Position numbers and translations under genes: made by a program. Positions 1 through 64,000 of a DNA stretch of 64,000 bases are shown here, one piece after another. Numbering within the stretch: the first letter of the stretch is position 1; the number at the start of each line of letters is the position of its first letter. The notes beneath the pieces are model-generated. The model had not been told where the DNA came from and did not search any database. It saw only the letters and a program-made list of their open reading frames with translations. Source of the stretch: Leucoraja erinacea (lineage: Eukaryota); assembly GCF_028641065.1 (NCBI RefSeq), contig NC_073402.1:22382001-22446000 (forward strand). The letters are read 5' to 3'.

Positions 1-149
1 GGCCCTTGTGGCTAAAGGGATCAGGGGGTATGGAGAGAAGGCAGGTACAGGATACTGAGTTGGATGATCAGCCATGATCATATTGAATGGTGGTGCAGGC
101 TCGAAGGGCCGAATGGCCTACTCCTGCACCTATTTTCTATGTTTCTATG
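1..149 (+). mobile_element. CR1 (HER1-like) LINE 3' end
   Basis: GATCAGCCATGATCATATTGAATGG..GAAGGGCCGAATGGCCTACTCCTGCACC followed by a TTTCTATG repeat tail. Confidence 0.85.
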
Positions 150-248
150 GTTCTAATTCCCTTGTACAACTTCATCATGGTGAATTTTGTTTCATGTTAG
201 ATGCAAACTTGGCATTTTGTCCCTCACACAATGAATAGTAGAGCCTAC

Positions 249-563
249 GAGAGTAGGGAAGATTCAAACAAGGGGACATGACTTGAGAATTAAGGGACAG
301 AAGTTTAGGGGTAACATGAGGGGGAACCTCTTTACTCAGAGAGTGGTGGCTGTGTGGAATGAGCTTCCAGTGAAGGTGGTGGAGGCAGGTTTGTTTTTAT
401 CATTTAAAAATAAATTGGATAGTTATATGGACGGGAAAGGAATGGAGGGTTATGGTCTGAGCGCAGGTGTATGGGACTAGGGGAGAATACGTGTTCGGCA
501 CGAACTAGACGGGTCGAGATGGCCTGTTTCCATGCTGTAATTGTTATATGGTTATATATGGTT
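249..563 (+). mobile_element. CR1 LINE 3' fragment (family B)
   Basis: RGNLFTQRVVAVWNELP motif; TATATGGT repeat tail; near-identical to 36050-36328. Confidence 0.85.
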
Positions 564-587
564 AAGGACCAATCCTTATGGTTCATG

Positions 588-762
588 TTTAAGAAGGAAC
601 TGCAGATGCTGGAAAATGGAAGGTAGACAAAAATGCTAGAGAAACTCAGCGGGTGAGGCAGCATCTATAATGGAGCAAACGAAATAGGCAACGTTTCCTA
701 TTTCCTTCGCTCCATAGATGCTGCCTCACCCGCTGAGTTTCTCCAGCATTTTTGTCTACCTC
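588..762. repeat. Penelope-derived fold-back element with 10-bp TSD
   Basis: Inverted arms; ATGGTTCATG at 578-587 and 763-772. Confidence 0.75.
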
Positions 763-2297
763 ATGGTTCATGATTGGTTTGGTTCACAGGCTCTGCAGCA
801 GGAACAGATGTTTGAGCTCAGGGATGAAGGAGGCAGATGACAGGGCCTATGAGCTGCTGAGATGGAGACCAGAGATACCAGGAGTGGGCTGAACAATTTA
901 GCTCATTGCTTTTGTAGAGCTGGTACAGAATATGCTATATCAAAATAGTTGTCAATATTTCAAAGAAGAGCATTGTAATGCCGGGGAAAACTACCATACT
1001 CTTTGAAAAATAGTCTGTAAAGTTGCTGATCCTATTGGAGGGAACTCTGTTTTTTCTGTTCAGGTCTGAAGAAGGGTTTCGGCCCAAAACGTTGCCTATT
1101 TCCTTCGCTCCATAGATGCTGCTGCACCCGCTGAGTTTCTCCAGCATTTTTTTGTGTACCTTCTGTTTTTTATCACATCAGGGGGATCTTCCCATGTAAA
1201 AAAATTACTGCTAAATGCCCTATGTTTCAACAGAAGCTGCCCTCACACTTGTTTGGCTGTAAAGTGTTGTGACACATTCTAAGCATTTATTTCACATGCA
1301 CAAGTCTCTCTTTCCTTATCTCAGCCGCTGCCACCCACTCTTCAATACTACTCCTTTTCCAATACATGCACGGAATTAGCGGAAGATATCCTTTTGGTGA
1401 ACAAAGCAGGAGAACAGATTACTTTCTATACACTGAGAGATTGTTTGATGTCAATTTTCAATGGGACTTGGGTGTGCTTGTTCAAAAGTCACGACAAGCT
1501 AATATGCATGTGCAGTAAGCAGATAGGAAGGCAAGTAGTATGTTGTCCTTCACTAGGAAAAGATCTGAGTAATAGATCTCTAGATGTTCACTTATAATTT
1601 CATAAGTCCTTAGTGAAACTGTACCTGCAGTATTGCGTACACATTGGTCTTTCTACCTAAAAAATGGATACGCATGCCAAAGATGGAATGCCACAAAGAT
1701 TAACTATTTTTGTTCAGGGATGGGTGGTTTGCTAGCGGAGGAGATTCTGAGTAGACTAGACTTCTGTACAGATTAGAAGTATAAGAGGAGAGTACAACAT
1801 TCTTACAGGATCCAATAAATTGGATTTTTGTTGGTTGTTTTCCCTGGCTGAGGAATCTAGAACCAAGCACCATGGTCTCAGAATAAGGGGGAGATGTTTG
1901 GGACTGAAAGAGTAAACATTTATTTGGATTTCGCCACCCTGGAGGATTGATACATTTCGAGATATTAAAGGATTCAGGGGATTTGTGATGTGGGAATAAT
2001 GCAGGGAAACGAGATCAGTTGCAATCATGGTGGAGCATGTTCAACGTGCTCGTGGGATCCTCCTGTTCCTGTTTCTTACGAAGCCAAGATGAGCCGAACA
2101 GTGTCGCCATCTCAGGTGGAATCCAGTCTGGGTTTGCTTTTAGATCAGTGTGAACTAAACAGAACCAAATGAAGACAGGACTTAATCGGCAAACAACTGC
2201 ACTCGGGACGGCAATCTGCTCAACTGTCCATCAAAAAATGTGCATTAAATGAATTACTGAAGGTCAGGACAGTATTTGCCACTGAATGTGAGAAACA

Positions 2298-2496
2298 NNN
2301 NNNNNNNNNNNNNNNNNNNNNNNNNNNNNNNNNNNNNNNNNNNNNNNNNNNNNNNNNNNNNNNNNNNNNNNNNNNNNNNNNNNNNNNNNNNNNNNNNNNN
2401 NNNNNNNNNNNNNNNNNNNNNNNNNNNNNNNNNNNNNNNNNNNNNNNNNNNNNNNNNNNNNNNNNNNNNNNNNNNNNNNNNNNNNNNNNNNNNNNN
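2298..2496. other. Assembly gap (N run)
   Basis: About 200 consecutive N. Confidence 1.
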
Positions 2497-2839
2497 TGTT
2501 TCACTGAAGGGGAGGAATATACATGGAATTAAGCCCAACAGTGCTGCTGCTTACTCTTTGGGGATTACTGTTTCATGTGCAACACGATTCTCTTGTTTGC
2601 AAAGAGTGTGTTTTGTAACAACATATGAAGGAAGCAAAAGGACAGGGTCCCCAGCAGGTTCAGGGCAGGAATGAGCAATGCCCAACAAAAGATTGGGACA
2701 GGTTGTGTACAACACAAACAGACAGAATCATCCACTCACCAAGGATATCACCAAGGGCTTTATTAGCACTGACCTTCAGTTTGAGCAGAACCAAGATACA
2801 GGAGAGAGGCGCAGCACAGTGACGACTGCAATTTGAACA

Positions 2840-2966
2840 ATGAGCTTCGCAGAGTTTTATTTTAATGTGGACAATGGTTACCTGGAGGGTTTGGTCAGGG
2901 GGTTTAAAGGTGGCATCCTGAAGCAAGCAGATTTCCTCAACCTGGTGCAATGTCAGACTTTGGAGG
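2840..2966 (+). CDS. V-ATPase subunit d exon 1
   Basis: ATG at 2840; [42 protein letters not shown]; donor gtgagt at 2967. Confidence 0.95.
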
Positions 2967-5900
2967 GTGAGTTCCAGCTCTTTTTTCCAGTTCTCTGCCT
3001 TTGAATGTTGTTGGGAGTGTTCAATAGATGCCACAAAATTACTCCCTACACATAATTAATCACCTGCGGCTTAACTACTGAATATTGGCATGAGTGAGAG
3101 GAAATGTAGCTGGGGCAGAATGAGAGGTGGACAGTGACAGTGGAAGGGAGTGAAAATACTGGGATAGGTGGGAAAGCAAGTAGTTAAAACATGGGACATG
3201 CAAAGAGTTATAGATAAGCTGTGTAACTGGGCAAAGCCTTGGCAGATGCAGTATAACAATGGGAAATACCGTATGGGGATATTCACTTTAGTAGGAAGAA
3301 CACAAAAGAACAAAAGAACTACAAATTGAGAGAGATTATAGAATTGTACTGTAAAAAAAGGATCTAGGAATTCTTGAACATACGAACAATTAGTGTATAG
3401 AAACTCCTGGAAATTGAATGAAAACGGAAGATTGGAAGAAAGGGGAATGAGTAGTGAAGTCTCACTAAATTGATACAGAGCATTGGGGATGCCATACCTG
3501 TATACAGTATTGGTGGTCTATTTTCAAGAGGTATATATTTCCTTGGTGACAGTTATGTGTTCACTTGGTTTACTCCTGGGATGAATCGGTTGTATTCTGT
3601 TGAAATGTTGTACAGATTGAAAGTTTACTCAGTGAAGTTTAAAAGAATGACAGGTTTTCTTACTAAAACTTAGATTCTGAAGGAACTTAACAATGTTAAT
3701 AGGGGATCTAATGTAAGAATCACGATTCGCCATTTAAAATGGAAGAGAAACGTATCCCCTCAAGGTCGTGTGTCTTTGGAATTCTTTACCTCAAAGAACC
3801 ATAGTGTCTGACTCATTAATTACATCCAAGAAAGAGATTTTTGGTTTTAAGGGCAGTCAAGTGTCAATGGTGAGATGGGGATCTTATAGAAACTTACAAA
3901 ATCCTTAAGGGGTTGGACAGGCTAGATGCAGGAAGATTATTCCAGATGTTGGGGAAGTCCAGAACTAGGGGGTCACAGTTTAAGGATAAGAGGGAAGTCT
4001 TTTAGGACCGAGAGGAGAAAATCATATTTTACACACAGAGTGGTGAATCTGTGGAATTCTCTGCCACAGAGGGTAGTTGAGGCCAGTTCATTGGCTATAT
4101 TTAAGAGGGAGTTAGATGTGGCCCTTGTGGCTAAGGGGGATCAGGGGGTATGGAGAGAAGGCAGGGATGGGATACTGAGTTGGATGATCAGCCATGATCA
4201 TATTGAATGGCGGTGCAGGTTCGAAGGGCCGAATGGCCTACTCCTGCACCTATTTTCTATGTTTCTATGTGAGCAGCCAAAGTGGAGCAGAGGCTAAGAT
4301 CAGATCAGGTATGATCAGATAGAATGGTGGGACAGACTTACGGAGACAATGTGTGTAAGAAATAAGCTTTTGCAATTGGGGTCTGAAAGAAAGGTCTCGA
4401 CCTGATACACCACCCATTCCTTCTCTCCAGAGATGCTGCATGTCCCGCTGAGTTACTCCAGCATTTTGTGTCTAGTCTTGAGGAGACGTGTTGCTTATTT
4501 CCGGTGCTCTTCAAATTCTCATTGTCTAAATAATTTCTTGTACTACACAAGGCAATAACCATCTCCAACAAATGAGTCCAAAACCCTCCCCTGGCAATGG
4601 CATTAACAAAGACAAACCCAGACCACCAACATTCTGACAATCACTGGACTAGCTAATGGCTGATGAACAGGCAACAGACTGGTCATCGTGGGGCTCATTT
4701 CCTGATTCCCCCAAATTTCCCCCTAAATCAGAAGCATGTTGGATGAAATTTCGACTGCAAAGGATGACCCCACCCGAGATGAAGCAGTCAACTTAACTGG
4801 CACCCAAGCCATGTTCCACAGCCACTCTTTAAAATCTCTGGGACATAGATCACCGATCCTTGGGATTGTTCAACTTTCATCAACTACTCTAGTACATGGG
4901 CTTCCTAGGTAATGAATGATCTGATGCGGAAATCCAACTTTACACAAATTCCATACACTTCAGGCTAGTAGTAATCATAAAATATTTCACGGTATTTATC
5001 AATGACTGGATATGTTCTTTTAATTGAATTACTGTTAGGGTGATCATTCAATGAAGTGAAAGAATGATAGCAGGTGTATGTAGAATGACATACAGGTCAC
5101 TATTGGAAACAGGCATTTCTGATTAATGGGGAAATCAGATTATGAACAATATTCAGGTACTGAATCCAAATGGTATCCAGGTTGGTTGGAATTGACTTGT
5201 GGGTAAAGGGCATGTTTTCACTCTGCATCTCCAAACGAATATCAATACTAATTAAGCCTGCAGTTCCTCATTCTCTCCTTTGTTCTCTGGTATTTCTGAC
5301 AGATTTTGGGGTCTTTTAGGGAGATGAACACATAACTTCTTTCATTTTGCTGCCATTTTCTTATTTTCCTCTAAGAAATGTCCCCTCACCTGAAATGGAC
5401 CCACCTTTGCCTTCATTGGTCTTTTCCTTTTACAAGTTCCTGACAAATATCAAAGATCAAGGGAATTGTAGCCATACCACAAAATATTAATATCAGGTCA
5501 TTATCACATATTTATTAGACCGTGTGTTTCCCACAACATAACATTAGTCACATTATAATAGGTACAGGTATAGTTCATTGGATGGAAAGTGTTTTGAAAT
5601 AACTCAAGGTCAGGTAAACCACTTTCGAAATGCTGGTCTTTATTTTTACTAATTGGTTCATTAGAGAGAGAGAAGAGAAGGTTGTTTATTCCTAGGAGTC
5701 CATGACATCCTGGTGTTATTTCCACCAAGGATTAACATTTTGACTTTTAATTAAATTCCATCTAAAGTATTGCATGTATTGAGCAAGGTTTGTTGTGTTC
5801 CTTGAGGTCCTTGTTTAACTGGAGGCAATCTTGCTGTTTTTCTGCAGACTTGAAGTTCCATCTCCAGAGCACGGACTATGGAAGTTTCCTGTCCAATGAA

Positions 5901-8900
5901 TCTGGCCCTCTCACTGTATCAGTGATCGATGATAAATTGAAACAGAAACTGCTGCTGGAATTTGTCTACCTGAGGAACCATGCGCTGCAGCCACTCACCA
6001 CCTTCCTGGATTACATCACGTTAGTAACAAGGACTTTGTACTGATTTATTCCAACACTGAGTTAGGAAAGTGACTGCAAACGTGTGTCTGAAAAAATCGC
6101 ATCTTGTTCATGCAAAAACATATTCATTAGCAAGCAAATAATAAGAGAATAACTGTAAGTGATTGGCATTGAAGTATGATTGGTTAGCACGCAACAAAAG
6201 CTTGTCACTGTATCTCGGTACACATGACAATAAACTAAATGCAAATTCAGTCAATAGCTGGGTTATATTGGGTTGTACTGGACTGCACTGTCTTTGTTTT
6301 GGGCTATATTGGGTATTAACTTACAATGTTAACCTCCCAAAATCCTTGATTCAGAGCTCAACTATTTTTAAATATTATCCTTACTAATTGCTACAGAGGT
6401 CAATGTTACACATGGCCATTGTTTTAAAGGTACAGCTACATGATTGACAATGTTATCCTGCTGATTACGGGCACACTGCGCCAACGTCCCATCTCTGAAC
6501 TCCTCCCTAAATGCCATCCCCTGGGCAGCTTTGAACAGATGGAAGCCGTCCATATTGCCCAGACTCCGGCCGAGCTCTACAATGCTATCCTGGTTGACAC
6601 ACCACTAGGTAAGAGAAGGCTCTGTGTCTGTGAAATAGGCTGCAGGAGTTCAGCCATGTCTCCAATCTTCAACTGACATTTTGTTTTAAATGCAGATGCT
6701 GAAAATCCCAAATAATCTAAAATAAAAACAGAAATTGCAGGAAATACTCAGCAGGTCAGGCAGCAAAGGAGACAGTGTAGAGGGCAAGAATGCTGACAAT
6801 TCAGGTCAGTGACCCTTCATCAGATTTGTTTGGAGGGCATAAGAATTTAAATGGGAAGCAACAATTGACACCATTTGCGGTTAGGAGTAGATCATTAATT
6901 TGTCCATACAAAGCCAATATCTATGAGAATTGAAGAAAGACACAAAGTGCTGGAGTAACTCAGCGGGTCAGGCAGGCGATGTTTCAGGTTGGGACCCTTC
7001 TACAGACTGGGCCATGAAACCTTCCTGATGGAGGATGGAGGTGTAAAGAGGCAAAGGGGGCCTGGAAACCATGGCAGATCCCCAAAGTCCCCAATTCCCT
7101 GAGCTTTCATACATTTATCTCTCCTCCACTTTAAATACTCCCAATGATCTAGCCTTCGCAACACTCTTGGGTAGAAAATTCCAGAGATTCACCACTCTGC
7201 AAAAATAAATTCCAGTGTACCTCAGCATTAAATGACCATTAAATAATGCATTTCGTTGTCTCTGTACTGTACATTAAATGACCAGCTGAGCCCATTATTT
7301 TGAAATTATGAACCCCCCCCCCTCCTTTCCACCCCCCAGCATTTTGAGACTCTCAGTGTGAAAACATCTCAAATGTCTACTTTATCAAGGCCCCTTAGGA
7401 TCTTGTGTTCCAATAAAGCCATCCTTGTTCTTCTAAGCGCAAAATAAAAAAACAGACCCAACCTGTTTAGCATCTCCTGATAAAGTGCTGGAGTAACTCG
7501 ACGGGTCAGGCAGGTGATGTTTCAGTGAGAGAGGTAGACCCAGGACAGAGAGGTCGGATTGGGAATGGGAGGGGGAGTTGAAGTGCTGAGCCACCGGGAG
7601 TTCAGGTAGGTTATTGCAGACCGAGCGGAGGTGTTCGGCGAAACGATCGCCCAACTGCCGCTTAGTCTCCCCGATGTAAATCAGCTGACATCTAGAGCAG
7701 CGGATGCAGTAGATGAGGTTGGAGGAGATACAGGTGAACCTTTGTCGCACCTGGAACGACTGCTTGGGACCTTGAATGGAGTCGAGGGGGGAGGTGAAGG
7801 GACAGGTGTTGCTTTAGACCCAGGACAAGGTGATGTTTCAGGTTGGGACCCTCTCAGCCCAGCAATTATTCAGTTGAATCTTTTTTGGATTGCCTTCTAC
7901 GCTACTATATCACTGCTTTGATAAGGGAACCAAAACTGCGCACAGATTTCCAGATATGACCTAATCGACACCTGCAATATTGTAACAAAATGTCTACACT
8001 CCAAACCCTTTGCAGTAAAGGCTAAACTGCCACCTGCTTCTTGCTGCTTTGTGTGATGTCTCTCTGTACTCTCTCATTTGCACTCTCCCATTTCATTGTA
8101 CGGCGTTTTACTAATTTAAAAGCAATAATGGGAATCAAATATAAATTATATTTGTCAAATCATCCTTAGTCATCAGGAGTTATGGAAAGGGGTACATAAT
8201 TAAAAAGTTGTGTTTCCACTATTAATTCATGCTAATATATTGAATAAATGAAATAGTGAAAGCACGCATTTTCCTTTTGCTGTTCATGTCTTCATGTTTT
8301 CTGTTAGTCTTATTCACACTCTTAAAAATATTCTGTACTCCGTGAAAACACTTCTTATTTGTCATTTGCTAAGAGTAGCTACATTCTCACAGCCTTCAAT
8401 TCAAATGTCTTAACACTTTTCTGCCTAAGCTTATTCACTCGTTGTTCCTTCCAACCGTTTCCTATTTTGCAGCCACAAGTTTGGAACTTATCAGGAGGCT
8501 GAGAGTCTCAGTGGGTCTAGGTCCACACATAAGGCACAGAACCCCCTCACAGTTTGACTGGTCAGTACAAGAAGCCGTCTCTGTACAGCTGATCAATGCA
8601 ATGGACGACTTGTTTTTCCATGTGACTGCTCTGTGTGGGTAATGTCCAGTGTAACTAGTCAGTGCAGGGGGTCGGGACCCTTCTTGTGGCCCCCAGCTTA
8701 TTCTAGCTCTGTCACAGAATACACTTGTCATTAAACCATTTTTCTAGTGGTGTTGGTATGATTACACTGAACATTAATTTTCTGATTTTCATTCCTCAGC
8801 TTCCTTCTTCCAAGACTGCATCTCAGAGAATGACCTGGATGAAGTCAATATTGAAATATTACGAAACAAACTTTACAAGGTAACAGCTGCAGAGTGAGGG

Positions 8901-11900
8901 GTAGATTAGTTCATAAATTCATAAGTTATAGGAGCAGCATTAGACCATTCGGCCCATCAAGTTTACTCCTCCATTCAATCATGGCTAATCTATCTTTCCC
9001 TCACAACCCAATTCTCATGCTTTCTCTCCATAATCCCTGACATCCGTACTAATCAAGATACATTCCAGCATGTAATTCTTCCAGGTGTATGTTATTGCAT
9101 TTAAACCGCCCTTGAATCCTAGAATAGAATACAGTCCATCATTCACACTGTGGGTCAGGCAGCATCTGTGGAGTGAAATGGACAAAGAATGGTTCGGGTT
9201 GGGACTCTTCTTCAGTCTCTTGTGTCTCTTCTAAAGAAGACGTCGGGTATGCTTGCCTTCATTGGTTGAGTATAAGATACAGGAGGTTACGATGCAGCTT
9301 TATAAAACTATAGTTAGGCTGCATTTAGAGTATCGTGTGCAGTTCTGTTCACCTACTCACAGGAAGAATGTGGAGGGTTTGCAGAGGGGGCAGAAGAGGT
9401 TTAATAAAATGCTGCCCGGATTGGAGGGTATTACCTATGAGGGGAGGTTGGACAAACCTGGATTGTTAGCTTTGGAACATGAGGGATTGAGGGGAGACCT
9501 AATAGGAAGTATGTAAAATTACAAGAGGCATAAATAGGGTAGACAGTCAGAAACTTGTTCCAGGGTGGAAATGTCAAAGACAGAGGGCATAACTTTAAGG
9601 TCAGAGGAGAGAAAGTTTAAAGGAGATGTGCAGGGCAAGTTTTTTTTACACTGAGTGAGGTAGGTGCCTGAAATGTGCTGTTGGGGTGATGTTGGTGGAA
9701 ACGAATATGACAGTGATGTTTAACAAGCATTTGGATATGCTGGGAATAAAGGGATATGGACCACGTGCAGGCTGAGTGGATTAACCTAGCATCATGTTCG
9801 GCACCGGCGGGGGACCGAAGGGCCTGTTCCTGTGCTGTACTGCTCTATGTTCGATGTTCCATTCACTCTCAGTGTTATTCCATGTAAAACCACGTGAATC
9901 CCAAGTTGAATTACATTTTATCTGACATTGCTAAGACCTCATCTATGATTTCCTGCTCACGAGCTGATACTTTGCTGTTTCAGGCTTATCTCGAATCGTT
10001 TTACAGCTTCTGTAAAGAGCAAGGTGGGCAGACGGAACAGGTGATGTGCCCCATACTGGAGGTAGGAACAGCAACAACTTCCACTGAGTGGGTTTATCTG
10101 TAAAGTACAGCCTCGTGGGCCTGAATCCATTCAGTTGGTTGTTAAGGCGTTGAAACAAGTAGGGGCTTGAGTTTGAATACATCACAGAAGTGTCTGCTAT
10201 GGCCAGTGGACCTTTCTGTGGGGGTGGGGATGCTTTAAAGATTCTCCATGCCTGTCACATGACTCTAGAACAAGTATTGTCCAACTCTGAGTCTGTTTTG
10301 GGGGTTTCAGACAGGCTAAAACAATAGATTGGCAAAACATAATTGTGGAGATTGACAAATGTGGTAAAATATCATCTGGAATCTTATTCAAAGAACAACA
10401 GGCACAGGGAGCTAAGTAATTGCTTCTCTTTTGTTCATTTAAAAAACTATGCTCAGGTAAACTACATATTAAAATTATTCTCAATAAACGCACCATAAAA
10501 AACATGCTGTCAGGATGCATTACAACCTGGTTTGGCAAATGCTCTTCCCAAAACCGCGAGAAATTGCAATGAGTTGTGGATACGGTCTAGTCCATCACAC
10601 AGACCAGTTTTCATACACCCCCCCCCCCCCCTTCGACTACACAACATGCCCCCAACATAATCAAGGACCACTTACACCCTTGTTATTCCATTTTCTCAAC
10701 TCTTCTATTGGGCAAAAGTTACAAAAGCTTGAAGGTACATGCCATTGGATTCAGGAACAGCTTCTTCCCCGCTGTTATCAACTTACTGAACAAACCTCTC
10801 ATAAACTAAGGGTGTTGTCCTCATCTCCCAACCTACTTCACTGTGACCTTGCGCTTTGTTATTTACCTGCACTTTATCTGCAGCTGCAACACTGTAATGC
10901 TGTAGCAATATATTCTGCATTCTGTTTTTTTCTTCCTGCACAACCCATTGTGCGTGTGTCTGGCTTGATTGTAATCAAGTGTAGTTTGATTTGACTGAAA
11001 TTCAAGCAAATTTGTTCACTGAATATCGGTACGTAACAATAATAAACCAATTAAATGGAGAACAAATTGTGATGATACTATCCCACGTAGCGATTTACAA
11101 CAAAAGGGAGGATTGTTGGATGGTGATGTTATTCCTATTCAGTAAAGGAGTGAAAGGTTCAGGGAACTAAAGACCAGTCGTTTAATAACAATGGTTCTAA
11201 AATCTTTACTGAAAGATGTGACAGAAAAACATACAAGGGCAGAAAATGCAACAAAGACTAAAAAAGGGATGTTCATGCTGCATCAATAATATTGAACTCT
11301 TTAAAGCAATCGAGCAGATATAAGTTATGTAAAATTGTGAATTTCCAAAAAGGCGTCAAAAATTACCTGACAATAGACTCAGTTCAGTGCAGGGAGAAGA
11401 AGAGAAAGCATTGACTATAAAATGGGGAATAAAGGATTCTCATGAAACAACCAGGTGCTGTTCCACGGTAATCAGTGCAGGACTCACTCTTGCTCTAAGC
11501 AACATAACAAATACAGAAGCAGAAATATTTCCCTCAATCTACTCTGCCATTCAGCACCAAATAGCATAAATTCAGGCCTAGAGCATTTGGGCCAAATGTC
11601 ATATTTTGGCGTTGTGTTTTTTGTGACTAACCACAGTCACATTCTAGGGGTCAATCTTACTTCTCAGTAACTTCTCCCTCTAGTTTGAAGCTGACCGCCG
11701 TGCTTTCATCATCACCCTGAACTCCTTTGGCACGGAGCTGAGCAGAGAGGTCCGGTCGGCCCTGTACCCTTGCTGTGGGCGGCTGCATCCTGATGGTTTA
11801 GCTGTCTTGTCCAATGCTGAAGACTTTGAGCACGTGCGTGCCGTGGCTGAATATTACGCGGTATGTTGTCTTCCTGATACTTCAGCTCCTGATGACCGAG

Positions 11901-13153
11901 CATTGATTCGGGTGACTATGCGCAACAGTTATAATTCAGCCCATGGCCACTGGCGGGTGTCAGGGTGAAAGACAAAGACCTCGGCCCCAGTCAGGGACCC
12001 ATAGCTTGCTGGTCTGTCCAAATGTTTGTGAGAGCGGTCTTTACTTTCAGTGGGAGCTGAGAGAGTCTCCGGGAGAGTGACCGGGAGGTTAGATGGATCT
12101 CAATGACTGGGGAGTGAGAGTATTGCTCTTTTTAACTTGGGTTAAAGCATAGGTGAAAGCATTGGCAAAGAGTTGCCCACTGTCTGCCTGTCCCTGACCA
12201 TTATGGCCATTTGTTTTATGTTACAATAACCTGTCGGTCAGCAGCAGAATCTCATCACATAAGGATCAACCTGCAAAGACCCAGGGTTCTTCTAAAATGT
12301 TACCCCTCTTCAGCCAAGACCAGCAAAACCTCTTCCGGTAAGATCAGCGCAGTGTATCTTTCAGCTTCCTCCCAATCTGTGGTGTTCTCTCACCCTCTGG
12401 CCTCTTGCCCGTGTTGTTTGGCAGTCACTGTCAATGGGCAGGATTCCAGGCCTGATTGGATCTACTGATTAGCCCCAGATTGTATCTGCCTCTCACCCTC
12501 CTTCTGTATCCACAGGAATATAAATATTTGTTTGAAGGTGCGGGGAAAATAAAAATTCTGATGAGAAGACCCTCGAGGATAAGTTCCTTGAATATGAGGT
12601 AAAGGCTCTAATTGGGCTGCTCATCCCCTTGCGCACACGTTTTTCTTAAACTCCTTGAGCCAACCCTTCCCCTCCCTACAGTGTCCACTCTCATCCCCAA
12701 ACTCCCGTTTACTGCTCGTGACAATAAACTAAACTCATGTGACCCTTCCTCACGATTCATGTCCATTTCCCTCCAGAGATGTTGCCTGACCTACTGAATT
12801 ATTCCAGCGCTTCATATTGTATTAAAGATTCCAGCATCTGCTGCCCCTAATAATCCAGGTTAAGCACAGGGGCTATTGGCTGAGGAAACAGACCCCCATA
12901 TAACTGACGCACTTACCCAGGGCAATGTGTACCTATTTACTGCACTCACACCTTTACCGAACTGTAACGCTTTCATGTTCTCACCCCTCAGGTGAAGCTC
13001 AACATGCTGGCGTTTGAAAGCCAGTTTCACTTTGGTGTGTTTCACGCGTACATGAAGCTGAAGGAACAGGAGTGTCGGAACATTGTGTGGATCGCAGAGT
13101 GTATTGCCCAGAGACATCGTGCTCGCATCGACAACTACATCCCCATATTCTAA
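2840..13153 (+). CDS. ATP6V0D1-like: V-type proton ATPase V0 subunit d (d1-like, divergent paralogue), 8 coding exons; 352 aa if a 1-nt deletion in exon 7 is corrected
   Basis: Exons 2840-2966, 5848-6019, 6430-6608, 8800-8879, 9984-10061, 11684-11860, 12516-12598, 12992-13153, all with GT..AG introns. Translation runs [21 protein letters not shown]...[14 protein letters not shown]...[20 protein letters not shown]...[30 protein letters not shown], unmistakably the vATP-synt_AC39 family. Confidence 0.95.
3868..4269 (+). mobile_element. CR1 LINE 3' fragment (family A)
   Basis: [28 protein letters not shown] plus the conserved 3' tail. Confidence 0.9.
5848..6019 (+). CDS. V-ATPase subunit d exon 2
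   Basis: ttctgcag acceptor; [34 protein letters not shown]...FLDYIT; donor gttagt. Confidence 0.95.
6430..6608 (+). CDS. V-ATPase subunit d exon 3
   Basis: [59 protein letters not shown]; donor gtaaga. Confidence 0.95.
7520..7815 (-). mobile_element. Penelope-like element GIY-YIG endonuclease fragment
   Basis: [52 protein letters not shown], the PLE-type GIY-YIG. Confidence 0.9.
8800..8879 (+). CDS. V-ATPase subunit d exon 4
   Basis: [27 protein letters not shown]; cctcag acceptor, gtaaca donor. Confidence 0.95.
9248..9858 (+). mobile_element. CR1 LINE 3' fragment
   Basis: [30 protein letters not shown]. Confidence 0.85.
9984..10061 (+). CDS. V-ATPase subunit d exon 5
   Basis: [26 protein letters not shown]; tttcag acceptor, gtagga donor. 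Confidence 0.95.
11684..11860 (+). CDS. V-ATPase subunit d exon 6
   Basis: [59 protein letters not shown]; ctctag acceptor, gtatgt donor. Confidence 0.95.
12516..12598 (+). CDS. V-ATPase subunit d exon 7 (83 nt, apparent 1-nt deletion)
   Basis: [10 protein letters not shown] in one frame and [17 protein letters not shown] in the next; both flanking introns are phase 0 by homology, so 84 nt is expected. Confidence 0.9.
12992..13153 (+). CDS. V-ATPase subunit d exon 8 (terminal)
   Basis: [56 protein letters not shown]. Confidence 0.95.
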
Positions 13154-13254
13154 CTACATCGGAGCAGATCTGATGTTACCAACTCTGTAACATGTACCAA
13201 GCAACTGATGCTCAATTACAAGCCACAGTAACTTACACGAGTAACCTCCTTCCC

Positions 13255-13260
13255 AATAAA
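13255..13260 (+). terminator. Polyadenylation signal of the V-ATPase d gene
   Basis: AATAAA about 100 nt after the stop codon. Confidence 0.6.
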
Positions 13261-15022
13261 CTTGAAGTCATCTACTCTTTGCTCTTCACCTGAGTTGCCC
13301 CCAGTAATCAACCTTTAGTCATTTGCTTGTCTTCATGGTCAATCCAGGGGGGAGTGGTTCCAGAGTGGAACTCAAATTTCACTTTATCTTAGATTAGATT
13401 GGATTGGATTCCTTTATTGTCATTCAGACCTTTCGGTCTGAACAAAATTCCGTTGCCTGCAGTCATACATATAACAAATAACAAAACACACAATAAACAC
13501 AAATTAACATCCACCACAGTGAGTTCACCAGGCACCTCCTCACTGTGATGGAGGCAAAAGTCTTAAAGTCTCTGTCTCTTCCCTCCTTGTTCTCCCTCTG
13601 CGCTGAGGCAATCCAGGCTTCCGTTGTAGTGACAATAAACTGACCTTGAAACCTTGAAATAATGGGTGATGTGCGATCTTAATAACATGCTCAGTCACGA
13701 TTCTGTCTGCTTTACTGAATTCTGCAACGTTGCTTGCTCACAGAATGATTTGTTGCTCAAGACTGCAATATTGGATTGGATGTACGCAGCCACGAGTGTC
13801 CAATCAAAAAGGAGAGTTAATCCTTGTGCACCAAACTATTAAAAATGAATTGATACCCTCAGTAAGATACTTTTTGAATTATGTGTAAAGTAACACACAA
13901 CAGTGTCTGAGTCAAAATAACAGTGACACATAATAGTGTCAGTGTCTGGTCATGACTGGGATTGACGTGCTGCCCAGTTACACTATACATTGGGACTGTC
14001 ATAGTGTCCCATCGGTGCTGTGTAATGGGATTTCTATGTTTCCCAATCAATGCCAAGGTAGGATAATTATTCTTCACAATGTGACAATGCATGAAAATGG
14101 ATTAATCATCGCCAGGAGCGTAGGTCTGTTACACTGTGCCAATGCAGGTCAATGGATTCCTCACGTAAGCCAAGTGAAGGGCAATGGATTCATCACATTA
14201 TGGCATTGCTGGAAGATGAGACCGCCATGCTTTGCAAATGCAGCTGTATACAATTATGATGTTGCACTTAATACACATTTTTTTTATTGGAGAGATACTA
14301 CTATCAACTGGTAAAAGGCAAAATTAAATGATTCACACTCTCAACTAGAAAGACAAAGTATCAGCCCAATATCAAGACATGATATGATCAGTCGTAGACT
14401 TGTGGTATCCAGCTTTCTCTGAATATTCTGGGGTTTGATAAGGCGTTATATTTGGTTTGGGGATCCATTTCTCTCCAATTCCCTCAGTTCTCCTCTATCG
14501 TGACAGTGCCACATCAGTTAGTTGGTCTCGGCTTGACCCACTACAAATGTTGTTGTCACAATACAGGTTGACTATTGGCTGCAACACTGTCCTCTCCATT
14601 ATTCACTTCAGCGTTTATGCCGCATCCTAGTTGTTGGTACTGAGCCAATTAGATACTGAGGTCCATAGGGTACATTCAAGGACATCAATTCCCACATGGA
14701 TATAGATTTAACCACATTTATATCTCCTTATCGTAACCTCGGCATCTAATTTCTTGCTGCAGCCAGCTTTACACCCCACTGTTGAGGTGTAGAATGTCTT
14801 AGAATGAATCTAATCTTTCTTATCTCAGGACACCAATAGATCAGTCTTATTTGTTCAAATGGATTAATTTCAGACTTTGGGACTCAGTAGAGTTTGCTAA
14901 CTTCTCAATTTATCTATGTCACTTAGTGAAGTTGGGAGAATGACACATTGTGGTTTTGTCTCATACCTCATGCTGGTTGGGTTCCAGCCTGTAATCAATC
15001 AGTCCTAGAGATTCACTACATC

Positions 15023-15480
15023 ACAGTGGCGTAGCTGGTAGAGCTGCCGTCTCATAGTGCCAGAGACCCGGCTCAATCTTGACCTTGGATGCTCTCTGCG
15101 TGGAGTTTGCAGGTTATCCCTGTCGCCCTGTGGATTTCCTCTGGGTTCTCTGGTTTCCTCCCACGTCCCAAAGACGTGCAGGCTTGAAAGTTAATTGGCC
15201 TCTGTAAATTGTGTGTTGGGAGTGGATGTAGAAATCTAGAAACAAAGAACTGCAGCTGATGGTTAATATAAAAATATACATAGTAACTGTGGAGTAACTC
15301 AGCAGGTCAGGAGTAACTCAGCAGGTCAGGAGTAACTCCGCAGGTCAGGAGTAACTCCGCAGGTCGGGCAGCATCAAAGATGAATGGAAGAGAAAGTATG
15401 ATACATAGAACTAGTGTGAACAGGTGATCGATGGTTGGCAAGAACCCGGTGGGCAAAAGGCATGGTTCCTTGCTCCATCT
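15023..15480 (+). mobile_element. V-SINE (HE1-like, tRNA-derived) interrupted by a Penelope-derived repeat
   Basis: tRNA-like head ACAGTGGCGTAGCTGGTAGAGC; V-domain GTGGAGTTTGCA..GGTTTCCTCCCACGTCCCAAAGACGTGC. Confidence 0.8.
15291..15366 (+). repeat. 19-bp tandem repeat x4
   Basis: GGAGTAACTC(A/C)GCAGGTCA repeated four times, derived from the Penelope terminal repeat. Confidence 0.9.
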
Positions 15481-16499
15481 TTCAATCGATCAATTCATTT
15501 AAATTGTTATCAATCTCCTTACATATTTTCTTAACATTCCCAATAACTATCCTTGCATGTGTTCCGACTGAGAACATTGTCTATTCTTCATTCTGGGATG
15601 GAGGTTATTCACCTTCTAACGACCACAATCACTGGCATAAAGTGACAAACCATTATCCTGCACTAGAACAGTAATAAATCTGTTACATTATTACCACTGC
15701 AGGATACTTGTTCATTACACTATGGTAATATTGGATAATAGGCTCGGGACACTGCCAATACACACTGTGCACACGCACTATAATGGGTTTGTCAACAAAC
15801 CACAAGCCATTAGTTAGTTGGCATACTTTACATTTGCCTGGGCTAAGGCAGTTAACTATAACAACACTCAGCTAAACTTTTTTTTACTCTACCAATAATA
15901 CCACTCTTTCCTACATAGATAATAAAAACAATGGCTTCTCACTATCCATCCTCCAGCCCCAAGATAAGTCAGACACCAATCAGACAACACCATCCACAGG
16001 GATCATACTCCTAACTGCTGAGACAGTCATTCTCTCATAAATATACAGTATTGGCGCTTCCAATGCCCCATTCCATTTAATTCCACCCTCTTGATTAGCC
16101 TTCAATTGTACTTTTTATTGCCTCAGGTACCTTGGTACAGTGAAAATGTTTTTGTTTTACACACAGTTCAATAACAATCTTACTATACATTAGGCACAAT
16201 CATACTGAAGCACAAGTAGATTACACCGAGGCAATGGGCAAGAGCTGCTATGTTTCCGCTGCCATCTTGAACCCTTCAAATTCATAAATACCTGTAAATG
16301 TGGAAAATTCTTCTGCGTGTGTGTTTACTCTGCGATCAAGTTGCACAGCAGAGTTATGTGACGTGCCTGTCGCAAATATGCAAGAGCTTCAAAGATATGA
16401 AAGTTTGCATCACAAGTTTCGCAATTCAGTATGTAAATAGTAAATGCCATCTGGCTTTTTGGATGAATTCACAAGGATGTCACAACCTCTGTGCCATGA

Positions 16500-17110
16500 T
16501 TCTTCCCCCTTCGCTCGTCTATAGTTACCTTGAACCGGTTGCACAGGATGAAAGTTCAGACCCCCTGATCTGTGCCTCTGGTCACTCCACATAAGAGTGG
16601 GTGTCACTTGTCCAGGAACTACTCTCCCCTGAAATCACAGCTCAGCCTCCTCCAGCTGGACAGTACTGAGCAGATGTGTTTGCCACCCATATGCTGGTTT
16701 TAACTTTCTGCTGTGTGTTTATAATACATTCTAACTTACATGGGTTAAACTGAGAACGGTGGGAGGAGGCTAGTGTGCGTGAACAATGTGGATCGAAGAG
16801 TTCGATTTTTATGCTGCAAATATTGGGTAATAACTGGAAACATTTGTCCCTTTTACTTTGTGTATAAGTCAGCGTTTCCTGTTTCGATTTTTTTTCCCCT
16901 TCCTGGAGCAGCTGGTGACGTCAGTGCTCACCTGGTGCAGGTGAGGAGCTGCCGGGACGCGGCGGGAGAGACCGGGATCGACAGGGGACAACCGGGCCGG
17001 AGAGTGGGCAGCGCGCGGCTTGTAACCCGGAGTGGGCAGCGCGGGTCGCGGGAGGCGACCTCAGCGGGGCCTCGCCTCCAGTAGCGTGTTATGGTAAGGA
17101 TCCGGAAACC
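16500..17110 (+). promoter_or_regulatory. CpG-rich promoter and probable non-coding first exon of KDF1 (exon ends at 17093)
   Basis: CpG-dense 16940-17110; CRE TGACGTCA 16916-16923; E-boxes CACCTG 16929-16934 and CAGGTG 16938-16943; GRHL consensus AACCGGTT 16533-16540; strong donor ATG|gtaagg at 17093/17094; no other + strand gene was found before KDF1 exon 2. Confidence 0.7.
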
Positions 17111-17699
17111 GCTGCCCTGCCCCAAGCTCTGGCAAGTTCTCTTGTTGGTGAAAAACTTTTTTTTTTTTTTTCACCCCCATAGGGAAAGTTTAGTAACTCT
17201 GGAGTGAGAGAAGCAAAAGGTTAACATGGAGGGAGAGGAGAGGAGGCGAATGGGGACAGTTAGTAAGCGAGAGAGTGAGTGAAAGAGTGGAAGAGAAGTT
17301 TGGAATGAGATTGGCGAAGGAGGAAAAAAAAGAAAGTGAACAAGGAAGGTAACAGGAGAGTGAAAGAAAAAGGGAGGGAATGGGGAGGGGAGAGATGCGG
17401 AGAGAGAGAGGCCAGGAGGAAGAATCAAAGAGGGAGTTTGCATTTCTGTAACAGCTTTCAAGATTTATTTTTGCAGCAAATAAAATATATTTGAATTGTA
17501 GGCAATATTGTGATGAAGGGAATATGGCATCCAACAGATTGACACAAAGTGCTGGAGTAACACAGCGGGTCAGGCAGCATCTCTGGAGAAAAAAAGATGG
17601 GTGACGTTTTGGGTCATAACCCTTCTTCAGACCTGTGCACAACAGAACAGATTCATATAAAATATCGGTTACAGAAGGCCATACGACCATCTTGCCCTT

Positions 17700-18220
17700 G
17701 CTGGTTGTGTCAGAGCTACCTGGGCTAATTCTGACCTCCAGCACTGCATTTGTAATGGCTGTTGCAGGCAAAGTATCACCATTTTTTGGGGGCTGCTTGC
17801 CTGCCACCTAGAGTAGTCCTGGCCTAGAGATTCTACGAGACCGCAAGGATGTCACATTTATTTTCCAAGGAAGGTTTGAGGAGATCCTTGTGCATTTTCT
17901 CTAGCCTCCTGGAAACTGATGTGATGCGAGTCAGAGTGGGGAGCTTGTTCCGTGAGTCTGGTGTTGGGCATGTGGATGGTGTGGCCTGCATTCTGAAGCT
18001 TGTGTTGTGTGATCACAGCTGCTGCTCATGACCTTGGCTTGGGAGAGGCTGCTGACCTTGATTGATCAAGGCTGCCAATGATCTGGATGGTTGTGTGCAA
18101 GCAGCATTATTGTCGCTTCAGTCTTTTCAGATGCCTGTTCTAATTATCCCACAAATTCAGGAGGGCAGGAATGATTGTTGCTCGGTAGAACATGGCTCTT
18201 TTTAGCCATTTGGGAAAGTT
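17700..18220 (-). mobile_element. Degenerate RTE (BovB-like) LINE C-terminal fragment
   Basis: Minus-strand remnants FYRATIIPALL, AGH..HMPNTRL, PGG.RK and KDLLKPSL, typical of the RTE ORF C-terminus. Confidence 0.5.
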
Positions 18221-18934
18221 GATAGGAACACGGGATTAATATAGGATTAGTGTAAATGGACTCGGTGGGCTGAAGTGTCTTTTTCCATGCTCTATCCCCC
18301 GCTGACTGTGACTCTATTCAGTCAAATGTTTTGCTTGTGTTGGAAGTCTGTGATGAATTTTGCTGTCAATGTCTGGCCTTGGGATGACTCTTGATGTGTG
18401 GGAACTGATACATATTGACCAAGGGCAATAAGACCATAGCTGATCCCCATCTGACTTCATCCACTTAACTGAATTCTGTAATGTTTCACATCTTTTGGTA
18501 CTTTTTGAAAAATATATTGATCTCAGTTTTGAAATTTACACCCTGCCAGCTCGTGGGGAATGTGTTCCATCTTTCAAGCAGACATTTTGAGTAGGAATCT
18601 TTCCGGACTTTGCTGCTCAATAGCCTGATTTTGTAATGATGTAGTTCTGGACTTGGCTCAGTAACCCTGCATCCCCACCTCCCTTCCCAAAGCAAAAACT
18701 TACTTCTCTTTAATCTATCGGTTTATTTAATCATCTTTAAACACTTCAACCAGATCATCCTTTAATCTGCTCAACTCGTTTGTAAGTACAAACTTAGTTT
18801 TATTTTATTCAGTTCACCCCAGGATCATACTAGGACTGTAGATGCCAGGAACTGCAAATGGTGGAATATCATGTAGAACACACAGTGCTGGAGTAACTCA
18901 TTGGGACAGGCAGCATCTCGGAAGGACATGAATT

Positions 18935-19274
18935 GCAGGAAGATTGTTCCCGATGTTAGGGAAGTCCAGGACAAGGGGTCACAGCTTAAGGATAAGGGGG
19001 AAATCCTTTAAAACCGAGATGAGAAGAACTTTTTTCACACGGAGAGTGGTGAATCTCTGGAACTCTCTGCCACAGAGGGTAGTTGAGGCCAGTTCATTGG
19101 CTATATTTAAGAGGGAGTTAGATGTGGCCCTTGTGGCTAAGGGGATCAGGGGGTATGGAGAGAAGGCAGGTACGGGATACTGAGTTGGATGATCAGCCAT
19201 GATCATATTGAATGGCGGTGCAGGCTCGAAGGGCCGAATGGCCTACTCCTGCACCTAATTTCTATGTTTCTATG
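18935..19274 (+). mobile_element. CR1 LINE 3' fragment (family A)
   Basis: [35 protein letters not shown] plus tail. Confidence 0.9.
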
Positions 19275-19747
19275 AATTGGTGATGTTTTGGTTCAGGACC
19301 ATTCTTCAATCTGAAGAGGGTCCCACACAAAATATCACTATCCGTATCCTCCAGAGATGCTGCCTAATCAATTGAGTTACTTCCAGCACTTTATGTCACA
19401 TTTTAACTGTTTTAGTGAATTTGTTTTTGTGATTTCAGTTCTTGAACTTTCTATAACCCATGGTTTTGAGTTACTTGACGTTTAAGAAATAACTAGATTT
19501 GGTTCCTTTAACAGAATGATCATGTGTCCAAAGTTACAATCGGGCCACGTCTCCAGGTGATATTTCATTTGGAGGAGCTTAGCTCAGGGTGAGTCAGTGT
19601 GGATGAAGTCATTGAGGCTCAGTTAAGATTGGCCACCCGTGCTATGGAGCATGAACTCTTGGTATCATTGCTAGCCTGTACATGGTGAATGTATAGAGAC
19701 GGTAAGACAGTCTGTGCCCCAAACCCCGTTTTATTTCTAAGAATAAC

Positions 19748-20145
19748 TGAGAATGAGGGGGGATCTTATAGAAACTTTCAAACTTCTTAAGAGGTTGGAC
19801 AGGCTAGATGCAGGAAGATTGTTCCCGATGTTGGGGAAGTTCAGAACAAGGGGTCACAGTTTAAGGATAAGGGGGAAATCTTTTAGGACCGAGATGAGGA
19901 AAACATTTTTCACAGAGAGTGGTGAATCTGTGGAATTCTCTGCCACAGAAGGTAGTTGAGGCCAGTTCATTGGCTATATTTAAGAGGGAGTTAGATGTGG
20001 CCCTTGTGGCTAAAGGGATCAGGGGGTATGGAGAGAATGCAGGTGCAGGATACTGAGTTGGATGATCAGCCATGATCATATTGAATGGCGGTGCAGGCTC
20101 GAAGGGCCGAATGGCCTATTCCTGCACCTATTTTCTATGTTTCTA
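19748..20145 (+). mobile_element. CR1 LINE 3' fragment (family A)
   Basis: [27 protein letters not shown] plus tail. Confidence 0.9.
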
Positions 20146-20208
20146 ACTCTGACACTCCACTACTCCACCCACCATTCCTCTGGCAGCTCCAGTTGTCCAA
20201 TGTTTTAG

Positions 20209-20394
20209 TGTTTAAGAAGGAACTGCAGATGCTGGAAAATCAAAGGTAGACAAAAGTGCTGGAGAAACTCAGCGGGTGCAGCAGCATCTATGGAGCGAAG
20301 GAAATAGGCAACGTTTCGGCACGAAACGTTGCCTATTTCCTTCGCTCCATAGATGCTGCTGCACCCGCTGAGTTTCTCCAGCACTTTTGTCTAC
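20209..20394. repeat. Penelope-derived fold-back element with a perfect 73-bp palindrome and 14-bp TSD
   Basis: Arms 20246-20318 and 20322-20394; GTCCAAT(G/A)TTTTAG at 20195-20208 and 20395-20408. Confidence 0.85.
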
Positions 20395-23300
20395 GTCCAA
20401 TATTTTAGGACTGGACGGTGTCACTCTTCACAGTAGAACAGAAACAGACCATATGATTTGGCTAGTTTATGTTGGAATTTGGTCTATACAAGCCTCTTTC
20501 CATCGCTAATCCGTTAATCCTACCATCATCTCCTGCTATTCCTTTCACCTTCTGTATATTTAGCTTTCCATTAAACATGCCTGTGCTCTATTCCTTCACT
20601 GCTCTGTGTAACAGTAGTTTGCATGTCTCTGGGATAATAAGTTTCTCTTGAACTCCTTACTGGACTTTGATATTCATTGTCTTGTATTTATAGCAAAGTA
20701 ATTTCAAACTTTCTGTAAATGTAAAGATCTGCATCATCTCACCTGAACCTGTACATTATCAAAAAATACCTGAACCTTATTTTTTAGAATATTGAGCCTG
20801 ATGGCATAACCTCAATGTTCGATTATTACTCTAAAATGTATTTTTTGTCTGGAACAGAAACACGTATGGCAGGGAACAATGCCGTGTTGGGGCAAAATGT
20901 CAGTGGTTGCCAGTTTTCGGGAGAGCCCGCTGTCAGCCTAAACTCCCACTGCCACATATCCAACCATTTGGAATGTGGCAATGTCACCTTGACTCCTCTC
21001 TTTGCTTTTTGAACATGGAACATAGAACAGTAGCATTGGAACAGGCCTATCAGCCCACAATGTCTGTGCCGAACATGGTGTCAGGTTCAACTAATCCTCT
21101 TTGCCTCCACATAATCCATTTCAAAGAGTCAAGAGTATTTAATTGTCAGCTGAACTGGCAACAGAACAATGAACTGCCTTCTGTAGCCTTGATGTTGGTG
21201 TTCAACTTTGTTAGACTATATGAATAATTTTCTCGAGGCTGTTACTAATATAACAGGAGTGAAACCAGCTGAAATATTAAAGGAATTGTTTGAAATAATG
21301 ACGTCCTGATGCTCAGGTACTGCTTCCTGCCATACGTCCTGAATGGTGACAGTACAATGTTATTGCGTTTCATCATTACACATCAGAGTGTGAGCCCGCA
21401 CTGACCCTAGTCCTGATGGCACTGAGCAGTAGGGAGAAAAATGAAGTCTCTGGATTACAACGGGGACCACACATCAAAAAGTGCTTGTGTAAGTAATGAG
21501 GGTGTGAAAGATGCTTTATAAATGTAAGAGGTTCTTTGTTTCCAAAGGTTCTTTGAGTATCCTTCTTCAAACACTAGGAACATGTAAGTGCTGTGTATCT
21601 GCAATAACAGTTGAACATGTGTGAAAGGTCAAATCGGTCGGGTACATTACTGGAGAGAAACAGATAACTTTAACGGAGACTCAAGTGACTGCAGATCCTT
21701 GAATCTGGAGCTAAAAACAAACTGCTTGAGAACTTGGGGAAAGGACAGTCGCTGTGTCGGGTCGAGACCCTTCCTCTGGACAGTTTCATTTTTGCTCCAG
21801 CTAACTTTTCAATGTGACCGCCTTTCATGGGTCTAGCAATGTAATTGTTGTCTGTGTCCTGCTTGTTGTCTGTATCAGTGACGGAAGAATAGAGAGGCAC
21901 TTTTCATTGTTTTGTTTGACAGGTAGATTTGATATTGACGGAGCCTAAAGATTGCTTGTTTAATAATATCAGAAGGACATGAGATTTTCAATAATGTCTC
22001 TGTGACAGAATGGAAATTTAACTGTTGAATATAACGACATCAAGGCAGTAACTGAGTGTCTTCAGTCTGTTTGGAACAAGATTGGAGATGATGCAGGGAC
22101 ATCTGACTGTCCCAAGCTAATTTTATTGTGCATTTGTTATATGATGTTGAAATTAATTGTACACAAACTGAGTCTGTGCCTGAAGTGGGTGGCTCTTTGG
22201 TCTCTGAGTTAGATGGTTGTGGCTCATGTTTCAATACAGATCAGGGCTGTACTGAGAACTGACTGCATTGTCCGTGATGAGAAATCGAACAAAAGCCGGG
22301 CATTGAAGTAAGAAGTCTCAGTCCCCATCTTATAAAAATAATGAAGCTTAACTAGCCAACTGAATATGTGTGCGTACATTAACATTATTCAGTTGTATGA
22401 TAGTACAGTACAAAGGTCTGACCTCTGACCCATCAAGTATGTACCAGTTCTTTGATAGACCAATCCAGTTAATTTGTCTTCCTGACTCTTTCCTCGTATC
22501 CTTTGGTTAATTTCTCAGCCCAACCATCCACAGTTCAGAAATCTACTGTTAAATCTATAACCACTTCCTATGAAACTCCGCGCTTCAAATCCCAACCATT
22601 TGTTTTGGGGGGTTTTCTCTCTGTTCTCCCTTATTATTTTGCCAATCACCTTCGATCTGCACACTCTTATTACCAACACTTAAACCATTGCAAATAGTTT
22701 CCCTTAATTTAACCTGTATTAACCTTTTGTGATTTTAAACAGCTTCTGGATTGCTGTGCTATGAGGGACAGCAATTGCAGTTCTTTCTGGCAGTCCACAG
22801 TTTATAGATCGAGAGATGTGTACTCCATTCTCACTCGAACCCTTCGAGTTAATCCTATGTTGTTCTCTTCCAAATCTCCACCCCTTCTTAAAATGTGATC
22901 CCCAGCGTTAGGCATCAGTGGGAGCCGAGTACTCTATATATTTATGCCATCTGTACTCTGCCTCTGTTTATGATAATGATATATTATGGAGATAAGGAGG
23001 AATGTTTTTAGCCAGAAGGTGGTGAATCTGTGGAATTCATTGCCACAGAGGGCAATGGGAGCCAAGACATTAAGTGTTTTCTTAAAGCAGAGGTTGATAG
23101 GTTCTTGATTAATATGGGCATCAAAGGTTACGGGGCGAAGGCAGGGAAAATAGTTCAACTGTGATCGAATGGCAGAGTAGACTTGAGGGGCTAAATGGCC
23201 TAATTCTGCCCCATGTCATGGTCTTCTAACCCCAGAACCTTGAGCTCATTATTGACTTGTGTGTTAGCATACTGCTACTTTCTAAGATTTAAACAGAGGC

Positions 23301-23882
23301 TTCTAAGTCTTCTAAAAGGGTGTCATTTAATTTCTAGTTTTCTTTCTGAGTACATGACACCTTGCAGTTTTACATTGAATTTCATCTGTCAGATGTTCAC
23401 TACTCAATCAGCCCAAAAGGTCACTTAATGGGTCCACAGGTAACAAGTGACCTGCTGGTTCATTTGTTTCAGCCACCGACAGAGGTTTGTGTAATTGTTG
23501 CACTCGGAGTCCGTGAATATGACACAAAACTAATCTAGAACGAGTGGTGATGAGGATGCAGAGATACTTCATGCGATGTAGACAGGCAGGGAGTGGGCTA
23601 CAACATGTCAGAGCTCAGTGTTGACAATTGTGCTAAAAAAAATCACAGAAATGCTGAGGATTTTTGATATGGTGAGTGATTGGGAAATGTCAGTGTTCAA
23701 AGTGACCAGGATATCCTTGATCAAAAGATACTACTAACTATCACTTGGTGGCTGCAGGCAGTTATCTGTGTCCACTGCAGAATACTAGAAATAGACTCTT
23801 GTTTTATACCAAGGTCTCCCTCCTCTGTACTGTGTGGAATGACCATTGTGCTGTGTGGGATAGATTGCTAACATAACATTAG

Positions 23883-24200
23883 AGTGGCACAGAGGTGCAG
23901 CTGGTAGAGCTGCAGCCTCAGCGCCAGAGGCCAGCAGGTTGGATCCTGACCTCGGATACTCTCTGTGTGGAGTTTGCACGTTCTTCCTGTGACAGTATGG
24001 GTTTACTCCCTGTGCTCAGGTTTCTTCCCATATCCCAAAGAAGTCCAGGTTTGTAGGTTAATTGGCCTCTGTAACATTGCCTTTGGTGTGCAGGGAGTGG
24101 ATGTGAAAGTGGAATAACATGAAAACAGTGTGATCAATGGTCAGGGTGTTGTTGTTGGGATAAAGGGTCTGGTTCTATGCTGTATCTTTCAATCAGTTCA
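23883..24200 (+). mobile_element. V-SINE (HE1-like)
   Basis: tRNA-like head plus V-domain. Confidence 0.8.
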
Positions 24201-25074
24201 ATCAATAACCTGCAACTCAAAGGTGAACATTCATGACAAAATCTGGGCCTTCAGCAAGACTACAAACATTCCTCCACAATCAGCAGCCCCCTATCCTGGC
24301 ACAACCCTTGAACTGTTGTTGCTATTGTGCTAGAGAAATAACCCCATTCAATGAATAGTTCAGAAAGCCATCACATGAGAAAAACGCACACAAGTAGGCT
24401 ACTTGACCTCCTCTTTGCTTTGTCATTCAATACGATTGTGGCTAATATTTTATATGGTTGCCACTTTGTACATTAACCCCATATCTCATGGCTCTGGTAA
24501 TGTCTAAATAGCTCTTCGTTGAATATAAGTAATCAAACATCCATAGTCGTCTTTGGTGGAGAATTTCAAAGATTTGGTATCCTCTGCAGGAAAAAAAGTT
24601 ATTTTCATCCCTCAGCTGAATGACCACCCTTTGTAACGGGATGCCAACCTGCTTGAGCTGTACCAGAAGGTTACATGGAGGCTGAACAGCCAAGGCTGTT
24701 TGCAATGCACAGCATGTGATCCCACACATAATGCATCAGATCGAAGCTCTGCTGTCTTGCTACATTTAGTCATGAGTGTATGTGGATAATAAAACAGTTA
24801 ACAGGAGGCTTTGAAAACATCCCCTCTTCAGTAATGGTGGGGAATCAGCATATGTGCCAAAGGCAAAGCTAAAGCATTTGTAGCCATTTTCAATCGATAG
24901 TGCTGGATGGAGGGTCTACTGTGACTTCCTCTGTTCATTCCTGTCAATCTGGAAGTCAGGGTGGACACAGAATGCTGGGAGTAACTAAGCGGGTGAGGCA
25001 GCATCCCTGGAGAGAAAGAATGGGCGACGTTTTGGGTCGAGACCCTTCATCAGACTGGTGATCGCATTTATTTA

Positions 25075-25455
25075 TCGCAGTCGCTGCCTCAAAAAGGCTG
25101 GCAATATCATCAAAGACCCACACCATCCTGGCCACACACTCATCTCCATGCTTGCTACCTTCAGGTAGAAGGTACAGGAGCCTGAAGACTGCAACAACCA
25201 GGTTCAGGAATAGCTACTTCCCCACAGCCATCAGGCTATTAAACCTGGCTCGGATTAAACTCTGATTATTAATAACCACTTTCTGCTATTTGCACTTTAT
25301 CAGTTTATTTATTCATGTGTGTATATATTTATATCATGGTATATGGACACATTTATCTGTTTTGTAGTAAATGCCTACTATTTTCTGTGTGCTTAAGCAA
25401 AGCAAGAATTTCATTGTCCTATCAGGGACACATGACAATAAACTCACTTGAACTT
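25075..25455 (+). mobile_element. Rex1/L2-like LINE 3' end
   Basis: IIKDPHHPGHTL..LPSGRRYRSLKTATTRFRNSYFPTAIRLLN; ends in ACAATAAAC plus short repeats. Confidence 0.75.
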
Positions 25456-25469
25456 GATCCAGAAGTCAG

Positions 25470-25745
25470 GTTAGTTTAGATTAAATTAGAGATACAACAT
25501 GGAAAAGCCCTTCGACCCACTGACTGAGTCTGTGCCGACCAGCAATCACCCATACACTAGTTCTACCCTACACGCTTGGGACAATATACCAAAGCCAATT
25601 AACTAATAAACCTGCATATCTTTGGAACTTGGGAGGAAACTGGAGCACCCGGAGAAAATCCATGTGGACACTGGGAGAATGGACAAACTCTGTATGGACA
25701 GCACCCTTTGTCAGGATCAAACTCGGACTCTGTAAGGCTGTAACT
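25470..25745 (-). mobile_element. V-SINE 3' part
   Basis: Reverse complement of V-domain and tail. Confidence 0.7.
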
Positions 25746-25765
25746 TCTCCGCTGAACCAAGATGT

Positions 25766-26058
25766 TCCAGAACAAGGGGTCACAGTTTAAGGATAAGAGG
25801 GAAGTATTTTAGGACCGAGATGAGAAAATCATATTTTACACTGAGAGTGGTGAATCTGTGGAATTCTCTGCCACAGAAGATAGTTGAGGCCAGTTCATTG
25901 GCTGGATTTAAGAGGGAGTTAGATGTGGCCCTTGTGGCTAAAGGGATCAGGGGGTATGGAGGGAAGGCAGGTATGGGATATTGATTTGGATGATCATATT
26001 GAATGGCGGTGCAGGCTCGAAGGGCCGAATGGCCTACTCCTGCACCTAGTTTCTATGC
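25766..26058 (+). mobile_element. CR1 LINE 3' fragment (family A)
   Basis: Same sequence family as 18935-19274. Confidence 0.85.
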
Positions 26059-26610
26059 TGCCCTGGTCTTTAACCACTTTGTTTCATGCCGTGTAATATT
26101 AACAGATAGTTGTGACTATGAAACAATACACTATTCTGTCGAGGCATGAAGACGTGTGCTCCAGATATAGCAGTGTGCCTATTCAGGTTACCACAATGGC
26201 ACTGATAATTGCTCATGTATATCCTGACCACAAAAAAAAAGCACCAAATCAGTTTAGCTAAATATGATCAGTCTACTGCTAATCTTCAACCACGGGATGG
26301 AAGATGCTTTCGCTAACTCTGCTATTGAGTGGCCAGTAACCAGCCTGCCAATGCTCCGATTGGGGCTTTGCCAAAACCATTCACTCTGGACCTCTGTAGA
26401 GCCTTTTATCTGAATGTGGGCAAATGAACCGAATGCAATAAATCAGGCAAGAGAAACTGTCTTGACGTCAAGGCAAGGTTTGAATGGACACATTGCCAGT
26501 GAGTCTTGGTGAAATTGGGCATTAAGGGGAATGCTGTCTGTAACTCTTGCCGTTCCTCGCACGGTGGAAGATGTTTGTGGCTCTGGAGATCAGTGTCTCA
26601 ACTCCAGTAT

Positions 26611-26788
26611 AGATAGACACAAAATGCTAGAGTAACTCAGCGGGTCAGGCAGCAAGGAATAGGTGACATTTCAGATCTGACCTTCAGTCTGAAGAAGGGT
26701 TCCGATCCGAGATAACCCGCTGAGTTACTCCAGCATTTTGTGTCTATCTACGGTGTAAACCAGCATCTGCAGTTCCTTCCTACACATA
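26611..26788. repeat. Penelope-derived fold-back element with 13-bp TSD
   Basis: TCAA(C/T)TCCAGTAT at 26598-26610 and 26789-26801. Confidence 0.75.
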
Positions 26789-27075
26789 TCAATTCCAGTA
26801 TGTTGTTCTTCCTCAGGACAGTATCTGCAGCCCTTTTATCATCAGCTGCTTCCTCTATGATTCTTCCATTGTAAGGGGTTGGACACGTAACCCCAGCTAC
26901 AGGAGCCAGTGGGAGGCAGGGATGTTCTGTGGTGACTGATTCACCTCCTTGCCACAAAGCATTTTAACTACAGTACCTACAAGGCACAAGTCAAACAATG
27001 TTTGTCCAACAGTTGCTTCCCAACTGTTATCAAGCAACTGAAGTATCCTATCACCAACTGGAGACCGGTCCTGAC

Positions 27076-27655
27076 CAAAGATTATAGAGCAGAGCAAGAT
27101 GCGCCACTCTGCGAAAAAAGCGTAGTATGACATGACGCCATTTTATTGAGCTACAATTTACAATAATATTAACTAAATATATGAAGTGATAGATGTTATA
27201 TAAAACACTGTTCCCTACAAAACTGATTACACCAAAGATGATAGAGCAGATCAATCTTTGGAACGGATGACACCAAAGATACTAGAGGAGCATTGCCTGC
27301 CCGCTGCCTCGGGAGCGTCGACCGCGGGCAGACGCTTGAGGCTCTCCCGCCGGACAGAGAGACTGGTGCCGGCCGCCTTGATCTGGTATCGGGGGGGCCG
27401 AGAATCAGTCCTGGATCAACTCGGGAGTGGAGGAAACGTCCTCTTCCCCCAAAGATACTAGAGGAGCCTCTAGTATCTTTGCTCTTCCCTGCGACCTGAG
27501 CATAGAGCAGATTGTACAACTGTGGAGTTCGTCCCCGCTACCAAAGATGTCGCGTTTGGCATCAACAAATGGTGGCCGTGACGTTCCGTTACGTACTACA
27601 CGTCAGTCCATTGGATTTCGGAGGAGTGGTCTATCTTGCTCCTCTAGGATCTTTG
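27076..27655. mobile_element. Non-autonomous DNA transposon, probably P-element superfamily, with nested termini
   Basis: 8-bp TSD GTCCTGAC (27068-27075, 27656-27663); imperfect TIRs CAAAGAT-NN-TAGAG-(CA)-GAGCAAGAT; internal TIR copies at 27233, 27274 and 27450-27481. Confidence 0.75.
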
Positions 27656-29640
27656 GTCCTGACCTACCATCTACCTCTTTGGAGACCCTTAGACTATCTT
27701 TAATCAGACTTGAATGAACTTTATCTTGCACTCGTTATCCTGTATCTGTACACTGTGGATGACTTCATTGCAATCGTGTATAGTCTTTCTGTTGACTGGA
27801 TAACAACAATAAATGCTTTTCACTGTACCTCAGTATACGTGACTATAATAAACTAAACTATATAGTCTATATTGTCCTCTTGCCTGGATTTGTGCTGCTC
27901 CAAAAATACTCCGGAAGTTTGTTAGGATCCAGAATGAAGCAGCCTGTTGGAATGGCTGCCTATCTGATAATAATGTTCAAACTCCACCACTGGTGCACTG
28001 TGGCTGTAGTACACAACATTTACAATTATTAAGGACAGCGTCTCTCCAAATCTCTCACCATCCTGATTTTAAAAATGCATTGGTGCTTTTTCATCACGGG
28101 ATCTAAATCTTGGAACTTGTCAAAGGCGATTATAGTCAGGCCCTAGTTTGTCAGCAATGATCTCGTTCCCACACAGTGAATGAAAACAAGGCTATTGTAT
28201 CACACATTTTCACATCATCTGCATTCATCCCCTTTGTTACCTTATCAAAGCAATTAATTATTTAAAAAAACATAAGAGAACTAGGAGTAGGCCCCTCGGC
28301 CCCTTTGTTCCTGCTCTGCCATTCAATAAGGTTACAGCTGATCCTTTAACTTGGTGCCACGTTTCTGTACAACATCCTTGATCATCTTAAAAACGAAAGA
28401 TCTTTGTATCTCTTCCTCGAATACCTTCTGTGATTGAGCCTCCACTGCCTTCCTGGGTAGTGACGTCCAAGGATTGATCACCATCTACCTGAAGAAAGTT
28501 CTCCTTATCACTGTCCTTAATGGCCAAACTCTTAGTTTTGAGGCTGTGATTCCTGAGGCAGGAGAAATGTCAGCTCCATATTTACCTGATCAAGTCCCAT
28601 AATAATTCTGCAACTTCCATTTCTTACACTAAACTGAAAGTATAGGTCCACTCGGCCTAATCAGTTTGATTTGTTTTTTTTTTTATTATTGTCATGTGTA
28701 CCATGGTACGGTAAATCACTTTGTTTTGTTTGTCAGTCAGCTGAAGCAAACCTTACCTTAGTACAACAGATCATGCAAAAGAGAAAATAAACAGGGAAGA
28801 ATATAGTGTTGCAGCTACAGAGAAAGTGCAGATTGAAAAAAGTACAAAGGCCACAAGCGGTAGATTGGAAGATCGGGAAATTATCTCTATCAAATGAGAG
28901 GTTGATTCAAGAGTTTGATAGCAGCAGGGTAGAAGCTGTTCTTGAATTTGATAATATGTGGTTTGAAGCTTTTGTACTTCCTGTCTGATGGGAGCGGGGA
29001 GGAGAAAAGAACAAGGGTGTGAGTGGTTTCTGCAGGCTGCTTTCCCGAGGCAGCATGAAGTCGATGGTAGGGAGGCTGGCGTGCAATGGATTGGACTGTG
29101 TTCATGACTCTCTGCAATTACTTGCGATCATGGGCAGAGCAGTTGCGCATCTGACACAGAAGTGCATCTCTCTGTTCAAGAGTCTGATAATGGTGGGGGT
29201 GGGGAATCTTGAATCTGGTGATACCAGCTTTCAAGCTTTTGTATCCTCTGCCTGATGGGAGAGGGGAGAAGAGAGAGTGACTGAGTGTGAGAGGTCCTTG
29301 ATTCTGTTGGCTGTATATAATGGAGTAATGTTGCATTTCAGTGCTGATTCCATTAGTGCTTTCACTCATGGGAACACCTGCTGAACTTTGAGTGAAGTAC
29401 TGCACAGTGTTCCAGATGTGATTTTACCAGGGCTCTGTACATTTGAGCAAGACTTCTCATCCAGGATCTAAAACCTCATGTTTTAAAAATCAATGCCAAC
29501 GTTTGTCACTAACATGAGTGAGTTCAGCCTCTTGCCATTTCCTAGCCCAAGGTCACTATTCTCCTGAGGCTCTCTACCATGCTCACATGTGCACCCTGTA
29601 CATATCCCCCGAGCTTGCATTTTCTTGTTGCAAAATTGGG

Positions 29641-29928
29641 CTGCACAGTGGCACAGCGGTAGGATTGGTGCATTGAAGCGCCAGAGACCAGGGTTCGATC
29701 CTGACTACGGGTGCTGTCAGTACAGAGTTTATACGTTCTCCCTGTGATCCCGTGGGTTCCCTGGATTCCTCCCGCTTTCCAAAGACGTGCAGGTTTGTAG
29801 GTTAATTGGCTTCTGTAAATTGTCCCCAGTGTGTACGATAGAATATACTAATATACGGGGTGATCGTTGGTTGGCATGGATTCAGTGGGGTCTGTTTCCA
29901 CACTGTATCTCTAAACTAAACTAAACTA
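29641..29928 (+). mobile_element. V-SINE (HE1-like)
   Basis: A/B boxes (TGGCACAGCGG; GGTTCGATCC), V-domain, CTAAA repeat tail. Confidence 0.85.
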
Positions 29929-31699
29929 AAAATCACCCAGATTCTGGGCAAAGAAACAGTTGACAGAGCATCTAACAGAAGGAGGGTGGTGGACAGACTG
30001 GTTTTGGGAGGAATTTCCAGATCATTGGCCCTGTAGTAGTTGAAAACATGATTACTAATGATAGAGCAAGGAATCCACATATCTCACAGTCAGGTTTGTT
30101 GTCTGTCATTCCTACGCCAACTCGCAATGTAAATGCTTCACTCTACTGAAGTACTGCACCCTTCCCAATAAAGCTGCCCTGGAAGTAGCAAAGGATAGTC
30201 ACACCAACACATGATCCAACACTCCTTCTACGAGCTTGGAGTAAATAAGCAGGTCAGGCAGCATCTCTGGAGAACATGGATAGGTGACGTTTTGGGTCGC
30301 AACCCTTCTTCGGACTGGTTTGCTTGGGACACCCCGACCCGAAACGTCACTTATCCATGTCCTCCAGAGATGCTGCGTGGCTCCCTGAACTATTCCAGCA
30401 CTTTGTGTCTTTTTTGCAACCCAGCATCTGCAGTTCCTTGTATTCCCATCTTTCCTCCCTTTTTTTATTGCTTGATTCCTTTCCAGTTATGGGTTCCTCT
30501 CTGAGAGAGCATCAGAGCCCATTGAATCCATGCCAAAACGATCACCCCATATATTAGTATATTCTATCGTACACACTGGGGACAATTTACAGAAGCCAAT
30601 TAACCTCAAACCTGCACGCCTTTATCAAAATCAGTCATCTCATGCCCATGCCGACCACAATTTCCCATCTACACCCATCCCATCTGCCCGCATTTGGCCC
30701 ATATTCATCTAAACTTTTCCTATCCATGTATCTGTCCAAATTACTTTTAAATGGTGTAATAGTACATGCCTCAAATACCCCCCCTGACATCTCATTCTAT
30801 ATACTGTGTGAAAAAATTGCCCCTCAGATTCCTATTAAATCTTTCCCTTCTCACCTTAAACGTATGTCCTCTGGATTTGGATTTCCCCTACTCTGGGTAA
30901 AATAAAACTCTGTGTATTCACCCATCTACCCCCCTCATAATTTCATGCCCAAACACCATTAGATTGAGAAGGTGTTGCATCACAGTTCTTGCCCTATCAA
31001 TTACCTCCCAAATTCTCTGAAGCCCTTGTTCCCAGATCCCTTCTATTTCTCAGTTGCCACAGTCAGCCAACTGACGATGGCCCATTTAACTTTTCTATCT
31101 ACGCCTTGCCATCCTCGCACTTGATTATTCAGTTTCCTGGTCTATTTCCTCTCTTCAGGTCTCCATCACTTCCTACCCCCACCTGACATCTATCCGTTGC
31201 AGATCTGTCAGGGCAATATATTTAATCTTCAACCTTGACAGAGTTACAGTGTACAGAAACGGGCCTTTGACGCACCATGTCATGTTAGCCATCAAATACT
31301 CATCTATATTAATCCCACTCAACAGCTCTTGTTACGTAAATGTTTTTCCGATCAACCAATTATTTTGGTGTTCCCAGTCTAACCTCATCTTGAGTCCTTT
31401 GTACTTGTTTAATTGTTTAGGGATACAGCGTGAAAACGGGCCCTACGGACCACCAAGACTAACAATCACTTGTACACTAGTTCTATGTTATCCAAGTTTT
31501 GCATCCTACACACCAGGGGAAATTTACAGAAGCCAATTAACCTACAAATCTGCAGGTCTTTGCACACTTTTATCTTATCTTTTGTTTTACCTCAATTTTA
31601 TCCTTAGAATATCATTGCTGAGGTGACCCGTTGTCTTGTCAAAAAAATGTAATTGTACCGTTGACCCTGTGTTAACCTACAAATGACAAATAAAAGTGA

Positions 31700-31855
31700 A
31701 CTGAGTGTGGAGGGGAAACCAGAGCACCAGGAGAAAACCCACGAGGTCACAGAGAGAAAGTACAAACTCTGCACAGACAACACCTGTAGTCAGGATTGAA
31801 CCTGGGTCTCCGGCGCTGTGAGACAGCAACTCTACCGTTGTGCCACTGTGCCACC
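31700..31855 (-). mobile_element. V-SINE 5' part
   Basis: Reverse complement of the tRNA head plus V-domain. Confidence 0.75.
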
Positions 31856-33081
31856 CCTTCTCCAATATTTCTCCTCTTGTGCATCCCTGACTTTCTTTGC
31901 TCCGGGCCTAGGCACTGGAGGTTCCTCCTGAAGCGCTCTCTTCTCTGCTTAACACTCTCCCTCCAGAAAATGCTCCAATATATCATCTTTTTGCCAGAGC
32001 TTTTGTTAAACCTTTGATTTGATTCGCACTGTTGCCTGAACATTACCTCTACAAATCATTTCAGAAATGTTGGAAGGTTATTGGTGTTGCAGAAATGCGA
32101 ATGGCTTTTCAGCAAGATTGGTAAATTATTGCATAAATGACTTGTCTTTTTTTTGTGTCTTCACGTTTTTGTTTGGTAAAACAGCAGATGAGCATTAGAC
32201 TCAACCGCCTGGAGCCCGAATTAGAGCTTAGAATAGATTTAATGCATATTAGTCATCTCAAACTGGTTTGGTGACAAATGCCTGAAGGTATAAAATCATA
32301 TAACCTTGCAGCACAGAAGGTAGATATGCAGTGTATTGTGTTGGGCAGCTTGTCTGTTTTAGATGAACACTGCTTTTTCCTCCATTACCCTCCAAATTCG
32401 TCTCTCCATCCACATGCACAATCAACTCATTGAACTATCATGTGGTATATGCCTCCCCCGTTCTCTTTGGTCATGCAGTTTGGATCTTAAACACCCTGTC
32501 TGAAAGCATTTCTCTGCTTGACTACCTTTTGTCATTTAATTGTGAACCCTGGTAACTGATACTCTGAACAGAGGATACAATTGCACCTTGTGTGTTCCGT
32601 CAAAAGTTTAAATACCTTCAATAGATCTTTCCTGAACCCTTTAGGTAAGCATACGGATATGCAGAGAATGGAGGGATGGGAATCATATTTAGGTAGAAGA
32701 GATTTGTTTGTCATTATACTTGGCACAGACAATGTGGGCTGAAGGGCCTGTTCCTGTGCTGTATTGTCCTATGTTCTTTTCTGAGAACAATCCTTGGTTA
32801 CATAATCTCTCCACACAGCTGTGAATCCTACCAGTCGACTTGTTGCTTCTCAGAACCTTGCTGACCTTAAAATGTGGTCCTTAGATCTGCGCAAGGTCGC
32901 CCAGCTGAAGCCTAACTAATGATCTGCTAAGTTTACCATGACTTCCTTGTTTTTCTGTTGAACAACGTTAATTACAATGCTTCGTGTTTTCAACTTGCCC
33001 TGCCACTTTTAAATGAATTTAACTTTGAAAACATGGGGAGGCAACAACAGGCTTTTTGGGGAGGGTCGTGTTCAGTGACTA

Positions 33082-35112
33082 CAGTGCCCTCTATAATGTT
33101 TGGTACAAAGACCCATCATTTATTTATTTGCCTCTGTACTCCACAATTTGAGATTTGTAATAGAAAAAAATCACTCTTGGTTAAAGTGCACATTGTCAGA
33201 TTTTAATAAAGGCCATTTTTATACATTTTGGTTTCACCATGTGGAAATTACAGCAGTGTTTATACATAGTCCCCCCATTACATAGTCTCCCATAATGTTT
33301 GGGACACAGCAATGTCATGTAAATGAAAGTAGTCATGTTTAGTATTTTGTTGCATATCTTTTGCATACAATGACTGCTTGAAGTCTGTGATTCATGGACA
33401 TCACCAGTTGCCAAATGGAAGGAATTTAGTGTTCAACTTCTCTGGGCTTTCCATGCTCGCTGTCAATGTTGACAGCGTGCTAGATTAGTGCCTGTATTGC
33501 AGCCATATAAAAAGCCCAGCTTATAGATAACTTTTACAGTTTATATATATGCCCCATTTAATGTAAAAATAGTCCATACCTTTAATTGTTTTCTCTATAA
33601 GCCCTGGGGTTGAGAGGTCGTCGCGGAATATAAAATTATCATAACTATATTATCGGCATGCTCGCCGACATTGGGAGGGCAGATCGGGTTTTGACTGTAT
33701 TGCAGCCATATTTAGCTTACTTGGCCACTCAAGAATTGACACATCAAGAATTGACCAGCTTTTAGCTTGAAAAACTCCTTTGTTGCTTTAGCAGTATGTT
33801 TGGGGATCATTGTCTTGCTGTAGAATGAACTGCCGGCCAATGAGTTTTGAGGCATTTGTTTGAACTTGAGCAGGTAGGATGTGTCTATACACTTCAGAAT
33901 TCATTATGCTACTACCATCAGCAGTCGTATCATCAATGAAGATAAGTGAGCCAGTACCTTCAGCAGCCATATATGCCCAGGCCATAACACCCCCACCACC
34001 GTGTTTCACAGATGAGGTGGTTTGTTTTGGATCCTGGGCAGGTCCTTCTCTATACTTTGCTCTTGCCATCACTCTGATATGAGTTAATCTTCCTCTCATC
34101 TGTTCACAAGACCTTTTTCCAGAACTGTAGGTAGACAAAAATCCTGGAGAAACTCAGCGGGTGAGGCAGCATCTATGGAGCGTAGGAATAGGTGATGTTT
34201 CGGGTCGAGACTGTTCTTCAGACTGATGTGGGGGGTGGGAAGAAGAAAGGAAGAGGCGGAGACAGTGGGCTGTGGGAGAGCTAGGAAGGGGAAGGAGGGA
34301 GAAAGCAAGGACTATCTGAAATTGGAGAAGTCAATGAAATATAACTGGTTGCTCTTTTAAGTACTTCTTGGCAAACTGTAACCTGGCCATCCTATTTTTG
34401 CAGCTAACCAGTGGTTGCATCTTGCAGTGTAGCCTCTGTATTTTTGTTCATGAAGTCTGCTGACGGTGGTCATTGACAAATCCACACCTGACACCTAAAG
34501 AGTGTTTCTGATCTGTCAGACAGGTGTATGGGGATTTTTCTTTATTATAGAGAGACTTCTTCTGTCATCAGCTGTGGATGACTTCCTTGGCCTGCCAGTT
34601 CCTTTGCGATTAATATGCTCACCAGTGCTCTCTTTCTTCTTAATGATGTTCCAAACAATTGATTTTGATAAGCCTAAGGTTTGGCTGATGTCTTTAACAG
34701 TATTATTCTTGTTTCTCAGTCGAATAATGGATCATTTGACTTTCATTGACACAACTTTGGTCCTCATGTTGATAAACAGCAATAAACATTTCCAAAAGTG
34801 ATGGAAAGACTGGGCGCTGAGAGCTCTTATACCTGCATTAAGGAGGCAATTAAACACACCTGAGTGATTACAAACACCTGTGAAGCCTTGTGTCCCACAC
34901 ATTATGGTGCCCTGAAATGGGGGGGACTATGTATAAACACTGCTGTAATTTCTACATGGTGAAACCAAAATGTATTAAAATACCCTTTAATAAAATCTGA
35001 CAATGTGCAGTTTAACCACATGTGGTTTTGTCTGTACAAATCTCAAATTGTGGAGTACAGAGGCAAATAAATAAATGATGGGTCTTTGTCCCAAACATTA
35101 TGGAGGGCACTG
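33082..35112 (-). mobile_element. Tc1-like transposon relic (IR/DR type), copy 1
   Basis: TA TSD; TIRs of about 225 bp starting CAGTGCCCTC, with internal repeat CATAATGTTTGGGACA; transposase remnants SVKHGGGGVMAW and FILQQDNDP; interrupted by insertions. Confidence 0.92.
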
Positions 35113-35668
35113 TATGTGCCTACGACATGGGTGAATGAAAGCTGCGACAAGTGCCCATAGAATATCACTGGCACAGGTTCTGGGCATCTTCTAAATCTAG
35201 GCTCCATAGCAAAACAAATGCAATTCCCATTCCCCTTCCTCTGTCCTATCCACGCATTCATGTAGCAGACCCGTGCCTCCTCTTAGCCCTGTTTCACCCT
35301 CGCCTCTTTCCCCTCCCCTTTTCCTGTCCTTCTCTGCGCACAGCAAGGGCCTAGTAGGGATCCGGCCATTTATCTGCAGCACTAATTGCACTTTGTCCCG
35401 ATTTGTGTTTCCCAATTGATCCAGTTTTTTTTTTTCCAGTCACTTAAAGTGTCAATGCAGGAGTGGTTATTCCGAGGTCCATAATGTTGAATTCCAACCT
35501 TATGTTGCGAAGAAAGATCAACTGAAATATTAGCTCAATTTCTCTCTCCACACAGGTTGACTGAGCTACAGAGTATATCTGACCTTTTATGTTAAACTCC
35601 ACCATTAGCTACTGCCAATGTTTATTTACATTTCTTACATTGCATGAAGAATGCAGGTGAACAGAGGG

Positions 35669-36328
35669 AATAACTGTGCACAGTTCCCTGAAAGTGGAAT
35701 CTCTTGTAGATAGGGTGGTAAAGAAAGCTTTTGGTGTGCTGGCCTTTATAAATCAGAGCATTGAGTATAGAAGTTGGGATGTAATGATAAAATTGTACAA
35801 GGCATTGGTGAGGCCAATTCTGGAGTATGGTGTACAATTTTGGTCGCCTAATTATAGGAAGGATGTCAACAAAATAGAGAGAGTACAGAGGCGATTTACT
35901 AGAATGTTGCCTGGGTTTCAGCAACTAAGTTACAGAGAAAGGTTGAACAAGTTAGGGCTTTATTCTTTGGAGGTTAAGGAGGGGACTTGTTAGAGGTCTT
36001 TAAAATGATGAGAGGGATAGACAGAGTTGACGTGGATAAGCTTTTCCCACTGAGAGTAGGGAAGATTCAAACAAGGGGACATGACTTGAGAATTAAGGGA
36101 CAGAAGTTTAGGGGTAACATGAGGGGGAACTTCTTTACTCAGAGAGTGGTGGCTGTGTGGAATGAGCTTCCAGTGAAGGTGGTGGAGGCAGGTTATATGG
36201 ACGGGAATGGAGGGTTATGGTCTGAGCGCAGGTATATGGGACTAGGGGAGAATACGTGTTCGGCACGGACTAGAAGGGTCGAGATGGCCTGTTTCCGTGC
36301 TGTAAATTGTTATATGGTTATATGGTTA
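35669..36328 (+). mobile_element. CR1 LINE 3' fragment (family B)
   Basis: VVKKAFGVLAFINQSIEYRSWDVMIKLYKALVRPILEYGVQFWSP..QRRFTRMLPG. Confidence 0.9.
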
Positions 36329-36802
36329 TTTCTTTTTAGCTAACTGCATCCCCTTCAATTCCTACTAGCACATTTATTTGTCAAGCTTGCTCACCGCAGT
36401 TATTGCTTGTGGTTATGAGATGGACATTCGAGCCTTGTAGTTGGTAAAAAGATTCTCTTGGTGGGAAGAGAAGCGATTGCATCTCCTTCAGCTGTAAGGA
36501 ATGTGTTGCCTGACTCCATCTGCTCTGCTTTGACTGTACAGTATCTTATCCAAGGCCATTTAATATTCAAATATATTATCCTAGTCTCACCAACACATAT
36601 GTAGAAAGTTTTCAGAGAATGTTTTCCGAGCATGACCTTCCCATTGCAATCATGCAAACTATATTATCTTTTAAACAATTTTAATGACTGTAAATGTTGG
36701 TGTTTCTGTTCTGGCTCTGTTCCCAGTGATTTGAGAATTGTGCACAATGTAGTTAAGTAACGTTTTTCCTCCTTGTGCCCCACAGATCCTTCAGTCTCAG
36801 CC

Positions 36803-37883
36803 ATGCAAGGCACTCGGCGGAAAGCCACATCGCAGCCAACTGACCGGATTGCGGGAGGGAAGCTGCTAGCTCCCCCTGGTCTTCCGCCCGTCTCCGTGGA
36901 CTCCCTGAGTCTGGAAGTTTACGAAGGGTCGACGCCGGAGCACAGGCGAGCCCAGAGGAAGGAAGGCAAACCGCTGGCGAAAGGTCCCAGCCGCAAAGCG
37001 GATCCCAGAGATTCCAATGGGAACAATTCGGAAAACATCGGGTTCATCCCGGGCTCGGCGGAGAATGCGGACGATTCGGGCTGGTGTGCGTCGTGTGGTT
37101 TGGGAACCTGTGTCACGTGGCAGACCTTCAAAGCAGTCTTCTGCTGCGTGGTGACTTGTGGAGTGTGCAAGGCAGACCCTGGGGGCTATAATCCGTGTAC
37201 CAAGGCCACAGAGTCATCGACAGATGTTAAAGTTACTGAGACTGCCACTTTAAGATATGTTTCAAGCCCAACACATGCCATCACTATGAACTCTGACCTA
37301 AACCCCAAAAAGGCCAACCTTGCAGGCAATAGTTTCAATTATTATGACATCAAGTTGCGTGGGGAAGAGGTGATCTGGGACAAGAGGAGAAGCAGTCAGT
37401 CCACGGACTCGTGTCGCAAGGATCTGCACATCTACAATTCTCAGAAGTCCGAGAGTCCTGGAAGCACATCGCCAAATTCTCACAAGCGCCTTTCTGATGA
37501 GTTCCCCTCCTTCCTAGAGGAGGATCTGGAGAATAATGAACTGAGCGGCTCGATGTCCAGCGCGGAGTTGGATGAGTACATTAACAAGAAGCTGCTGGAA
37601 CTCTTCAGCATTCACCAAATTGACATGTTGGCACAGTGCACGTCTGACACCACCTTCATCAGCAAGAGCAGCGAGATTAGCGAGCTGATCGACAGCATCA
37701 CCAAGGGCTACAAGATCAACGAGAAGGACGCGGAATGCAGGATAGTGACCGGGATCGTCCGGATCAGCACCCGGAAACCCAAGAGAAACAAGCGTAATGC
37801 ACAAGAGCCCAGTGAGGAAAGACTGGTCAGTCTGACCTCGACTGATGCCAAACCTCAAACAGAGACTTTTCTGCCAAGTGATG
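36803..37883 (+). CDS. KDF1: KDF1 large coding exon (exon starts at 36786)
   Basis: Acceptor cccacag ends 36785; gccATG at 36803; donor G|gtgagg at 37884; lies within the 398-aa ORF 36773-37969. Confidence 0.93.
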
Positions 37884-40800
37884 GTGAGGGAACGGCCATT
37901 ACTGGCTGCACGGGGGAGTTGAGGAAATGTTGGGGGTTAGGCGTGGATTGGGAATCGAGGGTTGAGTAGAGGGTTGAGATGCACTGGAGCTGCAGTGAAG
38001 GTTGGGGCTGCACTAGACTTGCCAGAGATGCATTGGAGGTTGTGTCTGTATTGAGGACAAGGACCAAATTGGGTCTTTGATTTGCACGAGTGGTCTGGGC
38101 TGCCTAAATGATCAGGATTGCAGCATGGTTGCATTGGAACTGAATTGATCATTGCAGTGGACATGCAGTGGTGGTCATAAGAGGTACCTTTGGGACAGTG
38201 GAGACTGAATCAGGGGATATATTATAGGCAGCCCCGAGTAACAAGTGGGTCTTTTTTTTTTTTTTTTTCAGTCATCAGTTAGTCGAATTTGTCTGTCAGA
38301 AACATACACAAAATTCCTCTGGTAACCATATCTGCATGATTTATAATGAATGACATCAAAAACATATAAGACTGATAAGGTAATGTTGCTAAAAATATGA
38401 AGAGAGAGGGAATGTAGTTCTGCCATTCGTAAGAATTTGTGTATGTACAGAGCCCTCCATAATGTTTGAGACAAAGACCCACCATTTATTTATTTGCCTC
38501 TGTACTCCACAATTTGAGATTTGTAATAGAAAAAAATCACATGTGGTTAAAGTGCACATTGTCAGATTTTAATAAAGGCCAATTTAATACATTTTGGTTT
38601 CACCATGTAGAAATTACAGCAGTGCTTTTACATGGTCCCCCCCCCCCCCCCCCCCCCCCCCATTTTCAGGGCACCATAATGTTTGGGACACAGCAATGTC
38701 ATGTAAATGAAAGTAGTCATGTTTAGTATTTTGTTGCATATCCTTTGCATGCAATGATTCATGGACATCATCAGTTGTTGCTGGGTGTCTTCTCTGGTGA
38801 TGCTCTGCCAGGCCTGTATTGCAGCCATCTTTAGCTTATGCTTGTTTTGGGGGCTAGACCCCTTCAGTTTTCTCTTTAGCATATAAAAGACATGCTCAAT
38901 AGGGTTCAGATCGGGTGATTGACTTCACCAACAAGAATTGAACATGTTTTAGCTTTGAAAAACTGTTTTGTTGCTTTAGCAGTATGTTTGGAATCATTGT
39001 CTTGCTGTAGAATGGACTGCCGGCCAATGAGCTTTGAGGCATTTGTTTGAACTTGAGCAGTAGGATGTGTCTATACACTTCAGAATTCATTATGCTACTA
39101 CCATCAGCAGTTATACCATCAATGAAGATAAGTGAGCCAGTACTTTCAGCAGCCATACATGCCCAGGCCATAACACCCCCACCATTGTGTTTCACAGATG
39201 AGGTGGTATACTTTGGATCTTGGGCAGTTCCTTCTCTCCTCCATACTTTGCTCTTACAATCACTCTGATATAAGTTAATGTTCATCTCATTTGTCCACAA
39301 CTTTTTCCAGAACTGTGTTTGCTCTTTTAAGTACTTCTTGGCAAACTGTAACCTGGCCATCCTACCTTTGCAGCTAACCAGTGGTTTACATCTTGCTGTG
39401 TAGCCTCTGTATTTCTGTTCATGAAGTCTTCTGCGGACAGTGGTCATTGACAAATCCACTTCTGACTCCTGAAGAGCATTTCTGAACTGTCGGACAGGTG
39501 TTTGGGGATTTTTATTTGTATGACGGACTTGGCAAATGAAAATCCTCGTATGTTGCAAAACATACTTGGCTAATAAAGTATTATTTTGATTGTGATTCCA
39601 ACGGTGATGGAAAGACTGGAGGAAAGACTAGGTACTGAGAGCTCCCTTATACCTGCATTAAAGAGGCATTTAAACTCACCTGAGCAATTACAAACACCTG
39701 TGAAGCCATGTGTCCCAAACATTATGGTGCCATGAAATGGGGGGACTATGTATGAACACTGCTGTAATTTCTATATGGTGAAACCAAAATGTCTAAAAAT
39801 GGCCGTTAATAAAATCTGACAATGTGCACTTTAACCACATGTGATTTTTTTTTTTCTATTACAAATCCCAAATTGTGGAGTACAGAGGCAAATAAATAAA
39901 TGATGGGTCTTTGTCCCAAACATTATGGAGAGCACTGTATGTTGTTGGACATTTGTAACCTGGGGATAGCATGTAACCTTTGGGAGATGCATAGAGTTCA
40001 AGTATGTTAGAGGCTATTGTGATTGCAGAAGTATGACTTGAAACTTTGTTTATGTCTAGATCTCAACTTGGAGATTTCAGTCGTGGATCCGCTGGATTTG
40101 AAGGCAAGGCAATTGCAGGGATTGGCTGCCCCAGGTAATTCCTGAACTCTGTGGTACTGACAGTCAAGTATCTCGAACTTAGAAGTGAACAGTCCCTAGT
40201 CCCTAAGGTAGACAAAAATGCTGGAGAAACTGAGCGGGTGAGGCAACATCTATGGAGCGAAGGAATAGGTGACGTTTCGGGTCGAGACCCTTCTTTAGAC
40301 TGAAGAAGGGTCTCGACCCTAAATGTCACCTATTGAGTCTTAAGAAGGGTCTTGACCCAAAACGTCACCTATTCCTTCGCTCCATAGATGCTGCCTCATC
40401 CGCTGAGTTTCTCCAGCATTTTTATCTACCTTCTATTTTTCCAGCATCTGCACTTCTTTCTTAAACAAACCCTAGTCTCTAACTCGGTGAACTAGACCCG
40501 GTTTGCAGGGTGCGTGGGCCTGAGGACCACAACTGGAACTATGTCCCTGTATATTTGATACGTTTAGTTATTCAGGTCCAGTAACAGCCTCTGAGTTGGA
40601 GGTGGGAATGAGCATGTGTAGACTTGCAGCATGTGTTGATTGCAACATCTGTCCAAACAAATTCAAGTTACTCATGAATGCCTTAAAAAAAAAAAAAAAA
40701 AAGGAAACTGAATAAACTACTCCCAATAAAAACGCTAATTTCATGTAATATGGATACATGAAATCAATCCCAGTACTTGGAAGCAACACGGTCACCACCT

Positions 40801-41584
40801 GAAATGACATTTGAAAATCCCATTCCTCCCTGCTCTGTCAACATTAATTAATTACCTTTCTGCTGCTAAATTCTCTGCTTCAGAGGGCGGTGGAGTCCCG
40901 TTCTCTGGATGCTTTCAAGAGAGAGCTAGATAGGGTTCTTAAAGATAGCCGAGTCGGGGGATATGGGGAGAAGGCAGGAAAGGGGTACTGACTGGGGATG
41001 ATCAGCCATGATCACATTGAATGGCAGTGCTGGCTCAAAGGGCCGAATGGCCTACTCCTGCACCTATTGTCTATTGTCCTCTTCTTCCTGCTCTGGCTCT
41101 TCACTTTCCATACCTCAATTAATTTATTTCTGTCTCATCCCTTGCACTCATCTCTTTCAATCTAGTCTGTTGCATCTAGGTCCCTTGCTCCTCACATCCC
41201 ATACCTCTATTAATTTATTTATCTTTTCTCTCTCTCATCCCTTGCACTCATCTCTTTCAATATTTCCTCCCCACCCTGTGTTCCATATCTATGCCTCGCC
41301 GTTCTCCTTGAACACATCCATTTCTTTGATCCTCCTTAATCAGAATCTGTACATTTCATCAGGTTCTGCACAGTGTCCTTGACTTTGATCTGCTGTGCTT
41401 TTGACATTGCCTCGATATTGTTCTGTTTCCTCATCTCATGCCCCATCACTTGTACAGTTTTAACTGTTCTACCTGAAAAGTCTTTATTGTTCTCTTTCTT
41501 CCTCCAGAAATCCGAAAAGATGATTCTCTTCAGGACACTGAGACTGATTCATCAGGAACTCCGCTGCTCAAAGTCTACCTTTAA
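36803..41584 (+). CDS. KDF1: Keratinocyte differentiation factor 1, 3 coding exons, 410 aa
   Basis: Coding exons 36803-37883, 40060-40134, 41508-41584 (1233 nt, frame consistent). Conserved KDF1 motifs IGFIPGSA, Cys cluster CCVVTCGVC, EYINKKLLELFS..QID.LAQCTSDT.F, DAECRIV.GIVRISTRK and C-terminal DTETDSSGTPLLKVYL. Convergent with NUDC as in human. Confidence 0.93.
38448..39937 (-). mobile_element. Tc1-like transposon relic (IR/DR type), copy 2
   Basis: TA TSD; same TIRs as copy 1; ORF 38896-39558 with KPLVS..RLQFAKKY..FWKK and SVKHNGGGVMAWACM; frameshifted and internally deleted. Confidence 0.92.
40060..40134 (+). CDS. KDF1: KDF1 second coding exon
   Basis: gtctag acceptor; (D)LNLEISVVDPLDLKARQLQGLAAP; gtaatt donor; 75 nt, phase 1-1. 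Confidence 0.88.
40207..40469. repeat. Penelope-derived fold-back element with duplicated hammerhead-like core and 13-bp TSD
   Basis: CCCTAGT(C/T)CTAA-type repeat at 40194-40206 and 40470-40482; GAAGGGTCTYGACCC..AAAYGTCACC present twice on + and once on -. Confidence 0.8.
41508..41584 (+). CDS. KDF1: KDF1 terminal coding exon
   Basis: Polypyrimidine tract plus ccag; (E)IRKDDSLQDTETDSSGTPLLKVYL-TAA. Confidence 0.92.
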
Positions 41585-44500
41585 GATCAGAGGACAAACT
41601 CTCCCCACATTCTTTAATGGACAGGATGGGTGGATCCAGGACAATCATGTGGGATCTGGTGGAAAGTATGGAGCTGAATCGCTTCCCCTCTGGGTTTTGA
41701 CTGTTTTTCATGGTTGTGTTGTTCCTTCCTCCCCTCCCTCCATTCCTCCCTCCCCTTCCCTCCCAACAAAACCTTGGGGATTTTCACTGGTTCTCAGCTC
41801 GATCTCCCAATTTCCAGAGTCTGTTATGACTGGCCTTTAATGTGGCCATTCTTCCATGAGTGCCCTCCCCCTTCTCCCCTCCCTCCTCCCTCCCTCCCAC
41901 CAGCCACTTCGCCCATTCCTCCCTGAGAATAAGGAGCCCTGCCTCGTGCAGGAGATCTGGGTTCAGTGCTGTGGAACAATGAGAATTACTATAAATAAAG
42001 AGTGGGTCACAGGGTCTTTCACCAGGGTCTCGGTAAGTTATCACTCAAGTGGAAGGGTTATGGTTGGTTGTGTGTGTGTACAGTTACTTCTACCTTGCAC
42101 TGGTACCTTGCTTAGCATCCAAGATGCATTCCCAGAAATTGAGTCAACACTAAAATCAGTCTTTATAGCACTAAATATAAAGGCAAGCATAATCAACAAT
42201 GCTGGTTTGTTGGGGTCCTAAGCAAATCCAGCAATTAATTTCCCCAGGGTTCAATGATGAAAGGCTATTAGAGAGGAATGGTGTTGGATGGGCTGTGTTG
42301 GTCTATGTCATTGGGGTTAGGTGGGTCTCAGGATTGCCCTCTCGACGATACAGTGAGTGTGGGCCATTGTTGGGGCAACCTATGAGATTGTCGCCATGGA
42401 GAAATGACTGGAGCAGGGAGTGCTGCGTATCCAAACACAGAAAGGGTGAGACAGCAGCATGCATTACCTCCACAAGGTGGTGAAGAGGGAGACCAGAGGA
42501 ACCTGGTGCTGTCAACATGTGGCGCAGATGCTTCCAGTCTCCAGCACTGACTGCACTCACCCTCCCAGCTGGGCTGAATTCCACATCTCCACTCAGTGCC
42601 CACTCCACTGCCCCAACGCCAGCCCTCCCATGGTGAGCCTTGTAGTGATTTATTGCTGGAGATACATCAGTGGAGTGCAGGGGTAGCTGGGTTCTCCCAA
42701 GCTGATATGTAAAAGTGATTGTGTGGACTGATGGGCCAAGAGTGCTACAAACAATCGGCGTTCTGATGGTGGCATGAAGTAGGGTACCAGTATATACCAT
42801 TATATACTCCATTGAATTGTTTTGGATCACTGATTGAGATGCTGCATTGTGGTGAGAAACATCAATGGATTTTAATGAATTACTTTTTATATTAAAAGAA
42901 AACTGTAAAATTGTCTGTGATCTTGAATATACATTCATCCCTGATCCCAACTCCCAACACGGTTCGGAATACCACCAAGGTATGGACCTGGCTAATGTTA
43001 CATGATTTAGGATTCTATCAGTCGGGCCATTGCTTCTTCTGTTCTGTATTCCTATGATATGGACAAGCTCCGATGGAGCAGTAACACCTTGTCTTTGATA
43101 TCACGATCCACCAAGGTCTGCACTGTGGGAGATCCAAGGGCGATGGAAGTTGACCTGAGCTCATCGAATCCTGTAGACCAGGGGAAATCCAGGTGCAGTC
43201 CTCCATCTGGAGTTGTGAACGCCACATATGTGGGAATATCACAGGCTTCATGCTGCTTCTGTTATTGTTACTCATGTCCTCATCGGTTTGTGGATAAGGG
43301 TAGCAAAGGGCTTATTGGAGGCATAAGAGACGGCAAATGTTGGAATCTTGAGAGGACATTTACGTATTCCAGTGCACTATTAACCAATTAATAATTTTTC
43401 CAGGTTGATTAACCCATTGAAGCCACTTTCTCTGCTAAATAAACCCTCCCGATTGCCTGCTATAGTAACCCATTGAAACCCCTTCCTTAGAATGTTACCA
43501 TGACATAGAAAATAGGTGCAGGAGTAGGCCATTCGGCCCTGAAAATATATGGTCTCGGAGCCCTTCCACCTAGTACACTAACCAATCTTTGCTATTTAAC
43601 TGAGTTACATATTTTTGTCTGCAGTTCTCACTGACTATATTTCCGAGTGTTGTTAATATCAGGTTGATTTCATCCATATATCTGATGGCCAACATAATGT
43701 TACATTTCCCTGTTGTTAGTTGTTCTGTGTTTTTACTGAGATGTTTTATCAACTTTTTTGATATCTTGTAAAAACAAAAAACTGGAAATGCTGGTTAATA
43801 CACAAAACTCCTGAGTGCTGGAGTAACTCGGCACATCAGGCAGCATCTCTGGAGAAAATGGATAGGTAACGTTTTGGATCAAGTCTGAACAAGGGTGTAG
43901 ATCCAAACATCACTATGTTCTCCAGAGATGCTGTCTGACCTGCTGAGTAACTCCCAGCACTTTGTGTCTTTATGTGACATCTTCTATTAACTGAACACTA
44001 TTTTGGATTCAGTTCCATTGAATGTATTCTGGAAATACTACAGGCGGTGGAACCTGGTCAGGAGCTGGAACTATGATGGGCTAAATCAGAATAACATCAT
44101 AAACTGCTGATCAGGCAGCATCTATGGAGGCAAAATGTTGGGTGTTGTATATTCACGGCATATCAAGCTCGTTAATATTGGTAAGTAAGTTTAGTATAGA
44201 TGGGTATATAGACATGGCAGGTTGTGGGGCTTGTTTCTGTGCTGTATGACTGACTATTATAGTGGGAAAGATTGAAAACAGCATCAGGTCAGTGATGACC
44301 TATGTTGGACACTGACCAGGATTGGTTCTGTTGTAGAACCATTCGTTAGCATCATAAGTTTCATGTTAAAAATATTTTAATGTTGGTTAATTCATTATTT
44401 TTGTGCTTAAGAAAACAGGGCTGAATACCCTGTTAGCCATGGGTTTGGCTTCTGATTCGGAGTAATCAAATGGCCATGATAGGTCACAGTAAAAAGAACA

Positions 44501-44868
44501 AATAGTGTGTATCTGGCTAATGGACTTGAACTCAACAGCATGTTTTTTTGGGGGGGGAGGGGCTGTCTCTTCCCCATTCTCACCACAACATTTAATCACC
44601 AAGCATAAGAAAAGATGCAGGAAGCTCAGGCTATGCAGGATGAAGAGGAACATACTACACCTCATTGTACCCAACACAGCTTCAGATACAGGCACTCAAA
44701 TGTAATTATCTCATGTTACTTCTCACTCCCAACAAACAGCCAAGGAGTGGAGCAAATCTTCAAAACCATCAGGAAACTTCCAATACGCATATATTTGGCC
44801 AGAAGTCTAATCTCACTTCTGTTTATCAATACTAAAAATGACAAATAAATGAAGAAATTAACTTAATA

Positions 44869-45287
44869 TTTATTGAACAAACAAGAAAAGTGGTCTAGAA
44901 TAGATAATGACTTTAATTCCCCTAATTTAATTGAAGGGAAAATATATTAGTTTTACTGGATATAATATGATAAACCAGAGGGTTTGATAGAGGTTATGTA
45001 TAAGTGCAAGTCTTCATGTGCTCTAGTTTGGGATCATCTGCTTCAGCCTGTTTCCATTGCAACATATACAATTAAAAACCATCTAACCAACTCTATTCAG
45101 CTCCATGCAAACTGAATCATTATTCATGTGGCCTTTTCACTTGTTTTTTTTAAAGCCGCTTTTCCCCAGGCATCACATCTTTTCGGCAGGATTTTTATGT
45201 GTTAACATGCTAAAGTTAGTGTTTTTTATGTTGAATATGTAAATCCACAAACAATTGCCACACAACTGCCAGTGGATTGGCTTTATT
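44869..45287 (-). terminator. Candidate NUDC polyadenylation signals
   Basis: AATAAA on the minus strand at 45282-45287 and 44869-44874. Confidence 0.4.
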
Positions 45288-46309
45288 GAGAAATGAATTT
45301 CAGCATCAAGGTCCAGTGCATCAATGCAAACCAATATTTAAAAAAAAACATAACATGCTTCATGAAGACGCTAATTTATCTATCCACCCTGTAACTGACC
45401 TGGAAACACAGACAAGGAAATAGAGCAACAACCCATATATTTACAACACTTTGCCTCTTCACCTGGAAGCGTGCAACAGGTCAGTCAACCAGACAACTTC
45501 AAAACCAAATATATAGTAGCCCATCTCAAAGCAGCATGTATATCAACATGGCCATGACTGGGCTAGAACACACAGCAACCAGCAAGAAACAAAATTGAAC
45601 AAAATTGAAGTTCAACCATTTCCACTTCATCAGCAGGTGGGGTTTTGCATAGCACTCACTGAATAGCCTCTGTTTCGTGAACAAGGAGAGCTTCTAATGC
45701 AGCTTGTTTGCATAATGTGTTAGTAGCCAAATATGATTGACATACACACAGATCCTCATCTGAACTTAAGACAAAAGAATAGATCATCAAAGCATTTTCT
45801 GGGTAGCTTCTATTTAAACGTTGCATTTCAACAGGATGCATCTCTCACTTCAAAATTTGTTATAAGGGTATTGAACACCATAAGAATTGGAGATCTCATG
45901 CAATGAAATGGTCAGGAAAGGCCCTGTTGAAGCACAACGATGACCGTAGTGACAACAACGCACATTGATAGATAGCAACTGATGGAGAGGTGCTATTGTC
46001 CGTGTGTCAGGTCAAAAGTAATCAAACTTACTAATCTAATTTACATCGTTTGTGAGATTGACACACCATTAAAGGTGGTAAGTTTGTCATGAGGCCAGCC
46101 AGAAAATGCAGAGGCATGGGTTAATGGCAGCTGATGGATGCTGCATGGCAACTGCAACACAGATGTCAGATGCTTGATGCGCTCAAGAACAACCCAAATG
46201 GTGCACGAACTTGGGGTCCAGGATGCACACAAGGCAATGCACAACAACTTTGTAGAAACTCTTCCAATAGTCTGAGTATCCCCTTCAGTGCCAGGGTGGG
46301 CATATATCT

Positions 46310-57576
<11,267 letters not shown>

Positions 57577-57992
57577 GGTGTGCCGGCTCCCTGTAGCTGC
57601 GACTCGGCCCAATGCCCCAGGCCCGACGCCTTCCACCGGAAGTGTTGCCGCGATGACGGACAGGCCCTGGCGACCAATCGGGAGACGACGTGGGTGGGAC
57701 CCCCGACCCTGGACCAACAGCGTGCGGCTGCGCGCGGTGTTGTCGACGCGGTCGCCACGGTAACTGGAACATTCGGGAAACCGTCCGGGCGGGAGCTCCC
57801 GCCTCTTGCTCGGGCTGGCGCTCGCGCTTCGGGCGGCCTGGACTTGAAACTGGAGGTGGTGGAGGGAGGACTTAAGCCAGAAAGGATTTTGGGGAAGAAA
57901 GAGCTACCTTAAATTTAGATGCATCTGGTAGGGTGAAGATTATTCCATGCTTTAACTGTGCGGGGGAAGAACGAATTGCTGTACACATCTGT

Positions 57993-58176
57993 GTTCAAGA
58001 AGGAACTGCAGATGCTGGAAAATCGAAGGTACACAAAAAGCTGGAGAAACTCAGCGGGTGCAGCAGCATCTATGGAGGTGTCTGAAGAAGTCTGAAGAAG
58101 GGTTTTGGCCCGAAACATTGCCTATTTCCTTCGCTCCATAGATGCTGCTGCAGTTTCTCCAGCTTTTTTGTGTACC
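57993..58176. repeat. Penelope-derived fold-back element with 16-bp TSD, inserted in a minus-strand LINE remnant
   Basis: TGCTGTAC(A/G)CATCTGT at 57977-57992 and 58177-58192; host reads ..TKTDAYS|NSFFPRTVKAWNNL. Confidence 0.8.
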
Positions 58177-58289
58177 TGCTGTACGCATCTGTCTTGGTAG
58201 CTGGAATCTCAAATTGGATCAAATGCCAGATCCTATAGCCTGGACCAAAGATCCTGCTATAAGATCTTTGGCCTGGACCGTGTGATGAG

Positions 58290-58470
58290 TGAGGCAGGAA
58301 GCAGGATAAACCAGAGGCGCTGGAGGCAAGGTGCAGGAGGCAAAAAAAAACAAAACAGGAGAGGCCAGAGGCAAGGGTGCATGAGATATGAGGCACCAGG
58401 AGGCAAGGGGCATGAGGCAAGAAACAGAAGAGGCCACAGGCGCTGGAGGCATGAGAGGATGGAGGCAGGA
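58290..58470 (+). repeat. Degenerate purine-rich minisatellite
   Basis: Recurrent GAGGCA and GGCGCTGGAGGCA units. Confidence 0.6.
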
Positions 58471-60571
58471 GACAATGCTTTGTTCGACTGATGCAGAACA
58501 CACTCACTGGCTTGGTACCAAAGCTCAGAGTATATAACTAGCAGAGAAAATTAGATAGGCAGAGTTTGTAATCATTTGGGAATAAAAAGGAGACCTGTGA
58601 AGGTTTCTGATATACACAAATGCCGGAGTAACTTTCTGATGGGGTTACTTGGGGGAATTCAGAGCAGGTGTGTTTTCAAATTTAATTGCAAGTGGACGTT
58701 GAATTAAAAGTTGAAAACGTTGGAAAAACTCGGCAAGCCAATCAGCATTTTGTGGAAGGTGAAACAGTTAACATTTCGGGTAAGAACTGAGGGAGAATGA
58801 CCTACTGAAAAATGAAACAAACACGGCCAGTGGTTCCTGGAAAGGGGATCTATCCAGACTCAAAATTGGTCAAAGATGAGGTAATTTTCAGTAGGAGAGA
58901 AGGTGGTGGTGGAGGAATGTGTAGAGCAAATACAACCTTCACATTGAATCTGGGATTCAAGAACTAATCAAAGATGAAGCTCACATGGAAGAAGTGATGG
59001 ATGAAAACACATGGATGGTAGTTAAACAAATGCAAGGAATGGGAGGGAATCCATCTGCACAGGAGGGCGGAGAGTTGATTTAGTCACGCACTGGGGACTA
59101 GACAGGGAAAGGATCCATCAACAAGTTGTCTGGAGAAGAATGTTGGCAATAAGATGAATTGGAATGGCTCATTTGGGACAGTTAATAACACTTTTTTCCC
59201 CTTATCCTGCACACATCTAACCTGTCAGACAAGTCCCACCACATTACTATTGATAAGACAGGCTTAATGGATCTGTTCCTACCAGGAACTAAAGGTGCTG
59301 GTTTACAAAAATTGACACAGTGTGCCGAAGTAACTCAGTAGGTCAGGCAGCATCTCTGGAGAACATGGATAGGTTCTGACTGAAACATCACCTATCCCAT
59401 GCTGTCCAGAGATGCTGCCTGACTTGCTGAGTTACTCCAGCACTTTGTGTCTCTGTCTGTACAAGGATGCATTCACATACAAATTGACGGGTCAAATAAT
59501 TGACATGAGTCAAATGGGAATGAGATTAAAAGGTTTGAAGAAATTATTCTACATGATTGTGCCAGAATGAACAGCAGAAAGCTAGCAATCTTCAAAAGCG
59601 TCACACCGCAATGGATGTTTCAATGTTTTCTTGCACATCCTTGGAAGTCATGCAGATGGGATAGATCTGAAGGATCCCATGGCATAATTTGAAGAAGAGG
59701 GAGTGGTTTCTCCCTGACAATTTATTTCCAAAATCAAAATCACTTAAACAGATTTGCAGAACACCTTTCATTATACAAGCACAATTCTAAGCTTCCAGTT
59801 GCCTATCACTTTAATTCTCTGTCCTATTCCCACTCCAACCACTCTGCTTTCAGCCTTTTCACTGGTCCAACAACACTCAGCATTAGCTAGAGGAACATGT
59901 CGTAAGCATCGGGAGCTGACCAGGTTGGTGACTGACTCCGAACTACAGCAATAGCAGCTTCGTCCGCCCCGAATCGTGGGGCTTCAATCGGCCCGTTCGC
60001 TGGACTTTCATCGCCCAGCGCGGCTTAAAATCGGCCGGCAGGGGCTTCAACATCGGGAGCCTCGATCGCCTCGCAATTTGACCGCGGTTGGTGGAAGATC
60101 CCGCGGCCGATTTTAAGCCGCTCCGGGCGACGAAAGGCCCCGCGAACGGGCCGATTCAAGCTCCGCTCTATGATCTTTGCTCCGCCAGGACGTCTCCCTC
60201 CTCCAATCACCGCGCTCTATCCTCAGTCCCACCCGCCTACTTCCGTCTCTGACCGACACCTCCCTCCACCAATCATTGCGCTGAATCATCATATCCCACC
60301 CCCCCACCCCCATTGCCCGCTGACCGACGTCTCTCTCGTCCAGTCGGCACCCTCGATCATCAGTCCCATCCCCACTGTCTCATGGAAAGCGGAGATTATT
60401 AATAGATTTTATTTTTCGCTGAATTTCAAAATCCGGATTACAAAACATAGGGGGGATTGTCCCCCCACCTCTCAAAGCATGGAGGGGAGGTGTGTCCCCC
60501 CCCCTTGATTTCCGCCTATGCCTGGATAAGCTGGGAAACATTGTGAGTCATGTTTTTTTTAAACTTCTACA

Positions 60572-62280
60572 GTGCCTGCACTGCGAGGGAGCAAACTGCC
60601 GAAGATGCGGGTGGATGATCCATTGGTATCCTGGATCAGCAACTACCTGACTGGACGACCACAATATGTCAGGCTACAGAACTGTTTCTCGGACATGGTA
60701 GTGAGCAACACAGGGGTCCCACAGGGGACGATCCTCACTCCCTGTTCACCATCTACACCTCGGACTTCAGATATAACTCAGACTCCTGCCATCTGCAGAA
60801 GTTTTCAGATGACTGCAATTTTGGGCTGCATAAGTGAGGGGAAGCTGAATACAGAGGTGTAGTCAACGGCTTTGTTGTGTGGTGTGGGCTGAATCACCTA
60901 CAGCCCGACACCGACACGACTAAAGCCCCTGTCCCACTTTGGTGTCCTTGGCATGCTAATTACGCGACCTCGTGGTCGCGTTGAGGCGCGACAGTCCCGC
61001 GAAGGTCGCGCGCGTTTTCATGCGCCCGCACAGCCATCTGGAGCGCGTGACGTCATTTGAAGATGGACACAAAATGCTGGAGTGACTCAGCGGGACCGGC
61101 AGCATCTCTGGAGAGAAACAATGGGTGATGTTTCGTGTTCAGACTTTTCTTCAGTCCGAAAGAAGGGTTTGACCCGAAACGTCACCCAATGCTTCTCTCC
61201 AGAGATGCTGCTGGTCCCGCTGAGTTACTCCAACATTTTGTGTCAATCTTCAATTTTCTTGGCCTCGCTCTGGGAGTAGAAGTGGGGGCGGATTCAGACT
61301 GCAACGGCCGTGAGCCCCAGGCCGAGTTCGGAGATCGTTTGCCTGCTTCTGCTGCTGTTGGAGGTGAGACGTTGCGTCGCGCCAGGGTCTTGGGCCTGTC
61401 CCACATTGGTCGTCAGTTATGCGACAGGCCGTTGGCGCGCGAAGATTTCGTTCGGTACAAAAATTTCGGAGCCCCGCGCGATGCCGTGCACAACTACATA
61501 CCCCTCCTTAGGACCAGCCCCGCGCAGCCACACGATGCCCTGCGCCTCAACACGACAATGAGGTCGCGTAATTTGCATGCCAAGGACACGTAAGTGACAG
61601 ACCCTTAAGGAGTTGGACTCTAGGAGGAGAGGAACACCCCTGTCTCCATCAATGATGTGGATGTGCAGTTTACCAGGGAGTACAAATAACTTGGAGTGTA
61701 CCTGGACAGTAAACTAGACTGGTCCAGGAAGGATGAAGCCCTGTACAAGATGGGACAGAGCCGGCTGTACTTTTTAAGAAGGCTCCGCTCCCTCAACGTC
61801 TGCAATAAGATGCTGCAGATGTTCTACCAATCGGTCGTAGCCAGTGCCATCTTCTTCGCTGCTGTGTGTTGGGGGCAGCAGGGCGAAGGCTGCGGATACC
61901 AATAGAATTAACAAACTCAATAGGAAGGCTTGCTCCATCCTGGGGGTGGATTTGGATTGATGGGAAGCTGTCTTGGAGGGGAGGATGCTCTTCAAACTGC
62001 AGAGCATCCTGGACAATACAGCTCACCCCCTCCATGGCACACTAGTCAACCTGAGGAGTACCTTCAGCAACAGACTGGTTCAGATGCAGGACAGAACGCC
62101 ACAGGAGATATTTCTTCCCTGTGGCAATCATACTGTACAACTCTTCCTCCTTCTGTCGTGGGGTAGACTGAGACTGACCCCCTCCCCTCCCCCTCAATCT
62201 TTGCACATTCCCAATCCTTTCCACTCGTCACTTTAATTTCAGTTATTTTGTGTTTTTATGACTGGTGGCAGATACAAGTT
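60572..62280 (+). mobile_element. Rex1/Babar- or L2-like LINE reverse transcriptase fragment
   Basis: WISNYLTGRPQYVRL..VSNTGVPQGTIL and YLDSKLDWS..GQSRLYFLRRLRS..LQMFYQSVVASAIFFAAVCWG; frameshifted and split by a MITE. Confidence 0.85.
60924..61605. mobile_element. PIF/Harbinger-type MITE inserted in a LINE
   Basis: TSD TAA (60921-60923, 61606-61608); long subterminal inverted repeats (GTGTCCTTGGCATGC..ATTACGCGACCTC / GAGGTCGCGTAAT..GCATGCCAAGGACAC). Confidence 0.75.
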
Positions 62281-63279
62281 GTATCGTTAACATACTCAAG
62301 TATTTTCTAAACAATAAGCTTCCCAATGATGACATAGCAATGTTCCAGTGTTCAGTGTTGGCCAGGTAGTTTCCCAGTAGCTCACTTCAATCAGGCAGTT
62401 AGACTTTGAGGGTTAGTTTCTCAGTCGGCTGTTTCATGTTCCTTCCCATTTAATTTAGGAAAGCAATGGCCTCTCATTCAATGACTGATTATAGTCATTT
62501 TACAGTAAATGTCAGGAACTCTGAAGCAAAAGGGGACCATTTAATCCTCAAACCTGTTGCACCAGTCTGTTAATTCAACTCCATTTACATTTAAAAAAAA
62601 GTTGGATATCTACCATTTTCACTGCACACAATCTAATAATGATTTTGGGGATGAGAGGATAAAATTGGCTAATGAACAGACCACACTAAGGAAGTGGTCA
62701 GGCTGACAAGTCACGCTTAAGGAATGGGTAGGCTGATGGAGAACAGCACCAAGGAGGCAGCCTTACCAACTCAATGGGTCAGGCAGCATCCCCGGAGAAC
62801 ATAGTTAGGTGTCATTTCAGATTTGTATCCTTCTTACAACCGAGGGGACTCTGCCATGGTAATTGCCATATCAACACATACTTAACTGGCATATTTAATC
62901 TACTAGCACCTGTCAAGTCTGAGTTCATACTGAAGAAAAATCCTTTACTGTATCTTCCTTTATATTAATATTCCTTGATGCCTTTTCCCCATATCCCTTG
63001 AAGTGTCTTTGCCGAACAAAACCTACAGATCTGGCTTGAAAATGTTCAGAGCTAGAAACTCAGTTTATCTCAGACAGAGAAAGAGGGATCTACCGTCCAG
63101 CGAGTTTGATGATGGCAGGTACGGGATACTTAGTTGGATGATCAGCCATGATCATATTGAATGGCGGTGCAGGCTCGAAGGGCCGAATGGCCTACTCCTG
63201 CACCTAATTTCTATGTTTAATTGTCAGAAAAAGATGGAATGCATTAATAAGGAAATATTAGGATTATTATAGAATAAGG

Positions 63280-64000
63280 AAATAATGAGGATTTTTCAAA
63301 AGATAAAAGAGTCAGCAAAGTTTTGAGAAAGAGGGATTGTTTTTTTAGCAAATGTATTAGAGATCCTTGAGGTTGTAAATAGCAAGGTATAGAAAGGAGA
63401 GGCAAAGGATGTACTGTATTTGGCTATCCATAAAGTACTCAATAAGATGACACATTACAACTACTGTACAAAAGGTTTTGTGGGATTGAGGATAATATAA
63501 TAATTTAGGCTGATCATTGGTTAACAGACAGAAAGCAAAGTAGAGATGATCAGTTTATGTTCTGGTTGGCAGCCTTTAAGTAGTTGGTTTCCTCAGGGAT
63601 CAGTGTGTAAATCAATATTAATTTACAATCAACATTAATTTACAATTGTCTATTGTCTATAATCTATATTAATAAATTAGATGTAGTGTAATTGTCAGGT
63701 GTTCTGACAATACATAGATAAGTGCACAATAACCTGTGTAGAGGACATAAAGAGTCAGCAAAGGAATATAGGAAGATTTAATAAGGAGACAAAAATAAAG
63801 GCTGTGTAGAGAAATTATCTTTTTTGCAGGGGAAAATAGAAAAGCTGAAAAATCTTTAACTGCAGTAAGATTATAAACATTTTCAAAGCACTTTTGATAT
63901 TGTAAATAATGCAGTGTCTGTAGGAGTATATTGGAAACGGTATGGAGTATTGTAAATGTTAAGGAAGTCCTGCTAAAACGATTGAAGGCTTTCATGAGAC
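63280..64000 (+). mobile_element. Old degenerate CR1 LINE RT fragment
   Basis: Decayed CR1 RT-like segments such as WL..RKQ and GFPQGSV. Confidence 0.55.

Follow-up and report, generated by a model that had tools for sequence, protein, structure and literature searches.

Genes and features of the locus

The window (the whole 64,000-nucleotide stretch of DNA analysed here) carries the large coding exon of KDF1 at 36761-37969 (+; DUF4656, E 5e-86), a separate Tc1-like element marked by a 243-aa frame with a Tc1/Tc3-type transposase HTH at 38896-39627 (-), and a composite non-autonomous TIR element (MITE) of 580 bp at 27076..27655 (+), which encloses the palindrome that is the main subject of this study. 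The MITE has imperfect TIRs and subterminal inverted repeats (27092-27109 and 27624-27641), is bounded by a perfect pair of 8-bp TSDs, GTCCTGAC (27068..27075 and 27656..27663, both +), and gives no Pfam match in its two frames of at least 100 aa. It inserted into a high-copy repeat at 27002..27067 (+) that resumes from 27664, is recognised by depth, loose ends and joints, and which we take to be a LINE-like 3' region. Inside the MITE, an inner left TIR at 27274..27291 (+) opens a GC-rich nested segment; another CAAAGAT at 27542-27548, where the high-copy right half of the sequence starts, could represent a nested end that has degenerated. The 55 frames of at least 100 aa in the window include no P or hAT transposase; their notable matches are the Tc1-type HTH, KDF1 (DUF4656) and a weak GIY-YIG match, with no others. 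KDF1 marks the host as a chordate, and the character of its SINE and LINE repeats would point to an elasmobranch.

A palindrome of two fused element ends

Two perfect 15-bp inverted arms (27450-27464 and 27467-27481) around a central AG form a 32-bp palindrome at 27450..27481 (no strand assigned), in which two element ends stand fused head to head. The TIR-only palindrome of 32 bp that the original prediction placed within 27441..27489 is therefore real: it is one of five perfect hairpins in the window with arms of at least 11 and loops of at most 12, and in 40 order-1 Markov sequences the longest arms ranged from 9 to 14, none reaching 15. The motif CAAAGATNNTAGAG, allowing up to one mismatch, has 10 matches in the window against 0.41 expected. 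The first 18 nt of the palindrome (27450-27467) are identical to the inner left TIR at 27274-27291, where identity over 17 nt had been claimed. Because the C at 27467 can be assigned to either end, a 17+15 build is indistinguishable from 18+14 and fits no better than 18+15 overlapping by 1 nt; of the 17+15 build proposed earlier, the two fused ends stand and the unique parse does not.

On the left the palindrome is flanked by CTCTTCCC plus one C (27441..27449, +), probably an old TSD of 8 or 9 bp, and on the right by CTCTTCCC(T) (27482..27490, +). The two CTCTTCCC copies (27441-27448 and 27482-27489) lie one base out of register, and the abutting 8-mers match at only four of eight positions, so that the near-perfect 8-bp direct repeats described originally, with their extra C, are present as copies and fail in register. 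Reading them as a TSD requires either a 1-bp slip (8 bp) or a length of 9 bp with one C>T before G, two solutions of equal fit; the 9-bp reading matches at 8/9 positions in the window copy. Most other copies of the family carry T at 27484, which makes their flank repeat poorer than that of the window copy.

The palindrome is an inherited part of the MITE family

Contig sets X1, X16 and X3 (organisms A, D and B) were aligned to 26950-27720, with 6235-6735 pieces each. Depth, which does not equal copy number, was 26-60 over the unique flank and at least 1378 in every bin inside the 580-bp element; at 27484, in the palindrome's right flank, it reached 2471, 8626 and 30516 in the three sets. Three of the best 15 of 88 joints skip 588 bases (580 plus the 8-bp TSD, with 7-10 shared letters), and these empty paralogous sites confirm the outer boundaries of the element. 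The centre of the palindrome is bridged, with at least 31 letters on each side, by 5 of the 24 listed pieces (X1 record 4, X16 records 13 and 14, X3 records 19 and 20), which differ at 6-14 letters over 98-164 (6-10% diverged), compared with 0-3 over 123-149 in orthologous flank pieces. Records 14 and 19 are gap-free, which makes the 32-bp form and the extra C traits of the family; and since the diverged bridging pieces include both flanks, the palindrome was inherited along with the MITE. The palindrome with both its flanks is thus an inherited internal part of the MITE family, and no scar was made at the 27450 locus itself: the claim of an excision recorded there falls to the diverged paralogues, which share palindrome and flanks in three related organisms.

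Among the best 15 of the 88 joints there was neither a palindrome-less copy nor a full element in the palindrome's place. In 3, 3 and 11 contigs of the three sets (depth 89, 4280 and 12494) an added CT behind 27466 produces a perfect 34-bp palindrome; these contigs are either family copies or independent sites, and their form may be 17+17, as from a 17-nt stagger, or equally 18+18 over a 2-nt GC overlap. A joint from 27095 to 27475, present in a single contig of X1 and a single contig of X3, would hint that the lineage of the window has a left side of 20 nt, its own side of 22-23 letters being too short to trust.

A family-wide palindrome might also be a structural part of the MITE, in which rearrangement or local hopping brought a left TIR next to a right one, with the flanking repeat a chance likeness in a C/T-rich tract and the true footprints lying elsewhere. 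The multi-copy state with flanks, the T at 27484 in the majority, the extra C common to the copies, the lack of an empty form among those 15 joints and the 4/8 match of the in-register flanks would all agree with such an origin. The same build is found, however, in units with perfect TSDs (58246-58270 and the 32- and 34-bp metagenome units described below), and a 9-bp TSD fits eight of nine letters at the palindrome, TSDs of 8-9 bp being on record for P relatives (excerpts of PMC3698922) and present at the metagenome sites L016 and L116; we hold the structural origin to be very improbable.

Other TIR-only units in the window

A second TIR-only unit lies inside the 580-bp element at 27233..27265 (+), consisting of 28 bp (27233-27260), built from 17-18 nt of one end and about 10 nt of the opposite end, followed by 5 more bases. 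Its abutting 8-mers match at 3/8, the duplication is found 5 bp further out (27225-27232 and 27266-27273), and the T that most copies have at 27269 makes the 8-mers around the unit identical. A 28-bp unit keeping 17 nt of a left TIR variant had been described here: the unit exists and its 17-18 nt hold, with a duplication that stands away from its edges. The insert is absent in one X16 contig and three contigs run on as longer TIR-led sequence, a set of few contigs that hints at empty, long and reduced states of the site.

The cleanest TIR-only example of the window, absent from the original prediction, is a 25-bp unit at 58246..58270 (-), an independent unit of 16-17 nt plus 8-9 nt between perfect 8-bp TSDs, GCCTGGAC (58238-58245 and 58271-58278). 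The long side ends at 17-18 nt in all three window units. Directly past the TSD of the 25-bp unit, at 58227-58237 (-), about 11 nt repeat part of the right TIR, possibly as an older decayed end that received the insertion, or through templated repair. A lone TIR of the same family at 60160..60179 (-), for which no partner end was found, heads a GC-rich, internally inverted segment reaching to about 59978. Upstream of a CpG-island exon at 57495-57576 (-), the translation of which presumably resembles the start of NUDC, come the 25-bp unit, at a distance of about 660 bp, and the lone TIR at 60179, at about 2.6 kb.

TIR-only units in metagenome contigs

Metagenome contigs were scanned for two such ends 0-12 nt apart, each side having 14 nt or more and the whole unit no more than 40, a pattern that is blind to 22+22 products and longer. 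The scan yielded at least 120 loci with 26 assembly prefixes, and removal of 22 duplicates by flank similarity (3 of them with a different unit sequence) left at least 98 distinct sites. Among the 98 sites listed there are 78 distinct unit sequences; 53 have a perfect 7-bp TSD, 13 a 7-bp TSD with one mismatch, one each a TSD of 8, 9 and 6 bp, and 29 none, the mean under shuffled flank pairing (the control for perfect TSDs at these sites) being 0.6. Two TIR ends fully explain 75/98 listed units, with an overlap of 2 nt in 32/98 and of 1 nt in 20/98; the same junction type occurs in different TIR subfamilies, and some of the units listed have unlike arms. The metagenome DNA is non-coding, its longest stop-free frames having a median of 81 aa, and since its likeness to the 580-bp element is limited to the TIR units, it would come from another, eukaryote-like source.

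The original prediction had staked itself against a palindrome that is a fixed internal part of the enclosing element and never occurs independently with varied TSDs. The first half of that description is what we found in three organisms; the second is contradicted by the unit at 58246-58270 and the at least 98 distinct metagenome sites, which are independent TIR-only units with varied TSDs.

Units of 25-40 bp with TSDs could themselves be mobile, as micro-MITEs moved in trans and making their own duplications. One 37-bp unit does occur at six or more distinct sites and two others at four or more each, and the 34-bp form has high depth in X16 and X3. Mobility of this kind predicts few unit sequences, against the 78 distinct ones at the 98 listed sites; the shared junction across subfamilies and the unlike arms of some units look instead like separate repair of unequal-ended elements, and the units are without the subterminal inverted repeats that are kept at both ends of the 580-bp element. 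That the units moved on their own thus appears quite improbable, and we continue to read them as scars of excision.

TSD length seems to differ by subfamily. The CAAAGATCCTATAG-type units at L016 and L116 have TSDs of 8 and 9 bp, compared with 7 bp in most others. Five 38-bp units (L009, L061, L084, L088 and L100) with common flanks, small sequence variants and no TSD are possibly a second instance of a scar that travels with a repeat, or else allelic versions of a single site. Another TIR-only unit, at L060:143-173 and about 230 bp away from the first one there, has a 7-bp duplication whose copies nearly match. Viral contigs gave no palindromic unit; five single-motif matches in them, with no second end of the same form, were treated as chance, and four matches in prokaryote genomes, hairpins without direct-repeat flanks, as unrelated.

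Depth of the cut

Footprints of P elements are known from flies, in which repaired donor sites keep 15-17 nt. Among the metagenome matches listed, more than 17 nt of one end are needed in 47 of the 75 decomposable units and at least 21 in 31, figures whose upper limit is circular in that the 23-nt references were derived from units. Counted without references in the 85 non-palindromic units listed (13 perfect palindromes are left out, and 5 of 98 rows are mis-measured, with a long side of 8 or 12), the long side is 22 nt in 27 units, 21 in 12, 23 in 6 and 24-26 in 5, under a pattern that allowed 26; across subfamilies, the long sides of the matches listed often end in AG. Because end joining free of synthesis keeps no more TIR than the overhang held, the simplest reading is that the metagenome lineage has a stagger of about 22-23 nt, which would be deeper than the 17 nt of Drosophila. 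For the window family the depth would be at least 17-18 nt, its units being compatible with 17 or with trimming of a longer tail. The 17-nt signature put forward originally accordingly finds no confirmation, with window units that fit 17 or at least 18 and 47/75 listed metagenome units that need more; the measurements suggest a cut further inside the element ends than that of the fly P element. The idea of a cut immediately ahead of the TIR's internal AAGAT repeat was considered and rejected, as the ends at 27274 and 60179 lack AAGAT.

Unit lengths would be uninformative on cleavage if the units had arisen from ordinary TIR elements (hAT, MULE or P) by extreme internal deletion, through gap repair that was aborted or slippage driven by hairpins. 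Excerpts of PMC3814204 document that Tc1/mariner MITEs are miniaturised through microhomology and that gap repair can abort in Ac, P, Tc1 and Mutator, and aborted SDSA followed by end joining is known after P excision (PMC8951532, likewise in part); in addition, most junctions among the listed matches have 1-2 nt of microhomology, and the window TSDs are 8 bp long, like those of hAT. Aborted gap repair predicts no sharp peak, whereas the long side of the listed matches peaks at 21-22 nt in several subfamilies and seldom exceeds 23 though 26 was allowed, and all three window units end at much the same point (17-18 nt) on that side. The listed relatives, moreover, have 7-bp TSDs and a Galileo-like motif. 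We judge this origin of the units unlikely, and cleavage followed by end joining is retained as the preferred one.

Probable affinity to the P superfamily

Published excerpts give TSDs within the P superfamily as 7 bp in Galileo/1360, 8 bp in P and 8-9 bp in BuT5 (PMC3698922), a target preference of GTANTAC for Galileo (PMC4168063) and the target motif GTCCGGAC for Drosophila P (PMC2577343). TSDs in this range of 7-9 bp are what we observe: 8 bp at the 580-bp element and at 58246-58270, and 7 bp at 53/98 listed metagenome sites, while the 8-bp length typical of hAT, present in the window, occurs in 1/98 of the listed relatives. The 53 perfect 7-bp TSDs of the listed sites score 2.85/6 against GTANTAC, versus a background of 1.57 (0 of 5000 resamples reach 2.85). 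The two perfect TSDs of the window match GTCCGGAC at 7/8 positions (GTCCTGAC, at the 580-bp element; 0.014% of window 8-mers) and 6/8 (GCCTGGAC, at 58246-58270; 0.2%). The palindrome's own TSD fits P poorly (3/8 to GTCCGGAC, 5/8 to GGCCAGAC), and the flank of the 27233 unit matches the P motif at 3/8. Target motifs separate P from hAT in part, the hAT motifs GTGNNCAC and GTTTAAAC likewise starting with GT and ending with AC.

Excision of Drosophila P leaves 17-nt 3' overhangs (PMC7776569, PMC10983969 and PMC8951532, each in part), as the original prediction had it for the stagger of P transposase, whereas hAT and MULE elements cleave via hairpins on flanking DNA. The prediction's remark that hAT excision leaves no TIR remnants of this kind agrees with those flank hairpins (PMC5499845). 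The units found here consist of TIR sequence with an intact TSD on either side, and not of the flank-sequence footprints of hAT; their side length is peaked (counted among the listed matches of a length-limited pattern), which fits long staggered donor cleavage indirectly. Given this difference in cleavage, the TIR family would appear to work like P, and we regard it as a candidate member of the P superfamily, no THAP-domain, GTP-binding DDE transposase being present in the 55 window frames. Of the P-type cleavage chemistry proposed earlier, the TSD lengths and target motifs are indeed P-superfamily-like; the 17-nt signature goes beyond what the units show, and the 55 frames include no transposase.

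Known systems resemble the window to differing degrees, as far as excerpts of the papers go. Drosophila melanogaster P shares the 8-bp TSD, a target near the same motif, CA...TG ends and TIR sequence left between TSDs after excision (PMC7776569, PMC8951532, PMC2577343); it differs in its unrelated TIR and in a 17-nt cut, where the window units retain 17-18 nt or more and the listed relatives as much as 22-23 nt. Galileo/1360 and BuT5 of the repleta-group P elements share with the metagenome units the 7-bp TSD and GTANTAC-like preference, and also include 8-9-bp TSDs (BuT5) and non-autonomous MITEs, whereas Galileo has very long foldback TIRs (PMC4168063, PMC3698922). Zebrafish Pdre/zfTHAP9 is a vertebrate P-like system with short TIRs, subterminal inverted repeats and 8-bp TSDs, but its TIRs are 13 bp long and its excision in cell assays produced flank deletions (PMC10983969). 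The hAT and MULE elements have 8-bp (hAT) or long TSDs and non-autonomous MITEs, and differ in that long TIR pieces are not expected at donor sites end-joined after hairpin formation on flank DNA (PMC5499845). In the literature found, cut depth was given for Drosophila P transposase only (17 nt), and no description of a TIR-only scar population turned up for Galileo/1360/BuT5; of the 12 papers that contain one of six 14-mers of the TIR motifs, none deals with transposons, judged by title and abstract. The search likewise returned no literature on P-like elements or footprints in cartilaginous fishes, subscription papers being mostly outside its range, and the family may be named in repeat databases.

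Origin of the palindrome

The palindrome is most likely an old excision scar of a P-element-like cut-and-paste transposon that was later copied within a larger repeat. More specifically, we assign a probability of roughly 65% to its being the repaired donor site of a P-superfamily-like lineage with ends starting CAAAGATNNTA(G/T)AG. The transposase would cut one strand at the tip of the element and the other well inside the TIR, leaving a long 3' single-stranded TIR tail on each flank; both tails would then be fused between the two TSD copies by end joining that relies mostly on microhomologies of 1-2 nt. Such a scar may have arisen once, in an ancestral copy of the 580-bp MITE, and then multiplied passively with it.

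A wider reading, which we advance tentatively and would not expect to hold in full, is that a P-superfamily-like lineage with a conserved 23-nt end occurs both in a chordate resembling cartilaginous fishes and in a eukaryote unrelated to it, perhaps through horizontal transfer. It would have a stagger of about 22-23 nt and TSDs of 7, 8 or 9 bp, and its germ-line scars would litter genomes and could become fixed parts of MITEs, the geometry of cleavage remaining readable from sequence.

Taken alone, the single palindrome is a modest fossil. If TIR-only scars do record cut depth, sequence alone could classify orphan MITE families as P-type and measure variation in stagger (about 22-23 nt in one lineage), and the depth so obtained would translate directly into predictions for biochemical work and for the P transpososome with its unusual looped DNA. 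The excision reading, if true, would further imply past germ-line P-like activity in a vertebrate lineage beyond zebrafish, and the persistence of scars inside MITE consensus sequences.

Other features of the window

The weak GIY-YIG match, at 7433-7813 (-) and just below the Pfam cut-off, is perhaps a Penelope-like remnant. An assembly gap of 199 N occupies 2298-2496. At 20246-20394 there is a perfect 73-bp inverted repeat with a 3-nt loop in SINE-like sequence, and similar foldback pairs occur at 26610-26750 and 40279-40319.
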